Positions 1-64,000 of a stretch of 64,000 bases of DNA are shown piece after piece. Numbering within the stretch: the first letter of the stretch is position 1; each line of letters opens with the position of its first letter. Source of the stretch: an uncultured Eubacteriales bacterium. Its GTDB lineage: Bacteria > Bacillota > Clostridia > Oscillospirales > Acutalibacteraceae. The notes beneath the pieces were generated by a model that saw only the letters and a program-made list of their open reading frames with translations, was not told where the DNA came from and searched no databases. Location of the stretch: assembly GCA_934486915.1 (NCBI GenBank), contig CAKSRC010000003.1, positions 2,208 through 66,207 on the forward strand, in the 5' to 3' direction. Made by a program: the position numbers and the translations under genes.

Positions 1-241
1 AAAGAGCTTTATTACTGCTTATAATACCTCTTTTTAATGTAACATTGCCATATTTAGCAAGTCCAGGGAATTTTTCAGTAGTATATACGTTACTGTCACC
101 TGCTCTATATTCTATCGGATCATAGGAAACATCAAATCCTGATACTTCGCTAAATTGACCAAGAAGTGCGCTTTCAATACCTTCAATTTCACTAGATATC
201 TCAACTCTGAACTTAAAAGTTCTCATTACTAACTCTGCCAT
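1..241 (-). CDS. contractile tail tube protein (T4 gp19 / Afp1-Pvc1-like); C-terminus lies beyond window edge
   Basis: Not in the ORF track because it runs off the edge. Hand translation from ATG at 241-239 gives MAELVMRTFKFRVEISSEIEGIESALLGQFSEVSGFDVSYDPIEYRAGDSNVYTTEKFPGLAKYGNVTLKRGIISSNKAL. The FxFxVEI...FxEVSG...IEYRxG...PG..KYxNVxLKRG pattern is typical of gp19-type tubes. RBS AGAGGGGAG lies upstream, and the gene directly follows the sheath gene. Confidence 0.8.
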   Translation of the reverse strand, partial: MAELVMRTFKFRVEISSEIEGIESALLGQFSEVSGFDVSYDPIEYRAGDSNVYTTEKFPGLAKYGNVTLKRGIISSNKAL

Positions 242-267
242 TTAAACTAAACTCCCCTCTAAGTTAA

Positions 268-1998
268 TTATTCTCCTGTTTTTTGTGTAATTCTAAAGAT
301 TACAAACTCAGCCGGTTTAACTGGAGCAACACCGATTACGCAGATTAACTTACCGTTATCAATATCATCTTGAGTCATTGTGTTAGGTCCAATATCTACG
401 AAGAATGCTTCTGCTTCAGATGCGCCTGCAAGAGCACCGCTTCTCCACATACCTGATAGGAATGTTTCAACAGTTCTTCTTACTCTTACCCATAGCAATT
501 CATCGTTTGGCTCAAATACAACCCAGTTAGTATTTGCTTTGATAGATTCTTCTAAGTAGATAAACAAACGTCTAACGTTGATATATTTCCACATTGGATT
601 TGAAGAAGCTGTTCTAGCTCCCCAAACTCTTATGCCTGCACCAGGGAATCTTCTAATTAAGTTAACACCCTTTGGATTTAGAACATCTTGTTCGCCTACA
701 TTATAGTTGCAATATAGGCCTGTGCAGTTTGCAATTGTTTCATTAGCCGGAGCCTTATGTACTCCTCTTAATGCGTCAGTTCTTGCATATACGCCCATGA
801 TAGAACCTGAAGGTGGCATATAGATGCTCTTCTTGTCTAGTGGATCATATACTTCTAACCAAGGATGGTACATAGCGCAGTAGTCACTGTCTACGATATC
901 CCTATGAGCTATAAGTTCTTTTACAGTTTTGCTTTCCTTTGGCATATCTAAAACAGCAAATCTGCTTGCCAAAGATTCGCAGTGAGCAACTAGTGAAAGT
1001 TGTACATTTGCACTAACAATACCAGGTATTGCCATGATGTTAACTTCACTGTTGTCTAGGAATGCTTGAATTCCTGTACGGCTTCCAGGACCTTTGTCCT
1101 CGCCGATAAAGTCAGCGTCGCTAAGAGCTTCAACAGAACCATCTGTTCCGTTTTTAAGAGAAATAGTAACGACGTCTTTTTCGCAACCAAATACTTCTTG
1201 AATTACATTCAAAGGAGCGATTGGCAATGCGTTTGCTTTTACGCTAACATTTACTAATTCTGATTTAGCTAATTGTTTCTCTAAGAACTCAGCAGATTCA
1301 ATGTTTAGGGAAACATTTGAATATGCTTCTGTAATGTCACCGCATTTAACAGCTACATTCATTTCACAAGTTTTAATTGTGATAGTTGGAAGAAGAGCGT
1401 TATCAACTACATCATTAGAGAATGGTGCTTCAAAAGTGATAACCTTCTCATTAACTTCAGTAATAATATTGTATTCAGGAGAACCTGCACCCTCTAGAAC
1501 AACAACATCACCTGCGTTAAATCCATATTGAGATTTAACTCTGTATGAACCTGCTCCTAAATCTTCAAAAATTTGAGTTTTTGCTTTGCTTGCTTCAGAG
1601 AAAGTAACAGTTATTGCATTGCCCCATTTACCTGGGTTTTTAGCTTCAAAACTGATAATTCCTTCTTGACCTTCAGCGCAGCAGCTTGTAGCAACACTAG
1701 CATCAGAAGGAGCGACTCTCATGATGTAAGCACGAGTTCCTCCATTAATAAAGAAATGACTTACTGCATATGCTAGATAGCGGTACTGGCCAAACTCGCT
1801 TTCTTGAAGATATCCTCCAAATTTGCGATTAAACTCTGCTTGACTTAGTACTAATTCAGGTGCACCAATTGTTGCACCTTTTTCTGCTAGACCAATAAAG
1901 CCTGCAGTGCTTGTGCTAACACCTTGTACAGGTGCAGAACCATTGTCAAATTCCTCAACATAAACTCCTGGTGATAGATATTCAGCCATAATTCTCAC
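268..1998 (-). CDS. contractile tail sheath protein
   Basis: 576-aa ORF. N-terminus (M)AEYLSPGVYVEEFDNGSAPVQGVSTSTAGFIGLAEKG and C-terminal GVNLIRRFPGAGIRVWGARTAS...INVRRLFIYLEESI are hallmark sheath motifs. Start is GTG 1998 or ATG 1989. Confidence 0.9.
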   Translation of the reverse strand: MRIMAEYLSPGVYVEEFDNGSAPVQGVSTSTAGFIGLAEKGATIGAPELVLSQAEFNRKFGGYLQESEFGQYRYLAYAVSHFFINGGTRAYIMRVAPSDASVATSCCAEGQEGIISFEAKNPGKWGNAITVTFSEASKAKTQIFEDLGAGSYRVKSQYGFNAGDVVVLEGAGSPEYNIITEVNEKVITFEAPFSNDVVDNALLPTITIKTCEMNVAVKCGDITEAYSNVSLNIESAEFLEKQLAKSELVNVSVKANALPIAPLNVIQEVFGCEKDVVTISLKNGTDGSVEALSDADFIGEDKGPGSRTGIQAFLDNSEVNIMAIPGIVSANVQLSLVAHCESLASRFAVLDMPKESKTVKELIAHRDIVDSDYCAMYHPWLEVYDPLDKKSIYMPPSGSIMGVYARTDALRGVHKAPANETIANCTGLYCNYNVGEQDVLNPKGVNLIRRFPGAGIRVWGARTASSNPMWKYINVRRLFIYLEESIKANTNWVVFEPNDELLWVRVRRTVETFLSGMWRSGALAGASEAEAFFVDIGPNTMTQDDIDNGKLICVIGVAPVKPAEFVIFRITQKTGE

Positions 1999-2138
1999 GG
2001 TTTTTCCATATAAATGAAAAACCTTACAACTCCTTTCGCTTTCGATTTCTTTAATTAAAACCTTTAGTTAGTTGAATTTATTTAACATATAGATATTAAA
2101 AATATCTATGTGTAAACTAGTTAATAAAACTTAAGCAA

Positions 2139-3050
2139 TTACTCATCTTGATTATCGTTTGAACCCTCATCCTCATTTTCATCGGTTGTTTTTTCAGGTT
2201 CATTAATCTTTTTTCCCTTATCTTGATTTTCTTGCTCTTGTTTTTCTTGTTCTTTGAGCTCTTTTTCTATGTCTTCCAAACCCTTTACATTTTGAATATC
2301 TTCCTCTGCAAGCCTTTTCTTAAGCATATAAAGAAAAATTATATCGTCTCTTGCCCTAAACTTCATTTCTCTTGCTGTTTGCTTTGCTTCATTTACAGCC
2401 TTAAAGAACTTCTGCCTAAATACAAGGTTTTTTTGTTCTTTAAAGTTTTTGTCTTGATCCGGCAGTGGACTTTTCTTTTTACTTTTGCTCGTTTGATGGA
2501 AGTCTAAGACATCATCCATAGTTGTGAGATTCTGCTCATTATCCGAAAACTTGTCCATTTGCTGCTCAATATAGACAAAGTCATGAGATGCATTGGATCT
2601 AAGTACATTTGCACCACCCAAAAAGCTTTTGTCATTGGTCATAAACCTTTCAGATCCATTAGTAATTGACCTTTTTACTGTATCGCCTTCAATAAATTCC
2701 CTTGAATTTTGGGTTCTGGCGTGTTTTTCAGTAAACGTCAATACAATTTCATCTTTTTTTGAATCATACCCGATTTCAACCAATCCGGTATTGAGTTTAA
2801 TCTCACCTATTTTATTTGGCGGAGATTTTAAAGACTTTCCTGAAGTAGGTTTAACTTTTTTAAGCTTTTCACGCGGATTCATGTCATCCTTATCTCTAAA
2901 CCTTTCAATGTTGCTGCAAAAAGGGTCGCTTCGATATCTTTTTGAATCCCTTTGAGTCAAAGAGCTATAATCGATTGCATTACTAAAACTTTTACCTTTT
3001 TGGTTCAATGCCATTTTTTTATCTCTTTTTAAACTTTCATACAATGACAT
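2139..3050 (-). CDS. hypothetical highly charged protein (Lys/Glu/Asp-rich, acidic C-terminal tail), first gene of the tail-like operon
   Basis: 303-aa ORF with good RBS (GAGGTGGGA) before ATG 3050. No domain recognised. The C-terminus KELKEQEKQEQENQDKGKKINEPEKTTDENEDEGSNDNQDE looks disordered. Confidence 0.6.
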   Translation of the reverse strand: MSLYESLKRDKKMALNQKGKSFSNAIDYSSLTQRDSKRYRSDPFCSNIERFRDKDDMNPREKLKKVKPTSGKSLKSPPNKIGEIKLNTGLVEIGYDSKKDEIVLTFTEKHARTQNSREFIEGDTVKRSITNGSERFMTNDKSFLGGANVLRSNASHDFVYIEQQMDKFSDNEQNLTTMDDVLDFHQTSKSKKKSPLPDQDKNFKEQKNLVFRQKFFKAVNEAKQTAREMKFRARDDIIFLYMLKKRLAEEDIQNVKGLEDIEKELKEQEKQEQENQDKGKKINEPEKTTDENEDEGSNDNQDE

Positions 3051-3516
3051 TTTCCCACCTCATTCATCAAATGAAACCGTTTTATGTAATGTTATCTTAT
3101 GAGTTAATAATATCATCATAAAATTTACTTGTCAATACTTTTTTAGAGAAAAAAATGTAATTTTTTTGCTTTTACGACCTGTTTATTAATAAAACCTGCT
3201 TATGTCATACGCATTAGTTTACTTTTATATATGAAATATAAACTTTTATTAGGAAATCAATAAAATATATTACATAGCTTTCAACTCGTCTTTTTATGAA
3301 TTTTCCTACCCTTAACCTTACAATATTTAAGTATAAATCTAAGTTTTTAATTAATTTATAAGACCTAATTAATGAGATGATAATACCAAATGGGCTATTC
3401 TACATATTTCTCACTTGATTCATGTTAAGATATCCATATATCCTTATAAATGTCAAGCATTAGGCCCTATTTCAATATAAAGTTATTATTACAATATTAC
3501 CCAAACAATAAAAAGC

Positions 3517-3545
3517 TTGTAATATTTGATAAATATTACTATAAT
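3517..3545 (+). promoter_or_regulatory. sigma-A-type promoter for prmA
   Basis: TTGTAA (3517-3522), 17-nt spacer, TATAAT (3540-3545). Confidence 0.6.
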
Positions 3546-3579
3546 AAATGGTATTATAATAATAAAAGGAGGAGTTCCT

Positions 3580-4497
3580 ATTAACTTTAACGAAATAATA
3601 ATCACAGTCCCATCAGCTCAAACTGATATTGCAGGTGCAATCGCTAATATGGTTGTTCCATATGGAATATATATTGAAGACTACTCTAATCTTGAAAAAG
3701 AAGTAATGGAGATTGCAAATATAGATATGATAGACGAATCTCTTATTAAGAAAGATAGATCAAAAAGTAAGATCCATATCTATATTGATAAAGAGCACAG
3801 CCCTATTGAGGCCATTTCTTTTTTAAAAGAAAGATATAAAAGTGAGTCAATAGACTTTGACATATCAGTTCAAGATATGCATGAAGAAGACTTCGCAAAC
3901 AATTGGAAAAAGTATTTTAAACCTATAGAAGTAGGCAATAAACTTCTAATAAGGCCTATATGGGAAGAATACAAGGAAAAAACCTCAAGAAAAATATTAA
4001 ATCTTGAGCCGGGTATCGCATTTGGAACGGGAACCCATCAAACTACCAGACTATGTCTTTCAATGCTTGAAGATGTAGTAAACAATGAAAGCCGTGTATT
4101 AGACGTTGGGTGCGGCAGCGGTATACTTGCTATTGCATCTTTAGTTTTGGGTGCCAAAAGTGCCCTAGGCGTAGATATTGATGAGCTTGCTGTAAAAACC
4201 GCAGTAAATAATGCAAAGCTTAACAACGTGGAAAACCGCTTTAATGCAGTTTGCGGAGACCTTTTAGATAAAGTCGATGGCCAATACGATATCATTCTTG
4301 CCAATATAGTCGCCGATGTCATAATCAACCTTTCTAAGGATATAAAGCCCTATATGCATAAAGATACTATATTCTTAATGAGCGGAATAATTGATTCAAG
4401 ACTTTTAGATGTTAAAAATGCTCTAAATGAAAGCTTTATAATATTAGACGAAAGGCAAGATAAGTGTTGGGTGGCACTAAAAGCCAAACTAAAATAA
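3580..4497 (+). CDS. prmA: ribosomal protein L11 methyltransferase
   Basis: PrmA N-domain (NFNEIIITVPSAQTDIAGAI...GIYIED), SAM motif VLDVGCGSGILAI and GTGTHQTT. The ORF-track start 3526 lies inside the predicted promoter. An ATT at 3580 follows RBS AAAGGAGGAG. Confidence 0.85.
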   Translation: MNFNEIIITVPSAQTDIAGAIANMVVPYGIYIEDYSNLEKEVMEIANIDMIDESLIKKDRSKSKIHIYIDKEHSPIEAISFLKERYKSESIDFDISVQDMHEEDFANNWKKYFKPIEVGNKLLIRPIWEEYKEKTSRKILNLEPGIAFGTGTHQTTRLCLSMLEDVVNNESRVLDVGCGSGILAIASLVLGAKSALGVDIDELAVKTAVNNAKLNNVENRFNAVCGDLLDKVDGQYDIILANIVADVIINLSKDIKPYMHKDTIFLMSGIIDSRLLDVKNALNESFIILDERQDKCWVALKAKLK

Positions 4498-4534
4498 GTC
4501 CTTTTATAATTAAAAATGAAATGGGGGAAAATAA

Positions 4535-6766
4535 TTGATAAAATTAGCTAAATATCTAAAGCCTTATGTAATGTCGTTAATTTTTTGCGTACTGCTTTTA
4601 TTTGGTCAAGCGATGTGTGACTTAAGTCTCCCAAACTTGATGTCTGACATAGTAAATGTAGGTATCCAAGAAAGAGGCATAGAAAACCCTACACCCGAGA
4701 TAATGAGTGAAAAGGCCTATAATCTTATAACAATATTCATGTCAGAGGCGGATAAACAAATCTTTAGTAAAAATTATAGCTATATACAAACAGGGAAAGT
4801 AACCAACAATTATAATGAATATATTAAAAAGTACCCACTCTTGGAAGATGAGAGCATTTATATACTTAAGAAAGATAATAAAACTGATTTAGATGCGTTA
4901 AGCAAGCTTTATTCTAAAAGTACTATGGCTATGATTATCTCACTTAAATCTCTTGCATCAAATTTGGAAAATGGATCCCAGTTTAATACTGATGATGTAA
5001 CAAGCCTAAAGTTTACTGACATTTATTATCTAACTCCTATCTTCCAAAGCTTGCCTGCAGAAGCTATAGACAAATCTATAGAAGATGCTTCCAAGGTCGA
5101 TAGTGCATTAAGTAGACAAATTGCAACAGCCATTACCCAAAAATTCTACACTGAGGCCGGCGTTGATCTAGGCGCTCTTCAAAATAGGTATACCACTAAA
5201 ATAGGTATATATATGATTGTTTTAACATTATTGGGTGCTGCCGCCACAATGTCCGTAAGCTTCCTTTCCTCAAGAATATCAGCCGGAGTTTCAAAGGTAT
5301 TAAGGCGTGATATTTTTAGAAAAGTCGAAAGTTTCTCTAATAATGAATTTGATAAATTTTCCACTGCATCACTAATCACAAGAACCACCAATGACGTAAC
5401 CCAAGTACAAACTATTATAATGATGGGTATAAGGATGATAGTCTACGCTCCTATCATGGGTATAGGAGGAACAATACTTGCATTAGAAAAGTGTGCTTCT
5501 ATGGGTTGGATAATTGCACTTAACGTATTAGTAATATTGGGGATTATATCTATAGTCTTTTCTATTACAATGCCAAAGTTTAAATCCATCCAAAAACTAA
5601 TCGACAAATTAAACCTTGTCACAAGAGAACACTTAAGCGGAATGATGGTCATAAGGGCATTTGGAACTCAAAAATTTGAGGAAAATCGTTTTGATAATGC
5701 TAATAAAAACCTCACTGACGTCAATAAATTTGTTAATCGTATGATATGCTTATTAATGCCTGCTATGATGTTTCTCATGAATGCTATCAGCCTTTTGATT
5801 GTATGGGTAGGTTCTAACGAAATCTCAAAAGCCAATATGCAAGTCGGAGACATGATGGCATTTATGCAATACGCTATGCAGATTATAATATCCTTCTTAG
5901 TTATTTCGATGATATTTATTTTAGTTCCAAGAGCTGCCGTTTCAGCGGACAGAATTGCAGAGGTTTTATATACTGATATCGCTATAAAAGATGAAAAAAA
6001 ACCTATTAAATTGCCCGAAAACCATAGTGGCAAAATTGAGTTTAAAAATGTTTCCTTCAAATATGAAGGTGCGGATGAATATGTACTTGAAAATATCAGC
6101 TTTACGGCTTTACCCGGAAAGACAACAGCATTTATTGGGGCCACAGGTTCGGGAAAATCCACTCTTGTAAACCTTATCCCAAGATTTTACGATGTAACTG
6201 AAGGCGAAATTTTAATCGACAACATAAACATAAAATCTATCTCACAGCAAGAATTACACGATAATATAGGATATGTACCGCAAAAAGGCATACTATTCTC
6301 AGGAACAATTGCATCAAACATAGCTTATGGTAAAAAAGATGCAAATGAAATCGACATAACCGAAGCGGCAGAAGTCGCTCAAGCCTCTGAATTTATAGAA
6401 GGTTTTAAAGGAAAATATTATAGCGAAATATCGCAGGGCGGCTCTAATGTATCGGGCGGTCAAAAACAAAGGCTTTCTATTGCAAGAGCATTAATAAAAA
6501 AAGCTAAAGTCTATATATTTGACGATAGTTTTTCAGCTCTTGATTTCAAAACAGATGCTATGCTTAGAAAGGCACTTACAAAATACACTAAACATTCAAC
6601 AGTCTTTATAGTAGCTCAAAGAATAAGCACAATAATGAATGCAGAACAAATAATAGTCCTTGATGAAGGGAAAATAGTTGGTAAAGGAACTCATGAAGAG
6701 CTTCTTGAAACTTGTGATACTTATAAAGAAATTGCCTTATCTCAGCTTTCAAAGGAGGAATTGTAA
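4535..6766 (+). CDS. ABC exporter, fused permease/ATPase subunit (heterodimer partner 1) with a long extracytoplasmic loop after TM1
   Basis: 743 aa; Walker A GATGSGKST, signature VSGGQKQRLSIARAL, six-TM exporter domain. TTG start with RBS GGGGGAA. Confidence 0.9.
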   Translation: MIKLAKYLKPYVMSLIFCVLLLFGQAMCDLSLPNLMSDIVNVGIQERGIENPTPEIMSEKAYNLITIFMSEADKQIFSKNYSYIQTGKVTNNYNEYIKKYPLLEDESIYILKKDNKTDLDALSKLYSKSTMAMIISLKSLASNLENGSQFNTDDVTSLKFTDIYYLTPIFQSLPAEAIDKSIEDASKVDSALSRQIATAITQKFYTEAGVDLGALQNRYTTKIGIYMIVLTLLGAAATMSVSFLSSRISAGVSKVLRRDIFRKVESFSNNEFDKFSTASLITRTTNDVTQVQTIIMMGIRMIVYAPIMGIGGTILALEKCASMGWIIALNVLVILGIISIVFSITMPKFKSIQKLIDKLNLVTREHLSGMMVIRAFGTQKFEENRFDNANKNLTDVNKFVNRMICLLMPAMMFLMNAISLLIVWVGSNEISKANMQVGDMMAFMQYAMQIIISFLVISMIFILVPRAAVSADRIAEVLYTDIAIKDEKKPIKLPENHSGKIEFKNVSFKYEGADEYVLENISFTALPGKTTAFIGATGSGKSTLVNLIPRFYDVTEGEILIDNINIKSISQQELHDNIGYVPQKGILFSGTIASNIAYGKKDANEIDITEAAEVAQASEFIEGFKGKYYSEISQGGSNVSGGQKQRLSIARALIKKAKVYIFDDSFSALDFKTDAMLRKALTKYTKHSTVFIVAQRISTIMNAEQIIVLDEGKIVGKGTHEELLETCDTYKEIALSQLSKEEL

Positions 6767-8631
6767 TGCCAAACATATCTAAACCCTCCGGCGGACATAT
6801 GAGTCATGGTAATAATCCGGTTGGAGAAAAAGCTAAAGACTTCAAGGGTACTCTAAAGAAACTTTTATCCTACTTTGGAAAATATAAAATAGCGTTGATT
6901 ATCGTCATTATTTTTGCTATTGCATCCACTATATTTTCAATCATCGGCCCTAAGCTTTTAGGAACAGCCACAACTGAAATATATCAAGGTATAGTTGGTC
7001 AAATTTCGGGTACCAGCACCGGAATTAATTTTGATAAAATCTCAGAAATACTATTATTCTTATTAGCACTTTACCTTGTAAGCTTTGCATTTTCCTATAT
7101 TCAAGGCTTCATAATGACGGGTATATCCATGAAGATATCCTATAGGTTAAGAAATGACATTGAGCATAAAATTAACAAAATGCCACTTTCTTATTTCGAC
7201 ACTGTAAATCACGGCGAAGTCCTTTCGAGAGTAACCAATGATGTCGATACACTAAGCCAAACATTAAATCAAAGTGTAACCCAAATAATAACCTCAATCG
7301 TAACCGTAATAGGAATTATAATTATGATGTTTACGATTAGCTGGCAATTGACGCTAATTGCTATGTGTATAGTCCCAATTTCACTATTTTTTATATCTTT
7401 CGTAGTTAAAAAATCACAAATCTACTTTGTTCATCAACAAGACTTTCTAGGCCATATTAACGGCCATATTGAAGAAATGTACGCAGGTCACAATGTTGTT
7501 AAGGCCTTCAACGGCGAACAAGATTCTATTGCTAAATTTGATAGATTCAACGAGATTTTATATATCTCTTCTTGGAAATCACAGTTCTTATCTGGCCTTA
7601 TGATGCCTATAATGAACTTTGTATCCAATCTAGGCTATGTTGCTATATGTATACTTGGTGGTTACCTAGCTATCAATAACGGCTTACCCGTTGGTGATAT
7701 TCAGGCCTTTATTCAATATGTACGCCAGTTTACCCAACCTCTTACTCAAATTTCCAACATTTCAAACGTGCTCCAGCAAACAATGGCTGCAGCCGAACGA
7801 GTATTTGAATTCTTAGCTGAAACTGAGGAAGTCCCTGAAGCCTTGAATCCTCTAGTACCCAAGCGACCCGGCGAGGATAATCCTAATGCAGTTGAAATTA
7901 ACGGAAGTGTCCAATTCGATCACGTAAAATTCGGTTATAACCCGGATAAGATAATAATAAATGACTTCTCAGCCGATGTTAAGCCCGGCCAAAAGATTGC
8001 AATAGTTGGTCCAACGGGTGCAGGAAAAACCACAATGGTTAAGCTTCTAATGCGTTTTTATGACGTAAATGGCGGCGCAATAAAGGTTGACGGCCACAAC
8101 ATTAAAGACTTCACAAGAAACGGTTTAAGGTCCATATTTGGCATGGTTTTGCAGGAAACTTGGCTTTATAACGCTTCTATCAAAGACAATATACGTTATG
8201 GCAAATTAGATGCCACAGATGAGGAGATAATATCCGCTGCAAAAGCTGCACAAGTTCACCACTTTGTAAAGACATTGCCCCAAGGATATGACATGGAGTT
8301 AAATGAAGAATCAAGCAACGTATCTCTAGGTCAAAAACAACTTCTTACCATAGCAAGAGCTATCTTGGCTGACCCCAAAATATTGATTTTGGATGAGGCT
8401 ACAAGTTCAGTAGATACAAGAACTGAAGTCCTAATCCAAAGAGCCATGGATAACTTGATGAAAGATCGAACCAGCTTTATCATTGCCCATAGATTAAGCA
8501 CCATAAAAGATGCAGATTTAATTTTGGTAATGAAGGACGGGGATATAATAGAGCAAGGAAAACACGATGAATTACTTGCTAAAAAAGGTTTTTACGCCAA
8601 TTTATACGAAAGCCAATTCAAAGTAAGTTAA
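6766..8631 (+). CDS. ABC exporter, fused permease/ATPase subunit (heterodimer partner 2)
   Basis: 621 aa; Walker A GPTGAGKTT, signature LSLGQKQLLTIARAI, Walker B ILILDEATS. TAATG start/stop overlap with the upstream gene. Confidence 0.9.
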   Translation: MPNISKPSGGHMSHGNNPVGEKAKDFKGTLKKLLSYFGKYKIALIIVIIFAIASTIFSIIGPKLLGTATTEIYQGIVGQISGTSTGINFDKISEILLFLLALYLVSFAFSYIQGFIMTGISMKISYRLRNDIEHKINKMPLSYFDTVNHGEVLSRVTNDVDTLSQTLNQSVTQIITSIVTVIGIIIMMFTISWQLTLIAMCIVPISLFFISFVVKKSQIYFVHQQDFLGHINGHIEEMYAGHNVVKAFNGEQDSIAKFDRFNEILYISSWKSQFLSGLMMPIMNFVSNLGYVAICILGGYLAINNGLPVGDIQAFIQYVRQFTQPLTQISNISNVLQQTMAAAERVFEFLAETEEVPEALNPLVPKRPGEDNPNAVEINGSVQFDHVKFGYNPDKIIINDFSADVKPGQKIAIVGPTGAGKTTMVKLLMRFYDVNGGAIKVDGHNIKDFTRNGLRSIFGMVLQETWLYNASIKDNIRYGKLDATDEEIISAAKAAQVHHFVKTLPQGYDMELNEESSNVSLGQKQLLTIARAILADPKILILDEATSSVDTRTEVLIQRAMDNLMKDRTSFIIAHRLSTIKDADLILVMKDGDIIEQGKHDELLAKKGFYANLYESQFKVS

Positions 8632-8646
8632 ACTCAATAAAATAAT

Positions 8647-8690
8647 AAATATGCCAAGTGAACCTTAAAACTCACTTGGCATATTTTATT
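8647..8690 (+). terminator. rho-independent terminator after ABC exporter operon
   Basis: AAATATGCCAAGTGA / TCACTTGGCATATTT 15-bp stem followed by a T-run. Confidence 0.8.
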
Positions 8691-8751
8691 TCTTTATAAC
8701 AATCTAAACATTTGATTATTACAGCCATAATCATCTTATATACTATGAACA

Positions 8752-8799
8752 CACAAAAAGTCCCTTTTATTAGATTCTTATATCTAACACAAGGGACTT
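8752..8799 (-). terminator. rho-independent terminator after rpmF
   Basis: AAGTCCCTT...AAGGGACTT stem followed on the minus strand by TTTTTGTGT. Confidence 0.65.
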
Positions 8800-8821
8800 A
8801 ACTTAATTCTTTATAATGCTA

Positions 8822-9004
8822 TTAAGCTTCTTTTTTTACAACTTCTCTTCCGTTGTAATAACCGCATGTTCCACAAACTCTATGAGGAGTTTTAAAAGAA
8901 CCACATTGCGGGCATTTCATAAGTGCAGGGGCACTTAATTTCCAAACGTTAGAACGTCTTTTATCTCTTCTTGCTTTAGAATGTTTTCTCTTAGGTACAG
9001 CCAT
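8822..9004 (-). CDS. rpmF: 50S ribosomal protein L32 (Zn-ribbon form)
   Basis: MAVPKRKHSKARRDKRR...CPQCG...CGTCGYY. Confidence 0.95.
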   Translation of the reverse strand: MAVPKRKHSKARRDKRRSNVWKLSAPALMKCPQCGSFKTPHRVCGTCGYYNGREVVKKEA

Positions 9005-9050
9005 TATAGAAACCTCCTTACTTATATAAAGCTATAATCTTTATAGCTGA

Positions 9051-9545
9051 TTAGTTTAATAAATCCCTAAGCGCCTCTAAACGAGGATCTATATTATCAT
9101 TGGGACAATCACAAGGACCTTCATTGAGGTCTTTTCCGCACTTTGGACATAAGCCCTTGCAGTCTTCACTGCATAAAATTTTCGCGGGAATTTTAAGTAA
9201 AATATCTTCTTTTATAAGGTTGTCTAAATCAAGTTTAAAGTCGTTTAAGCTAATATACTCGTCGTCTTCATCACATTCATTGTTATTTACAAGAATATGA
9301 TCAAATTCATAGTTCTCTTTTACCTCGACCGTCTTAGTGCAGCGGTCACATGAATGAGTAAAACTAAAGCATACCAAAGCTTTAAGGGTTACAACATCCG
9401 CTTGATTTTTAATATTATAACTAATAGTAATAGGGGAAATCGATAAAAAGCTTTTTTCAAATTCATTAATACTCATTTCGAGCTGATAATTATCAAAAAT
9501 ATTTTTTACCTTCCCGGCAAATAAATCCTTTAGATCAAGAACCAT
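9051..9545 (-). CDS. YceD/DUF177 family protein
   Basis: 164 aa, immediately upstream of rpmF (conserved pairing). C-terminal CxxC...CxxCG...C.C and DPRLEAL motif. Confidence 0.8.
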   Translation of the reverse strand: MVLDLKDLFAGKVKNIFDNYQLEMSINEFEKSFLSISPITISYNIKNQADVVTLKALVCFSFTHSCDRCTKTVEVKENYEFDHILVNNNECDEDDEYISLNDFKLDLDNLIKEDILLKIPAKILCSEDCKGLCPKCGKDLNEGPCDCPNDNIDPRLEALRDLLN

Positions 9546-9621
9546 ACTTTACACCTCAATGTCACACTTTATTATTATAACTTTTTTAAAAAATAATGTC
9601 AATAATTTTTTTAAAGTACTC

Positions 9622-9672
9622 AAAATCAAACCAATAGCCTAAAGTCCTGCCAAACGCAAAACTTTAGGCTAT
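9622..9672 (-). terminator. rho-independent terminator after gap
   Basis: ATAGCCTAAAGT / ACTTTAGGCTAT stem followed on the minus strand by TGGTTTGATTTT. Confidence 0.7.
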
Positions 9673-9700
9673 TTAAGGTTTATCTTTTCGTCTTTAACAA

Positions 9701-10756
<1,056 letters not shown>

Positions 10757-10852
10757 TTATATTATCTTAGAGATTATTACAATAGCTCAAGTACGAATTT
10801 TTAAAAATTCAAAATATAATAATAACCTATAAGTAATAATCCTTATTTAAAA

Positions 10853-11746
10853 CTACTTTTTCCTAATCATACTTTCTTCTGCCCTTGGGCTTCCATAAGC
10901 TTGATAGGTTTCCTGTTCATAATCATCGCTTACTTCACTTGCACTAGACAAACCAATCATCCTATATATAAGCATTAATATTATATATAGAGATATTAAA
11001 ATCATTGTAATAGATGATACTTGCAATGTCTTAGTATAGTACTGATAATTAAAAATAAACTGATATATATTTGGTAAAGCATAAACTATAGAAAAAATAA
11101 CTGCTGGTAAACCAAAAGCATATAACTTCTTGACTACATTATTATTTTCATCTAATACATATATCCTTGCATTGTATAAGAAAAATAAAGTTAAAAATGC
11201 ATTAGCAAGTATTGCTATCATTTCAGGGCTGCGATTTGACATAGCTCTATTATTCATAAATGAAATGCCAAGCTTGCAAGTTAACCAAATAGTAGGGAAC
11301 ATCATTAAAAACGGTATTTTCTCAAACAAGTTTTTGCCCTGCATATAACACATACCCATAATAAGAAATGCCGCACTCGCAGCAAAAGCTGTCATTAAAA
11401 GAACAACTGCCTGCATGGCAGAACCGCCTATATCAGCACTACCACTATATATTATATCCCTTATTGCTTCAAAAATAGTCGAAAGGGAAATTAAAAATAA
11501 GCTTGAACCTATCAAGTTATTTTTATGTATATTTATAGTTTCGTGTGATTTTTTCGAAAAAAGGGACATACATATTATTAACAAAGAAAAGAACATCATT
11601 ATATAAATAAATACACCCGTAATGAAGTTATCATTTGAATCAATCCCAAATAATTGGCCGCCCGTATTTATAACTTGATAAAACCTCATAGGTAAAGCAA
11701 TTATAAGAGACAATAAAAATGGTATCCATGTATATTTTAATTTCAT
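10853..11746 (-). CDS. polytopic membrane protein, unknown function
   Basis: About 8 hydrophobic segments. Start moved to ATG 11746 (MKLKYTWIPF...), preceded by RBS AGGGGGAG. Confidence 0.6.
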   Translation of the reverse strand: MKLKYTWIPFLLSLIIALPMRFYQVINTGGQLFGIDSNDNFITGVFIYIMMFFSLLIICMSLFSKKSHETINIHKNNLIGSSLFLISLSTIFEAIRDIIYSGSADIGGSAMQAVVLLMTAFAASAAFLIMGMCYMQGKNLFEKIPFLMMFPTIWLTCKLGISFMNNRAMSNRSPEMIAILANAFLTLFFLYNARIYVLDENNNVVKKLYAFGLPAVIFSIVYALPNIYQFIFNYQYYTKTLQVSSITMILISLYIILMLIYRMIGLSSASEVSDDYEQETYQAYGSPRAEESMIRKK

Positions 11747-11836
11747 AAAACTCCCCCTAAAAATTCGATTACAATTAATAAGTTTAAAGCAGAATAAGTT
11801 TAAAGTCAACAAATAAAACAAAAAGAGGTCTACTAA

Positions 11837-12850
11837 ATGAAAAATTCAATTTTACTTATTACTATGATATTTCTATCAATGATATTTATCCCTATTATTG
11901 CAGTAGCATCATCCCCATTTTTAAGTTCAAGGGAGCCTAATACTGAAATCCCTTCACCTTCCAAAGTTGAATGCTGCTTTAACAACAACCAAAAAGCCAC
12001 TACACATAAACAGCATGACCAAAATGGAGTATTTAAAGTTTTAGATAATGCAACTAACCAAGTAACATCCATTGATGAAGAGGATTTTATAATTCTTAGT
12101 GTTGCTACTGAAATGCCCCCTTCATTTGAAGACGAGGCCATAAAAGCTCAAGCAATTGCCGCTTATACATATTTTTGCCATTTGCGAGAAGAAAGTTCCA
12201 ATGACTATGATTTTTCAGTGGACAGTTCGACGTCAAATCTATACACCACTAAAGAAGCTCTAAAAGAAAAATGGAAGGATAACTTCGACACATACTATAA
12301 CAAATTTCAGTCTAATGTAGCAGATGTATTCGGTCTTAAAATAAAATATAACAACGAAACAATCGTAGCTACATACCACGCCATTTCCGGCGGAAATACT
12401 GAGGCTTCCCAAGATGTATTCGGCGGTCAAAGAAGCTACTTGGTTGCTGTCCCAAGCCCAGGCGATCTATTTGCGCCCAATTATCAAACTGCTTGCGAGT
12501 TTGCTCTTGAAGAATTTAAATCCCGACTAACTCAAAAATGGCCGGAAATCAGTCTAAACGATGACCCCTCAAGCTGGGTCACAGATATTCAAAGGACAGA
12601 ATCAGGAATGGTAAAAAATATAAAGATAGGTTCTATTGACACAAATGGAAGCGAAATTAGGAACCTTTTTTCTCTTAGATCCCCTAACTTCGATCTAAAA
12701 TATGAAGATAATAAATTCAAGTTTACCGTACGAGGCTACGGCCACGGCGTTGGCATGAGTCAATATGGGGCGGAATACATGGCAAAGCAAGGAGCTTCAT
12801 ATAAAGAGATTCTACTTTGGTATTATCCCGGTACGACCATAGAAAATTAA
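11837..12850 (+). CDS. spoIID: stage II sporulation protein D (lytic transglycosylase/amidase enhancer)
   Basis: N-terminal signal anchor, SpoIID domain with YHAISGGNTE and GYGHGVGMSQYGA. Confidence 0.9.
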   Translation: MKNSILLITMIFLSMIFIPIIAVASSPFLSSREPNTEIPSPSKVECCFNNNQKATTHKQHDQNGVFKVLDNATNQVTSIDEEDFIILSVATEMPPSFEDEAIKAQAIAAYTYFCHLREESSNDYDFSVDSSTSNLYTTKEALKEKWKDNFDTYYNKFQSNVADVFGLKIKYNNETIVATYHAISGGNTEASQDVFGGQRSYLVAVPSPGDLFAPNYQTACEFALEEFKSRLTQKWPEISLNDDPSSWVTDIQRTESGMVKNIKIGSIDTNGSEIRNLFSLRSPNFDLKYEDNKFKFTVRGYGHGVGMSQYGAEYMAKQGASYKEILLWYYPGTTIEN

Positions 12851-12860
12851 TTCCTGTACC

Positions 12861-13256
12861 CTAAACCGTAATTTCAATCCGGTTACCTTCTTCGTCTTGG
12901 ATGCAACTTTCGTAATACCCATCTCCGGTAGTTCTTGATGGACTTATCAGCTTATAACCGTCCTTAATTAATTTATCAGTAATCTCATCTACCTTTTCCT
13001 TACTTCCAACGCTAAATGCTATGTGAGAAAAGCCTACGGTTAATTGGACTTGAGCTGCATCCTTAATCTCTGGTCTCGTCATAATTTCAAGCCTTGCACC
13101 ACCCTCAAAATTTAAAAAATAAGACTTAAACCCCGTATTATAATTGCAATAAAGATTGCTTGATGTACACATAAAGTATTTTTCAAAAAATAGTCTTTGT
13201 TTCTCTAGGTCTCTTACATACATTGCTACATGCTCTATTCTCATATTAATACCCAA
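12861..13256 (-). CDS. VOC/glyoxalase family protein
   Basis: 131 aa; IEHVAMYVRDLE...HIAFSV...EGNRIEI beta-alpha-beta-beta-beta repeats. Start is TTG 13256 or ATG 13244. Confidence 0.75.
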   Translation of the reverse strand: MGINMRIEHVAMYVRDLEKQRLFFEKYFMCTSSNLYCNYNTGFKSYFLNFEGGARLEIMTRPEIKDAAQVQLTVGFSHIAFSVGSKEKVDEITDKLIKDGYKLISPSRTTGDGYYESCIQDEEGNRIEITV

Positions 13257-13258
13257 AT

Positions 13259-14851
13259 TTACCTATCTTTCTTAAACTCTAGGTACTCGTCATATGAGCC
13301 CATACGATCAATGATCCCATCTTTTGTGATTTCAATAATACGATTAGCAACTGTTTGAATAAATTCATGGTCATGCGAGGAAAAGACAACATTTCCCTTG
13401 AAGTTCACAAGACTATTGTTGACAGCTGTTATAGACTCAAGATCAAGATGGTTAGTAGGTTGATCCAAAAGTAATACATTAGAGCCAAAAAGCATCATCC
13501 TTGAGAACATACATCTAACCTTTTCTCCTCCTGAAAGGACATTTACAGGCTTAAATATGTCATCTCCCGAAAAAAGCATTCTTCCCAAAAATCCTCTTAG
13601 ATAAGTTTCTGTCGTGTCCTTTGAATACTGCCTTATCCAATCAAGTATGGTTAAATCAGATCCTGAAAAGAATTTAGTATTATCTTTAGGGAAATATGAC
13701 CTGCTTGTACTTACTCCCCACTTAAATTCTCCACTGTCAGGCTCTAAGTTTTCAGACAAAATTTCAAACAATGCAGTTACTGCTATCTCATTTTCGCTTA
13801 TAATGGCTACTTTATCACCCTTGTTTAAAGTAAAAGATACGTTGTTTAGTACCTTTTCCCCATCTATAGTCTTGGAAAGTGAATCTACCCTTAATATATC
13901 TTTTCCCGCTTCCCTATCCATTTGAAAGCCTATGAATGGGTATCTCCTGCTAGAAGCCGGCATTTCCTCTATCGTTATTTTTTCCAAAAGTTTTTTTCTT
14001 GATGTAGCCTGCTTTGATTTTGATTTATTGGCTGAGAATCGTTCTATAAAACTTTGGAGTTCCTTAATTTTTTCCTCTTTTTTCTGATTTTGTTGTTTAA
14101 TCATTCGCTGCATAAGTTGGCTTGATTCATACCAAAACTCATAGTTTCCCACATACATCTTTATCTTGGTATAATCTATATCAACTATGTGGGTACAAAC
14201 ATTATTTAAAAAGTGCCTGTCATGAGATACAACTATAACTGTACCCGGGTAATCCGCCAAAAAATCTTCAAGCCAATCTATTGCCGCAATGTCAAGATGG
14301 TTTGTAGGCTCATCCAAAAGAATAATATCAGGATTTCCAAAAAGAGCCTGAGCTAGAAGAACCTTAACCTTCTCCTTGCCTCCCAACGATGACATTTGAC
14401 TATATAAAATATCCTCGCTAAGGCCTAAACCTTGTATTATTTTAGAAGCGTCGGATTCAGCCTCCCAACCGTTTAATTGAGCAAACTCTGCTTCAAGCTC
14501 TGAAGCTAATATTCCATCTTCATCACTAAAATCCGGTTTTTGATATATTTCATCCTTTTGTTTCATAATATCATAAAGACGTTTGTTGCCCATTATAACA
14601 GTGTCTAATACACTAAACTCATCATAAGCATAATGATCCTGTTTTAATACGGACATCCTTACGTTTTCGGGGATAATTACCTCACCCGAAGACGGCTCCA
14701 ATTCGCCGCAAAGAATTTTCAAAAATGTAGATTTTCCCGCCCCGTTGGCTCCTATTATTCCATAACAATTTTCCGGTGTAAACTTTAAATTTACATCAGA
14801 AAATAGATTTGCACCGCTAAAATTGAGACTTAAATTAGATACTGTAATCAT
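13259..14851 (-). CDS. ABC-F family ATPase (two NBDs, no TM domain)
   Basis: 530 aa; two Walker A / signature sets (GANGAGKST, LSGGEKVR) with a charged inter-domain linker. Confidence 0.9.
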   Translation of the reverse strand: MITVSNLSLNFSGANLFSDVNLKFTPENCYGIIGANGAGKSTFLKILCGELEPSSGEVIIPENVRMSVLKQDHYAYDEFSVLDTVIMGNKRLYDIMKQKDEIYQKPDFSDEDGILASELEAEFAQLNGWEAESDASKIIQGLGLSEDILYSQMSSLGGKEKVKVLLAQALFGNPDIILLDEPTNHLDIAAIDWLEDFLADYPGTVIVVSHDRHFLNNVCTHIVDIDYTKIKMYVGNYEFWYESSQLMQRMIKQQNQKKEEKIKELQSFIERFSANKSKSKQATSRKKLLEKITIEEMPASSRRYPFIGFQMDREAGKDILRVDSLSKTIDGEKVLNNVSFTLNKGDKVAIISENEIAVTALFEILSENLEPDSGEFKWGVSTSRSYFPKDNTKFFSGSDLTILDWIRQYSKDTTETYLRGFLGRMLFSGDDIFKPVNVLSGGEKVRCMFSRMMLFGSNVLLLDQPTNHLDLESITAVNNSLVNFKGNVVFSSHDHEFIQTVANRIIEITKDGIIDRMGSYDEYLEFKKDR

Positions 14852-14995
14852 TTTTCCTCCATAAAATAAAAAAAGCCGGAAAATATCCTGCTCTTATAAA
14901 ATTTAATACTAAAACATTATAACATACATACTACCCAAAGTATATAATTGCAAAATCAAAAGTTTATTATTCACCCTTGATTACTTGTAAATTTA

Positions 14996-15024
14996 TTGAA
15001 AAAATGTAATTTATATGATATTAT
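14996..15024 (+). promoter_or_regulatory. sigma-A-type promoter driving structured leader + nrdR
   Basis: TTGAAA (14996-15001), 17-nt spacer, TATTAT (15019-15024). Confidence 0.55.
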
Positions 15025-15173
15025 TTAAATTGGTGTAATGTTCTGCTTTGCTTGCAAGAGGTACAAAGGGAGCATTAGCTCCTTAGAGGTTCAGTTGGAA
15101 ATCAGATCTCCCATTGAAACTATGTAACGGATCCCAACGTTTAAGAGGCGGGGCATCTGCGCTATGATTATAT
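15023..15173 (+). repeat. structured dispersed element, copy A (candidate leader RNA of nrdR; short variant)
   Basis: Shares with the other four copies: TTGCAAG, GGAGCATTAGCTCC hairpin, TTAG, GTTCAGTTGG...CCCATTGAAAC hairpin, GGA.C, a CCC..CG-TTAAGA-GGCGGGG hairpin, CATCTGC and GATTATAT. Confidence 0.85.
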
Positions 15174-15201
15174 GAATACTATAGGTGGTGAATAAAGTAA
15201 T

Positions 15202-15660
15202 ATGAAATGCCCTTATTGTGGATTTGAAGAAAGTAAAGTTATGGATTCCAGACCCGCGGAAGACGGCGAAAAAATCAGGAGACGCAGGGAATGCGGAAAT
15301 TGTAAAAAAAGATTTACGACTTATGAAGCGATTGAAAATATACCTATTATGGTAATTAAAAAAGATAAATCAAGAGAGCCTTTTGATCGTAATAAACTTT
15401 TAAACGGTATTTTGAAATCCTGTGAAAAACGTCCTGTCTCGATAAACGATATCGAAAAGATAGTCGACGACATAGAGTATGATTTGCAAAACTCGCTGGA
15501 AAACCGAGAAATTTCCTCATCTGACATTGGAATATACGCAATGGATGCTCTCAAAGAAATAGATGAAGTTTCATATGTGCGTTTTGCATCAGTATATAGG
15601 CAATTTAAGGATATAAACACATTTATGGAAGAATTAAGTAAACTTCTTAACGGCAAGTAA
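15202..15660 (+). CDS. nrdR: transcriptional repressor NrdR
   Basis: MKCPYCG...Zn ribbon (CxxC...CxxC) plus ATP-cone. Confidence 0.95.
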
Positions 15661-15702
15661 TCAATGCTTATATATTATTTATTATTCTCTTTAACAAAGT
15701 AT

Positions 15703-15742
15703 AAAACCGAGTATTGAAAAACTCCATACTCGGTTTTATTTT
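15703..15742. terminator. bidirectional terminator between nrdR and Rrf2 gene
   Basis: AAAACCGAGTAT / ATACTCGGTTTT stem with A/T runs on both sides. Confidence 0.8.
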
Positions 15743-15756
15743 ATTCTTATTACTCA

Positions 15757-16134
15757 TTAAGAAAAGTTAACTTCATCAAGCTTTTGCCTAACCATTAAAG
15801 AAATCTCATTATAGACCTTATTAAACTTGCAGCTGGTGTGACCACAAGGGTAATCTTTGTCTACACACCTGCTTATGCAGTACGGTCCCTCGACTGATTC
15901 AATAACCTGCCTTAATGTAATCTCATTTGGAGGTCTTTTTAAAATATATCCGCCCTTTGCTCCTTTAAATGAACTTACAATATCATTAGAAACAAGCTTT
16001 CTTAATATTTTAAGCGCAAATCTAAGAGGTACTGACGTATTTTCTGCAATAGATGATGCGTCTTTTTTTTCTTTGCATGATGCTAAAAATTCTACAATTC
16101 TAACAGCATAATCTGCTTCTAATGTAATGTGCAA
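15757..16134 (-). CDS. Rrf2 family transcriptional regulator
   Basis: 125 aa; winged-HTH N-terminus (DYAVRIV..LA) and C-terminal Cys cluster CISRC...C....C. Confidence 0.85.
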   Translation of the reverse strand: MHITLEADYAVRIVEFLASCKEKKDASSIAENTSVPLRFALKILRKLVSNDIVSSFKGAKGGYILKRPPNEITLRQVIESVEGPYCISRCVDKDYPCGHTSCKFNKVYNEISLMVRQKLDEVNFS

Positions 16135-16148
16135 TTATAAAATCCCCT

Positions 16149-17240
16149 TTATTCAAGAAAATCCTTTAACTTTTTACTTCTGCTTGGATGTCTAAGTTTT
16201 CTAAGAGCCTTAGCTTCTATTTGCCTAATTCTCTCGCGAGTGACATTAAACTCTTTTCCAACTTCCTCTAAAGTCCTTGCTCTGCCGTCTACCAAACCAA
16301 AACGAAGTCTTAGAACCTTTTCTTCCCTTGGTGTTAATGTGTCTAAAACATTATCAAGCTGTTCCCTTAAAAACGTTTGAGCAGCCGCATCGACCGGTGC
16401 AGGAGAATCATCATCGGGTATAAAATCGCCTAAGTGGCTGTCTTCTTCTTCGCCTATAGGTGTCTCAAGCGAAACAGGTTCTTGAGCCGATCTAATAACT
16501 TCCCTTACCTTTTCTGCAGGTAGGTCAAGCTCTTCTGCAATTTCTTCAATGCTTGGTTCATGTCCATTGGTGTGAAGAAGCTGATTAGATACCTTCTTTA
16601 CTTTATTTATGGTTTCAACCATATGAACGGGTATCCTAATAGTTCTTGCTTGGTCTGCTATAGCCCTTGTGATGGATTGCCTTATCCACCATGTTGCATA
16701 AGTTGAGAACTTAAATCCCTTTGTATAATCAAATTTTTCCACAGCCTTGATAAGTCCTAAGTTTCCTTCTTGAATCAAGTCCAAGAACTGCATTCCTCTT
16801 CCCAAATATCTTTTTGCGATACTTACTACAAGTCTTAAATTAGATTCTGAAAGCTTTTGCTTTGCTTTTTGGTCGCCATTTGAAATCCTAATTGCAAGAT
16901 CGATTTCCTCTTTTGAACTAAGTAAAGGGACAATTCCTATTTCTTTTAAATATACTTTTACAGGGTCATCAACTGAAACAGAATTATATACCAATGGTTT
17001 ATTGGAGCCATCACCTGTCATGAAATCTATATCGTCAAGCCCATCATCTACAAAATTATCTATTATTTCAACGCCGCTGTTTTCTAATGAGTCATAAAAA
17101 TTCTCTATTTGTTCCGGATCAAAATCCAATTCACCCATAGCATCCAAAATCTCCTGGGTAGATATATGGCCATTTGCCTTGCCCATATCCATTAGGTCTT
17201 TGATTACCTGTCTTTTTTGCGTTATTTGATTAATTTCCAT
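16149..17240 (-). CDS. rpoD: RNA polymerase primary sigma factor
   Basis: Regions 1.1-4.2 are present; [26 protein letters not shown]. Confidence 0.95.
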
Positions 17241-17253
17241 TAAAATTTGCCCC

Positions 17254-19020
17254 CTACTGTTTTAGCTCCTTAAGCTTATCAAAATATTCCTTAATATCTT
17301 TAATATCACTATTTGCGGCATCGCTTAATGATATTTTTTCCTTCTCATCTAAAATAACTTTTATATATTCATCTACAACTATATCATTGTTTTCACATTC
17401 AATATAAGAAGAAAGCATTTTTGCTATTCTTCCCATTTCTTTGATTGAAAAATCATTAGAAAGACTTGTAAGATTTAAATTCATATTATTTTTTACTTTA
17501 TCTATAATTATATTATAAACTCGACGATTAAAATCTGTCAAAAAATCATCGGGCCTTAACCTTGAACTTATATTATTAACCTTTTGAGGATTGTTTATAA
17601 GATAAGAGATAACTGCCTCTTCTGCATGAGCGGCTCTAAGATTATCCCTTTTTTGAGGATTTATATCATCCTTTAGCGATGATAGCTCCGTTTGTATATA
17701 TTTAAATTCCTTTTTAACATCTTTTTTTCTATTATTCTTTACTAACTTTTCTATTTGAAAAGTAATAGCGGATTTATCTATATCTAATTCTTCACTTATT
17801 TTTCCTGCATATACTTCCCTTTCCAATCGATTATTTATATTGGCAAGCATTTTTACAGCTTCATTAACATACCTTACCTTACCTTCTGGGCTTTGTAAAT
17901 CACAATTAAGCTTTATCTTTTTTAAAGAGTATTCTATATCATTAGAAGATTTTTCTAAAAGCTGCTTAAACCTTGCTGCCCCGTTTTCCCCATATGACTT
18001 TATATATTCATCTGGGTCTTTTCCGCTTGGTATTGTCAAAACTTTTACTAAAAGCTCAGTATCTCTAAACATAGATATTGCTCTAGCTGTCGCCTTTTGA
18101 CCGGCTTGATCTGCATCATAAGCAATTATTACTTCCTTGGTATATCGTGAAATAATATTTACTTGCTCCCTTGTAAGGGATGTCCCCAAAGTTGCAACGG
18201 TATTTTCAAATCCCGCTTGATGAAGAGCAATGACATCCATATAACCTTCGGCAAGTATAATTTTATCTTTACAAAAATTTTTCGCAAAATTCAAAGCAAA
18301 TAGATTATAATGTTTTTTAAACACGGGAGTATCCGCAGTATTTAGATACTTAGGTTTTATGTCGCTTAATACTCTCCCGCCAAACGCTATCACATTTCCC
18401 CTTAAATCTATTATAGGAAACATAACTCTACCAAAAAAGCGGTCTATAACCACACCGTTTCGACTTTTTATCGCTAAATTTGCTTCTAAAAGCTCTTCGT
18501 TTGTAAACCCCTTTGAAGTAAGATAATTTACTAAATTAAATCTTGAATCGGCCGCATAACCCAAACCAAAATGTTTGATTGTTTTATCACTAAGTCCCCT
18601 GCTTTTAAAATAGTTATATCCCTCTTTGGATTTAGCGTCATAGAGATTATAATGATAATACCTTGCAGCCTCACGATTTGCTTCGTATATTCTCTTTTTC
18701 AATTTCGACAAGCCATCTTCCCTATTATCAATAGGGACCTCAAGCCCAGCTCTTTGAGCTAAAAATTTTACTGCATCTATATAGTCAAGGTTCTCAATCA
18801 TCCTAATAAAGGTAATGACATCTCCGCCTACGCCACACCCAAAGCAATAAAAAGAACCGCTTTGAGGGTATAAATTAAAGGATGGAGTTTTTTCTCCATG
18901 GAACGGACAAAGCCCCACCATGTTTCTGCCATGCCTTTTTAAACTTACATAGCTTGAAACAACATCAACAATATCGCTTCTAAGTTTTAATTCATCCATA
19001 AAAGAATCGGGCAATGGCAT
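17254..19020 (-). CDS. dnaG: DNA primase
   Basis: Zn finger [11 protein letters not shown]...CFGCG, TOPRIM EGYMDV...DAD. Confidence 0.95.
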
Positions 19021-19035
19021 ACTTTTTCATCTCCT

Positions 19036-20031
19036 TTATATACCCCAAGACCGTGGAATAAATATATTTTTAAATGTATCTACTGCAAATTTGTCAGTCA
19101 TACCGGCAATATAATCGCATACCGCACGGTTAGGATCCTCTTCTTTAGCTATCACTTGAAGATCATAAGGTAATTCATTTAAATTATCCATAAAGTGACG
19201 ATATAAACTTTCTACTAAATAAGGGACCTTCTTTTCCTGCGTTTTACGGTCCGAATTATAAACATTAGCATACATAAAGCTATGAAGATCATCAAAAGCT
19301 TTTTGAATCTGCTCATCCATCAACAAAACATCATCATGACTAAAGCTTATAAGTGAATTTATCAACTTGTTAATCCTTTGTTTTCTTGTTTTTCCAAGCA
19401 CTTTAAGTATATCACTAGGGATATCTTCTTCATTAAGTATTCCTGCTCTCTCAGCATCGTCAACATCATGATTTATGTAGGCTATTCTATCGGCTATCTT
19501 AACAATTCTTCCTTCTACTGTGAAAGCCTCTTCTCCCCTTGTATGGCACAATATCCCATTTAAGACTTCCTTTGTAAGATTAAGCCCCTTTAGCCCATTT
19601 TCAAGCCTTTCGACAACTCTTACACTTTGTTCAAAATGCTTAAATCCACTGGGGGATATCTCATTAAGAGCTGCCTCGCCCGTATGGCCAAACGGTGTGT
19701 GCCCCAAATCATGGGCAAGAGAAATTGCCTCGGTAAGATCTTCATTAAAACGAAGAGCCCTTGCAATTGTCCTGGCTATTTGTGAAACTTCCAAGGTATG
19801 AGTGAGCCTTGTTCTATAGTGATCCCCTTCCGGCGAAAGGAAAACTTGAGTTTTATGTTTTAATCTTCTAAATGCCTTACTATGTATAACTCTATCACGG
19901 TCTCTTTGATATTCCGTTCTAATCTCGCACTTTTCCTGATATTGCTTTCTTCCTAATGTATTTTTAGAAAAGGAAGCATATGGAGATAATATTTTTAGTT
20001 CCAAATTTTCAGTGTATTCTCTTATATTCAA
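19036..20031 (-). CDS. dGTP triphosphohydrolase-like HD-domain protein
   Basis: RTRLTHTLEVSQIAR...AHDLGHTPFGH; conserved position upstream of dnaG-rpoD. Confidence 0.85.
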   Translation of the reverse strand: MNIREYTENLELKILSPYASFSKNTLGRKQYQEKCEIRTEYQRDRDRVIHSKAFRRLKHKTQVFLSPEGDHYRTRLTHTLEVSQIARTIARALRFNEDLTEAISLAHDLGHTPFGHTGEAALNEISPSGFKHFEQSVRVVERLENGLKGLNLTKEVLNGILCHTRGEEAFTVEGRIVKIADRIAYINHDVDDAERAGILNEEDIPSDILKVLGKTRKQRINKLINSLISFSHDDVLLMDEQIQKAFDDLHSFMYANVYNSDRKTQEKKVPYLVESLYRHFMDNLNELPYDLQVIAKEEDPNRAVCDYIAGMTDKFAVDTFKNIFIPRSWGI

Positions 20032-20192
20032 AATATCAACCTCCTAAAAATAGAAAAACATACTCATTATATATTATACAATATATCAATCAAAAAGTGA
20101 TTGATTTTTTTTAAAAAAGTCTTTTTCGGCATAAGAAATTAAAAAAACAATATATAATAGAATTTTTAATATAAAACGCTCCAAAATAAAGG

Positions 20193-20813
20193 CTATACTT
20201 CAAAAAAATTCTCACCTAAAACCTCAGGCGATACTTTTCCTGAAGTTATCTCTGACAAATCGGCAAAAAATTTACCTATTTCCTCTTCTAAAATACAAAA
20301 CTCTATATTAACCTTGTCAAGGAAATCTTCCTTTATAATTTTAGATGTATAAGAAGATATCAATGCATTTATTTTTCCATACTCAAAGTACTCTAAATTA
20401 AGTTTTAAAATCCTGCACTTTCTCATAGTAATTATCTTTGCAGCATCGACAGCCATTTTAGCACTATGTGAATATGCCCTTACAAGGCCGCCGGCCCCTA
20501 AAAGTATCCCGCCAAAATATCTCGTGACAACTACTGCAGCATTTACAATGCCACTTTTTTTTAGGACATCCAAGACAGGAACCCCCGCCGTACCCTGCGG
20601 TTCACCATCATCGGAATATCTCATAATATTTTGATCCTTTATAATATAAGCATAGACATTATGGGTTGCATTCCAATATTTTTCTCTTTTTTGAGTTATA
20701 AAGGCTATTGCCTCTGCTTCAGACTGCACAGGCATTGCAGCTCCAATAAATTTTGATCTCTTTTCTATAAATTCTTCACAGGATTCAATTTTAATAGTCT
20801 TATATGATCCCAC
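20193..20813 (-). CDS. yigZ: YigZ/IMPACT family protein
   Basis: 206 aa; KSKFIG...HNVYAY...DDGEPQGTAG.P.L. Confidence 0.8.
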   Translation of the reverse strand: MGSYKTIKIESCEEFIEKRSKFIGAAMPVQSEAEAIAFITQKREKYWNATHNVYAYIIKDQNIMRYSDDGEPQGTAGVPVLDVLKKSGIVNAAVVVTRYFGGILLGAGGLVRAYSHSAKMAVDAAKIITMRKCRILKLNLEYFEYGKINALISSYTSKIIKEDFLDKVNIEFCILEEEIGKFFADLSEITSGKVSPEVLGENFFEV

Positions 20814-20890
20814 ACTACCATCCTTTTAATACACTTTCATTCTAAAAGTGTTTACTGCGCAAGGAAAATTAATACAGCTTACCTAACAAA

Positions 20891-20925
20891 AAGCAAAAAG
20901 GCAGTGCATAACTGCACAGCCTTTT
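20891..20925 (-). terminator. rho-independent terminator after rpmE
   Basis: AAAAGGCTGTGCA-GTTA-TGCACTGCCTTTT followed by a T-run on the minus strand. Confidence 0.8.
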
Positions 20926-20947
20926 AATCACTAATAACCACAAGTCA

Positions 20948-21154
20948 TTATTTATTTCCGATGCCGTAACGCTTTTTAAATCTGTCTACACGTCCGCCAG
21001 TATCAACGAGCTTTTGTTTGCCGGTGAAAAACGGATGGCATTTAGAGCATATTTCTACACGAATATTGCTTTTTGTTGAACCTGTTTCGATTACGTTACC
21101 ACAAGCACAAGTGATTGTAGTTTTTTCGTACTTTGGATGTATGTTTTCTTTCAT
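20948..21154 (-). CDS. rpmE: 50S ribosomal protein L31 (Zn-binding type A)
   Basis: MKENIHPKY...CACGN...[13 protein letters not shown]. Confidence 0.95.
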
Positions 21155-21301
21155 GTTATCACCTCTTTCGCTGAAACTGTAAACATTAACACTAGAATTA
21201 TATCATAGTCAAAAGAAAATTTCAAGATCAAATTATCATAAGTTTAAATTTTAGCAATATATTATATTGAGTTATAATATTTGTAAAATATATTATTAAA
21301 A

Positions 21302-22102
21302 TCAACTGTCTTTTTGGAGATCTATGTACTCACAATACTCCTCAAGGCATAAATCCAAAGCTCGCATCTTCTTAGCATTTTCTACACCCACAAAACGAAA
21401 GATTGAACCTGAAAATGTCATGGATGTCTCATCTTCCTTAGACTTAGGGTAACGCACTATAAAACCGTAATCAACACAATTTTTATTAAGCCATTTGTAC
21501 TCATCTAAGTTTAAAATTTCATCCTTGGACTTATTTCCCGCAAAATCAAATTCAACACTGAGCCCCGTCTGGAAATCACTTTTTCCACCGGGCGGTACAA
21601 TCTTTTCAGCCTCTGCCTTCGAACGCACGGGTGAAAAACCGTTTTCACTCATTTGCCTACTTACCTCGTTTTGATACAACACCTCTTGATCCTCATAACT
21701 TATATAACCGCTTTTTAAATTTAAAGATATATCGTCTTTATTAGCATCATTTATCATTTGGCTTAGTGGTTCTACAATCATTTTTTCCATTTTAACATTT
21801 TTATATGAACTTAAATCATATTTATAATCCTTAGGTATTGGATTTTGCAAATTAACCAACGTAAGAAGTTTACTCTTTTCCTCAGATGTAAAACCCATTT
21901 GGGCTAAAGTTTCCACATCTTTTTTATTTTCTATGTAAAAAAAACTTTTTATCATCTCGTTATTTTCTTTAACAATTAAAAAAGTGCCACCAAGAGCTAC
22001 AACTACAATTAAAATAGGTACAAATACTTTTAAAAAATTAACCCTATCATATGCAGTCCTCCTATATCGCCTTTTTTTTTGTTTTTTAATTTTATAAGCC
22101 AT
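21302..22102 (-). CDS. VanY/LdcB-like (M15B) D,D/L,D-carboxypeptidase homologue lacking the metal-binding residues
   Basis: N-terminal TM anchor; NLQNPIPKDY, WLNKNCVDYGFIVRYP. However, the SEHQTGLxxD motif reads SDFQTGLSVE and EPWHxRYVG reads SGSIFRFVG. Confidence 0.75.
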   Translation of the reverse strand: MAYKIKKQKKRRYRRTAYDRVNFLKVFVPILIVVVALGGTFLIVKENNEMIKSFFYIENKKDVETLAQMGFTSEEKSKLLTLVNLQNPIPKDYKYDLSSYKNVKMEKMIVEPLSQMINDANKDDISLNLKSGYISYEDQEVLYQNEVSRQMSENGFSPVRSKAEAEKIVPPGGKSDFQTGLSVEFDFAGNKSKDEILNLDEYKWLNKNCVDYGFIVRYPKSKEDETSMTFSGSIFRFVGVENAKKMRALDLCLEEYCEYIDLQKDS

Positions 22103-22283
22103 AATTTTTACCCCTTTGGATCAATTAAAAAATAGACCTTCGTATTGTTTAATTCTAAAACAAAACTCATTTTTTTTCAAGTACAAACATTTTTATTCAA
22201 AAATTGCCTTTTTATACTTTTCAAAAAAGCAATAATAGTGTATTATATATAATATATTAATGTTTAAAGGAGTCGTTCGAAGT

Positions 22284-24029
22284 ATGAGAAAAACAAAAAT
22301 AATTTGCACATTGGGTCCCTCCACTGATAATGAAGAAACCCTTAAGCAGCTCATGTTAAATGGTATGGATGTTGCAAGGGTAAATATGTCTCACCAAGAC
22401 CACGATACACATAGACGAAGAGCAAATATGGTTAAGAAACTAAGAGAAGAAGTTTCTCTTCCTGTTGCTCTATTATTAGATACGAAGGGTCCTGAAATTA
22501 GAACAGGTACTTTTGCAGAATCTAAAGTATTATTAAAGAAAGGTCAAAAATTTACTCTAACCACGGACGATATTGAGGGAGATGTAAATGGCTGCAGCAT
22601 AAGCTTTAAAGACCTTCCAAAAGATGTAAGAAAAGATTCAACCATATTGATAGATGATGGATTAATCGAACTTTCAGTCGACAAAGTTGTAAACAACAAC
22701 ATTGAATGTACTGTAATAAATGGAGGAGTTGTTTCTTCAAATAAAGGCATAAATGTGCCGGGAGTACAACTTTCACTACCATTCCTAAACGAAAAAGATA
22801 AATCTGATATAAAGTTTGCAGTAGAAGAGGACTTCGACTTCATAGCAGCTTCTTTTACACGTACAGCCGACGACATTATAGCATTAAAAAAAGAACTTAA
22901 AAAATATAATTGCGATAACATAAAAATAATCGCTAAAATCGAAAATGGCGATGGTGTTAAAAATATTGACGACATCCTAAGAGTAGCCGATGGAATAATG
23001 GTTGCAAGAGGAGATTTAGGTGTTGAAATACCTATAGAAGATATCCCAATAATCCAAAAAATGCTCATTAAGAAAGCTTTTGAAGACGGAAGAATCGTTA
23101 TAACCGCTACTCAAATGTTGGATTCAATGATTAAAAATCCAAGACCTACAAGAGCTGAAACAACAGACGTTGCAAATGCAATATATGACGGTACCAGCGC
23201 AATTATGCTTTCAGGCGAAACCGCAGCCGGCGCTTACCCTGTCGAAGCTGTCAAGACCATGTCCATAATAGCAAAGACGACCGAAAAGGATATAGATTAC
23301 CTAAAACGATTTAGAAAAAGCGAAATGCCTGAAAATCCAAACGTAACTTCTGCAATATCTCACGCTGCATGTACAACAGCCCATGACTTAAATGCAAAAG
23401 CTATATTAGCTGTTTCTAAATCCGGAAGAACCGCAAAAATGATTTCAAAGTTTAGGCCTAATTGCCCTATAATAGGCGGAACAACCGAACCCAAGGTTTT
23501 AAGGCAAATGAACCTATTTTGGGGAGTTATACCAGTAATGATAGAGGAGCAGGCTTCCGGCACTGATCTATTAGAATACATAACTGAGGTTGCAAAAAAG
23601 GGTGGTTATGTAAATGACGGAGACTTGGTAGTAATCTCTGCAGGTGTACCTGTCGGCATATCAGGAAGCACCAACCTTATAAAAGTCGATTTAGTAGGTG
23701 ATGTATTGGTAACAGGAACAAGTGTTACTCCTGGTATAGTTTGCGGCAACCTTTGCGTTTGCAAAAATGAGCAGGAAGCAAGAAAGCGTTTCAAAAACGG
23801 GGATATCCTAGTAATTCCTGAAACATCCAACGGAATCCTAAATATAATGAAATATGCTTCTGCAATAATAACTGAAAATAATGGCATTAATTCTCATGCC
23901 GCTGTTGTAGGTTTGGCTCTAGATAAACCCGTAATGATAGGCGCATACAATGCGACAAACATTTTAAAGAATGGCACTACTGTCACAGTTGACTGCAGTA
24001 AAGGATTAATTTTCAGCGGCACTTGCTAA
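22284..24029 (+). CDS. pyk: pyruvate kinase with C-terminal PEP-utilizer mobile domain
   Basis: MRKTKIICTLGPS..., MVARGDLGVEIP, C-terminal swivel domain ...SHAAVV. ATG 22284 follows RBS AAAGGAG. Confidence 0.95.
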   Translation: MRKTKIICTLGPSTDNEETLKQLMLNGMDVARVNMSHQDHDTHRRRANMVKKLREEVSLPVALLLDTKGPEIRTGTFAESKVLLKKGQKFTLTTDDIEGDVNGCSISFKDLPKDVRKDSTILIDDGLIELSVDKVVNNNIECTVINGGVVSSNKGINVPGVQLSLPFLNEKDKSDIKFAVEEDFDFIAASFTRTADDIIALKKELKKYNCDNIKIIAKIENGDGVKNIDDILRVADGIMVARGDLGVEIPIEDIPIIQKMLIKKAFEDGRIVITATQMLDSMIKNPRPTRAETTDVANAIYDGTSAIMLSGETAAGAYPVEAVKTMSIIAKTTEKDIDYLKRFRKSEMPENPNVTSAISHAACTTAHDLNAKAILAVSKSGRTAKMISKFRPNCPIIGGTTEPKVLRQMNLFWGVIPVMIEEQASGTDLLEYITEVAKKGGYVNDGDLVVISAGVPVGISGSTNLIKVDLVGDVLVTGTSVTPGIVCGNLCVCKNEQEARKRFKNGDILVIPETSNGILNIMKYASAIITENNGINSHAAVVGLALDKPVMIGAYNATNILKNGTTVTVDCSKGLIFSGTC

Positions 24030-24050
24030 CTTACATATAAAATAATAAAC

Positions 24051-24088
24051 AGCCGAGTATCAAATAAAAGATACTCGGCTTTCCTATT
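24051..24088 (+). terminator. rho-independent terminator after pyk
   Basis: AGCCGAGTAT / ATACTCGGCT stem followed by TTCCTATT. Confidence 0.7.
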
Positions 24089-24104
24089 AGGTTTAGTTTA
24101 TATA

Positions 24105-24148
24105 CTAAAAGTATGCCAATACAAAATATTGCATTGGCATACTTTTTT
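24105..24148. terminator. bidirectional terminator (pyk / GNAT gene)
   Basis: AGTATGCCAAT / ATTGGCATACT stem, TTTTTT on the plus strand and TTTT on the minus strand. Confidence 0.7.
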
Positions 24149-24683
24149 ATACTCCCTCTAAATATGGCACTTCGTCTCTTAAAATAGAATACATGCATGA
24201 ATTTTGAACTACATCATATTTACAAATATGATTTCTCAATGTCCCTTCATAAGTAAATCCCGCTTTTTCCAAGCAACGCCTAGAGGCAGTGTTTATCTCA
24301 AAGGTTTCGGCATAAATCCTTTCAATATTGCAGTACTTAAATGCCAAATTACACATATATACTATGGCGCTTGTCATAATTCCATTGCCCCAAAAAGGTA
24401 CTCCCAACCAATACCCTATTTCAGCGGATTTTCTATACACATCATCCTGTCTATTAAACATAATTGAAATAGTTCCTATAAACTTATCATCCATACAAAT
24501 AGCCCTTGCTATCCTATTTGTATGTTCCCTATCGAGGCATGCTTTAATAAACCTTTCCGCATCCTCGACACTATATGGCTGGGGAAAGTCATCCCTTATA
24601 AAAGCAGCTATCCTTTTATCATTCGCATAATGTGCTAAATCTTTGGCATCAGACTCTAAAAACTCCCTTATTGATACATCCAT
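24147..24683 (-). CDS. GNAT family N-acetyltransferase (RimJ/RimL-like)
   Basis: WGNGIMTSA...CLEKAGFTYEG. ATG 24683 is preceded by RBS GAAGGTGA. Confidence 0.85.
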   Translation of the reverse strand: MDVSIREFLESDAKDLAHYANDKRIAAFIRDDFPQPYSVEDAERFIKACLDREHTNRIARAICMDDKFIGTISIMFNRQDDVYRKSAEIGYWLGVPFWGNGIMTSAIVYMCNLAFKYCNIERIYAETFEINTASRRCLEKAGFTYEGTLRNHICKYDVVQNSCMYSILRDEVPYLEGV

Positions 24684-24721
24684 ACTTTCACCTTCTTTAG
24701 GATTCACGATAATGAATCGTC

Positions 24722-25366
24722 TTAGTTACTATTTACAAAAAACTCACAAAAATCATGCATCACGCACTCATGACATTTTGGTTTTGCTGCTTTGCAAACT
24801 GCCCTGCCATGAAGTACAAGCCTATGACAAAAATCATTTGATTCATCGCTGTCGAGTGCATCTCTTAATATCATTTCAATCTTATATGGGTCTTTAAGCT
24901 TATGAAATCCCAACCTATTTGTAATTCTAATGCAGTGGGTGTCCACAACTACGGCAGGTTTTGAAAAAACATCGCCTAAAATGAGGTTAGCTGTCTTACG
25001 TCCAACACCTTGCAATGAAATTAACTCCTCCATTGTGCTTGGTACTTTTGAATCATAATTTTCTACCAATTGCCTAGACATTGCAAGTATATCCCTAGCC
25101 TTTGTTTTATAAAGGCCACATGATTTTATGTATTCTTCGATTTCACTAATATCAGCCCTAGCAAAATCTTTTGGAGTCTTAAACCTTTCAAACAACGCAG
25201 GAGTTACCATATTTACTCTTGCATCAGTGCATTGAGCCGCAAGACGTGTTGCGACAAGCAGTTGAAACGGGTCACTATATGAAAGCGAACATATAGCATC
25301 CGGGTATTCCCTCTTTAATGCCTCAACTGCAAGTTTTCCTAATTCTTTATTGTCCATAAAAATCAC
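24722..25366 (-). CDS. nth: endonuclease III
   Basis: HhH-GPD LQGVGRKTANL, FeS cluster loop C.......C..C....C. Start is GTG 25366 or ATG 25357. Confidence 0.9.
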   Translation of the reverse strand: MIFMDNKELGKLAVEALKREYPDAICSLSYSDPFQLLVATRLAAQCTDARVNMVTPALFERFKTPKDFARADISEIEEYIKSCGLYKTKARDILAMSRQLVENYDSKVPSTMEELISLQGVGRKTANLILGDVFSKPAVVVDTHCIRITNRLGFHKLKDPYKIEMILRDALDSDESNDFCHRLVLHGRAVCKAAKPKCHECVMHDFCEFFVNSN

Positions 25367-25378
25367 TGCCCAACAAGC

Positions 25379-27148
25379 TTATTCTTTAATGTTAATGGAA
25401 ATGGAAAGTTCGTCGAGTTGCTTTTGGTCTACAGGCGCAGGAGATTGTGTCATAAGTTCTGCAGAACTTGCAACTTTTGGGAAAGCCATAACATCCCTAA
25501 TGCTTGGGCAATCAAGCATTAACATTACAAGCCTGTCAAGACCAAACGCCATTCCACCATGAGGAGGTGCACCGTATTTAAATGCATCTATTAAATATCC
25601 AAAGCGTCTTCTTGCTTCCTCTTGCGAGAATCCCAAAGCCTTGAACATTCTTTCTTGAAGTTCAGGATTATTTATTCTTATTGAACCTCCGCCTACTTCG
25701 TTGCCGTTTAAAACTAAGTCATATGCGATTGAATTAACTGAATATGGGTCTGATTCAAGTTTTTCTATGTCTTCTATACATGGATGTGTAAATGGGTGAT
25801 GCTTTGAAACATATCTATTTTCTTCTTTGCTATACTCAAACAAAGGAAAATCAGTAACCCAAAGAAGTGAAGGCTTACTCTTATCTATTAGATCAAGCTT
25901 TTCTGCCAACTTACATCTAAGTGCACCTAAGCTATCAAACACTACATCATTTTCGTCGCTTGCAACTATAAATAACAAGTCACCGTTTTCAGCCTGAAGT
26001 TTATCTCTAATAGCTTTAATTTCTTCTTGAGATAAGAATTTTTCAAATGAAGAGGTTGATGTACCATCATCATTAATTTTAGTATAAGCAAGACCTTTTG
26101 CACCATAGTCTTTAATCCAAGCTGAAAGCTTGTCTATTTCTTTTCTACCAATTTTAGAAGCGGCAGCTTTTGCATTTATTCCACGTATTGAACCGCTTTC
26201 TACTGCAGAAGCAAACACCCTAAACTCCGTATTTTTGAGCTCATTTGTTAAGTCTACAAGCTCTAAACCAAATCTTAGGTCAGGTTTATCGGAACCAAAG
26301 CGATTCATTGCCTCTTTGTAGGTCATTCTTAGGAATTTATCTTCTAAAGTGATTCCAAGAACCTCTTTATATACCTTTTTCATAAAGCCTTCTGCAATAT
26401 TCATGACATCCTCTTGGTCAACAAAAGACATTTCAAGGTCAATTTGAGTAAATTCCGGTTGTCTGTCAGCCCTTAAATCCTCATCTCTAAAGCACTTAGC
26501 TATTTGCATATATCTATCAAAGCCCGAAAGCATAGTAAGCTGCTTATAAAGCTGCGGCGATTGAGGCAAAGCAAAGAAATTGCCCGGGAAAACTCTGGAC
26601 GGAACTAAATAGTCCCTTGCTCCTTCGGGAGTTGATTTTATTAAAATAGGTGTCTCTATTTCTATAAATCCATTATTGTCAAAGTAGTCTCTCGCAACCT
26701 TTACAATCTTATGCCTTTTTATAATTTTTTCTTGTACTTCGGGTATTCTCAAGTCTAAATATCTATATTTAAGCCTTAAATCTTCCTTTGCGCTGCAGTC
26801 ATTTATAATTTCAAACGGCGTAGTCTCGGATTTTGCCAAAAGCTCTAAGTCATTTACTTCAATCTCTATTTCGCCGGTTGGAATCTCTAAATTCTTAGAG
26901 CTTCTCTCTTTGACAATTCCCTTAGCAGAGATAACGTACTCGGATCTAAGATTAAATGCCATATCAAAAAGCTCTTTGCTTGTTTTATCATCAAAAGCCA
27001 ATTGAACTATACCGCTTCTATCCCTTATGTCCACAAAAATAAGCTTGCCAAGGTCTCTTTGCCTTTGCACCCATCCGCTTACAACAACTTCTTTTCCTAT
27101 ATCTTCTTTTCTAAATACTCCACAATAATGTGTTCGTTTTAACCTCAT
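25379..27148 (-). CDS. aspS: aspartate--tRNA ligase
   Basis: 589 aa; class II motifs FRDEDLRADRQPEFTQID, GLDRLVM. Confidence 0.95.
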   Translation of the reverse strand: MRLKRTHYCGVFRKEDIGKEVVVSGWVQRQRDLGKLIFVDIRDRSGIVQLAFDDKTSKELFDMAFNLRSEYVISAKGIVKERSSKNLEIPTGEIEIEVNDLELLAKSETTPFEIINDCSAKEDLRLKYRYLDLRIPEVQEKIIKRHKIVKVARDYFDNNGFIEIETPILIKSTPEGARDYLVPSRVFPGNFFALPQSPQLYKQLTMLSGFDRYMQIAKCFRDEDLRADRQPEFTQIDLEMSFVDQEDVMNIAEGFMKKVYKEVLGITLEDKFLRMTYKEAMNRFGSDKPDLRFGLELVDLTNELKNTEFRVFASAVESGSIRGINAKAAASKIGRKEIDKLSAWIKDYGAKGLAYTKINDDGTSTSSFEKFLSQEEIKAIRDKLQAENGDLLFIVASDENDVVFDSLGALRCKLAEKLDLIDKSKPSLLWVTDFPLFEYSKEENRYVSKHHPFTHPCIEDIEKLESDPYSVNSIAYDLVLNGNEVGGGSIRINNPELQERMFKALGFSQEEARRRFGYLIDAFKYGAPPHGGMAFGLDRLVMLMLDCPSIRDVMAFPKVASSAELMTQSPAPVDQKQLDELSISINIKE

Positions 27149-27181
27149 ATGTTTACATCCTTTATCTTATATTTATATTGC

Positions 27182-28468
27182 TTAGCCATTAAATTTTTCT
27201 ATATGGAGCCTGAAAAACTCAGATGCGAAATTTTCACCAATAGATATTCGACTTCTTTCTGAAAGAGGCATATATTTAATTTCCGCACTATTTCTTTCAA
27301 TCTCATCATCGCCAAGTACCATACTAAATTTAGCATTGATTTTATTTGCATACTTCATTTGAGCTTTAACACTTTTGCCCACTAAATCAATTTCACATAT
27401 AAGCCCTGATTTTCTTATTTCATTTGCAAGTTTAAATGCCTTTAATCCTGCCTTTTGGCCTATTGAAGCAATGTATAAGTCACATCCTTCAGGTTTTGGA
27501 ATGTCTATATTTTGCTTTTCCATAGCGAGCATAAGCCTTTCAATTCCAATTCCAAAGCCCAAAGACGGCATACTGGGTCCACCTATTTCCTCAATAAGAC
27601 CATCATATCTTCCGCCGCCGCATATTGCCCCTTGAGCTCCTATATCCTCACATACAAATTCAAATACGGTTTTAGTATAATAATCAAGTCCTCTTACAAT
27701 CCTTGGATTTACCTTATACTCGATATTTATAGCATCTAAATAGCCCTTAACTTCCTCAAAATGTTTAGAACATTCGTCGCATAGATAGTCTAAAATCACG
27801 GGTGCATTTATAGCTATCTCCCTACATGACGGATTTTTGCAATCGAGTATTCTCATAGGATTACGTGAAAGTCTATCTATACATGTATGGCATAGATTTG
27901 ATTTATTTTCTTCAAAATAAGCCTTTAAAGCCTCGTTATATTTTTGCCTGCAGTGAGGGCAGCCAATAGAATTTATTTGAAGTGAAATATTCTTAAGATC
28001 CAAACGTTTAAACAATGAACAAGCCATACTAATAAGTTCGGCATCAGCAGATGGACTTCCTGCCCCAAATACCTCTAAACCAAACTGGTGAAATTCTCTA
28101 AGTCTGCCGGCTTGAGGTTTTTCGTATCTATAGCACGAGCTTAAATAATAGGTTTTAAGCGGAAGGCCATCATTATAAAGCCCATGTTCAAGCATAGAAC
28201 GTGCCACACCTGCAGTACCTTCCGGACGAAGTGTGATTGATCTTCCTCCCTTATCATCAAAAGTATACATTTCCTTTTGAACTACATCACTTGTTTGCCC
28301 TACTGATCTTGAAAACAACTCAGTATGTTCAAATACGGGTGTCCTTATTTCCTTAAAGCCATATAACAAAGCTTCTTGCTTAAGTATTCCTTCTACAAAA
28401 TCCAATTTATAGCTATCCTTAGGAAGTACATCATTTGTACCTTTTATAGCCTTAGTTATTAACTCCAT
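27182..28468 (-). CDS. hisS: histidine--tRNA ligase
   Basis: 428 aa; LRPEGTA, YRYEKPQAGRLREFHQ, GGGRYD. Confidence 0.95.
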   Translation of the reverse strand: MELITKAIKGTNDVLPKDSYKLDFVEGILKQEALLYGFKEIRTPVFEHTELFSRSVGQTSDVVQKEMYTFDDKGGRSITLRPEGTAGVARSMLEHGLYNDGLPLKTYYLSSCYRYEKPQAGRLREFHQFGLEVFGAGSPSADAELISMACSLFKRLDLKNISLQINSIGCPHCRQKYNEALKAYFEENKSNLCHTCIDRLSRNPMRILDCKNPSCREIAINAPVILDYLCDECSKHFEEVKGYLDAINIEYKVNPRIVRGLDYYTKTVFEFVCEDIGAQGAICGGGRYDGLIEEIGGPSMPSLGFGIGIERLMLAMEKQNIDIPKPEGCDLYIASIGQKAGLKAFKLANEIRKSGLICEIDLVGKSVKAQMKYANKINAKFSMVLGDDEIERNSAEIKYMPLSERSRISIGENFASEFFRLHIEKFNG

Positions 28469-28494
28469 CGAATTCCTCCACTCATCTTATAAAT

Positions 28495-28527
28495 TAAAAA
28501 ATCCGCCCCGATTAAGGGACGGAAGCA
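28495..28527 (-). terminator. terminator-like hairpin between mgsA and hisS
   Basis: Minus strand CCGTCCC-TTAAT-CGGGGCGG followed by ATTTTTT. Confidence 0.55.
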
Positions 28528-28589
28528 AATCCATTTTAATATTTTTCCCGCCACTGATGGCCTTAATTATGTAAACTAAAAGAAAATAT

Positions 28590-28994
28590 CTAGAATCTTG
28601 GACTTATGATATCTCGCCAAGCAAGATCTCCTCTTTCCAAGCCGTGAATTAAAACTTCGGCTGTTGCAATATTTGTTGCAAGAGGAATACTATGCATATC
28701 ACAAAGCCTCAAAAGATTTACTTCATTAGGGTCATCAAGTTTATCACTCAATGGATCCCTAAAAAATAGAAGCATATCTATTTCATTACAAGAGATTCTC
28801 GCAGCGATTTGATGCACACCTCCTTGAGATCCTGATAATAATCTTTCAATGTTAAGACCCGTCGCCTCTTTTACCATTTTGCCTGTCGTGCCCGTTGCGC
28901 ACAAGTAATGGCTACTCAAAGCTCCACAATACGCAATACAAAACTGCACCATTAACTCTTTTTTGCTGTCATGCGCAATTAAAGCAATATTCAT
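28590..28994 (-). CDS. mgsA: methylglyoxal synthase
   Basis: MNIALIAHDSKK...ATGTTG...HDVD-like core; 134 aa. Confidence 0.9.
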   Translation of the reverse strand: MNIALIAHDSKKELMVQFCIAYCGALSSHYLCATGTTGKMVKEATGLNIERLLSGSQGGVHQIAARISCNEIDMLLFFRDPLSDKLDDPNEVNLLRLCDMHSIPLATNIATAEVLIHGLERGDLAWRDIISPRF

Positions 28995-29018
28995 TAAAAT
29001 TCCCCCTAATATTTCTTT

Positions 29019-29765
29019 TTATAACTTCCTTAAAGACGGAAGCGGTATTCTTTCACCGTTTAACCGTCCTGCTAACCTTTTAATAGCTCTTATCATATGA
29101 GATTTACTAGAAGGTAAAACTCCGTTTGATAATAACAGCGCTGACTCCCCGTCTTCAGGAACTATTGCAATAAGTTGCATCCCAGAAGTATCTATCACTT
29201 GATCCAAATCATCATAGACACGAGTTTTTTGAAAAAGTTTCCTGTCAAAACGGTTAATAACAAGTCTTAGTTCCTCAACACCATTTTCTTCCAAAATATC
29301 CCTTGCTTTTCTAACATTTGCAACACTTATAGGATTGGGTGTAGCGATTAAAAGAGCATTGTTTGAACAGCCTATAGCGGATAAAAAACCATTGCCAATC
29401 CCGGCAGGACAATCTATTAATATATAATCATAATACTTTGATAACATATCAACCAATTTATGAAAAACCTCTTGTTTAAGATCGTTTTTTAAATCCCTTG
29501 GTGCCGGCAATAAGAACAAATTATCGTTAAACTCGCACTTGTATATGGCTTTCATAACAGTACAATTACCATTAACAATATCTGAAATATCATAAACTAA
29601 ATTTTTTCTTATCCCAAGCATATGTTCAAGGCTTGCAAGCCCAGAATCCATATCTATAAGAAGCACTCTTTGATTCGCTTCTGCAAGTTGTAAGCCCAAA
29701 CAAGCTGTGGTTGTCGACTTGCCGACTCCACCCTTGCCCGATGCAATCATAGTAATATTCCCCAT
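29019..29765 (-). CDS. minD: MinD/ParA-family septum site-determining ATPase
   Basis: Deviant Walker A GKGGVGKST. ATG 29765 follows RBS AAGAGGT. Confidence 0.8.
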   Translation of the reverse strand: MGNITMIASGKGGVGKSTTTACLGLQLAEANQRVLLIDMDSGLASLEHMLGIRKNLVYDISDIVNGNCTVMKAIYKCEFNDNLFLLPAPRDLKNDLKQEVFHKLVDMLSKYYDYILIDCPAGIGNGFLSAIGCSNNALLIATPNPISVANVRKARDILEENGVEELRLVINRFDRKLFQKTRVYDDLDQVIDTSGMQLIAIVPEDGESALLLSNGVLPSSKSHMIRAIKRLAGRLNGERIPLPSLRKL

Positions 29766-29884
29766 TAAATTATTACCTCTTGTTTCATAATACCACAACA
29801 TAACAAAATAGTCAAAATGTTTTTAAGTGGTCTATCATTATATATTTAAATTTCAAATCTATATTAATGCTATATGCAATACAA

Positions 29885-31924
29885 TCATTCGCTTGAAGCC
29901 GCTTTCTTTGCAAAATAGGCGTCCAATACATCTCTTGCTACATTCTTAGACCATTTTCCCGATGCTCCGTGCTCTATAACAACAGAAATTGCGATTTCCG
30001 GGTCTTTATAAGGAGCATAGCAAATAAACGTGGTATGATCTGACCCAACATTTTCGGCAGTACCTGTTTTTGCGGCTATTTCTATAGGATAAGAGCTAAA
30101 GTCTGTTGCAGTACCTGAAGTAACAACTGCCCTCATACCCTCTCTTACTATATTTAGATTTTTTTCGGAAATTCCCACATTTTCGATAAGTTCAGGATTA
30201 TTGGGATCATTTTGCATTATTAAATTTTTTCTCGTATAATCAGTAATTTTACTTATCAAATGAGTTTTATATCTATTGCCGCCATTTGCTATAATTCCCG
30301 TATAAACTGCAAGCTGGATAGGTGTAAACATATTGTCAGACTGACCAATTGCCGCCTGCGATGTATTACCATTATACCAAACTCCGCCCATTTCCTTGCT
30401 ATATTCCGGGCCCGCTAAAACACCCTTGCTTTCGTATACTTCAACCCCGGTCTTTGAGCCGAGCCCAAACCTTTTAGCATACAAGTCCAAAGTCTCTATA
30501 CCCACTCTTCTGCCAGTTTCTGCAAAGAAAACGTTGCATGATTTAGCAAGTGAATTTCTTAAAGCTGAGTTACCGTGAACTCCCATACATTTGATAACAA
30601 ACCCTGAATCAGCATAATAGGTGTATGCCCCAGAGCAGTTAATTGTCTCATCTTCGCGTATTACACCCTCTTCAAGCCCTGCACATGCTACAACGGGTTT
30701 ATATATAGAGCCGGGAGTAAACGCACCATTGAATGCCCTGTTTACAAGAGGGGTATAGGTTAAGTCAGTCACTATTTTATTATAATAATCGTTATCGTCT
30801 ATATATTTTTGTTGGTCGTATGTTGGATAGGTTCCTGCCGCTAAAACTGAAAAATCCTTAACGTTTAAAACTACCACTGCCCCGGATTTACAATCCCTCG
30901 CACTGCTTCGTTTTGCGCTTTCGACATTTTTGGCCAATGATTCGTTAGCCGCATTTTGAATATCTGAATCTATTGTGAGAAATACCGTATGTCCCGGGTC
31001 GGCATTTTGGGTCTCAACTGTATTTACAACTGAACCGTTTTCGTTCGCTTCAACTAATTTTCTGCCGGACGACCCCCTTAAATGATCCTCCATCGCAGCC
31101 TCTATGCCGCTTTTGCCTATAGTATCATCTAAACTATATCTATCTTTAAGTTTTTCATACTCTTCTTCGGACAATTTACCCACAAGACCTACTATATGAG
31201 GTGCCAATGTACCCTTAACATATTTTCTTATGGTTGAACCCTGTATTTCAACACCTTTCATTGATGACTGTGTTAATTCCGAAACTATCGAGACTGTCTC
31301 TTGGCTTATGCCGTCTGCAAAAGTATATATCTTGGTTTTGTATTGTTCATAACCATTTTTTGTCATATTATACCTAACACTGCAGATATTTTTTTGGTCT
31401 GCTTGGGAATAATCTCTGCAATCATATTTTTCTATCATTTTATCCATGCAGTTTTGTGCTGTGGCATAACTATTTAATTTTAATGTCTTTTTAAGTGCGG
31501 CTATATCATCATCTTTATCATTCATAAACTCATAAGAGCCGCTTGAAGATATAGAAATAGGAAGCTCATCTATCCACTTCTCATTCTTTAGCTTCATAAG
31601 GTTTATTAAATCCAATATAATTTTATTTTCAGACCCGTCATCCATATAAAGATGGTCGAAAACTATTTTATATCCTGTCTCGTTAATAGCAAGGCCCTGG
31701 CCGTTTACATCGAGTATTTCCCCTCTTTTAGCATCAGTTTTAACAACATAACTGCTGCTTGAGATAGCCTTTTCTTTGTAATATTCGCCGTTAATGATCT
31801 GCCAATCTACAAGACGTTGGACATAGATTACCATAGCAATCGCCAATACTCCTAAAAGTATAAACCATCTTGATGTTATTTTTTTAGTTTCTATATCAAT
31901 CACCGCCTTTAAATTACGCGTCAC
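29885..31924 (-). CDS. penicillin-binding protein 2 (class B transpeptidase)
   Basis: SIYK (SxxK), SCN (SxN), KTGTA; follows mreBCD. Confidence 0.9.
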   Translation of the reverse strand: MTRNLKAVIDIETKKITSRWFILLGVLAIAMVIYVQRLVDWQIINGEYYKEKAISSSSYVVKTDAKRGEILDVNGQGLAINETGYKIVFDHLYMDDGSENKIILDLINLMKLKNEKWIDELPISISSSGSYEFMNDKDDDIAALKKTLKLNSYATAQNCMDKMIEKYDCRDYSQADQKNICSVRYNMTKNGYEQYKTKIYTFADGISQETVSIVSELTQSSMKGVEIQGSTIRKYVKGTLAPHIVGLVGKLSEEEYEKLKDRYSLDDTIGKSGIEAAMEDHLRGSSGRKLVEANENGSVVNTVETQNADPGHTVFLTIDSDIQNAANESLAKNVESAKRSSARDCKSGAVVVLNVKDFSVLAAGTYPTYDQQKYIDDNDYYNKIVTDLTYTPLVNRAFNGAFTPGSIYKPVVACAGLEEGVIREDETINCSGAYTYYADSGFVIKCMGVHGNSALRNSLAKSCNVFFAETGRRVGIETLDLYAKRFGLGSKTGVEVYESKGVLAGPEYSKEMGGVWYNGNTSQAAIGQSDNMFTPIQLAVYTGIIANGGNRYKTHLISKITDYTRKNLIMQNDPNNPELIENVGISEKNLNIVREGMRAVVTSGTATDFSSYPIEIAAKTGTAENVGSDHTTFICYAPYKDPEIAISVVIEHGASGKWSKNVARDVLDAYFAKKAASSE

Positions 31925-32429
31925 GCTGCCTTATTTGTATTGCGATTGCCTTGTTGAAAAAGTAAAAAACAGGGCTTAAGACTAAAGTATAAATCATTCT
32001 TGATAAAAAGTGATTTACAAATACATATGCCATACCGTCATATCCCTTAAATACATAAGCAAAAAGATAATACATTCCATATGAAACTATGATAGCCGCA
32101 AGCGAGGCTATTAATGCAGTAATTAAGTTGGTTCTTAAAAAATTAACAGCCAAAAGACCTATCACATAGCCTATAATAGCAAATATAATTCCATAGAATC
32201 CTATAACATCCCAAAGCCCAATATCTGAAATTATCCCAATCAAAAGTCCAAAAAATAAACCAACTGTTTCATTTTCAAACATCGCTATAGTAACCAATAT
32301 AGGTAAAAGCAGCATCGGCCTTCCGCCAAGGACAGTTGGTATAAGCCCCGGAGTCTGCTGAACCACGAAAAACACAAAAATTTCGATCACATATGCAAGA
32401 AAGCGAAAATATTTATACTTGTCTTCCAT
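31914..32429 (-). CDS. mreD: rod shape-determining protein MreD
   Basis: 171-aa polytopic membrane protein in the mreBCD position; 11-nt overlap with the PBP2 gene. Confidence 0.8.
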   Translation of the reverse strand: MEDKYKYFRFLAYVIEIFVFFVVQQTPGLIPTVLGGRPMLLLPILVTIAMFENETVGLFFGLLIGIISDIGLWDVIGFYGIIFAIIGYVIGLLAVNFLRTNLITALIASLAAIIVSYGMYYLFAYVFKGYDGMAYVFVNHFLSRMIYTLVLSPVFYFFNKAIAIQIRQRDA

Positions 32430-32444
32430 TAACTCTTACCTCCA

Positions 32445-33341
32445 CTATTGGGCACTTGGTCCATTTTTAGTTTGCTCGAGCTGATCCTTTAGCGGACTCA
32501 CTGATACCTGAGCTTTACCTTGGAAGTCAGTTACGATAAACACATCTTTTACATTTAAAATATCTTCAAAAGGTTTTACTAAAGCATAAAGAGAGGCATC
32601 ATACTCATCATGAGTAATTTCCAAAACCTCGCCTATTTGAAGATTTTTAGGATAAATTCCACTAAGACCGGATGTAACCAAAATATCACCTGTTTTAATT
32701 CCGTTTTCTGAAAGTAGACAAGTCATTTTAGTAAGGTTTTTATCCGCAAGCGGCAATCCTCCCGTAATTACACCACTGTCACCTGTCGATATATTCGCAG
32801 CTCCGACTTTGGTATCCGGGGAAAGTATAGTCTTTACCTTGCATGAATTCGCCTCAACATGACTTACCCATCCTACAAGTCCATTTTCGGTTATTACCGG
32901 GTCATTTAAAAGCACTCCCGCAACAGAGCCTTCATCTAGTGTACAGCCATAAAAATTTTCATTAGAATCTCTTCCTATTACTGATGCAGGGACAAATTTT
33001 AAGCTTTGATCCTTTTGTTTTAAATCATAGTATTTTAAAAACTGTGCATTTTCCTTTTTTACATCATAATAATCGACAGTAATCGCTCTTAGATTTTGTA
33101 CTTGCTGCTTTAAATCGTCAACCTCGTTTTGGAGTTCGTCTACTGTTTTTTGATCCTCAAAGGTACTATTCGCACTATTTGAAATATTGGTAGTTATTTT
33201 TTGAAGCGGTGTCACTAAAAAGTCCAATCCCTTGGATAAAAAGGTATTGCCCCCGCTTGCAGTAAAAAGTAAAATCCCCGTAAAAATAAGGATTACGGCA
33301 ATAAGTGTCACAAAGCCCTTTGATTTAAAAAAATTACTCAA
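32445..33341 (-). CDS. mreC: rod shape-determining protein MreC
   Basis: TM anchor, coiled coil, then beta-barrel domains (VITENGLVG.V, ILVTSGLSGIYPK.L.IG). Confidence 0.9.
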   Translation of the reverse strand: MSNFFKSKGFVTLIAVILIFTGILLFTASGGNTFLSKGLDFLVTPLQKITTNISNSANSTFEDQKTVDELQNEVDDLKQQVQNLRAITVDYYDVKKENAQFLKYYDLKQKDQSLKFVPASVIGRDSNENFYGCTLDEGSVAGVLLNDPVITENGLVGWVSHVEANSCKVKTILSPDTKVGAANISTGDSGVITGGLPLADKNLTKMTCLLSENGIKTGDILVTSGLSGIYPKNLQIGEVLEITHDEYDASLYALVKPFEDILNVKDVFIVTDFQGKAQVSVSPLKDQLEQTKNGPSAQ

Positions 33342-33460
33342 ATATTATTTACCTCCTTTAACCTGATATCTTAAGGCTGCGTAAGAGATTATATCAAATA
33401 TTCTTAAATATATGTCTCTTAAGCTCTTATATAATATTTTCTAAACCTAAACCTATATAT

Positions 33461-33501
33461 AAAAAATTGCAGCCTGCTATCAAAAGTAATAGCAGCTGCA
33501 A
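33461..33501 (-). terminator. terminator/attenuator hairpin between mreB and mreC
   Basis: TTGCAGCTGCTAT / ATAGCAGGCTGCAA stem followed by TTTTTT on the minus strand. Confidence 0.6.
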
Positions 33502-33561
33502 CCTTTTGATTGCTTAAATTTACTTAAAAGTTGATTAAAACAATTATATATAAATATTTAA

Positions 33562-34575
<1,014 letters not shown>

Positions 34576-34845
34576 TTATTTTCCCCTTTCGTTCTTTCCA
34601 TGCATAAGCAATAAAGAAACATTCTTACTTGAATTTTAATACTAACTAATTAATTATAACCCTAAACATAAAAATTTTCAACTATTTTTTATTATCTTTC
34701 GTTTTATAGTGTATCCATATATTTACCATATAAAATTATGATTTGCTGTTAATATCCTTTTTATAAGTATCTGTATTTAATAATAGAATAATTATGATAT
34801 AATATACGTAAAATTATATAATAAATCTTAAAAAGGAGAATACAC

Positions 34846-35346
34846 ATGAGTTTTAAAGAAATAAATGCAAAAGAGCTTAATTTTAATCCATTTTCTTTGA
34901 TAGGAGATAAATGGATGCTTATAACCTGCGGCGATAAAGAAAAATACAACACTATGACAGCAAGCTGGGGATCTATTGGTGTAATGTGGAACAAGAATGT
35001 AGTGTTTTCATTTATAAGGCCTCAAAGATACACCTTTGAGTTTGTCGAAAAAAATGATTATTTTTCAATCTCTTTTTACCCAGATGAATACAAAAGTGCA
35101 CTTTCACTCTGCGGCAAAGTCTCAGGAAGAGATGTAGACAAAGCAAAGGAAGCAAACCTTACTCCCGTTTTTGATGAAAAAGCTCCATATTTTGAAGAGG
35201 CAAACATGGTATTGATTTGCAAAAAATTATATAACCAGAATCTTGAGCCTAGTTGCTTCTTAGACGAAAAACTTGAATCATTTTATCCTCAAAAGGACTA
35301 TCACAAGATGTTTATAGGTGAAATCGAAAAGGTATTGGTTAAATAA
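34846..35346 (+). CDS. flavin reductase-like domain protein
   Basis: 166 aa; pattern typical of flavoredoxin-like split-barrel proteins (LITCGDKEKYNTMTASWG). Confidence 0.7.
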   Translation: MSFKEINAKELNFNPFSLIGDKWMLITCGDKEKYNTMTASWGSIGVMWNKNVVFSFIRPQRYTFEFVEKNDYFSISFYPDEYKSALSLCGKVSGRDVDKAKEANLTPVFDEKAPYFEEANMVLICKKLYNQNLEPSCFLDEKLESFYPQKDYHKMFIGEIEKVLVK

Positions 35347-35349
35347 ATT

Positions 35350-36084
35350 ATGAGTAAAACTGTATTAATAACAGGCGCTTCCAGAGGTATCGGCCGAGAA
35401 AGTGCGATATTGTTTGCAAAAAACGGATATAATGTAGTCGCTAACTATAACTCCTCACAGAAAGATGCCCTAAGCTTAAAAGAAACATTAGATAATTTAG
35501 GCTGCAACTGCCTAATATACAAAGCAGATGTCTCAAATATAAATGAAGTATCTTCCATGGTAAATGATGCTTATGATAAGTTTGGGACGATTGATGTACT
35601 AATTAATAATGCAGGAATAGCACAACAAAAACTTTTCACTGATATTACCCAAGAAGATTTCAAAAAAATGTTTGATGTCAATATCTTGGGTGTATTCAAT
35701 TGCTGTCAATGTGTAGTTCCAAGCATGATTAGAAATAAAAATGGAGTTATACTTAACATTTCATCAATGTGGGGAGAGGTAGGTGCTTCTTGCGAAGTGC
35801 ACTACTCCGCCTCTAAAGCGGCGGTAATAGGTTTTACAAAGGCATTAGCTAAGGAATTAGGCCCATCAAATATAAATGTAAACTGCGTCTCGCCCGGAGT
35901 TATTGAAACCGACATGAACAGCAATTTAGACGAAGCTTCAATTGATGCTTTAAAGGACGAAACCCCACTTTTAAGAATAGGTAAACCACATGACATAGCA
36001 AATACTTTGCTTTTCTTGGCATCAAGCAAAGCCTCCTTTATAACAGGTCAAGTAATAGGGGTCAGCGGCGGTTTTATAATATAA
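35350..36084 (+). CDS. SDR family oxidoreductase (FabG-like)
   Basis: TGASRGIG, NNAG, YSASKAA. Confidence 0.9.
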   Translation: MSKTVLITGASRGIGRESAILFAKNGYNVVANYNSSQKDALSLKETLDNLGCNCLIYKADVSNINEVSSMVNDAYDKFGTIDVLINNAGIAQQKLFTDITQEDFKKMFDVNILGVFNCCQCVVPSMIRNKNGVILNISSMWGEVGASCEVHYSASKAAVIGFTKALAKELGPSNINVNCVSPGVIETDMNSNLDEASIDALKDETPLLRIGKPHDIANTLLFLASSKASFITGQVIGVSGGFII

Positions 36085-36148
36085 GAATAAAATAATCTAA
36101 TATAAGCATAATAATACTACAAATATATTGTTTAAGGGTGTGCTTTAT

Positions 36149-36613
36149 ATGATTAAATTAAAACCGTTATTGATAAATATTGCTATTCCCTTGCTTCTAA
36201 TAGGCGGACTAAGCGCATTATTTACCATGAGTTCAATGAACCTATATGAAACTATTAATACTCCCCCTCTTTCACCGCCGGGTTGGATTTTCCCAATAGT
36301 TTGGTCAATTTTGTTTATACTTATGGGTATTGCATCTTATATAATATGGGAAAGCAAAAGTCCAAACAGTAAGACAGCCTTTATTGTCTATGCAGCTCAA
36401 CTTATTGTGAACTTTATGTGGAGTATTGTATTTTTTAACATTAGAGCCTATTCATTTGCAGTCGTTGTTATAATAGCTCTTATAGTACTAATTTGCTTGA
36501 ATATATTTTATTTCGCAAAAATAAAAGGCAGTGCAGGACTATTGTTAATCCCATACCTATTATGGGTAGCATTTGCAACATACCTTAATATAGCTATAGC
36601 AATATTGAATTAA
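36149..36613 (+). CDS. TspO/MBR tryptophan-rich sensory protein
   Basis: Five TM segments; PPGWIFPIVWSILF, LLIPYLLWVAFATYLN. Confidence 0.85.
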   Translation: MIKLKPLLINIAIPLLLIGGLSALFTMSSMNLYETINTPPLSPPGWIFPIVWSILFILMGIASYIIWESKSPNSKTAFIVYAAQLIVNFMWSIVFFNIRAYSFAVVVIIALIVLICLNIFYFAKIKGSAGLLLIPYLLWVAFATYLNIAIAILN

Positions 36614-36751
36614 TATTATAAATCTACATTTTTAAAACTTTTCAACCTAAAACCATAAATTTAATTCCTTATTTTTTAAGCCTATCGCTTGCGCTGCGGT
36701 ACTAAATTTGATAGACTTAATATACTATAATTTAAATAAAGGGGTTTTAGG

Positions 36752-37294
36752 TTGAAAGTATTTTTAATTATATCTATTTCTATTATTCTTTTAATCCTCA
36801 TAGCGCTTATTTCCCTTTTTCTTTGGTTAAGGAATGGAGTCAAGGCTCTAAGCAAGGACTATCCATCAAACGAGAGGATAAAAGGAAATTCTTTAAAAAA
36901 GGCACTTGTGCTATACCAACCATCTCTGCACCAAACCGCAGAAACATTCGCAAATACTGTTGTAGATACCTTTTTGAATTTAGGATATAAGGTAACTGCT
37001 AACAACATCGATCAAGGATCTATGTATAACGTAAGTCAATATGATATCATAGCATTTGGTTCTCCCATTTATGTTGGCAATGTTTCGCCTAAATTTGAAA
37101 AATATGTTAAATCTCAAGATATTAAATGGAAAAAAGTCGTTCTATATTCAATTGGAACTATTAAAAACGAAAATTATGAACTTGACAATTTAGAGAATAT
37201 GCTAAGGCAACAAAATATAGTTTATAAAATAAAAGTACAACCTAACCCATCCGGTAAGCAAGAGTTGATCTCCTTTATTAAAAGCAGCATATAG
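36752..37294 (+). CDS. membrane-anchored flavodoxin-like protein
   Basis: TTG start after RBS AAAGGGG; N-terminal TM; ALVLYQPS...IIAFGSPIYVGNVSP. Confidence 0.65.
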   Translation: MKVFLIISISIILLILIALISLFLWLRNGVKALSKDYPSNERIKGNSLKKALVLYQPSLHQTAETFANTVVDTFLNLGYKVTANNIDQGSMYNVSQYDIIAFGSPIYVGNVSPKFEKYVKSQDIKWKKVVLYSIGTIKNENYELDNLENMLRQQNIVYKIKVQPNPSGKQELISFIKSSI

Positions 37295-37384
37295 CAAATT
37301 TTAAAAATAGGGTTTTATTGTAATTTTGACCCTATCTCCTTTATATAGATATTATATAAGATTTTATATAAAGGAGAATTTTTT

Positions 37385-37690
37385 ATGCTTCAATTAAAAG
37401 AAATGCTAAAAAGGCTAAAAAACCCAACTACAATCCTAAGTATACTCTCAGAAATAATTACCATTTTAATTCTCTTAAAGGTTGATGTTAATGTTGACCT
37501 TGTGACCGGCATTGTAACGGCAGTTTGTTCTATATTAGTTCTCTTAGGTATAATGTCAAACCCCACAACTGTTACTAAGGGTTATGGTGATGACATTCTC
37601 TACTGTAAAAATTGCCAAGAAAAAACAGAAAACGTATTAATAAACAATGAATTATGCTGTACTAAGTGCGGCCAAAAACATGAAGAATAA
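37385..37690 (+). CDS. small membrane protein: holin-like (phi LC3-type) N-terminus fused to C-terminal zinc ribbon
   Basis: 101 aa; LKNPTTILSIL...two TM...SNPTTVTKGYGDD, then CKNC...CTKCG. Confidence 0.55.
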   Translation: MLQLKEMLKRLKNPTTILSILSEIITILILLKVDVNVDLVTGIVTAVCSILVLLGIMSNPTTVTKGYGDDILYCKNCQEKTENVLINNELCCTKCGQKHEE

Positions 37691-37790
37691 ACTATAAATA
37701 TATTTCCAATATACAAGTATTACTTGACTAAAAAGCGTTTTTGTTGTAGTATTTAGTTATGGAAACTAAAAATAAAGAAGGTATTATCAA

Positions 37791-38432
37791 ATGAAAAGAA
37801 TGTATAATTGTATTATAAAACGTAGCTTAGACTTAATATTTGCAATTTTACTCCTTTTATTAGTATCCCCTTTACTCTTGATTTCTGCACTTGCAGTTAA
37901 ACTTTCATCTAGAGGTGATGCAATATTTAAGCAAGTAAGATTAGGGTATAAGGGAAAACCTTTTAAAATGTATAAATTCCGCAGTATGCGAACAGACACC
38001 CCTAAAAACTTAGCTACAAGAGATCTTGATAACCCGGATTACTACATAACAAAAGTAGGCAGATTTTTAAGAAACACAAGTCTTGATGAATTACCTCAAT
38101 TAATAAATATCATCAAGGGCGATATGAGCTTTATAGGTCCAAGACCTGTTGTTCTTCAAGAAGAAGAACTTGTCCAAAAAAGATTACAAAGCGGAATTGA
38201 CAAAGTCAGGCCGGGAATTTCAGGTTGGGCTCAAATACACGGCAGAGATAAAGTCTCCATAGACGAAAAAGTAAAGTTAGATAAGTACTATGTTGATAAT
38301 ATCAGTATTGGTTTAGATATTAAAATTTTCTTTAAAACCCTAGCTTATGTAGTTAAATCCAAAGATATTGTCGAAGGACCTATAAGACATGAAAGCGCTG
38401 TTTTGCATACAAAAACAAATATAGCAGATTAA
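37791..38432 (+). CDS. undecaprenyl-phosphate sugar phosphotransferase (bacterial sugar transferase family)
   Basis: KRSLDLIFAI...FKQVRLG..GKPF.MYKFRSM...DELPQLINIIKGDMSFIGPRP. Confidence 0.9.
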   Translation: MKRMYNCIIKRSLDLIFAILLLLLVSPLLLISALAVKLSSRGDAIFKQVRLGYKGKPFKMYKFRSMRTDTPKNLATRDLDNPDYYITKVGRFLRNTSLDELPQLINIIKGDMSFIGPRPVVLQEEELVQKRLQSGIDKVRPGISGWAQIHGRDKVSIDEKVKLDKYYVDNISIGLDIKIFFKTLAYVVKSKDIVEGPIRHESAVLHTKTNIAD

Positions 38433-38538
38433 AATACTATTTACCCTATTATTTTTAAGCCTATTATATAAAAGCTTTTAGTTATTAAGCTTTTTATAAT
38501 TGGCTTTTAATAGTTTATTTTAAAGGAGTGTTAAGACT

Positions 38539-39900
38539 ATGGAAAATAAATTTTCAAAAATTACGCCCGAAATTTTAAAGCTTACGGATTTATGTTATAA
38601 AAACAGTATTATCGATCCGGGCCTTTATTATAAATACGATGTTAAAAGAGGACTTCGTGATATAAATGGTAAAGGTGTATTGACAGGTCTCACTGAAATA
38701 GCAGAGGTTAAGGCCTATACAATCGAAGACAGCGAGATGATACCCTGTCAAGGAAAACTTTTCTATAGGGGATATGACCTGGATGACCTTGTCCATGGTT
38801 TTATTTCCGAAAATAGATTTGGTTTTGAAGAAATTACCTACCTTTTGCTTTTTGGTGACTTGCCGTCAAGGGAAGAACTTAACGAATTCAATGAAACTTT
38901 ATCAAGTTATCGTTCTTTACCTACAAGCTTTGTACGAGACATTATAATGAAAGCTCCAAGCCAAGACATGATGAATACCCTGGCAAGAAGTGTATTGACA
39001 TTGTATTCATACGACGAAAAAGCCGATGATATATCTATTCCCAATGTTTTAAGGCAATGTTTGCAGCTTATTGCTCTTTTCCCTATGCTTTCAGTATATG
39101 GATATCAAACTTACGAGCATTACCATAAAGGAAAAAGCTTATTTATTCACCCGCCACAAAAAGAACTTTCGACTGCGGAAAATATTCTTTATATCCTAAG
39201 GCCGGACAGCAAATACACTGAACTTGAGGCTCGTATATTAGATATTGCCTTGGTTCTCCACGCTGAGCACGGAGGAGGAAATAACTCAACCTTTACAACC
39301 CACGTTGTCTCATCATCGGGAACCGACACCTATTCCGCAATAGCAGCTTCTTTAGGTTCTTTAAAAGGTCCTAAACACGGCGGCGCTAACATAAAAGTTA
39401 TACAAATGTTTGAGAATATAAAAGAGAATATCAAAGACTGGGAAGATGAAGATGAAATAGCTTCTTACCTTTCCGATATGTTAAATAAAAAAGTTTTTGA
39501 CAAATCAGGTCTTATATACGGTATGGGTCATGCAGTGTATTCACTCTCAGACCCTAGAGCCAACATATTAAAAGGTTTTGTTGAAAAACTTTCCAAAGAA
39601 AAAAATAAAACAAAGGAATTTAAACTTTACTCTTTAATAGAATGTTTAGCCCCTGCTGTTATTGCGAAGGAAAGGCGTATATATAAAGGTGTCAGCGCTA
39701 ATGTCGACTTTTATAGTGGATTCGTTTATGATATGCTGGGTCTTCCAAGAGAATTGTATACTCCAATATTTGCCATATCACGTATTTCAGGATGGAGTGC
39801 ACATAGGATAGAAGAACTAATAAATGAGGGCAAAATTATACGTCCTGCATATAAGAGCATTGCTAAACATAAAAGTTATAAAAAATTTGAAGAAAGATAA
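38539..39900 (+). CDS. citrate synthase
   Basis: 453 aa; HAEHGGGNNSTF, GPKHGGAN, GMGHAVY, NVDFYSG. Confidence 0.9.
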   Translation: MENKFSKITPEILKLTDLCYKNSIIDPGLYYKYDVKRGLRDINGKGVLTGLTEIAEVKAYTIEDSEMIPCQGKLFYRGYDLDDLVHGFISENRFGFEEITYLLLFGDLPSREELNEFNETLSSYRSLPTSFVRDIIMKAPSQDMMNTLARSVLTLYSYDEKADDISIPNVLRQCLQLIALFPMLSVYGYQTYEHYHKGKSLFIHPPQKELSTAENILYILRPDSKYTELEARILDIALVLHAEHGGGNNSTFTTHVVSSSGTDTYSAIAASLGSLKGPKHGGANIKVIQMFENIKENIKDWEDEDEIASYLSDMLNKKVFDKSGLIYGMGHAVYSLSDPRANILKGFVEKLSKEKNKTKEFKLYSLIECLAPAVIAKERRIYKGVSANVDFYSGFVYDMLGLPRELYTPIFAISRISGWSAHRIEELINEGKIIRPAYKSIAKHKSYKKFEER

Positions 39901-39972
39901 TTTCAAAATTTTCTTCGTTTAATTATTATCGTTTTGCTTATAATAACTCTTGTCGCAAGAAAGGAGTATGTT

Positions 39973-40179
39973 ATGCCAAACGATAATTTTTTTAATAGAT
40001 TTTTAAAAGGTAATAAAAGCAAAGACAAGGATGCCATAAAATCCGATATAGATGTATATGATTTAGCCTCTACCTTGAGAAATGAGGGAAAAGGATATAT
40101 AAACTCAGACGTAAATGGCAGTTATACGGGGATAACAAATGATAATGAAAAACCCATACAAGATGCTGATGATCTTTAA
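39973..40179 (+). CDS. small hypothetical protein (68 aa)
   Basis: ATG 39973 preceded by RBS AAGGAG; MPNDNFFNRFLKGNK...PIQDADDL. No family recognised. Confidence 0.5.
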   Translation: MPNDNFFNRFLKGNKSKDKDAIKSDIDVYDLASTLRNEGKGYINSDVNGSYTGITNDNEKPIQDADDL

Positions 40180-40200
40180 AAAATATTATTTCACTTATAA

Positions 40201-40372
40201 ATTATAACTCAGATTTTCCCGCCTCTTAGGCGGCGGAATTCATTACATGGTTTGAGTGCAAAATTAGATCCCCACTGAAATTCTTAGGAGCTAACGCTCT
40301 TCTTGCACTGACTGCAATCCGTCGCGACCTCTGCTTCTTGCAAGCAAAGCAGAACGTTGCTCCGATTTAAAT
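40201..40372 (-). repeat. structured dispersed element, copy B (minus strand; long variant with 5' hairpin)
   Basis: Reverse complement reads ATTTAAATCGGAGCAACGTTCTGCTTTGCTTGCAAGAAGCAGAGGTCGCGACGGATTGCAGTCAGTGCAAGAAGAGCGTTAGCTCCTAAG..TTTCAGTGGGG...CCGCCGCCTAAGAGGCGGG..ATCTGAGTTATAAT. It is collinear with copies A and C-E. Confidence 0.85.
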
Positions 40373-40405
40373 AAATATTAAAGCTGTATAATATTTGACA
40401 TCTAT

Positions 40406-40437
40406 AAAAATTTAGCCACCATATTATATATGGTGGC
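40406..40437 (-). terminator. rho-independent terminator after clpC
   Basis: GCCACCAT / ATGGTGGC stem followed by TAAATTTTT on the minus strand. Confidence 0.75.
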
Positions 40438-40458
40438 CTCTTGTTTTTCAACAAGTAT

Positions 40459-42939
40459 TTATTTTACAGTGGAAAATTTAAATTCTCCGTCTTTAAAATC
40501 GCAAATTACTTTATCTGAAGTTTTAACCTCTTTTTCAAGTATTTTTTCAGAAAGTTTATCTTCTATTTGAGATTGAATAGCTCTTCTAAGCGGACGTGCT
40601 CCATAAACAGGGTCAAATCCGTTTTTAGCAATAGTCTTAATAGCTTGGTCTGTAAATTCTATTTCTATATCCATAGCCTTAACTCTTTCTTTTAATTGTG
40701 AAAGCATACGACCTGCTATTTTCTCTATATCCTCTGATGTTAGCTTATTGAAAACAATAATATCATCAACACGATTTAAAAATTCTGGTTTAAAAGTATT
40801 TCTTAGCTCTTCCATAACGGTATCGTGCAACTTTTTAGAATCTACATCCTTGTTGTTCGCATCGTTAAATCCTAGGCTTTGATTGTTTTTGGTAATAAGT
40901 CTTGCTCCAACATTTGAAGTCATGATTATTATAGTATTTTTAAAGTTAACGTGTCTTCCTTGAGAATCAGTAAGGACACCGTCTTCTAAGATTTGAAGAA
41001 GCATATTAAATACATCCGGATGAGCTTTCTCTATCTCATCAAACAAAACTACTGAATACGGTCTTCTTCTAACTTTTTCGGTAAGTTGGCCGCCCTCATC
41101 ATATCCTACATATCCCGGAGGTGAACCAACTAATTTAGACACAGTATGCTTTTCCATATATTCTGACATATCAAAACGTATCATAGCATTCTCGTCACCA
41201 AACAATACCTTTGCCAAAGACTTGCAAAGCTCAGTCTTACCTACACCAGTTGGACCTAAGAATATAAACGAACCTACCGGCCTATTCGGATCTTTAAGAC
41301 CTACTCTTCCTCTTCTTATAGCCTTAGCTACTGCACTTACTGCTTTATCTTGACCAACTATTCTTTCGTGTAATATATCTTCCATCTTTAGAAGTCTCTC
41401 TGCTTCTTCTTCTGTCAATTGTACCACAGGTATAGAAGTCCAGCTGGAAACTATTTGCGCTATATCTTCGGCAGTTACTTCTCCATTGGTTTTTTCATGT
41501 TTATCTTTCCAAACTTGTTTTTTCTCGTTAAGTGTTTCTCTTGCTTTCTTTTCTTGATCTCTCAAATTAGCAGCTCGTTCAAAGTGCTGAGCATTAATTG
41601 AAGCGGCCTTTTCCTTTTCGAGTTCTTTAACTTTCTTTTCAAGCTCTTGGAGCTCATCAGGAGCTGTGTATGCTTTAAGTCTTACCCTTGATGCTGCTTC
41701 ATCGATTAAATCTATAGCTTTATCCGGCAAATATCTGTCCGCAATATATCTTGATGAAAGTTTAACTGCGGCGTTAATTGCTTCATCTGTTATTTTAACT
41801 TTATGGTGAGCTTCGTATCTGTCCCTAAGTCCTTTTAAAATCATAACAGCCTCTTCTTCTGTTGGCTCACCAACGGTTACAGGCTGAAATCTTCTTTCAA
41901 GCGCTGCGTCTTTTTCAATATATTTCCTATATTCATTTATTGTAGTAGCACCTATTACTTGGAAATCTCCTCTTGCCAATGATGGTTTTAGTATGTTAGC
42001 CACATCGGCTGAGCCTTCTGCAGATCCCGCTCCTATTATCGTGTGAAGCTCATCGATAAATAATATGACATTTTTAGCCTTCTTAACCTCATCGATTGCA
42101 TTTTTAATTCTATCCTCAAAATCGCCTCTATACTTTGTACCTGCTATCATGCTTGTAAGGTCTAAGGATATAATTCTTTTGTTTTTCAAAAGTTCCGGAA
42201 CCTCGCCTGAAACTATTTTTAATGCAAGCCCCTCGGCAACTGCGGTTTTTCCTACGCCGGGTTCACCAATCAAGCATGGGTTGTTCTTGGTTCTTCTCGA
42301 TAGTATTTGTACTACTCTTTCTATCTCTTCTTGACGTCCGATTACAGGGTCAATCTCGCCTTTTTTAGCCATATCAGTAAGATCTCTTCCAAATTGTTCA
42401 AGTGTCTTGGTTAGGCTGTTGCCCTTTGAATGCTTGTTTGATTTATTGTATCCATTATTAAAGTAACCTGAAGTTTCGATATAGTCTTCCTCATTTTCAG
42501 AGCCGAAATAATCATTTAGTTTATCGAGAATATCCGAGTTTTTAATACCCATTTCTTTTAAAAATCTAACAGCATAGCTGTCGCTCTCTTCTATAAGAGC
42601 TACCAATAAATGTTCAGTACCTATATAATTGTGGTTAAATCTTGCAGCCTGCATTACTGCTATTTGTAAAATTCTTTTTGTCCTTGGTGTGAAATCGTCA
42701 GGAGTTACTTCCGTCATGATTCCTGTACCGATTTTCTCCTTAATCATAGCCTCGAGAACTTCATATTTTGCTCCTAAGTCGTTTAAAACCGCAGCGGCTA
42801 CGCCGTTGCCTTCTTTTAATAAACCTAAAAGTATATGTTCGCTTCCAACATATGTGTGACCCATCATAGAAGCATTTTCTATTGCTAAGTTAAGGGCTAA
42901 ATTAGCTTTTTCTGTGAAACTATTAAATCTATACATCAT
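40459..42939 (-). CDS. clpC: ATP-dependent Clp protease ATP-binding subunit ClpC
   Basis: 826 aa; Clp_N repeats, two AAA+ modules (GEPGVGKT, GPTGVGKT), UVR linker. Confidence 0.95.
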   Translation of the reverse strand: MMYRFNSFTEKANLALNLAIENASMMGHTYVGSEHILLGLLKEGNGVAAAVLNDLGAKYEVLEAMIKEKIGTGIMTEVTPDDFTPRTKRILQIAVMQAARFNHNYIGTEHLLVALIEESDSYAVRFLKEMGIKNSDILDKLNDYFGSENEEDYIETSGYFNNGYNKSNKHSKGNSLTKTLEQFGRDLTDMAKKGEIDPVIGRQEEIERVVQILSRRTKNNPCLIGEPGVGKTAVAEGLALKIVSGEVPELLKNKRIISLDLTSMIAGTKYRGDFEDRIKNAIDEVKKAKNVILFIDELHTIIGAGSAEGSADVANILKPSLARGDFQVIGATTINEYRKYIEKDAALERRFQPVTVGEPTEEEAVMILKGLRDRYEAHHKVKITDEAINAAVKLSSRYIADRYLPDKAIDLIDEAASRVRLKAYTAPDELQELEKKVKELEKEKAASINAQHFERAANLRDQEKKARETLNEKKQVWKDKHEKTNGEVTAEDIAQIVSSWTSIPVVQLTEEEAERLLKMEDILHERIVGQDKAVSAVAKAIRRGRVGLKDPNRPVGSFIFLGPTGVGKTELCKSLAKVLFGDENAMIRFDMSEYMEKHTVSKLVGSPPGYVGYDEGGQLTEKVRRRPYSVVLFDEIEKAHPDVFNMLLQILEDGVLTDSQGRHVNFKNTIIIMTSNVGARLITKNNQSLGFNDANNKDVDSKKLHDTVMEELRNTFKPEFLNRVDDIIVFNKLTSEDIEKIAGRMLSQLKERVKAMDIEIEFTDQAIKTIAKNGFDPVYGARPLRRAIQSQIEDKLSEKILEKEVKTSDKVICDFKDGEFKFSTVK

Positions 42940-42964
42940 AATTCCCCTTTTCTCATTAAATTAA

Positions 42965-43987
42965 TTAGGCTTTTGATAATGTTTCCTTTATCAAAGACGC
43001 TCTTTTTACATCTCTTTGTCTGCCATTAAGATTTTCATTACTAATTAATGATAATGTCGCCGGCTGACAATTAACAATAAGTGAGTTGATTGTATCATAA
43101 GAGATATTTTTAATCTCTCCTATTCCAACACCCAAACGTATATTTGAAATAAGTTCCATAAATTCATCATTATTAATCATTTTTGCATTTAAAAGAATAC
43201 CTAAAGATCTTCCTATCATATCTAAAACTTCTTCATGTTTTAGCATTGATTCTCTTGCGGCTCTTTCTTGGGATATTAACTGCGCTGCTATATCCTTCAA
43301 ATTTTTAATTGCTTCGCTTTCGGAAATTCCCAAGCTTACTTGGTTTGAAAGCTGGTATAATGCTCCTTTTACGGCACTGCCTTCGCCATAGGTTCCTCTA
43401 ATGGCAAAGCCCAATTTTAAAAGTCCGGAGCTTATTCTATTTATAGATCCGCTTTCTTGAAGTGCCGGCAAGTGAAGCATAATAGACGCTCTCATACCCG
43501 TACCAAGATTTGTAGGGCAAGCAGTTAAATAGCCAAGTTTTTTATCAAACGCATAAGATAAATGTTCATCTAAAAATTCATCTATCCTATTTGCAATATC
43601 ATAGCTTTCGTTTAATGAAAGGCCCTCTTTCATAACTTGAAGCCTAATATGGTCCTCTTCGTTTATCATTAAACTTATTGATTCGTCCTTAGATAAGATA
43701 AGGTACCTTCCCTCGGCCTTAGATATAAATTCAGGGCTGACTAAATGCTTTTCGACTAAAGATACTCTTTGACCTTGGTTAAGTTTTTCTATATCTATAA
43801 CTTGAAATTTATCCTTAAACTGTTCCTCTTTTAAAATAGCATTTTCTATAGTCTTTGCTATTTTATTTTTATCCTCTTTTTTGAGTTTTAATGCAAAAGG
43901 AAAATCTTTTAAATTTCTTGCAAGTCTTATCCTGGAACTTATTACAACGTCGCTTTCTTTACCGCTTTTTTCATACCATTTAGTCAT
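42965..43987 (-). CDS. mcsB: protein arginine kinase McsB
   Basis: ATP:guanido phosphotransferase core (NEEDHIRLQ, CPTNLGTGMRAS). ATG 43987 overlaps the mcsA stop by 8 nt. Confidence 0.9.
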   Translation of the reverse strand: MTKWYEKSGKESDVVISSRIRLARNLKDFPFALKLKKEDKNKIAKTIENAILKEEQFKDKFQVIDIEKLNQGQRVSLVEKHLVSPEFISKAEGRYLILSKDESISLMINEEDHIRLQVMKEGLSLNESYDIANRIDEFLDEHLSYAFDKKLGYLTACPTNLGTGMRASIMLHLPALQESGSINRISSGLLKLGFAIRGTYGEGSAVKGALYQLSNQVSLGISESEAIKNLKDIAAQLISQERAARESMLKHEEVLDMIGRSLGILLNAKMINNDEFMELISNIRLGVGIGEIKNISYDTINSLIVNCQPATLSLISNENLNGRQRDVKRASLIKETLSKA

Positions 43988-44486
43988 TTCTACTTTCCCC
44001 TTCCATTTCTTTAATTTTATCTCTAAGTTTTGCAGCCTCTTCAAATTCTTCATTTTTAATTGCTTGTGAAAGTTTTAACCTTAACTCTTTTATTTCATTT
44101 TGAGCCTTGGCCTCCGGATTTTCTCCTGATGATATTCTTCCTTTGTGAGTTGTACTTCCGTGTATTCTTTGTATTGTAGGCAACATTTCATTATAAAATG
44201 TTTCGTAACAATGTGCACAGCCTACTTTTCCGCTGTTTACTATATCATTAAAGGATGAACCGCAAAAATCACATCTTTTAGTTTTGGGAAGTAAATTATT
44301 TTCATATGGGTTTCCTAAGAAGCTTCCCCAAAAATTGCCGAAATCGGATACAAAGTCATCAAATAAATTCATATATCCAAGCTCTTTAGCGCATTGTGGA
44401 CAAAGCATATATTCTTTAAATTCACCATTTACAATCGTTTTAATATGTGTAGTTGCCATATTTTTTGAACATGATTGACATAACAT
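43980..44486 (-). CDS. mcsA: McsA (Zn-finger / UVR-domain activator of McsB)
   Basis: CQSC...CPQC...CDFCG...CAHCY plus UVR motif EEFEEAAKLRD. ATG 44486 is preceded by GGGGGA. Confidence 0.85.
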   Translation of the reverse strand: MLCQSCSKNMATTHIKTIVNGEFKEYMLCPQCAKELGYMNLFDDFVSDFGNFWGSFLGNPYENNLLPKTKRCDFCGSSFNDIVNSGKVGCAHCYETFYNEMLPTIQRIHGSTTHKGRISSGENPEAKAQNEIKELRLKLSQAIKNEEFEEAAKLRDKIKEMEGESRND

Positions 44487-44543
44487 TTCAAATTCCCCCA
44501 TATCACTTTATTATTTAATATTCTTATTTTAAAAATTCAATCA

Positions 44544-44993
44544 CTAAACTTGAGTAATAAGCATATTCTTAAACAATGATGCCCTCAAATAATCCCTAAA
44601 TTCGGGTGGGACACAAGGATAACTTCGTTCTGAAACAGCCGCCATTATTAACATAGACGAATTTAGATCAAGTACTTCCTTGTCTACCATATTTTTTACC
44701 ATTATAGCCGCAGTATTAAAATCGAGCTTATTTCCAATAGAGTTCACTATATGCATTATAGCACTCTCTCTATCCATATTTACTCGTTTTATGCGGATAT
44801 AACCACCGCCTCCTCTTCTACTTTCTACAATATACCCCTGTTCGGGCGTAAATCTTGAAGTAATTACATAATTTATTTGACTTGGAACACAACCAAGTTC
44901 TAAGGCTAGTTCATTTCTTTTGATTTCCGCAAGACCACCTGATTCCTCCAGCATTTTTACAATATAACTTGCAACAATATCACTCATTCTCAT
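44544..44993 (-). CDS. ctsR: class III stress-gene repressor CtsR
   Basis: SDIVASYI...VPSQINYVI.TRFT...GY.VESRRGGGGYIRI. Confidence 0.95.
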   Translation of the reverse strand: MRMSDIVASYIVKMLEESGGLAEIKRNELALELGCVPSQINYVITSRFTPEQGYIVESRRGGGGYIRIKRVNMDRESAIMHIVNSIGNKLDFNTAAIMVKNMVDKEVLDLNSSMLIMAAVSERSYPCVPPEFRDYLRASLFKNMLITQV

Positions 44994-45019
44994 TTTTAGT
45001 GTTCACCTTCTTTTTAGAC

Positions 45020-45036
45020 TTTGACTTTCTTTGACT
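45020..45036 (-). promoter_or_regulatory. CtsR operator (tandem heptad)
   Basis: Minus strand AGTCAAA-GAA-AGTCAAA matches the RGTCAAA-NAN-RGTCAAA direct repeat, just upstream of ctsR. Confidence 0.8.
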
Positions 45037-45178
45037 TTAATGCTAACACTTTTTATACAACAAATCAAACCTCATTTTTGTTGATTGCATCAATTTATAT
45101 CTATTATACTCTATATTTCTTTATTTTACTTATAATTTCAATTATTTTTAAAAATTTCATTCTATATAATTTATAATT

Positions 45179-45324
45179 AGAGCAAAGTATGCGACAGATT
45201 GCAAGCAATGCAAATGGAGTGTTAGTTTCTCAGGGCTCCATTGGGAGATTATATTTCCACTGCTGAAATCCCGGATGAAACCCGCCGCCTTAAGTGGCGT
45301 GAAATATTTGCACTTTGATTATAT
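45179..45324 (+). repeat. structured dispersed element, copy C (upstream of ppa)
   Basis: AGCAAAGTATGCGACAGATTGCAAGCAATGCAAATGGAGTGTTAGTTTCTCAG...CTGAAATCCCGGATGAAACCCGCCGCCTTAAGTGGCG...ATATTTGCACTTTGATTATAT. Confidence 0.85.
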
Positions 45325-45416
45325 TAATTAACCCAAATTAATCTTCAAAAAAGTATAGAATTTTTATTTTAAAGTGATATAATTAATCTTATAATTATAT
45401 CAAAGGGGATTTTTAT

Positions 45417-45947
45417 ATGAATATATGGCACGATATTGATTCTTCAAGAATTACACCTGAAGAGTTTATGGTAGTAATTGAAATTCCAAAGGGAAGCAAA
45501 GCAAAATATGAGCTTGACAAGGAAACAGGCCTCTTGATGTTGGATAGAATACTTCATACCTCGACCCATTATCCTGCAAACTACGGCTTTATTCCAAGAA
45601 CATACGCCGATGACTTCGATCCCTTAGATGTTTTGGTGTTATGCTCTGAACATATCTTCCCTATGACCTTAATAAAATGCTATCCTATTGGCGTTATTTC
45701 CATGATTGACTCGGATCGCAATGACGAAAAGATTATCGCTATACCAGTAGATGACCCAACTTACAACTCATTTTCAGATATATCTGAACTTCCTCCTCAT
45801 ATCTTTGAAGAAATGAAACACTTTTTCTCAGTGTACAAGGCTCTAGAACATAAACAAACTGCTGTCGACGAAATAAGAAGCAAGGGTGAAGCTATAAAAA
45901 TCATAAGCACTGCAATTAATGAATATAACGTAAAATTTTCAAAATAG
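45417..45947 (+). CDS. ppa: inorganic pyrophosphatase (family I)
   Basis: 176 aa; EIPKGSKAKYE.DKE, YPANYGFIP.T...DGDPLDVLV-like (DFDPLDVLV), DEKIIA. Confidence 0.9.
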   Translation: MNIWHDIDSSRITPEEFMVVIEIPKGSKAKYELDKETGLLMLDRILHTSTHYPANYGFIPRTYADDFDPLDVLVLCSEHIFPMTLIKCYPIGVISMIDSDRNDEKIIAIPVDDPTYNSFSDISELPPHIFEEMKHFFSVYKALEHKQTAVDEIRSKGEAIKIISTAINEYNVKFSK

Positions 45948-45975
45948 AAAAAGCCCCTATGGGCTTTTTCTTTTG
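45946..45975. terminator. bidirectional terminator (ppa / trmL)
   Basis: GAAAAAGCCC-CTAT-GGGCTTTTTC. Confidence 0.8.
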
Positions 45976-45987
45976 TATATATTAAGC

Positions 45988-46494
45988 CTATTCCTCCCAA
46001 AGATATTCTCTAAGTGCACCCTTACACAAAAGTGAAGGGTAATCCCACTGCCTTAGAACCTCATAAACAGCAACTGCAACCGAGTTTGAAAGATTAAGGC
46101 TTCTTGCGTCCGAAATCATAGGAATTCTTACGGTTGTATCCGGATTTTCATAAAGAAGTTTTTCAGGAAGACCCTTTGTTTCCTTGCCAAAAAATAAGTA
46201 GCACTTGTCCGGATACTCAACATTTGAATGTATATGCTTAGCCTTTGTCGAAAAATAAAAGAAGTTTTTGTCGTCCTTATTTTTCTCAAAAAATTCCTCT
46301 AGGCTTTCATAATATGTTATGTCTAAAAGATGCCAATAGTCAAGACCCGCTCTTTTTAATTTTTTATCATCTATGGTAAATCCCATAGGCCCTACTAAAT
46401 GAAGTCTTGCTCCCGTCGCAGCACAAGTCCTTGCAACATTACCTGTATTTTGAGGTATTTCAGGCTCCACCATAACAATATTTATTTCCGGCAT
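45988..46494 (-). CDS. trmL: tRNA (cytidine/uridine-2'-O)-methyltransferase TrmL (SpoU family)
   Basis: 168 aa; IVMVEPEIPQNTGNVARTCAA.G, SLNLSNSVAV..YE. Confidence 0.85.
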   Translation of the reverse strand: MPEINIVMVEPEIPQNTGNVARTCAATGARLHLVGPMGFTIDDKKLKRAGLDYWHLLDITYYESLEEFFEKNKDDKNFFYFSTKAKHIHSNVEYPDKCYLFFGKETKGLPEKLLYENPDTTVRIPMISDARSLNLSNSVAVAVYEVLRQWDYPSLLCKGALREYLWEE

Positions 46495-46552
46495 AATTTA
46501 ACCTCCGATTTTTTAATTCATTTTTATAAAATAGTATTTCAACTTTAAAACC

Positions 46553-46584
46553 ATAATAAAATCACCGGAATATTCCCCCGGTGA
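46553..46584 (-). terminator. rho-independent terminator after coiled-coil gene
   Basis: TCACCGG / CCGGTGA stem followed by TTTTATTATGG on the minus strand. Confidence 0.7.
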
Positions 46585-46599
46585 AAAACAGACTTAAAA

Positions 46600-47154
46600 T
46601 TAATCATCACAAAGATTGTTATCCTTATAAAACTGATTTTTAATATCATTTAAATCTTTCATATATTCAAAGATAGAATAGTAAAAAGAGTCTATCCTAT
46701 CTTCTATGGTAGCTGTACCGATTTTTAGGTCCGATTTAAGAGCTTCTAAGTCCTCTTTTAGCAAAACCAGCTCCTTATTAATCTTATCTACAACACATAT
46801 AGCATCCATTGCCATACATTGGCCATTTTCTATTAGATTTAAAGCAACAAATTCTGCATTTACTTTTATATCACGAATATTATCTCTAATATTATCGTAT
46901 TTATTGCCTTTATCTTCAAGAATCGCTATAGATTCTTGAAGATCTTTTTTTATCCTTATATAATTTGTGATTTCCTTCTCGTAAAAATATCGTTGATTTT
47001 CTTTTTCTTTATAGAGTTCATCATATTTTTGAGTAGTTTCTTTTAATTTATCATATAAATAATCCCGCTCTTTTATTATATCATGAAGAAGATCTGTATT
47101 TTTTACTTGACGATTGTGACCCTTAGTCGAAAGTTTCTTAAAATTGCCGGCCAA
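46600..47154 (-). CDS. hypothetical coiled-coil protein
   Basis: 184 aa, heptad-rich and charged. No family recognised. Confidence 0.55.
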   Translation of the reverse strand: MAGNFKKLSTKGHNRQVKNTDLLHDIIKERDYLYDKLKETTQKYDELYKEKENQRYFYEKEITNYIRIKKDLQESIAILEDKGNKYDNIRDNIRDIKVNAEFVALNLIENGQCMAMDAICVVDKINKELVLLKEDLEALKSDLKIGTATIEDRIDSFYYSIFEYMKDLNDIKNQFYKDNNLCDD

Positions 47155-47189
47155 AATACATATTTCCTCCCCTTTTTACATAAGTACTT

Positions 47190-47900
47190 TTACAAATCTA
47201 TAAAATCCATATTAGGATAAATTTTCTCTAAGCGTTCATTTGGAAAATGATTATCTAAATAAACATCAAAACTGTTGGACGGCGGTATATCCAAAAGCCT
47301 ATCGCCCCATCTCCACACTGCGGCTATAGATAACATAGCGTCTAATGCCACAATTACAAGCAAAATCCAAGTCAATGGTTTTCCAAGCTTATTAGGAATC
47401 TTTTGAATCCATTTGCACATTAAAGGCTCCAAAAGCTTAACCCAAACTATAGCTAAGATCCCCCAAAAGCATGAGAAAAGTACATTTATTCTTCCATGAA
47501 GATTAAGCGGCAATGCGTCATATTGCCACGAAACCGAGCCAAATACGGATTGTTGCATCCAACTGCAAAAATACTCATAAACACTTCCTATTACAAATCC
47601 GCCTAAAAATATTATCCAATTATTTTTATTTCTTGCCCAATGCAAACCCAAAGACATAAACAAAGTCCCAAATCCATAGAGTAAATTTAAAGGAAGGTAT
47701 ACCAATCCCACACGGCTTTCATAATGGCCTTTTACAACAAGACAAAACAGAACCTCTATTACTACACCCAAGAATGACCCTATTAAGAAAATCCAAAACA
47801 GCTTATAAAAACCGTACTTTTTAGCAAAGTGTTCTTTGCCATCTTCCTTAGAACTATCCCTTTTTATAACTTCCTTCCCAACACATAGTAAGTCGTTCAT
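47190..47900 (-). CDS. membrane protein, putative ABC-transporter type IV (DUF1113-like)
   Basis: 236 aa, polytopic; EYFCSWMQQSVFG.VSWQYD..PLNLHGRINVLFSCFWG resembles the family signature. Confidence 0.65.
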   Translation of the reverse strand: MNDLLCVGKEVIKRDSSKEDGKEHFAKKYGFYKLFWIFLIGSFLGVVIEVLFCLVVKGHYESRVGLVYLPLNLLYGFGTLFMSLGLHWARNKNNWIIFLGGFVIGSVYEYFCSWMQQSVFGSVSWQYDALPLNLHGRINVLFSCFWGILAIVWVKLLEPLMCKWIQKIPNKLGKPLTWILLVIVALDAMLSIAAVWRWGDRLLDIPPSNSFDVYLDNHFPNERLEKIYPNMDFIDL

Positions 47901-48016
47901 AAAAATGTCTCCTAATAAAAATTATTATATATATGTCGTATTATATCATTAAAACGGATTTTTGCCAACTATTGCAGTATATTTTCACACAATAAACTTA
48001 ACAATGTAATTTTAAA

Positions 48017-48163
48017 GCAGAGTATGTGACAGATTTCAAATATTGCAAAGGGAGCGTTATCTCCTTAGGGTTTCAGCGGGTGGGGTTATATTTTCCCACT
48101 GAAATTTTGGACGGAACCCGTCGCCTTAAGAGGCGGGGGGCACATCTACACTTTGATTATATG
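48017..48163 (+). repeat. structured dispersed element, copy D (upstream of RodA/FtsW-family gene)
   Basis: AGCAGAGTATGTGACAGATTTCAAATATTGCAAAGGGAGCGTTATCTCCTTAGGGTTTCAGCGGGTGGGGTTATATTTTCCCACTGAAATTTTGGACGGAACCCGTCGCCTTAAGAGGCGGGGGGCACATCTACACTTTGATTATAT. Confidence 0.85.
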
Positions 48164-48249
48164 CCAAAAAGACAGTATTTGCTTGAGGTTAAAATAATTT
48201 TATAATATAATTATATGTACTTATTGAATTTTTGAGAGGAGGTTTTATA

Positions 48250-49398
48250 TTGTCTAAATTACTTGATTATATAAAAGGATATATAAAGGATTGCGATAAA
48301 ATTCTTTGGTCTATAATGATTATAATTTCAATTTATAGTCTATTGTTGCTAAAGAGTGTATCAAGAGGAGGAGAAAACTTCTTTTCAACTCAGCTCATCG
48401 CAGTTACACTGGGATACATTGGGGCAATTATATTATCAGCGGCAGATTATAGAGTTATAGCTAACTATTGGAAATGGATAGCCGGTTTTTGTATTTTAAT
48501 AATAGTGTATACCTTAATATTTGGTATAACTATAGAGGGTTCGGCCGGGGTTAACGCAAAAGCATGGATTACCTTGCCGGGAGGTATAACCTTTCAACCC
48601 TCAGAACTTGTTAAAATAGGTTTTATTATAACATTTTCAAGGCATTTATCAATCGTGAAAGAAAATGGTAACATAAAATCCTTTAAAAGCATTATGTTAC
48701 TATGCGTCCATGCAGTGGTACCCGTTATTTTGACCCATCTTCAAGGTGACGACGGAGCTGCGATAATATTTTTCTTTATGTTTTTATCCATGACCTTCGC
48801 AGCGGGTGTACAGTTTAGATATTTTATAACCCTGCTTATTGTCATGATAATCGCAATACCCTTTGCTTGGAACTACTTACTTGCAGATTATCAAAAAAAC
48901 AGAATTATTAATCAGTTTAATCCCGAGTCTGACCCATTGGGTGACGGCTTCCAACAAATTCAAGGAAAACTCTCCATAGGGTCAGGTCAAATATTTGGTA
49001 AGGGACTTTTTAACGGTCAAAGAGTTCTTCATGGCTCCGTACCTGTACAGGAAAGTGACTTTATCTTTTCAGTTGCCGGCGAAGAGTTAGGCTTTATTGG
49101 ATGTATGGCCGTAATTTTATTATTGGTTGCCTTACTTGTAAGAACATTCTATGTAGGAGCAAAATCATGTGACACTTTAGGTGCATATATATGCATAGGA
49201 TTTTTTGGTATGATAGCTTCTCAAGCTGTATTTAATCTTGGGATGTGCCTAAGTTTACTCCCCGTTATGGGAGTTACACTTCCGTTTTTTAGTGCTGGAG
49301 GGTCCTCCTCTGCGTGTCTATACTTTGGAATTGGACTTATTCAAAGCGTCTATATGAAACATTTAGATGTAGACAATGCTCAAGTAAGCCCCGTTTAA
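48250..49398 (+). CDS. FtsW/RodA/SpoVE family peptidoglycan glycosyltransferase
   Basis: Ten-TM SEDS protein (QPSELVKI, ESDFIFSV.GEELGF.G). TTG 48250 lies 7 nt after RBS GAGAGGAGG (ORF-track start 48232). Confidence 0.9.
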   Translation: MSKLLDYIKGYIKDCDKILWSIMIIISIYSLLLLKSVSRGGENFFSTQLIAVTLGYIGAIILSAADYRVIANYWKWIAGFCILIIVYTLIFGITIEGSAGVNAKAWITLPGGITFQPSELVKIGFIITFSRHLSIVKENGNIKSFKSIMLLCVHAVVPVILTHLQGDDGAAIIFFFMFLSMTFAAGVQFRYFITLLIVMIIAIPFAWNYLLADYQKNRIINQFNPESDPLGDGFQQIQGKLSIGSGQIFGKGLFNGQRVLHGSVPVQESDFIFSVAGEELGFIGCMAVILLLVALLVRTFYVGAKSCDTLGAYICIGFFGMIASQAVFNLGMCLSLLPVMGVTLPFFSAGGSSSACLYFGIGLIQSVYMKHLDVDNAQVSPV

Positions 49399-49425
49399 CA
49401 CTAAAAATATTTATTAAAATCAATT

Positions 49426-49460
49426 AGGAGTTAGGATTGAATATATCAATCTTAACTCCT
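49426..49460. terminator. bidirectional terminator (SEDS gene / Ca-ATPase)
   Basis: 15-bp stem AGGAGTTAGGATTGA / TCAATCTTAACTCCT. Confidence 0.75.
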
Positions 49461-49468
49461 TTCTATAT

Positions 49469-52138
49469 TTACTCTATACAAACTTTTGCACTTGATCGTC
49501 TTTTTGATATAGCACTTAAAATTCTCTTTTCAATTTCAACAATCACTAAGGGAGAAAGCGATAAAGCCGCTACTATTACCCAAGCATTTGTAGGCAATGG
49601 AATTGTCTTAAATATCATAGCAATGGGCTCTATTGACACAACTGATACTTGCAATATTAAACACACAATAAAAGAAAGTACCATCTTAATATTTCCAAAA
49701 AATCCTATCTCAAAAAGTGAATGTTCGCTTCTAACATTAAACGCATGAACAATTTGTGATAAGCTTAAAACACAAAATGCCATTGTTCTTCCATAAACAG
49801 GTGCTGAATGTCCATCAAAAAATACTTTTCCTATAACAAATGCCAAAAGAGATATTGCCCCTATAAATGTGCCCTCAACTGCTATATAATAAGCCATTTT
49901 CCCACCTAACAATTTCTTTTTAGGGTCAACGGGCTTTTGGTTCATTATGTCTTGGTCAACGGGTTCGACTCCCAAGGCTAAAGCCGGCAAAGAGTCGGTC
50001 ACTAGATTTACCCACAAAAGTTGAATTGCGAGCAACGGTGTGGGAAGGTTTAGTAAAAATGCAGTCAAAACAGTTATGATTTCTCCAATATTGCTTGAAA
50101 TCAAGAAATGCACAGTCTTCTTTATATTTTCAAATATTCCTCTTCCCTGCTTAACCGCCTCGATTATAGTAGAGAAATTATCATCAGTAAGTATCATATC
50201 TGCAGCACCCTTAGCTACATCAGTGCCGCTAATACCCATAGCACAACCTATATCCGCCGCCTTTAAGGCCGGCGCATCATTTACCCCGTCACCGGTCATT
50301 GCGACAACAGCACCCTTTTTTTGAAATGCCTTTACTATTTTAACCTTATGTTCAGGCGAAACACGTGCAAAGACTGAATAAGAGAATATATTCCTCTCAA
50401 ACTCGTCTTGAGGCATTTTGTCTATTTGTTCACCTGAAATTGCTCTATCAGTGTTTGATAAAATATTAAGTTCACGAGCAATTGCCTTGGCGGTTATAAT
50501 ATGATCTCCCGTTATCATGACGGGTTTTATGCCCGCTGCAATGCAATCCTTAACCGCCTGCTTTGCTCCTATCCTTGGAGGGTCTATCATTCCTACAAGT
50601 CCACAAAAACAAAGGTCCCCCTCTATTTCGGCATTATTATTTGGGATATAATCAATATCCTTAAATGCGACAGCCAACACCCTAAGAGCTTTAGAGGCCA
50701 TCTCTTCATTTTCTATTATTACTTTATTTCTATAATTTGTATTAAGCATTTCCCTGCCGTTATCAGTACGTATTTTTGTGCAGTAATTTAACAATACATC
50801 AGGAGCACCCTTGGTTATTACCCTATAATGCCCTGCGGACAATTTATGTATGGTAGTCATTAGCTTTCTTTTAGAGTCAAATGGTATCTCGTGAACTCTT
50901 GGAAACTGCCTATCCAATGATAACTTGACTTTTCCATTGTTAGCAGCCGCTAAAACCAATGCTTTTTCAGTCGGTTCACCCGAGGCCTTATAATCACCAA
51001 ACTTTCCTGTAAGGTTGGAATTATTGCAAAGAGCAAGATAAGATAAAATGTCCAATGCTTCACTTGATGACATATTAAGTTGGCCATTTATCGAGTGTAT
51101 CTCAGTTACTGTCATTTTATTTTGAGTAAGAGTCCCTGTCTTATCAGAGCATATGACACTTGCGCTTCCAAGGGTTTCGACGGCCGGAAGTTTTCTTATA
51201 ATGGCACGGCTTATTGCCATTCTCTTTACTCCTATGGCGAGTACTATCGTCACAACAGCCGGCAAGCCTTCGGGTATAGCTGCAACTGCCAAACTTATAG
51301 ATATCATAAACATTTCAATAGGTGGAATATTTTGTACGACACCCAAAATGAATATAATAAAGCATATTACCAATGCGCCAATACCTAAATATTTACCCGT
51401 TTGAGCAAGTTTTGCCTGCAATGGAGTTTGAGGAGAAACCCCCTCGTTTATAAGGTCTGCTATTTTTCCGACTTGAGTATTCATTCCTGTTTCGACTACC
51501 ACGCAAAGTGCATGGCCTGCGGTTATCGAGCTTGAAGAATAAACCATGTTGTGTCTATCTGCAATCGTCTTGCCGGAATGAAGCAATGTATCAGGGTCCT
51601 TATCGACCGGCAAAGATTCCCCGGTAAGAGCCGATTCTTCTGCCTTTAAGTTAGTGCTTTTTATAATTCTGGCGTCAGCCGGTACAAAATCTCCGGTATT
51701 TAAAACCAAAATATCCCCCGGCACAAGCTCTTCTGAATCAATTAGGCTTTCTACCCCGTTTCGTATAACTCTTGCCTTAGGAGCTGAAAGCTTTTTTAAA
51801 GAATCTATAGCCTTTTCGGCCTTGCTTTCTTGTATAACCCCTATTAAAGCATTCATTATAACTATTGCCAATATTATTATTGAGTCTATGTAATCGTTAT
51901 TGTGCTCAATTATAGATGTAGCAAAAGATATACCCGATGCTATCAAAAGGATAATAACCATAAAATCTGAAAATTGTTCCAAAAACTTAGTAAACACACT
52001 TTTGGGCTTTTTTTCTTTTAGTTTATTCAATCCATATTTTAATTGAAATTCCTTTACTTGTTTTGAATTTAGTCCTTGATTTTCAGAAACATTAAACTTA
52101 TTTAAAATTTCCTTAGCTTCCATGTTATGCCAAATCAT
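49469..52138 (-). CDS. P-type Ca2+-transporting ATPase (P2-type, YloB-like)
   Basis: 889 aa; TGES, CSDKTGTLT, MITGDH, TGDGVNDAPALK; 10 TM. Confidence 0.9.
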   Translation of the reverse strand: MIWHNMEAKEILNKFNVSENQGLNSKQVKEFQLKYGLNKLKEKKPKSVFTKFLEQFSDFMVIILLIASGISFATSIIEHNNDYIDSIIILAIVIMNALIGVIQESKAEKAIDSLKKLSAPKARVIRNGVESLIDSEELVPGDILVLNTGDFVPADARIIKSTNLKAEESALTGESLPVDKDPDTLLHSGKTIADRHNMVYSSSSITAGHALCVVVETGMNTQVGKIADLINEGVSPQTPLQAKLAQTGKYLGIGALVICFIIFILGVVQNIPPIEMFMISISLAVAAIPEGLPAVVTIVLAIGVKRMAISRAIIRKLPAVETLGSASVICSDKTGTLTQNKMTVTEIHSINGQLNMSSSEALDILSYLALCNNSNLTGKFGDYKASGEPTEKALVLAAANNGKVKLSLDRQFPRVHEIPFDSKRKLMTTIHKLSAGHYRVITKGAPDVLLNYCTKIRTDNGREMLNTNYRNKVIIENEEMASKALRVLAVAFKDIDYIPNNNAEIEGDLCFCGLVGMIDPPRIGAKQAVKDCIAAGIKPVMITGDHIITAKAIARELNILSNTDRAISGEQIDKMPQDEFERNIFSYSVFARVSPEHKVKIVKAFQKKGAVVAMTGDGVNDAPALKAADIGCAMGISGTDVAKGAADMILTDDNFSTIIEAVKQGRGIFENIKKTVHFLISSNIGEIITVLTAFLLNLPTPLLAIQLLWVNLVTDSLPALALGVEPVDQDIMNQKPVDPKKKLLGGKMAYYIAVEGTFIGAISLLAFVIGKVFFDGHSAPVYGRTMAFCVLSLSQIVHAFNVRSEHSLFEIGFFGNIKMVLSFIVCLILQVSVVSIEPIAMIFKTIPLPTNAWVIVAALSLSPLVIVEIEKRILSAISKRRSSAKVCIE

Positions 52139-52258
52139 ATTATCATCCCCAAACTTTAAAAACTTGTCTTAATATATATATTTAAGATTTTATAATATAT
52201 TACTTCTTCCCAAAAATTACTAATTCCATATTATATTAGTAAGGGGGATGAAGGCTTT

Positions 52259-52894
52259 ATGGAATTCTATTTAGGTATTGGACTTCTTGCTATATCACTT
52301 AGTATAGATGCTTTGGGAATAGGGCTTTCATACGGCCTTAGAAAAATACAAATACCAATATTAGCAAAATTAATAATATGTTTTATATCGATGGTGTTCA
52401 CCGAAATAGCAATTTTAATTGGAGACGTAATTAAAAACTTCTTACCCGATATTATTTCAAAAGGTATAGGAAGTTTGATGCTATTAGTCTTGGGGATATT
52501 TATAATAGTTCAAGCATTTATAAAAAAAGAGAAACCGCCAAAACAAAAAAGCTCATCATTTTCATTTGAATTTTTAGGGGTGACAGTTAATATTATAAGA
52601 AACCCAAGCTCTTGCGATTTTGATAAATCCTGCGACATAGATGCACTCGAGGCTATATATTTAGGTACGGCCCTTTCTATAGATTCTTTTGGTGCAGGAG
52701 TCTCAAGCGCCGTGACAGGCCTTAATTCTATATTAATCCCGCTAACTGTAGGCCTATTTCAAATTTTATTTTTATATTTTGGAAATATACTTGGAAAAAA
52801 AGTCTCATCATTTAAAAAATTGGATTCAAAAGTATTTGTAGTTTTATCAGGGGCATTAATGATTATACTTGCCGCAATAAGATTTTTAATTTGA
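52259..52894 (+). CDS. ytaF: sporulation membrane protein YtaF (MntP-like)
   Basis: 211 aa; duplicated SIDALGIG / SIDSFGAG half-domains. Confidence 0.8.
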   Translation: MEFYLGIGLLAISLSIDALGIGLSYGLRKIQIPILAKLIICFISMVFTEIAILIGDVIKNFLPDIISKGIGSLMLLVLGIFIIVQAFIKKEKPPKQKSSSFSFEFLGVTVNIIRNPSSCDFDKSCDIDALEAIYLGTALSIDSFGAGVSSAVTGLNSILIPLTVGLFQILFLYFGNILGKKVSSFKKLDSKVFVVLSGALMIILAAIRFLI

Positions 52895-53030
52895 TTTATT
52901 AATTGGTTTTACTTTAAAATTTTTCCTAGAAAGCCAAGAATAAAACAAGCATCGATGTTAATAATAATATTTGTCGATAGGAAAAAGTTCTTCACGTCGA
53001 CTTAGCATCTTAGCAGGAGGTGAAATAAAA

Positions 53031-53168
53031 ATGGAAAAGCAATCTTCAAACAAAAAGAATAACCAATTCAGCAACAAAAAGAACAACAACAATAACAACA
53101 ACCAATTCAACAATAAAAAAGAAAACAACAATAACTGCAATAATAACATCAACAATTTTGAGGATTAA
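53031..53168 (+). CDS. Asn/Lys-rich 45-aa peptide (possible minor spore protein)
   Basis: ATG 53031 follows RBS AGGAGGTGA; MEKQSSNKKNNQFSNKKNNNNNNNQFNNKKENNNNCNNNINNFED; strong terminator downstream. Confidence 0.55.
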   Translation: MEKQSSNKKNNQFSNKKNNNNNNNQFNNKKENNNNCNNNINNFED

Positions 53169-53214
53169 TTTTTTGAAACCTCTAAACATTAACAAATTAT
53201 CGTAGTCAATAGAT

Positions 53215-53250
53215 ACTAAAGGGGACCTTATGCGTCCCCTTTAGTATTTG
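53215..53250 (+). terminator. rho-independent terminator after Asn-rich peptide gene
   Basis: ACTAAAGGGGAC / GTCCCCTTTAGT stem followed by ATTTG. Confidence 0.75.
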
Positions 53251-53255
53251 TTAAA

Positions 53256-53292
53256 ATAAAAAAGGTCTATCGAGTTTATATATCGATAGACC
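53256..53292 (-). terminator. rho-independent terminator after P-type ATPase
   Basis: GGTCTATCGA / TCGATAGACC stem followed by TTTTTTATTTT on the minus strand. Confidence 0.75.
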
Positions 53293-53298
53293 CTTTAT

Positions 53299-55668
53299 TT
53301 AATCTTTTAACCTCTTGCCAAACAACTTAAGCATTAACATAAAAAAGACCGTTGCCGCCAAAATGAGAAAAGCAAGATACAAGCCAAGCTCCATTGTAAG
53401 GCTCGACAAAGAGAAAAATCCCTTTAGCGTAAAAATACATATTGTAAATCCTAGTGCCATAGATATAAATAATATTTTCCTTATATTATCAAATGGTATT
53501 GAAATTTTATAAAGAAGCATTAATCCCGTATACCCAGTAAGTATAACTGATAATGTAGAAGAGTTTTGATACGAAAGCGAAAACACATTACTTAATATAA
53601 CTATCAATATTATATTAAATACAACCGTAAGTGCCCCTGGGAATGCCTTGCTTATAATATTCAAAAGGAAATTCCCCTTAATTCTTTCCTTATTGGGCTC
53701 AAGAGCCAAAATAAACGACGGAATACCTATAGTAAACATACTTGTAAGCGTCATTTGTATTGGCATAAAGGGATAATGCATTTTTATAAAAAGAAAGATA
53801 ACGGCAAGTAAAGTTGAATATATTGTCTTTACAAGAAACAATGAGGCCGAACGCTGGATATTATTTATAGACCTTCGTCCTTCCGCCACAACCCTTGGCA
53901 TGGAATCAAAGTTGGAGTCAAGAAGCACCAATTGAGAAACACTTCTTGCCGCCTCACTTCCAGAAGCAACTGCAATACTGCAGTCCGCCTCCTTTAGTGC
54001 CAACACATCATTTACACCATCGCCCGTCATAGCAACAGTCTTGCCTTTCTCCTTAAGAGCTACAACTATTTCTTTTTTTTGCATAGGAGAAACCCTGCCA
54101 AAAATCGTATATTTATCGACAGCATTTTTAATGTCCTCATCAGTCTTTAATGTAGAAGCGTCTATATATTTATCATAGCCCTTCATACCAACACTTTTCG
54201 CAATATTTGAAACGGTCTTTACATTATCGCCTGAAATAATCTTAATATCAACACCTTGCTCTTCAAAATATTCCAATGTTTTTTTTGCACTTGGCCTTAT
54301 TGTATCATTTATTAAAATAAGTGCCATTGCCTCAATATTATTGGGAAGCTCATTATTTTCGCAAAGAACTTCGCTTGAATGTACAAGTATCAATACTCTA
54401 TTTTGATCTATATACTTTTCGACTTCACTTTCTATGTCACTTCTATTTTCCAAGGAATTTTTTAATACCATTTCAGGTGCACCAATAATATAACTTCCTT
54501 TTTCCTCAAATGACGCACCCGACCACTTTTTATCTGAAGAAAACGGCACTGTTTTAATAATCTTATAGTTTGATTCGCAGTTATATGCCCTTTTAATAGC
54601 ATTGAATGTAGAATTATTATCTGTCAAATTACCGCTTAATGCATTTAATGCCTTATCAATATCATCATCTATGCCGTCCTTTAGAGGTATTATGTTGGAA
54701 ACCTCCATATTTGAATCCGTGAGTGTCCCCGTTTTATCAAGGCACAATGTATCTACCCTTGCCAAAGTTTCTATGCAATAAAGCTCCTGCACCAAAACCT
54801 TATGCCTTGAAAGCCTTATAATTCCCACTGCAAGCACCGTGCTTGTAAGCAAAACTAAACCTTCGGGTATCATTCCAATCAATGCCGCGACAGTATTCAC
54901 GACTGCATTATTATAATTGCCGGCAGAAATAGAAAGTTGATTCCAAAATAAGAATGCCCCTATTGGTATTATCAATATTGAAACTGTCTTTATGATCTTA
55001 TTTATCGTTGTCATAATCTCAGAGTTGATTTTCTTTACATACTTTGCTTGATTTGATATTTTATTTGCATAATTATCATCACCTATATGCTCAACCTTTG
55101 CCTTGCATTTCCCGCTTACGACAAAACTCCCCGAAAATAGGCTGTCGCCGGTCTTTTTATTTATAAGGTCGGATTCGCCTGTCAAAAGAGCCTCATTAAC
55201 ATCAAGTTCACCATGCATTAAAATGCAATCTGCCACGATTTGGTTTCCCGGCTCCAAACACAAAATATCATCTAATACAATCTCACTTGGATGAATTTCA
55301 TGTATTTTACCATCTCTTAATACCTTTACCTTAATAGATGAAATAATAGAAAGTTTATCAACTGTTATTTTCGCTCTAATCTCTTGATAGGTACTTATAA
55401 CAGTATTACAAATTACGACTCCCATAAAAATTAAATTCTTATATGAGCCTACAATAAAGACTGCTAACGCTAAAGCAAAATTAAGCAAATTAAAAAGAGT
55501 AAATAGGTTATCCCTAACTATCCTTTTAATTGACTTGGTTTTTAACCCCGTATCAATATTAGATAGGCCCATTTCTTTTCTTTGCTCTACTTGAGTAGAA
55601 GAAAGCCCACAATCGATATCAGGATTTATTCTCTTTATATTTTTAGTATTTACAGCATTTTGCTTCAT
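53299..55668 (-). CDS. cation-translocating P-type ATPase (HAD-IC)
   Basis: 789 aa; TGES, LDKTGTLT, ISGDN, TGDGVNDVLALK. Confidence 0.9.
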   Translation of the reverse strand: MKQNAVNTKNIKRINPDIDCGLSSTQVEQRKEMGLSNIDTGLKTKSIKRIVRDNLFTLFNLLNFALALAVFIVGSYKNLIFMGVVICNTVISTYQEIRAKITVDKLSIISSIKVKVLRDGKIHEIHPSEIVLDDILCLEPGNQIVADCILMHGELDVNEALLTGESDLINKKTGDSLFSGSFVVSGKCKAKVEHIGDDNYANKISNQAKYVKKINSEIMTTINKIIKTVSILIIPIGAFLFWNQLSISAGNYNNAVVNTVAALIGMIPEGLVLLTSTVLAVGIIRLSRHKVLVQELYCIETLARVDTLCLDKTGTLTDSNMEVSNIIPLKDGIDDDIDKALNALSGNLTDNNSTFNAIKRAYNCESNYKIIKTVPFSSDKKWSGASFEEKGSYIIGAPEMVLKNSLENRSDIESEVEKYIDQNRVLILVHSSEVLCENNELPNNIEAMALILINDTIRPSAKKTLEYFEEQGVDIKIISGDNVKTVSNIAKSVGMKGYDKYIDASTLKTDEDIKNAVDKYTIFGRVSPMQKKEIVVALKEKGKTVAMTGDGVNDVLALKEADCSIAVASGSEAARSVSQLVLLDSNFDSMPRVVAEGRRSINNIQRSASLFLVKTIYSTLLAVIFLFIKMHYPFMPIQMTLTSMFTIGIPSFILALEPNKERIKGNFLLNIISKAFPGALTVVFNIILIVILSNVFSLSYQNSSTLSVILTGYTGLMLLYKISIPFDNIRKILFISMALGFTICIFTLKGFFSLSSLTMELGLYLAFLILAATVFFMLMLKLFGKRLKD

Positions 55669-55802
55669 TATATTGGGCCTCCAAGGAGATTATTTTTATA
55701 AAATAATAATTAAATCAAATCTTCAAGCATAAAGTTATAATATATGCAATTTAAAAATCTTTTGATTCTGGTATTAACATTAATAAGAAAAGGGGAATAA
55801 AC

Positions 55803-56096
55803 TTGGGTTGTAGAATAGTAGAATTGCGGCATAAAGAAGTAATCGACATAAAAACCGGCACACGACTCGGCTGCGTATGTGATGTTGAGGTTGATATGAA
55901 GTGCGCAAAATTGGTCGCTGTTATAATATATGGCAGGCCAAAGTGTTTGGGTCTATTTGGACGTGAAGAAGACATAATCATAAGATGGGACGAAATAGAA
56001 GTTGTTGGTGAAGATACAATATTAGTTTGCCACAACGTTTGCTGCAGAATGAAAAAAAGAAAATGCCGTAATATCTTTAAAAACTTCTTTAGATAA
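55803..56096 (+). CDS. YlmC/YmxH family sporulation protein (PRC barrel)
   Basis: TTG start after RBS AAGGGGA; ELRHKEVIDIKTG.RLG...D.E.D......I. Confidence 0.8.
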   Translation: MGCRIVELRHKEVIDIKTGTRLGCVCDVEVDMKCAKLVAVIIYGRPKCLGLFGREEDIIIRWDEIEVVGEDTILVCHNVCCRMKKRKCRNIFKNFFR

Positions 56097-56105
56097 GCTA
56101 AAAGC

Positions 56106-56675
56106 CTATCGTTTCAACCTGCGGGCTCCCTTTTTGCGGCTATGTTTTCCTTTATTTTGCAAAGCCTTATAAATAGATATATTAAATAAAGCCACCACCA
56201 CTCCAAGTAAGGCTCCCGCTACGACATCGCTTGGAAAATGAACAAATAAATACATCCTTGAGAAACCCATCACGACTGCAAATATGAAAGCTAAAATGCC
56301 TAATTTTTTATTCATAAAACAAATGACAGTCGCCGCCGCAAATGAAAGATATGTGTGGCCCGACGGGAAAGAAAATCCTCCCGGGTGCCTAATTAAAATA
56401 TCTACCTCTTTAAAAACATCACATGGTCTTGAACGTGCAATTAAGGGCTTTATCACAAAGCTCCCCAAGCACCCGGTAAGAGCTAAAGTTACAAAAAGCA
56501 ATACTCCATAACGTCTATACCTTTTTATTATCATCAAAACAATTGAAATTATAAACCATATCGCACCTAAATTTCCAAGTGATGTTATGTTTACCATTAT
56601 CTTATCCAATATTGGATTATGTAGCGACTGCAAATAAAATAAAATATCAAATTCTATGTCTTGAAAATTTTCCAT
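56106..56675 (-). CDS. PAP2 family phosphatase (undecaprenyl-diphosphatase-like)
   Basis: KPLIARSRP, FPSGHT, SRMYLFVHFPSDV. ATG 56675 is preferred because the longer ORF (to 56750) would be encoded by the complement of repeat copy E. Confidence 0.85.
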   Translation of the reverse strand: MENFQDIEFDILFYLQSLHNPILDKIMVNITSLGNLGAIWFIISIVLMIIKRYRRYGVLLFVTLALTGCLGSFVIKPLIARSRPCDVFKEVDILIRHPGGFSFPSGHTYLSFAAATVICFMNKKLGILAFIFAVVMGFSRMYLFVHFPSDVVAGALLGVVVALFNISIYKALQNKGKHSRKKGARRLKR

Positions 56676-56704
56676 TTGTATATATCCTTTCTTTTGCTTT
56701 TTTA

Positions 56705-56883
56705 ATTTAAATCGAGGGGCTTTCTTCTTTGCTTGCAAACAGCAGAGCATACGACAAATTGCAAGCAGCGCAAGTGGAACATTAGCTCTTTAGTGTTTCA
56801 GTGGAGGATTATGTTCCCCTCTGAAATCTTGGATGGAACCCGCCGCCTTAAGAGGCGATGGACATCTGTACTTTGATTATAAT
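56705..56883 (+). repeat. structured dispersed element, copy E (long variant; abuts sigK ribosome-binding site)
   Basis: ATTTAAATCGAGGGGCTTTCTTCTTTGCTTGCAAACAGCAGAGCATACGACAAATTGCAAGCAGCGCAAGTGGAACATTAGCTCTTTAGTGTTTCAGTGGAGG...CCCCTCTGAAATCTTGGATGGAACCCGCCGCCTTAAGAGGCG..ACATCTGTACTTTGATTATAAT. Confidence 0.85.
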
Positions 56884-56900
56884 TTAAGGGGGGAAAATAT

Positions 56901-57599
56901 ATGTTTTCCGGAATTTTTAGTTCTATTTTAAATAATTTACTTTTTCTTATTTTGCATGTAAGCGGTTCGGGTACTTTTCCAAAACCACTTTCCGCAAAAA
57001 AGGAAAGAGAGTACTTAGAACTTCTTCAAAACGGCGACCAAGAGGCAAAAAACAAACTTATAGAGCACAATTTAAGGCTTGTCGCTCACGTAATAAAAAA
57101 ATATTACGCGAGTACCAGCGACCAAGATGACTTAGTTTCAATAGGTACCATAGGTCTTATAAAAGCTATCAATACATTCAAGCCCGATAAAGGAACAAGG
57201 CTTTCAAGCTATGCCGCAAGATGCATAGAAAATGAAGTTTTAATGTTTTTTAGAAACAGCAAAAAAAGTTTGCAAGATGTCTCCATGAACGAGCCTATCG
57301 AAACCGATAAAGACGGCAATGCCCTTACATTAATGGACACAATGGCCGAAGAGGACTCTATAATCGATCAACTTGATGTAAAATTTAAGTCTGAAAAACT
57401 AAATACATATATGCTCAATGCTCTTTCAAAACGGGAACGTGAAATAATCAAACTTCGCTATGGATTATGTGGAGTAAAACCACTCACGCAAAGAGAAGTC
57501 GCAAAAAAAATGAATATCTCAAGGTCATATGTCTCGAGAATAGAAAAAAAGGCTTTGCTTTCTCTAAGAAAACAATTTGAAAAACATGGCGATGTCTAA
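56901..57599 (+). CDS. sigK: sporulation sigma factor SigK (pro-sigma-K, uninterrupted)
   Basis: Pro-sequence ...HVSGSGTFPKPLS, LIEHNLRLVAHVIKKY, SIGTIGLIKAINTF, YAARCIENEVLM. Confidence 0.85.
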   Translation: MFSGIFSSILNNLLFLILHVSGSGTFPKPLSAKKEREYLELLQNGDQEAKNKLIEHNLRLVAHVIKKYYASTSDQDDLVSIGTIGLIKAINTFKPDKGTRLSSYAARCIENEVLMFFRNSKKSLQDVSMNEPIETDKDGNALTLMDTMAEEDSIIDQLDVKFKSEKLNTYMLNALSKREREIIKLRYGLCGVKPLTQREVAKKMNISRSYVSRIEKKALLSLRKQFEKHGDV

Positions 57600-57602
57600 A
57601 GT

Positions 57603-58091
57603 TTAGTATCCAAACTTCCCTATTATTGACTCATCATTCTTAACCCAATCTTCAACATTGGTAATATTGTATTCATCTTTAGATACCCTAACAATTACCT
57701 CTTTAATGCCCGCATTTATTATTAAGCGTTTACACATAGAGCATGACGATGCATCCTTTACATATTCCCCGCTTGGAACTACTTTTCCAACTAAATATAA
57801 GGATGCACCCAACATCTCGCTTCTTGATGCATGGATAATGGCGTTTGCCTCGGCGTGGACTGAGCGGCAAAGTTCATATCTTTCCCCTCTTGGGATTCCT
57901 AAAGATTCTCTTATACATTTTCCTATATCAATACAATTTTCTCTTCCTCTTGGCGCTCCATTATAACCCGAGGATATTATTTGATCATTATTTACCAATA
58001 TTGCCCCATAGTTTTTTCTTAGGCAAGTCCCCCTTTCCGAAACCACCTCGGCTATATCTAAATAATAGTTACTTTTATCCCGTCGATCCAC
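57603..58091 (-). CDS. dCMP deaminase (ComEB family)
   Basis: HAEANAI...PCSMCKRLII zinc motif (HAE...C..C). Confidence 0.85.
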   Translation of the reverse strand: MDRRDKSNYYLDIAEVVSERGTCLRKNYGAILVNNDQIISSGYNGAPRGRENCIDIGKCIRESLGIPRGERYELCRSVHAEANAIIHASRSEMLGASLYLVGKVVPSGEYVKDASSCSMCKRLIINAGIKEVIVRVSKDEYNITNVEDWVKNDESIIGKFGY

Positions 58092-58228
58092 AAATGAATT
58101 CCCCTTTGCAAATTATCTATTTATATATTTTACCCTATGATTGTTCTAATTACAACAGACCCTTAATTATTAAGGCCATATTTTAACACCTTTATTACAT
58201 CCATTATCAGCACCTAACCTTCCGTTTC

Positions 58229-58257
58229 TTGCATAAAATAATGATATGTAGTATAAT
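58229..58257 (+). promoter_or_regulatory. sigma-A-type promoter for glycan gene cluster
   Basis: TTGCAT (58229-58234), 17-nt spacer, TATAAT (58252-58257). Confidence 0.65.
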
Positions 58258-58302
58258 AAACCTCGATTTTAGTATATTTTTTGTGTTAGGCGAGGTGAAA
58301 AT

Positions 58303-58989
58303 ATGTTAATGAAAAATTGGGAAGATATCCCCAAGGATATCAAAAATGATGAGGTTAAAATATATTACGATATACTAAAAGATAGGGAAATCAGCCTTTT
58401 AATTAAGCGCTGTTTTGATATTTTATTTTCCTTGATTCTATTGGTGTTATTGTCGCCTGCTTTTCTTTTGATCGCCATATTAATTAAATTTGATTCAAAA
58501 GGGCCTATATTCTTTAGGCAAGAACGAGTCACTAAATATAAAAGAATATTTAAGATATTTAAATTTAGAACCATGGTGAATAATGCCGACAAAATCGGCT
58601 CACAAGTGACGGTGGAAAATGACAGTAGGGTCACTAAAATAGGAAAATATTTAAGGAAAGTACGCTTAGACGAGATTCCTCAGCTTATTAATATACTAAT
58701 AGGCGATATGAGCTTTGTTGGGACAAGGCCTGAGGTTCTTAAATATGTCGATCGATACAGCGATGCAATGAAGGCTACTCTTTTAATGCCCGCCGGCGTC
58801 ACTTCTTTGGCAAGCATTAAATTTAAAGATGAAGAAAAACTTTTAAATGACAAGGAAAACGTCGACGACGTTTACGTAAATGAAGTACTTCCTTTAAAAA
58901 TGGAATATAACCTTGAATACATAAAAAGATTTAATTTCTTTTATGATATAAAACTTTTATTTAAAACGTTTTTTGCAGTAATCAAGTAA
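58303..58989 (+). CDS. undecaprenyl-phosphate sugar phosphotransferase (PglC/EpsL-like small initiating transferase)
   Basis: KRCFDILFSL...GPIFFRQERV...FKFRTM...DEIPQLINILIGDMSFVGTRP. Confidence 0.9.
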   Translation: MLMKNWEDIPKDIKNDEVKIYYDILKDREISLLIKRCFDILFSLILLVLLSPAFLLIAILIKFDSKGPIFFRQERVTKYKRIFKIFKFRTMVNNADKIGSQVTVENDSRVTKIGKYLRKVRLDEIPQLINILIGDMSFVGTRPEVLKYVDRYSDAMKATLLMPAGVTSLASIKFKDEEKLLNDKENVDDVYVNEVLPLKMEYNLEYIKRFNFFYDIKLLFKTFFAVIK

Positions 58990-59016
58990 AAAACTTAGGA
59001 GATGTATTAATTCGAT

Positions 59017-60216
59017 ATGAATATTAAATTTTCACCACCGGATATTTCAAACGAAGAAATAAACGAGGTAATAGACACTTTAAAATCTGGATGGATCACA
59101 ACAGGACCAAAAACTAAATTATTGGAAAATAAAATAGCCGAGTTTTGCGGCACTTCAAAAGCTGTGTGCCTAAATTCTGCGACAGCAGGACTTGAGCTTG
59201 TATTAAGGCTTTTCGGCATAGGACCCGGGGATGAAGTAATTACAAGCGCATATACATACACAGCGTCATGCAGTGTAATTTGCCATGTTGGAGCTACACC
59301 TATTTTAATAGATTCACAAAAAGATTCCCATGAAATGGACTATGACGCTTTGGCAAATGCAATCACTCCTAAAACAAAGGCTGTTATCCCCGTAGATATC
59401 GCAGGAATAATGTGTGACTACGACAAAATATTCGACATAGTAAACTCTAAAAAATCTATGTTTAAGCCAAACAATAAGCTTCAAGAAAGCCTAAACAGGA
59501 TTTTAGTTTTAGCCGACGGCGCACACTCCTTAGGTGCTAAATATAAAGGACAAATATCTGGAAGCGTTGCAGACTTTACAAGCTTTTCCTTCCATGCTGT
59601 CAAAAACTTTACAACCGCTGAAGGTGGAGCAGTAGTTTGGAAAGATATTCCCAACATTTCTAATGAGGATATATATAAACAATTTATGTTATTTTCCCTT
59701 CATGGTCAAAACAAGGATGCCCTTGCTAAAACTCAAAAAGGTAGCTGGGAATATGACATCATTGCACCTTATTACAAGTGCAATATGACTGACATCATGG
59801 CGGCTATAGGTCTTGCTCAATATAGGCGTTATAGTGGAATGCTTGAAAGAAGAAAAAATATTGTATCGCAATACAATGAAGCATTTAAAGATGAAGACGT
59901 TACTTTCTTAAACCACTATGATGACGACCACCAAGGCAGCGGACACTTATACATGGTAAGACTTAATAATAAAAGTCTTGAGCAAAGAAACAAAATGATA
60001 GAATTAATGGAAGAAAACGGTGTAGCCGTAAATGTGCATTATAAGCCATTGCCTATGCATACGGCCTACAAAAACCTAGGGTTCGACATAAAGGATTTCC
60101 CTAATGCCTATAATCTATATAAAAATGAAATCACATTACCCCTTAATACTCTCTTGACTGATGAGGAAGTTGCCTATGTAATCAAAACATTCAAAGAATG
60201 TCTATCTAAAATATAG
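59017..60216 (+). CDS. DegT/DnrJ/EryC1/StrS family aminotransferase (PglE/EpsN-like)
   Basis: 399 aa; ...SFSFHAVKNFTTAEGGAV (PLP-Lys context), typical N-terminal PDIS..EI..V...L.SGW.TTGP. Confidence 0.9.
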   Translation: MNIKFSPPDISNEEINEVIDTLKSGWITTGPKTKLLENKIAEFCGTSKAVCLNSATAGLELVLRLFGIGPGDEVITSAYTYTASCSVICHVGATPILIDSQKDSHEMDYDALANAITPKTKAVIPVDIAGIMCDYDKIFDIVNSKKSMFKPNNKLQESLNRILVLADGAHSLGAKYKGQISGSVADFTSFSFHAVKNFTTAEGGAVVWKDIPNISNEDIYKQFMLFSLHGQNKDALAKTQKGSWEYDIIAPYYKCNMTDIMAAIGLAQYRRYSGMLERRKNIVSQYNEAFKDEDVTFLNHYDDDHQGSGHLYMVRLNNKSLEQRNKMIELMEENGVAVNVHYKPLPMHTAYKNLGFDIKDFPNAYNLYKNEITLPLNTLLTDEEVAYVIKTFKECLSKI

Positions 60217-60256
60217 TTAGGTAAATATTGTTTCAACTATTATAAGGAGAATATTT

Positions 60257-61801
60257 ATGCAGTTTATAAAAACTGATCTAAAAAGGCTAGATGAAATAAT
60301 TTTCAATCCAAGCCTTTTTAGAATTGCCTATATTATAGATTTGTTTTTAGGAATGTTGGCCTTTTTAGAGCCCACTTCACTTGTCTTAAAATGTCTTATC
60401 CTTTCTTGGGGAGCTCTTATATTTATACATAACTTTATTAAAACAAAAGCATTCCTAAAAATTAAGTATTATAAAATATTGATTCTATTTTTAGGGCTGT
60501 GTTTATTTACAACACTTTTGCATTTTAATGATAATCTTCTTGCTAACCTACTTTTTATATACCACACATCCATATGTTTTTTTATGTTTTATGGAATGAA
60601 TGTTCAAAATGATAAGAAGTCAATAGAAAAGGAAATGGTATTTATATTTAAGTTTATAACCATAAGTACCACCTTGCTTTCTTGTCTTGGGCTATTGATT
60701 TTTGCGTTTAAAACCCAAATAAATATCCAAGACTATTGGCTTGGAATATATCAAAATAGGTTTATAGGTGTCTATTCAAACCCCAATTTATTGGCGTTTT
60801 CATGTGTCCTATCTATAATATTCGGCTATATGCTTACCCAAAAGGACACTTTAGGCCAATACACAAAAAACAAGCACTTATATATAGCTTCCATTGTTAT
60901 CAATATTGGCGCATTAATCCTTTCTGATTCTAATGCTTCATTACTTTTCTTTATTCTATACATAATTGTGTTAATATTCTATAAATTATTTTCTAATAAA
61001 ACTTTCTTTTCAATAAGTGATATTATTAAAAGATCAACCTTATTAGTCCTTTGTTGCTTAGTATTATTCTTGTTGACATTTGGGCTAAGAAACTTTGTGC
61101 AGGATAAAGTGGCCATATTTGTAAATGATATTCACCAAAGCCAAGAACCTATACATGACAATAAAAATGAGTTTGAAAATATAATAACAGAAGAAGAGGT
61201 AACTGATGATGACAGTAATGATAATGAGGAAGAAAGTATTGAAGAAGCTGTCGAAATAGGAAGAGACCCGCTAAGTGGAAGTTATGATGTAAGCAGTGGA
61301 AGAATTACACTTCTAAAGCAATCATTAATTATGTTTAAAAATCATCCATTTTTTGGAGTAGGTAGAGGAAATATTGTAGAGTACGGTCTGCGTGAAATAC
61401 CCGGCGGACTTAGATTTTCAGATTTTCATAACGGTTATGTAACCATATTAGTGTCTTGGGGTACAATTGGATTTATAATATTTTCAAGTTTCGCTCTTAT
61501 GTTAGCCATTGATATGTGTAAAAGTCTTTTTAACATGGGCAAAAATCGCGACTCAAAAATATACTCCAATTTATTTTCAATTATAGTATCTTATGCATTC
61601 TATAGTCTTTTTGAAAAAACAATCTTATCTGAAATAACCTTTATGGTAGTTATATTTTGGTTGATACTTGGCTATGCTTCTACTTATATTAATGTAAGAA
61701 ATAACTTTGCAAAAGAGGGGTTAAACTATGAAGGAAAGCTTCTTAATAGACAAAAATACACTTTTAGACGAAGGGGTTTCATCATCAAGTATAAAATCTA
61801 A
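60257..61801 (+). CDS. O-antigen ligase/polymerase family (Wzy_C) membrane protein with acidic loop insert
   Basis: 514 aa, more than 10 TM; SGRITLLKQSL.MFKNHPFFGVGRGN loop motif preceded by ITEEEVTDDDSNDNEEESIEEAVE. Confidence 0.8.
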   Translation: MQFIKTDLKRLDEIIFNPSLFRIAYIIDLFLGMLAFLEPTSLVLKCLILSWGALIFIHNFIKTKAFLKIKYYKILILFLGLCLFTTLLHFNDNLLANLLFIYHTSICFFMFYGMNVQNDKKSIEKEMVFIFKFITISTTLLSCLGLLIFAFKTQINIQDYWLGIYQNRFIGVYSNPNLLAFSCVLSIIFGYMLTQKDTLGQYTKNKHLYIASIVINIGALILSDSNASLLFFILYIIVLIFYKLFSNKTFFSISDIIKRSTLLVLCCLVLFLLTFGLRNFVQDKVAIFVNDIHQSQEPIHDNKNEFENIITEEEVTDDDSNDNEEESIEEAVEIGRDPLSGSYDVSSGRITLLKQSLIMFKNHPFFGVGRGNIVEYGLREIPGGLRFSDFHNGYVTILVSWGTIGFIIFSSFALMLAIDMCKSLFNMGKNRDSKIYSNLFSIIVSYAFYSLFEKTILSEITFMVVIFWLILGYASTYINVRNNFAKEGLNYEGKLLNRQKYTFRRRGFIIKYKI

Positions 61802-62210
61802 GGATTTATTAAGGCTAAAGGGTAAAGTGGACAAATCATTTATGATGTCTTCTATATACACTGAAATAAACTTCGATTTTAAACCAATATACAAAAGACA
61901 TAATGAAGAGAAAAATCTTGTAACAATAATTTGCGTAAACAAGACTATAGAAATCCCCTATGAGGTATTGGAGCTTGGCAATCAAGGAAATATCACTTTT
62001 ATGCAGCCAAATCCACGCTTTACATTCACGATATCGACAGGCTCGTATATAATCGACCCTAAATTTTTAGACTTTGTCTTTGAAGACCAAGATGTCACTA
62101 TAGAAAATATCATTAAATACTGTTTAAAAAAAGGACAAAAAATAGGTGTGTTTATTATACCCTCAAGCTCATTTAAAGATATAAGAAAAATCCCTTTGTT
62201 TGTAGATTAA
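61728..62210 (+). CDS. hypothetical protein (160 aa)
   Basis: ATG 61728 preceded by RBS AGAGGGG; overlaps the upstream gene by 74 nt in another frame. No family recognised. Confidence 0.5.
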   Translation: MKESFLIDKNTLLDEGVSSSSIKSKDLLRLKGKVDKSFMMSSIYTEINFDFKPIYKRHNEEKNLVTIICVNKTIEIPYEVLELGNQGNITFMQPNPRFTFTISTGSYIIDPKFLDFVFEDQDVTIENIIKYCLKKGQKIGVFIIPSSSFKDIRKIPLFVD

Positions 62211-62235
62211 AATAAAATTATTTTATGGAGGCAAA

Positions 62236-64000
62236 ATGAAAGACGGTTTTTTAAGAGTTGCATGTGCAACTAATAATGTAAAGGTCGCAGACTGCGACTA
62301 TAACTCTAACGAGATTATAAAGCTAATATTTGAAGCTCACGAAAAGGGAACTTCTTTAATTGTTTTTCCTGAACTCTCTATCACTGCTTATACTTGCATG
62401 GACTTATTTTTTCAAAAAAGTCTCTTAGACTCTGCTCAAAAATCACTCCTAAAGATAGCGAAAGAAACCTCAAAACTTGATATCATTTCTATTGTTGGAC
62501 TACCCTTAAAAAATAATAATTGCCTATATAACTGCGCCTGTGTTATCCAAAAGGGAAAAATTCTTGGTTTTGTACCCAAAATGAATATACCAAATTACAG
62601 CGAATTTCAAGAGCTTCGCTTTTTCGACAAGGGGTGCAATTATAAAACCATAGACTTTTACGGTCAAAGTGTACCATTGGGAAGCAATATAGTATTTTCG
62701 TGCAAAAACTTCAAAGAGTTTAAATTCTCAATCGAAATATGTGAAGATCTTTGGGTCTCTAACCCACCATCCAATAACCTTTGCCAAGCAGGCGCTAATA
62801 TTATTGCTAACCTTTCGGCAAGCAATGAACTAATTTCAAAGGCTAAATATAGAAAAGACCTTGTAAAAATGCAATCTGCAAAACTTACATCCTGTTATCT
62901 TTATGCCGATGCGGGTCCTGGGGAATCAAGCACTGATTTAGTCTTTTCGGCCCACAATATAATAGCCGAAAACGGAATAGTTTTAAAAGAATCCTCTAAG
63001 TTTAAATCCGGCATTATTGTAGAAGACATTGACCTTCAAAAGATAGAATCCGAAAGAGTAAAAACAGCGACAAGCTACGGCGAAAAAACTGCTTTTGAAG
63101 TGGAGTTTTCTATCAATAAACGTGATATCCCCCTAAAACGAGAAATCCCTAAATTTCCATTTGTGCCATCAAGCTCAAATAAGCTTTCGGAACACTGCGA
63201 GGAAATCCTTACAATTCAAGCCATGGGTCTTGCTAAAAGGCTCAAACACACAGGCTTAAAATCTGTTGTCTTGGGAGTTTCCGGCGGGCTTGACTCAACT
63301 CTTGCATTGATTGTCATAAAAAAGGCTTTCGATATCTTAAATCTCGACAAGCAAAATATAAGGGCTGTAAGTATGCCCTGCTTTGGGACAACCACAAGGA
63401 CAAAATCAAATGCCCAAAAGCTTGCCTTGGCATATAAGGCCTCGTTTGAGGAAATTAATATTTACGAGTCTGTAAAAAAGCACTTTGAAGATATTGGCCA
63501 TGACGATAAAATACATGACGTAACATACGAAAATTCGCAAGCAAGAGAAAGAACTCAAATTTTGATGGATCTTTCCAACAAATATAATGCTTTAGTAATT
63601 GGTACTGGGGACCTTTCGGAATTGGCCCTTGGGTTTGCTACGTATAACGGCGACCATATGTCTATGTATGCAGTAAACTCCTCAATTCCTAAAACCTTAG
63701 TTCGTCATTTAGTTGAGTATGAGGCAAACCACTCTAATGACAGCCTAAAAGAAATACTCTTAGATATCCTAAATACTCCCGTAAGCCCCGAACTTTTGCC
63801 GCCAAGTGATAATAAAATATCACAAAAGACCGAAGAAATAGTGGGACCATATGAACTTCATGATTTCTTTTTATATTACTTCATACGTTTTGCGTTTACA
63901 CCTAAAAAAATTCTTAGGTTAGCTTTAATCGCTTTTAAAGACGCATATGACGAAGAAACCATAAAAAAATGGCTTACCATATTCCTAAAAAGGTTCTTCT
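62236..64000 (+). CDS. nadE: glutamine-dependent NAD+ synthetase (partial, continues beyond window)
   Basis: Not in the ORF track because it runs off the edge. Hand translation MKDGFLRVACATNNVKVADCDYNSNEIIKLIFEAHEKGTSLIVFPELSITAYTC... (nitrilase domain), later VLGVSGGLDSTLAL (PP-loop). Confidence 0.9.
   Translation, partial: MKDGFLRVACATNNVKVADCDYNSNEIIKLIFEAHEKGTSLIVFPELSITAYTCMDLFFQKSLLDSAQKSLLKIAKETSKLDIISIVGLPLKNNNCLYNCACVIQKGKILGFVPKMNIPNYSEFQELRFFDKGCNYKTIDFYGQSVPLGSNIVFSCKNFKEFKFSIEICEDLWVSNPPSNNLCQAGANIIANLSASNELISKAKYRKDLVKMQSAKLTSCYLYADAGPGESSTDLVFSAHNIIAENGIVLKESSKFKSGIIVEDIDLQKIESERVKTATSYGEKTAFEVEFSINKRDIPLKREIPKFPFVPSSSNKLSEHCEEILTIQAMGLAKRLKHTGLKSVVLGVSGGLDSTLALIVIKKAFDILNLDKQNIRAVSMPCFGTTTRTKSNAQKLALAYKASFEEINIYESVKKHFEDIGHDDKIHDVTYENSQARERTQILMDLSNKYNALVIGTGDLSELALGFATYNGDHMSMYAVNSSIPKTLVRHLVEYEANHSNDSLKEILLDILNTPVSPELLPPSDNKISQKTEEIVGPYELHDFFLYYFIRFAFTPKKILRLALIAFKDAYDEETIKKWLTIFLKRFF

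Follow-up and report, generated by a model that had tools for sequence, protein, structure and literature searches.

Which kind of phage-tail-like machine is encoded at the left edge of the window, by which we mean the whole 64,000-nt stretch of DNA analysed here? The window starts at position 2208 of contig C3, with 2.2 kb separating it from the contig end, in a 98%-complete metagenome-assembled genome (MAG) of a gut member of the Clostridia with a small genome (1.48 Mb). A sequence-only reading had taken the genes at this edge for the start of a headless contractile tail-like locus that directly adjoins core genes and continues leftwards, and had left the choice between a tailocin and an extracellular contractile injection system (eCIS). 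Our analysis indicates that the cluster, which is located between prmA and metK, very probably encodes, on the chromosome, an entire contractile injection system (CIS) of the Afp/PVC superfamily, of which the window holds the promoter-proximal end, and that it is neither a prophage nor an R-type tailocin. The core identification is an ordinary one, adding a further member to a catalogued superfamily.

The promoter-proximal end of the operon

The minus strand of the window carries a leader gene, a contractile sheath gene, and the start of an inner-tube gene. Only the first 80 codons of the tube gene fall within the window (1–241, minus strand; ORF 2–241, open at the window edge; PF06841, E = 4.2e-15). 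The full-length tube protein (163 aa; C3 1957–2448) matches PF06841 (T4 gp19) at E = 6.2e-35 and TIGR02241 at E = 3.8e-29, above the cut-off, and in the PDB it matches CIS tubes best: 9R9H, AlgoCIS 7ADZ, tCIS 7B5H, Pvc1, and Afp1.

The genome has a single sheath gene, of the Cis2/Afp2-4 type (268–1998, minus strand). It is open for 576 aa from a GTG at 1998; the ATG at 1989 (MAEYLSPGVYVEE...), giving 573 aa, is the more likely start, because the gene call in a 94%-identical relative is 573 aa. The protein matches PF04984 (E = 1.8e-19), PF17482 (E = 1.2e-18), and the PHROG family phrog_23, "tail sheath" (E = 3e-73). A comparison with PDB chains ranks haloarchaeal Cis2 first (9EZM, E = 5.7e-123) and Streptomyces Cis2 second (E = 3.6e-99), followed by weaker matches to the PVC, Afp, tCIS, and AlgoCIS sheaths (E = 1e-45 to 1e-52), pyocin R2 (E = 1.4e-14), and T4 (E = 1e-8).

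Between the leader and sheath genes (1999–2138, minus strand) are an AAAGGAG Shine-Dalgarno sequence, an AT-rich palindrome, and, immediately ahead of the GTG, a hairpin (ggtttttc/gaaaaacc); the minus strand of this interval showed no terminator-like site. The leader gene (2139–3050, minus strand) encodes a 303-aa protein rich in K, E, and D, with a small beta domain (approximately residues 79–153), an 85-residue helix (198–282), and an acidic tail. Even with relaxed thresholds, it has no match among the Pfam and PHROG families, and a search of 5.8 billion proteins returned only 5 clusters. Its AlphaFold model is of moderate confidence (mean pLDDT 69.8), and a Foldseek search of the model against the PDB gave no fold match at E <= 0.001. 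Leader homologues are encoded immediately upstream of the sheath gene in 39/67 related loci, and the leader is a protein specific to this CIS clade.

A ribosome-binding site (GAGGTGGG) sits 5 nt ahead of the leader ATG. Further upstream is a candidate sigma-A promoter (3107–3135, minus strand; TTGACA-17-TATTAT with a TG extension), identified by pattern match only, with 11/12 consensus positions matching; promoter-like sites in this region are no commoner than in shuffled sequence. The candidate promoter lies in a 475-nt AT-rich spacer (3051–3525; GC 0.24–0.29 in the covering 500-nt windows) that separates the operon from the divergent gene prmA (3526–4497, plus strand; PF06325, E = 1.8e-80), and in the ORF list the right-hand neighbours of the operon are prmA and two ABC exporters. 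The ORFs and the PF04984, PF17482, and PF06841 matches thus confirm the minus-strand order given in the sequence-only reading (303-aa charged ORF, sheath, gp19-type tube), and the AT-rich spacer followed by prmA is likewise as it described; the span that it assigned to these genes, 1–1998, omits the 303-aa ORF of its own description.

The remainder of the cluster

The anticipated leftward continuation exists, although contig C3 itself adds just 2.2 kb of it. Using the proteins of a relative as tblastn queries, we mapped the missing parts to two further contigs of the same MAG, C89 and C9, so that a CIS cluster of ~30 kb and ~23 genes is split over three contigs (C3 -> C89 -> C9). The contig order was taken from relatives, because no exact overlaps were found between the contig ends. 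In particular, a contiguous relative (G001) has the identical 23-gene order without head genes; a 94%-identical scaffold (L095) runs from prmA, leader, and sheath through to tape measure, CIS_tube, GPD, spike, gp25, and J; and the prmA-leader-sheath junction is matched in relatives L095–L097.

The first part of the cluster, from C3 onward, comprises the leader, sheath, tube, a small conserved protein, a second tube, and the tape measure. The small conserved ORF is chaperone-like, the second tube (184 aa) matches PF06841 (E = 1.7e-10), and the tube proteins give matches to the CIS1 and CIS5 equivalog models that fall below the cut-offs. The protein at the tape-measure position carries 270-bp tandem repeats, within which the first assembly gap falls.

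The middle part comprises a CIS_tube initiator, a GPD hub, the spike, gp25, two Baseplate_J proteins, Tail_P2_I, and a Big_2 protein at the fibre position. The CIS_tube protein (Afp7-like; C89) matches PF19266 (E = 4.2e-19), and the N-terminus of the hub, whose gene is cut by the contig end of C89, matches GPD at E = 1.3e-05, below the Pfam cut-off. The second assembly gap spans the hub C-terminus and the spike; the spike gene (Phage_base_V), which the sequence-only reading had also expected, is present in L095 and G001 and absent from the MAG's own assembly. On C9 are gp25 (PF04965, E = 2.4e-15) and the two Baseplate_J proteins (PF04865, E = 1.8e-09 and 2.8e-06), which match TIGR02243 at E = 7e-45 and 1.2e-43 with scores of 153.7 and 149.7 bits, just under the 155.8 cut-off. 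The best match of the Cis11-like protein is the Streptomyces CIS baseplate (9GTP, E = 2.3e-24). The Tail_P2_I and Big_2 proteins are also encoded on C9, and the 601-aa fibre-position protein is 63% identical to its G001 counterpart, versus 47–55% for the baseplate proteins.

The end of the cluster comprises four membrane proteins, a Pvc16/DUF4255 cap (C9:15767-16342; PF14065, Pvc16_N, E = 2.8e-23), a DUF4280 (PAAR-like) protein (E = 2.1e-39), and a 662-aa Afp15-like AAA+ ATPase with an N-terminal winged-helix domain (PF00004, E = 1.4e-35). Searches of the PDB with the cap and with the fibre-position protein gave no useful match. Orthologues of the ATPase were found in 8/8 related genomes tested, 6 within ~30 kb of the sheath gene and 2 ~100 kb away. 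The far boundary on C9 is formed by metK, pheT, pheS, and ruvC, and core genes therefore adjoin the cluster on both sides. Nearly all the components that the sequence-only reading suggested looking for have in this way been located: tape measure, gp25, J-type baseplate, hub, PAAR-like DUF4280, DUF4255 cap, AAA+ ATPase, and fibre-position protein.

The proposal that the locus is headless also held. Pfam scans of all ORFs of C3, C89, and C9 and of a related locus (L005) revealed no capsid, portal, terminase, or integrase gene, with two short assembly gaps left uncovered in the genome itself; in contiguous relatives, no head, integrase, or lysogeny genes were found over ~30 kb.

Alternative identities of the locus

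Three alternatives were weighed. The first is that the cluster is a decaying relic, non-functional in its small genome, as might be suggested by the unassembled spike and partial hub and by a patchy distribution in the family (3/22 other genera). We consider decay very unlikely: none of the visible ORFs is disrupted, each can be aligned with its counterpart in relatives over almost its whole length, and the breaks fall at contig ends, one inside the 270-bp tandem repeat and the other in a strain-variable segment (73.6% nucleotide identity, versus 91–94%). Moreover, the cluster is kept in 3/3 species of the genus and in the 1.0–1.1 Mb genomes of Candidatus Improbicoccus (protist endosymbionts), the genome paper of which makes no mention of sheath, phage, or injection.

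The second alternative, an R-type tailocin of the pyocin or diffocin kind, would be a released bactericidal tail without cargo or ATPase, freed by a lysis cassette. Its structure would likewise be a headless contractile tail, and the host is a Firmicute; Clostridioides difficile, for example, produces diffocins. This identity is highly improbable given that the sheath matches that of pyocin at E = 1.4e-14 versus 5.7e-123 for a CIS sheath, that the tube is of the gp19/TIGR02241 CIS type, and that the cluster includes Pvc16_N, DUF4280, and the Afp15-like ATPase. In addition, the cluster ORFs yielded neither a holin nor an endolysin, the nearest lysozyme (GH25-LysM) lying past metK and pheST on the opposite strand. 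Between the two options left by the sequence-only reading, the eCIS type is accordingly supported by the CIS sheath, Pvc16 cap, and ATPase, and the R-type tailocin is rejected.

The third alternative is that the cluster is the tail module of a myovirus prophage, ordinary or rearranged, whose head genes lie elsewhere. It can draw on the phage-derived nature of the sheath, tube, tape-measure, and baseplate genes and on one marginal HK97-capsid-like match in a genome-wide capsid family search (C2:63660-64205, 25.9 bits). It is nonetheless largely refuted and scarcely credible, since the locus is bounded by prmA and metK/pheST, contiguous relatives are headless, a PF04860-type portal is absent from the genome, the capsid-like match sits in the interior of an unrelated 82-kb contig, the Pvc16 cap and AAA+ ATPase are hallmarks of CISs, and no sheath in 50,697 phage records exceeds 33% identity.

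Proposed assembly of the particle

With the locus taken as a CIS, we infer the core mechanism of its parts from homology to solved CISs. The baseplate would consist of GPD and a gp5-type spike tipped by DUF4280, together with gp25, the two Cis11-like J proteins, and the P2-gpI-like protein. The tube would be started by CIS_tube and the second gp19-like protein, and its length would be set by the repeat-containing tape measure. The 163-aa tube protein and the 573-aa sheath protein would polymerise on the baseplate, and the Pvc16/DUF4255 protein would cap the particle, while the Afp15-like AAA+ ATPase may aid assembly or cargo loading. Sheath contraction would then push the tube, with its spike, across a membrane. 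Genes recognisable as toxin cargo were not found at the locus.

Membrane proteins and mode of firing

Three of the four membrane proteins form a co-occurring trio: a receptor made up of extracellular, HAMP, pseudo-cyclase, and TPR regions, a TM-LysM protein, and a bitopic MORN protein; the fourth is a Cu_amine_oxidN1 protein. The HAMP receptor has four hydrophobic segments, and the LysM, MORN, and Cu_amine_oxidN1 proteins have one each. Among 41 relatives, the receptor is encoded in 5/6 sheath-positive and 0/35 sheath-negative genomes (Fisher p = 8e-6), the single sheath-positive genome without it being a 70%-complete MAG, and it was found in 34/34 further sheath-positive genomes. Full-length MORN and LysM orthologues follow the same pattern, and one genome (G030) retains the trio even though it is unlinked, 350–690 kb from the sheath gene. 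This co-occurrence is evidence of functional coupling, not of mechanism, and the trio could act as regulators instead of anchors.

At its C-terminus, the receptor has a class III cyclase homology domain (profile match to 2W01, E = 3.4e-18). The family consensus has substitutions at both metal-binding Asp positions as well as at the catalytic Asn and Arg, and the domain is predicted to be catalytically dead. The N-terminus of the LysM protein gives only weak matches to a kinase N-lobe (E ~0.006), and we tentatively describe it as a pseudokinase or kinase-like domain. At least one member of the trio, and possibly two, has a predicted catalytically dead signalling domain.

The "extracellular" in the eCIS label is tentative; the nearest characterised relatives work from inside the cell (PMC11566945, PMC10066040). 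We favour, at a little less than even odds, a particle that stays with its producer and is docked or triggered at the cytoplasmic membrane, where the trio would do the docking. A machine tethered in this manner would resemble the T6SS-like CIS of haloarchaea or the Streptomyces CIS-Sc with CisA.

Release of free particles, as from a classical eCIS, is almost as probable. The presence of a tape measure and of an Ig-domain protein at the fibre position counts against tethering, and eBAP3-type fibres with BIG_2 domains have been reported in Bacillota eCIS (preprint 10.1101/2025.05.13.653841). Firing across a thick Gram-positive wall is also hard to envisage, which counts against tethering as well (PMC10066040, discussion). 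The broader proposal that Bacillota, gut ones included, have a membrane-tethered, signal-gated CIS as a Gram-positive counterpart of the T6SS is tentative, and we regard it as somewhat doubtful. Under this proposal, the receptor, LysM, and MORN proteins would hold the baseplate at the cytoplasmic membrane and link firing to cell-wall or envelope signals; the target would be neighbouring cells or a eukaryotic host, or else firing would bring about a controlled death of the producer. No papers joining "contractile injection" with "MORN repeat" were found in the literature searched, and the strict co-occurrence of trio and sheath yields a testable idea for how a phage-tail machine might be anchored or triggered in a thick-walled cell.

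Distribution and significance

Relatives of the sheath are encoded in more than 579 bacterial genome stretches, of which 80, 57–97% identical, were kept; those in Paenibacillus and Cohnella genomes are ~58–60% identical. The sheath family is common in MAGs of gut Clostridia, contrasting with a large isolate-based survey in which eCIS were depleted in human gut isolates except Bacteroides (PMC8213781). CISs have been studied in detail only in Gram-negative bacteria, Streptomyces, or haloarchaea, and none from Firmicutes had been observed as a particle in the literature searched. Cultured carriers include Ruminococcaceae bacterium AM07-15, Angelakisella massiliensis Marseille-P3217, Heliorestis acidaminivorans DSM 24790, and species of Paenibacillus and Cohnella.

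Comparison with known systems

By sequence similarity, the nearest solved sheaths are those of the membrane-bound haloarchaeal CIS and then the cytoplasmic Streptomyces CIS. The closest, that of Halogeometricum borinquense (dbeCIS clade IIa), is 574 aa long and has an MxEYxSPGVYVEE N-terminus in common with the present sheath. The H. borinquense cluster includes a Cis15 ATPase, a Cis16 cap, and baseplate genes of the Cis11 type in two copies (PMC11566945), all with equivalents here, and an associated conserved membrane protein (PMC11566945), as there are membrane proteins here. Unlike the present host, H. borinquense is an archaeon with an S-layer, and its cluster is without a tape measure and plug (PMC11566945), whereas a tape measure is present here. 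The putative anchors also differ, by description rather than by sequence: a six-helix protein, Hbor_38620, in H. borinquense, and the HAMP/pseudo-cyclase receptor, LysM, and MORN proteins here, no protein with six hydrophobic segments being found in the cluster.

The CIS of Streptomyces coelicolor, CIS-Sc (clade IId; 8BKY, 8BL4, 9GTP), has the second-closest sheath, the closest Cis11, and a Gram-positive host like that of the present locus. In CIS-Sc, a bitopic membrane protein is encoded just past the baseplate genes, a likeness of position alone to the MORN and Cu_amine_oxidN1 proteins here; that protein, CisA, is the CIS-Sc membrane adaptor (PMC10066040; bioRxiv 10.1101/2024.06.25.600559). 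CIS-Sc is described as lacking a typical tape measure and fibre, whereas the present locus has both by position, and HAMP, cyclase-like, and MORN proteins are undescribed for CIS-Sc, the function of which is linked to hyphal cell death and development.

The Afp of Serratia entomophila and the PVC of Photorhabdus match the present locus in components: tube, sheath, Afp5-like, Afp7-like, candidate VgrG-like, gp25, and Afp11-like proteins, tape measure, AAA+ ATPase (Afp15), and DUF4255 cap (Afp16), without head genes. Their sheaths are far less similar (E = 1e-46 to 1e-49) and are encoded by three genes rather than one long gene. The genes are also arranged differently, the cap and ATPase coming last here; the adenovirus-like Afp13 fibre is missing here; and the present host is a monoderm, unlike the Afp and PVC hosts. 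R-type pyocin and the tails of T4 and other myophages have the contractile sheath and tube, gp25, and J-type baseplate in common with the locus, but neither the Pvc16 cap nor the AAA+ ATPase.

From the same phylum, Firmicutes eCIS loci of Ruminiclostridium cellulolyticum H10 and Paenibacillus jilunlii (PMC8213781) were compared by description only; Geller et al. 2021 (PMC8213781) catalogued Firmicutes loci and tested single toxins in E. coli. We place the present cluster in a Gram-positive/archaeal "clade II"-like branch, and the locus belongs to a known family whose Gram-positive branch has received little study.

Sheath and leader genes at the window edge

The first 3 kb of the window contains three minus-strand ORFs: a 303-aa, K/E/D-rich ORF (leader; 2139–3050), a 576-aa tail sheath (268–1998; PF04984, 1.8e-19; PF17482, 1.2e-18; phrog_23, 3e-73), and the fragment of an inner tube that is open at the window edge (2–241; T4 gp19 PF06841, 4.2e-15). 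Family matches thus confirm the sheath and gp19-like tube that the sequence-only reading had placed behind a charged 303-aa ORF; searches of Pfam and PHROG yielded no family for the leader. The 475-nt spacer that had been described as AT-rich (3051–3525) indeed has a GC fraction of 0.24–0.29 in the 500-nt windows covering it, and is followed, as proposed, by prmA (PF06325, 1.8e-80) and then by two ABC exporters.

A strong candidate sigma-A-like promoter (minus strand, 3135–3107; TTGACA-17-TATTAT with a TG extension) is located upstream of the leader, an RBS also precedes the leader ORF, and a search of the leader–sheath interval for terminator-like sites found none between the two ORFs. The sheath probably starts at the ATG at 1989, giving MAEYLSPGVYVEE..., the N-terminus found in the solved homologue and in the 573-aa gene call from a close relative. 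On the same strand, a perfect 8-bp hairpin (1999–2036; ggtttttc...gaaaaacc) sits between an AAAGGAG Shine-Dalgarno sequence and the sheath GTG/ATG, and an AT-rich palindrome (2085–2110; catagatatttttaatatctatatg) lies farther upstream of the sheath; the two elements may regulate sheath expression, either translationally or as an operator.

In 39 of 67 related loci, the gene immediately preceding the sheath encodes a leader homologue; these are essentially the loci with a sheath identity above ~62%, Improbicoccus among them. The leader evolves fast, with homologues aligning at 12–30% identity to the protein studied here. Its predicted structure comprises a small beta domain, an 85-residue helix, and an acidic tail, and a fold search with this model returned no match; the leader could serve as cargo, scaffold, or regulator.

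Reconstruction of the locus from three contigs

The genome under study (1.48 Mb in 106 contigs, 98% complete) contains one sheath gene. The locus had been expected to continue left of the window, and its remainder was located at the end of the window's own contig (C3) and on two further contigs (C89 and C9). The window spans C3:2208–66207, and the 2.2 kb of the contig to its left (L001) codes for four proteins: the full 163-aa tube (PF06841, 6.2e-35), a small 125-aa protein between the tube genes (L001 1449–1826; weak tail-chaperone match, phrog_508), a second gp19-like protein of 184 aa, and the N-terminus of an Asn-rich protein whose gene is cut by the contig end. The 125-aa protein is among the best conserved of the cluster, with 58–68% identity across Clostridia, while the tube itself has 36–49%.

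Queries for the missing parts were the proteins of L005, which is the closest contiguous relative (sheath identity 73%) and whose operon continues with a 757-aa protein at the tape-measure position, two CIS_tube proteins, a GPD hub, a Phage_base_V spike, gp25, and a large baseplate protein. With tblastn, the missing parts fall on C89 (2.3 kb; tape-measure C-terminus, CIS_tube protein, and GPD N-terminus) and on the start of C9 (gp25 and the large baseplate protein). A search for overlaps between the ends of C3, C89, and C9 found none, and the order C3–C89–C9 is settled by contiguous relatives. In one relative (G001), a single contig carries the same 23 genes in identical order, flanked upstream by the core genes BipA, MscL, and an ABC transporter, with no head genes at the locus. 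Another, L095, is a 142-kb scaffold sharing with C3 94% identity as well as the flank (spoIID, gap, rpmF, ABC, prmA); its gene order is leader, sheath, tube, small ORF, second tube, tape measure, CIS_tube, GPD, spike, gp25, and J.

The first gap falls in the tape-measure gene, which contains a 270-bp (90-aa) tandem repeat (4.5 copies at 92% identity in L095, 15492–16701); the C3 end (C3:1–76) and the C89 start (C89:1–85) are both inside this repeat. At least four MAGs of the genus have an assembly break there, and the repeat accounts for the breakage of several (L002, G009, G010) at one site. Tail length could be set by the number of repeats, which may differ between strains. The second gap, of ~1.3 kb, removes the hub C-terminus and the spike from the assembly. 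The adjoining CIS_tube/hub segment (C89:1016–2284) is 73.6% identical to L095 17686–18976, against 91–94% elsewhere. The gap probably reflects strain variation, and recombination or diversification may be concentrated in this segment, at the spike end.

Pfam scans of C9 identify, in order, gp25 (132 aa), two Baseplate_J proteins (1003 and 713 aa), Tail_P2_I (391 aa), a 601-aa protein at the fibre position with a C-terminal Big_2 domain, a membrane protein with LysM (384 aa, opposite strand), membrane proteins with HAMP (944 aa), MORN repeats (500 aa), and Cu_amine_oxidN1 (420 aa), Pvc16_N/DUF4255 (191 aa; 2.8e-23), a CarboxypepD_reg-like protein (248 aa), DUF4280 (129 aa; 2.1e-39), an AAA+ ATPase with a winged-helix domain (662 aa), a 178-aa protein with no Pfam family, and a 313-aa esterase (BD-FAE / Abhydrolase_3) for which the relatives' loci showed no counterpart. 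Beyond the cluster lie metK, pheT, pheS, a GH25-LysM lysozyme, and ruvC. The lysozyme (C9:26878–27831, minus strand; two LysM domains), ~7 kb past the cluster and after metK and pheST, could be an ordinary autolysin or be used for release.

Affiliation with the Afp/PVC superfamily

The component set, together with the lack of head genes, identifies the cluster by its gene content as an Afp/PVC-superfamily contractile injection system (CIS). The set comprises a gp19/TIGR02241 tube, a second tube, and a CIS_tube initiator on the tube side; the hub, gp25, and two TIGR02243-like proteins on the baseplate side; and a DUF4255 cap, a PAAR-like DUF4280 protein, and an AAA+ ATPase. The tape measure, baseplate, PAAR, and ATPase that the sequence-only reading had proposed to look for are thus present, and the assembled parts of the locus contain no capsid genes. 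On an unrelated 82-kb contig, one mid-contig segment (C2:63660–64205) scores 25.9 bits against an HK97-type capsid family, barely above the cut-off; this borderline hit may stem from a prophage remnant, from an encapsulin, or from chance.

Subclade placement was by PDB E-values. Among solved sheaths, the best match is Halogeometricum borinquense Cis2 (9EZM, 5.7e-123), followed by Streptomyces Cis2 (8BKY and 8BL4, 3.6e-99 and 3.5e-96), PVC, Afp, tCIS, and AlgoCIS (1e-45 to 1e-52), pyocin R2 (1.4e-14), and T4 gp18 (~1e-8). The 1003-aa baseplate protein likewise matches best a Streptomyces CIS baseplate (9GTP, 2.3e-24), and the nearest of the sheaths in 50,697 phage records reaches 33% identity.

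Of the two particle types suggested earlier, the CIS stands; an R-type tailocin is rejected on the pyocin R2 score (1.4e-14 versus 5.7e-123 for 9EZM) and the CIS component set. A prophage is rejected on the CIS sheath ranking, phage sheaths at most 33% identical, and no head genes at the locus. The term "extracellular" cannot be assumed, since the haloarchaeal CIS that is the source of 9EZM (dbeCIS clade IIa) attaches to the cytoplasmic membrane and mediates contact-dependent killing (PMC11566945), and the Streptomyces CIS is cytoplasmic and unreleased, its firing requiring the membrane protein CisA (PMC10066040; bioRxiv 10.1101/2024.06.25.600559).

A co-occurring membrane module

A hydropathy scan indicates four hydrophobic segments in the HAMP protein and one each in the LysM, MORN, and Cu_amine_oxidN1 proteins. 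Orthologues of the LysM, HAMP, and MORN proteins occupy the same position in G001, isolate AM07-15, and Heliorestis. Among the 41 nearest relatives, the HAMP receptor is present in 5 of 6 sheath-positive and 0 of 35 sheath-negative genomes (Fisher p = 8e-6), the single exception being a 70%-complete MAG, and it is present, mostly full-length, in 34/34 further sheath-positive genomes. Full-length MORN and LysM orthologues follow the same pattern.

Some small genomes, including 1.0–1.1 Mb protist endosymbionts, scatter CIS genes over hundreds of kb yet retain them all. On one 1.28-Mb contig (G030), the sheath, LysM gene, and HAMP–MORN pair are retained at 45 kb, 399 kb, and 737–741 kb, respectively; in two Candidatus Improbicoccus genomes (G005, G063), sheath and receptor are ~200 kb apart, with the ATPase at a third site in one. 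The Candidatus Improbicoccus genome paper leaves CIS genes unmentioned.

Profile comparison matches the C-terminal 350 residues of the HAMP receptor to a class III adenylate cyclase (2W01, 3.4e-18), and a TPR-like tail comes after this domain. The domain is a probable pseudo-cyclase, because the family consensus carries other residues in place of the two metal-binding Asp, the catalytic Asn, and the Arg. The LysM protein N-terminal domain is tentatively labelled a pseudokinase, its matches to the kinase N-lobe being weak. A second MORN-repeat protein (C24:17460–17975; 849-aa open frame) is encoded outside the cluster and has counterparts in both sister species.

Proposed assembly and mode of action

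Gene content, order, boundaries, affiliation, and co-occurrence of the membrane trio are observed; the steps of the mechanism are inferred from solved homologues. The baseplate would assemble around the hub and spike, the initiators would start the tube, and the tape measure would set its length; tube and sheath would then polymerise and be capped by the Pvc16 protein, with the ATPase aiding assembly or loading. Contraction would push tube and spike through a membrane.

That the system acts while associated with its own cell has, in our judgement, a little under an even chance. Both nearest characterised relatives work from within the cell, and large cytoplasmic domains are present in the co-occurring membrane proteins (the cyclase-like one without catalytic residues). 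Conservation is also higher in the fibre-position protein than in the baseplate proteins (63% versus 47–55% identity to G001), and the cluster contains no lysis genes. Release as an eCIS is a serious possibility that we hold somewhat more tentatively. It is favoured by the tape measure and the Ig-domain protein at the fibre position, by the eBAP3/BIG_2-type fibres reported in Bacillota (10.1101/2025.05.13.653841), and by the thick wall, which would be hard to fire through.

Distribution and comparison with known systems

Searching the genome collection gave more than 579 sites with a sheath relative, the majority in Clostridia MAGs; the 80 retained are 57–97% identical. Clostridia MAGs from the guts of humans and animals (Hadza, chicken, goat, termite) commonly carry this sheath family. 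A survey built on isolates had reported depletion of eCIS in the human gut outside Bacteroides (PMC8213781), a discrepancy that looks like cultivation bias. Our literature search found no description of a Firmicute CIS particle or of the membrane trio. Firmicutes eCIS loci have already been catalogued in Paenibacillus jilunlii and Ruminiclostridium cellulolyticum (PMC8213781), and the core of the cluster is therefore a further member of a known superfamily.

Follow-up and report, generated by a model that had tools for sequence, protein, structure and literature searches.

The segment under study, called copy D, lies at positions 48014-48163 on the plus strand of the window, by which we mean the whole stretch of 64,000 nucleotides that was analysed. 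It belongs to a family of intergenic repeats, labeled A to E in the window, and separates a gene for a CmpB-like membrane protein, on the minus strand, from a gene of the FtsW/RodA/SpoVE family, on the plus strand, hereafter the SEDS gene (both assigned with Pfam; the copy itself has an nhmmer E-value of 1e-40). Read 5' to 3' on the plus strand, the sequence of copy D contains hairpins P2 (TTTCA...TGCAA, degenerate) and P3 (GGAG-CGTTAT-CTCC), which together occupy 48034-48064; hairpin P4, of the form TTTCAGCGGGTGGGG-TTATATTT-TCCCACTGAAA, at 48071-48104; and the GC-rich hairpin P5, of the form CCCGTCGCC-TTAAGA-GGCGGGGGG, at 48117-48140, which is also apparent in the alignments. The conserved 3' tail CACATCTACACTTTGATTATATG follows at 48141-48163: it includes TCTAC, the 3' half of a stem named P1, and the right terminus ...CTTTGATTATA(A)T.

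A family of repeats in the window

Copy A (15019/15023-15173, plus strand; nhmmer E-value 1e-37, and alignments) lies between a gene for an ABC-F ATPase, on the minus strand, and nrdR, on the plus strand (Pfam). Copy B (40200-40375, minus strand; 1e-44 to 1e-46, with inverted-repeat evidence too) is full length, about 175 nt, and has a degenerate tail, GTTATAATT; it is placed by Pfam and the gene table between two convergent genes, a conserved ORF of 68 amino acids on the plus strand and clpC on the minus strand, and sits downstream of a terminator-like hairpin of clpC at 40415-40437. Copy C (45179-45324, plus strand; nhmmer) separates ctsR, on the minus strand, from ppa, on the plus strand. 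Finally, copy E (56700/56705-56883, plus strand; 1e-50) is full length, about 180 nt, and constitutes nearly the entire spacer between a PAP2 phosphatase gene, on the minus strand, and sigK, on the plus strand, ending directly at the ribosome-binding site (RBS) of sigK.

An earlier note on this DNA, made from the sequence alone, had proposed five collinear segments at these positions, four of them in sense orientation shortly before the start codons of nrdR, ppa, the SEDS gene and sigK. Both statements are borne out: the segments align collinearly over ~150-180 columns in MAFFT, an nhmmer profile has exactly five matches in the window, with E-values of 1e-37 to 1e-51, and the four tails end respectively 29, 93, 69 and 18 nt before the start codons. 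The search was repeated with a model of 10 sequences, and neither the five-copy model nor the 10-sequence model finds a significant sixth copy in the 64-kb window. Pairwise identity among copies is 61-78%, a wider range than the 70-75% that had been judged by eye. All five copies are intergenic, and so is a sixth paralogue, L001, found in a related metagenome-assembled genome (MAG): it lies just 3' of a terminator-like hairpin of asnS, as copy B does at clpC. No ORF is kept in all copies: in copy D, the consensus frame of 14 codons, which begins with ATG, is stopped after one codon.

Anatomy of the unit

The full unit is ~180 nt long, and not ~145-170 nt as had been estimated: it extends ~40 nt further on the 5' side than in the earlier description, and its 5' start, ATTTAAATCGGAGCAACGTTCTGCTTTGCTTGCAAG, lies upstream of P1 and is common to A, B, E, L001 and L033, the last being a strain variant of C. 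The 5' terminus is ATTTAAATCGGAG and the 3' terminus is CATCTGCACTTTGATTATAAT, the unit being bounded ATTTAAATCGGAG...CTTTGATTATAAT. Within these conserved termini, the modules are a long imperfect palindrome on the 5' side, P4, and the GC-rich P5. The palindrome is revealed by an inverted-repeat search and by the minimum free energy (MFE) fold of copy B: the 5' extension is an imperfect inverted repeat of the P2-P3 region, which in full-length copies forms the 3' arm of the palindrome. A direct repeat of the tail, GxTTATAT, lies in the loop of P4, and the best-conserved internal block of the family is the loop of P5 with its 3' arm, TTAAGAGGCG.

This longer unit changes the status of P1, which had been described as a closing stem. 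The pairing is indeed possible, but in single-sequence folds of full-length copies its 5' half, GCAGAG, also pairs with the upstream TTCTGC/CTTTGCTT. Consequently, P1 is one of two competing pairings. In copy A, GCAGAG is lost altogether: this copy has both ends and an internal deletion of 26 nt, between two TTGCAAG repeats, that takes out the segment GCAGAG...GATT. In copies C and D, the ~35 nt at the 5' end of the unit are missing. More generally, the modules (5' palindrome, P4, and P5 with the tail) are independently present or absent in A and C and in the strain variants L005, L008, L032 and L033, a pattern that is best explained by deletions rather than by modular assembly.

Pairing within the hairpins

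Repeats with several hairpins, lying close to genes, could be a family of functional structured RNAs, either paralogous small RNAs or a shared cis-regulatory leader, whose fold is under selection. Orientation agrees with such a reading, since six of six loci are co-oriented with the transcription of an adjoining gene, but those adjoining genes are functionally unrelated to each other. The pairing of stems P1 to P5 was evaluated on ten distinct sequences: the five paralogues, L001 and four orthologous variants.

The hairpins themselves are real. When the 3' partner of each stem is slid by 1-3 columns, pairing falls to 34-50%, against 82% in register; the stems are thus a genuine ancestral property of the family, inherited by descent, and the earlier description of a multi-hairpin repeat family stands. 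This supports the structured RNA reading as far as the consensus is concerned. However, no sign of selection on the pairing is detected: the fraction of P1-P5 cells that pair, 82.2%, matches the 82.8 +/- 0.7% of column shuffles, and 441 of 500 shuffles score at least as high. Compensatory changes had been cited in support of a selected structure, and the example GCAGA/TCTGT versus GCAAA/TTTGC is real, as are a few other compensatory or wobble cases, but their number equals shuffle expectation, with 3 double-change pairs in the ten sequences where 2.7 are expected. The covariation score is 0.119, against 0.124 in shuffles, a comparison which, with only about 10 distinct sequences, has limited power against weak structural selection.

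Folding programs give a similar picture. RNAalifold returns an empty consensus structure for nine sequences, orthologous variants included, on either strand. Single copies fold only 1.3-2.4 standard deviations better than shuffles, and both strands behave alike: the MFE z-scores are -1.6 for the plus strand of copy E, -1.3 for its minus strand, -2.4 for L001 and -2.3 for copy B. That the G-U pairs work on one strand only had been taken as an argument for a transcribed RNA. G-T cells do outnumber A-C cells, 26:16 in the stems, which favors RNA, but the signal is weak, since several of the G-T cells trace to a single ancestral G-T pair. Tolerance of G-T pairs would suit a single-stranded DNA intermediate equally.

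Divergence of orthologous copies

Copies that occupy the same site in related strains allow the rate of change of the element to be compared with a neutral yardstick, here the four-fold degenerate sites of flanking orthologous genes. Divergence from the window at these sites is 12.0% for L005, 17.6% for L008 and 18.8% for L028. Between the window and L028, copy E differs at 36 of 179 positions (20.1%), plus one indel, and its flanks at 8 of 221 (3.6%): the element evolves at the neutral rate while its flanks are constrained. Accelerated or hypervariable evolution of the element, or gene conversion, is an unnecessary hypothesis once the four-fold divergence of 12-19% is measured.

Inside copy E, the stems are not clearly spared: 8 of 54 stem columns differ (15%), against 30 of 126 other columns (24%), and among 7 altered stem pairs there are 3 broken ones, 3 with a G-T wobble and 1 double change. 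The part that is best conserved between the orthologs is the tail, with 2 differences in the last 27 nt before the junction; over the last 30 nt of the element there are 5 differences, a count that does not differ statistically from what neutrality predicts.

At loci A and C, orthologous copies have lost different modules in different strains. At locus A, where the flanks are ~95-97% identical between strains, the window lacks 26 nt of the first module, L005 and L007 lack P4, and L008 lacks P5. At locus C, both L032 and L033 lack everything from the 3' arm of P4 through the tail, and L032 lacks the 5' part too; this deletion is 70 nt long and runs between GATTATAT of the P4 loop and GATTATAT of the tail. 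The 135 nt downstream of the same locus, including a promoter-like site of ppa, are 100% identical between strains. Conversely, it is the window that lacks, at this locus, the 5' ~35 nt of the unit together with about 25 nt of flank, a stretch kept in L033. Since L033 still has the full 5' end, the short form of C in the window is a local deletion that also removed flanking DNA, and the reading of C and D as a mobile short subfamily is rejected.

Change in the copies thus proceeds at the neutral rate, and modules are lost via slippage between short internal direct repeats. Both processes bear against a selected RNA fold: P4, P5 and a partner of P1 have been deleted in strains at A and C, next to promoter DNA that is 95-100% identical. 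The element no longer appears to be under selection and, since its copies decay at a neutral rate, a dead mobile element is more likely than a structured RNA.

Distribution and empty sites

Known RNA families do not account for the repeat. A search of the whole window with Rfam 15 gives 0 matches at the gathering score. With the cutoff relaxed to E<=10 for copies D, E and L001, the matches are chance ones, all far below threshold; the tRNA adjoining L001 was detected and serves as positive control. The earlier assertion that no known RNA class fits is thereby confirmed, and a structured RNA, if it were one, would be new. A blastn search with a distant setting finds no match to copy E in plasmids or phages.

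A pattern made of P5 and the tail was scanned against representative genomes of 185,579 species. It has one locus there, L001, in a MAG labeled 'uncultured Eubacteriales' and derived from Hadza gut samples, and 0 matches in JGI metagenomes and IMG/VR viral contigs; a looser pattern retrieves 13 loci in JGI metagenomes, all of them chance matches according to nhmmer, and 0 in viral contigs. L001, also contained in L047, is the only additional paralogue beyond the window, the other added sequences being orthologous variants. Its MAG can be related to the window by three observations: its AsnS belongs to a tight cluster of 98-100% identity, beyond which identity drops to 86%; the contig of L001 and strain L028 come from one and the same sample; and L028 has about 94% DNA identity with the window. 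The MAG of L001 thus belongs to the species complex of the window. The nearest named relatives of the proteins of the window, [Clostridium] leptum, Anaeromassilibacillus and Acutalibacteraceae, are at 73-78% identity, from which the host is taken to be an uncultured Oscillospirales-like gut Clostridium.

The family is seen only in this one species complex (93-100% ANI, gut metagenomes), with a density of 5 copies in the 64-kb window and 1 in the 21 kb around asnS in L047. The spacer between PAP2 and sigK is informative in this respect. In the two nearest sister species, whose SigK proteins are 81% and 78% identical to that of the window, the gene order is kept, and the spacer is shorter, 100 and 55 nt where the window has 225 nt. 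The 180-nt element explains this difference, although the spacers are too diverged for a base-by-base alignment and the boundary of the insertion is thus not base-exact. An nhmmer search of about 96 kb of DNA from sister species (L020-L027, L049-L050) finds 0 copies. With these empty sites and this absence, the family must have arisen or expanded after the split from the sister species.

Within the complex, orthologous sites were checked across lineages of 93-96% ANI for copy A (L005, L007, L008), copy C (L032, L033) and copy E (L028), and all of them are occupied. The insertions are thus older than the diversification of the complex, and no copy-number polymorphism that would indicate a fresh insertion is seen among the close strains sampled.

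Probable transcription of the copies

Since copy E ends at the RBS of sigK, this gene must be transcribed through the element or from within it. For the other genes, a consensus scan suggests different situations. A promoter-like site TTGAAA-17-TATTAT, with an upstream TG, lies at 14996-15024 on the plus strand, ends 2 nt inside copy A and is kept in L005, L007 and L008. From this site nrdR is probably transcribed, in which case copy A would be carried as a decaying 5' leader of the gene. Between copy C and ppa, TTTAAA-16-TATAAT at 45368-45395, plus strand, is the probable ppa promoter, since it belongs to the fully conserved stretch (100% identity) of that locus; TTGAGG-17-TATAAT, at 48183-48211 on the plus strand between copy D and the SEDS gene, is likewise the probable promoter of the latter. 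Both would be downstream of the element and, the best sigma-A-like sites being between element and gene, copies C and D are probably not in leaders.

The tail had been credited with an extended -10-like motif. A TATAAT is present in E and L001, but there is no -35 motif at 16-18 nt from it, as read from the sequence, and the TG of TTTGATTATAAT lies too far away by one base. The tail is thus not a convincing consensus promoter. Readings of the tail as a sigma-54, sigma-E or sigma-K promoter were examined by eye, and neither spacing nor consensus fits. A unit of the small RNA kind, with its own promoter and terminator, was also considered and set aside: no terminator-like site was found in the regions scanned after copies A, C, D and E.

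These observations complete the case on structured RNAs. Promoter-like sites directly abutting A and C on their 5' side are what such RNAs would call for, though their number is near shuffle expectation in such AT-rich DNA; the missing terminator-like sites point the other way. The earlier proposal of a transcribed RNA with a selected structure is not upheld: with no covariation beyond shuffles, neutral divergence between orthologs, losses of hairpins, and no element upstream of sigK in sister species, we regard it as very unlikely.

A weaker form of functional hypothesis deserves separate treatment, namely that the tail or the hairpins of some copies now serve as a promoter, a leader or a processing site. 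This exaptation would be compatible with a mobile origin, and its strongest candidates are sigK, whose RBS copy E abuts, and nrdR, with copy A. In copy E, the repeat replaces virtually the whole spacer of sigK and has a perfect TATAAT 12 nt before the RBS, and its tail is the part best conserved between orthologs; the conservation of that tail, as seen above, does not depart from the neutral expectation, and the family consensus has no -35 at a workable distance from TATAAT and a misplaced TG. In copy A, the loop of P5 and a mutated tail together yield TTAAGA-16-TATGAT, but L005 and L008, in which P5 is changed or missing, do not keep this combination, and copies C and D have better promoter-like sites on the 3' side of the element. 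Precedents exist, since Correia elements create promoters and BOX modules alter downstream expression (PMC3049150). On balance, we hold that a regulatory role acquired by some copies is unlikely, if conceivable for these two genes.

Termini and possible mode of movement

The evidence from the ends of the unit is mixed. In support of mobility, the family is dispersed and multi-copy, its members have defined common ends, and their contexts are independent. A weak terminal inverted repeat (TIR) also speaks for it: ATTTAAATCGGAGC matches the reverse complement of the tail ATTATAATCAAAGT at 9 of 14 positions, with p about 0.005 for a chosen register. On the other side, this TIR is short and imperfect, and an inverted-repeat search finds no long one. 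Strain L033 carries an exact 11-nt reverse complement of the tail beyond the 5' end of locus C, at a distance of 25 nt, and the outer sequence TTATAATCAAA is seen there. Nor is a target-site duplication (TSD) visible: the flanks, whose inspection had been suggested, show no direct repeat of consistent length at six junction pairs, in AT-rich surroundings where duplications of 2-3 nt are undecidable. Finally, no transposase gene, tnpA and tnpB included, is present in the annotated regions of the ~64-kb window and in ~100 kb of loci from the same complex.

Movement as single-stranded DNA would dispense with both TIR and TSD, and would explain strand-specific hairpins. The repeat would then be a derivative of the IS200/IS605 type, either a palindrome-associated transposable element (PATE) or an orphan right end with the scaffold of a TnpB guide RNA. 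Several features go in this direction: no TSD is clear, hairpins lie in subterminal position, ~20 nt from each end of the unit, unrelated sequence follows the conserved 3' end, and 4 of the 5 copies in the window share one orientation on a replichore of uniform GC skew, a 4:1 bias that is not significant. IS200/IS605 ends, such as those of IS608 and ISDra2, carry similar hairpins left and right. In the present unit, on the contrary, the left hairpin, CTGCTT..AAGCAG, and the right one, CCGCC..GGCGG, have unrelated sequences; moreover, no target motif of 4-5 nt is fixed at the left junction, and tnpA and tnpB are missing from the DNA covered. We consider a derivation of this type highly improbable.

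A last reading takes the oddities of the ends at face value. The family could represent a new class of multi-hairpin repeats, poor in TIR and devoid of TSD, bcr1-like, with a single-stranded DNA or RNA intermediate whose hairpins are recognised by a mobilising enzyme, and with copies E and A co-opted as leaders or promoters for sporulation and housekeeping genes. The conservation of ancestral hairpins, the strand-consistent ends and a sigK gene with essentially no other upstream DNA all bear on this conjecture, which we nevertheless think has little chance of being correct.

Origin and significance of the family

The explanation that we favor, and hold to be probable, is that the family is a lineage-specific, non-autonomous small interspersed repeat of the BOX, bcr1 or MITE kind, now inactive, and a passenger in some transcripts. 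The element would have been moved in trans by an enzyme recognising its termini, its hairpins or both, and its copies would have landed in AT-rich intergenic DNA. A copy that came to lie between a promoter and its gene, as at nrdR and probably at sigK, or past a terminator, as at clpC and asnS, would be co-transcribed as a passenger; the hairpins of such copies could incidentally affect the corresponding mRNAs. Between the two principal readings of the segment under study, a dead miniature mobile element is most likely, rather than a conserved structured RNA.

The distinction matters in practice. The family would otherwise be called, mistakenly, a structured RNA or a riboswitch-like leader in MAGs of Oscillospirales-like gut Clostridia, and it offers a clean example of how inherited palindromes can be told apart from selected RNA structure by orthologous copies and the rate at four-fold sites. 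The copy at sigK indicates that the whole spacer upstream of a gene for a sporulation sigma factor can consist of a 180-bp repeat, which the gene tolerates or may use. Otherwise, this is one more family among the many small interspersed repeats already known.

Comparison with known repeats

Among the classical repeats, the ERIC (or IRU) and REP (or BIME) sequences of enterobacteria are likewise intergenic imperfect palindromes, transcribed within mRNAs and lacking a transposase of their own. An ERIC is a single palindrome of 127 bp, widely conserved across genera; the present unit has several hairpins over 180 nt and is confined to one species complex. The same differences hold for REPs, which are single GC-rich palindromes of 20-40 bp, often with a GTAG/CGTC tag and with RAYT partners (PMC3733652): here three different hairpin modules make up a unit of ~180 nt, and the copies are single and unclustered.

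The likeness to classical MITEs, such as Correia/NEMIS, Nezha and Chunjie (PMC3184786, PMC10969869), is closer. The family is short (<200 bp, well under the limit of ~400 bp for the class), non-coding, AT-rich, multi-copy and intergenic; it has a predicted secondary structure, and its sites are filled in some related species and empty in others. Classical MITEs differ in having clear TIRs of ~20-26 bp, TSDs and one long hairpin, where the present unit has a TIR of 9/14 at best, no visible TSD and several hairpins.

The pneumococcal BOX, RUP and SPRITE repeats, classed as parasitic by Croucher et al., are lineage-restricted, intergenic and rich in hairpins, with slow or no movement (PMC3049150). 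The present family resembles them: it is restricted to one species and its closest relatives, lies between genes, and is built of separable hairpin-forming modules, single ones of which are missing from some copies (PMC3049150). A past proliferation, little present movement, the inference of a parasitic nature and possible effects on co-transcribed genes are further points in common. There is no sequence similarity with BOX, however, and BOX differs by its tandemly variable boxB units and by TIRs similar to ISSpn2, while RUP has TIRs resembling IS630-Spn1 and TA duplications. Unlike the regular composite architecture of BOX, the loss of modules looks here like decay, and no partner IS is known.

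The other closest analogue, beside these pneumococcal repeats, is bcr1, a repeat of ~155 bp with several independent stem-loops from the Bacillus cereus group (Okstad 2004, Klevan 2007, Kristoffersen 2011, reviewed in PMC3184786), whose mechanism of mobilisation is itself unknown (PMC3184786). The two families differ in sequence and in signs of movement: bcr1 has flanking direct repeats of 5 bp and a non-conserved distribution among strains, which indicates recent mobility, whereas the present family has no visible TSD and its checked copies all occupy orthologous sites throughout the complex. For bcr1, compensatory changes are reported; none beyond the shuffle expectation was detected here. 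Yet both are AT-rich intergenic repeats of ~150-180 bp, restricted to one lineage of Firmicutes, that do not fold into one long TIR hairpin, and that vary in structural stability and repeatedly lose structure among copies; bcr1 is often co-transcribed with its neighbours, as is probable here at some loci. Since its sequence resembles none of bcr1, BOX, RUP and SPRITE, the repeat family of the window is previously undescribed, yet it is of a known kind of element.

Decay of the element copies

The deletions within copies of the element, a hairpin-rich intergenic repeat of about 180 nt, have short internal direct repeats as their endpoints. In copy A, which lies upstream of nrdR (15019-15173, + strand), the direct repeat at the deletion ends is TTGCAAG, at window positions 15050-15065. 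At locus C, in the spacer between ctsR and ppa, it is GATTATAT that provides the deletion endpoints in L032 and L033, two orthologous loci from strains of the same species complex. This repeat occurs once in the loop of the internal hairpin P4 and once in the conserved 3' tail; in the window's own copy C (45179-45324, + strand) the two sites are 45268-45275 and 45317-45324. Since the deletions end in short direct repeats, replication slippage seems to be the main route by which copies of the element decay.

Locus C of L033 (1795-1830) also carries TTATAATCAAA, which over 11 nt is exactly the reverse complement of the element's tail and lies roughly 25 nt beyond the 5' end of the element, ATTTAAATCG. 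TTATAATCAAA could derive from an ancestral element that was longer and had this as its outer terminal inverted repeat, or it could be what is left of another copy in inverted orientation. The sole remnant of this reverse complement in the window is TTTATAAT, at 45171-45178, because the local deletion at locus C begins there.

Genomic setting of the copies

As a mechanically called ORF, the PAP2 gene (56106-56750, - strand) extends 45 nt into copy E (56700-56883, + strand). Gene calls on identical contigs start the gene at 56675, giving 189 aa, and the overlap is thus an artefact of the longest-ORF rule.

Throughout the window (1-64000), the GC skew of the + strand is negative and the majority of genes lie on the - strand; the window is therefore within one replichore, with the - strand leading. 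The same orientation is shared by four of the five repeat copies, a count that is not statistically significant.

Other observations on gene content

A glyoxalase-family gene (12861-13256, - strand) lies between the ABC-F gene and spoIID; it is also present in L002 and L006, and is absent from this position in the orthologous loci L005, L007 and L008. Following citrate synthase, an ORF of 68 aa (39973-40179, + strand), which has no Pfam family, keeps its position in the sister species (L049, L050). Finally, in L028, from a strain at about 94% ANI, a 43-codon ORF whose residues 1-38 duplicate the start of spoIIID is found upstream of the complete spoIIID gene (5908-6213), at a distance of some 1.2 kb, the two being separated by four small ORFs, one of them kinase-like (AAA_18): the region L028:4544-6213 is a partial duplication or an insertion adjoining a sporulation regulator.
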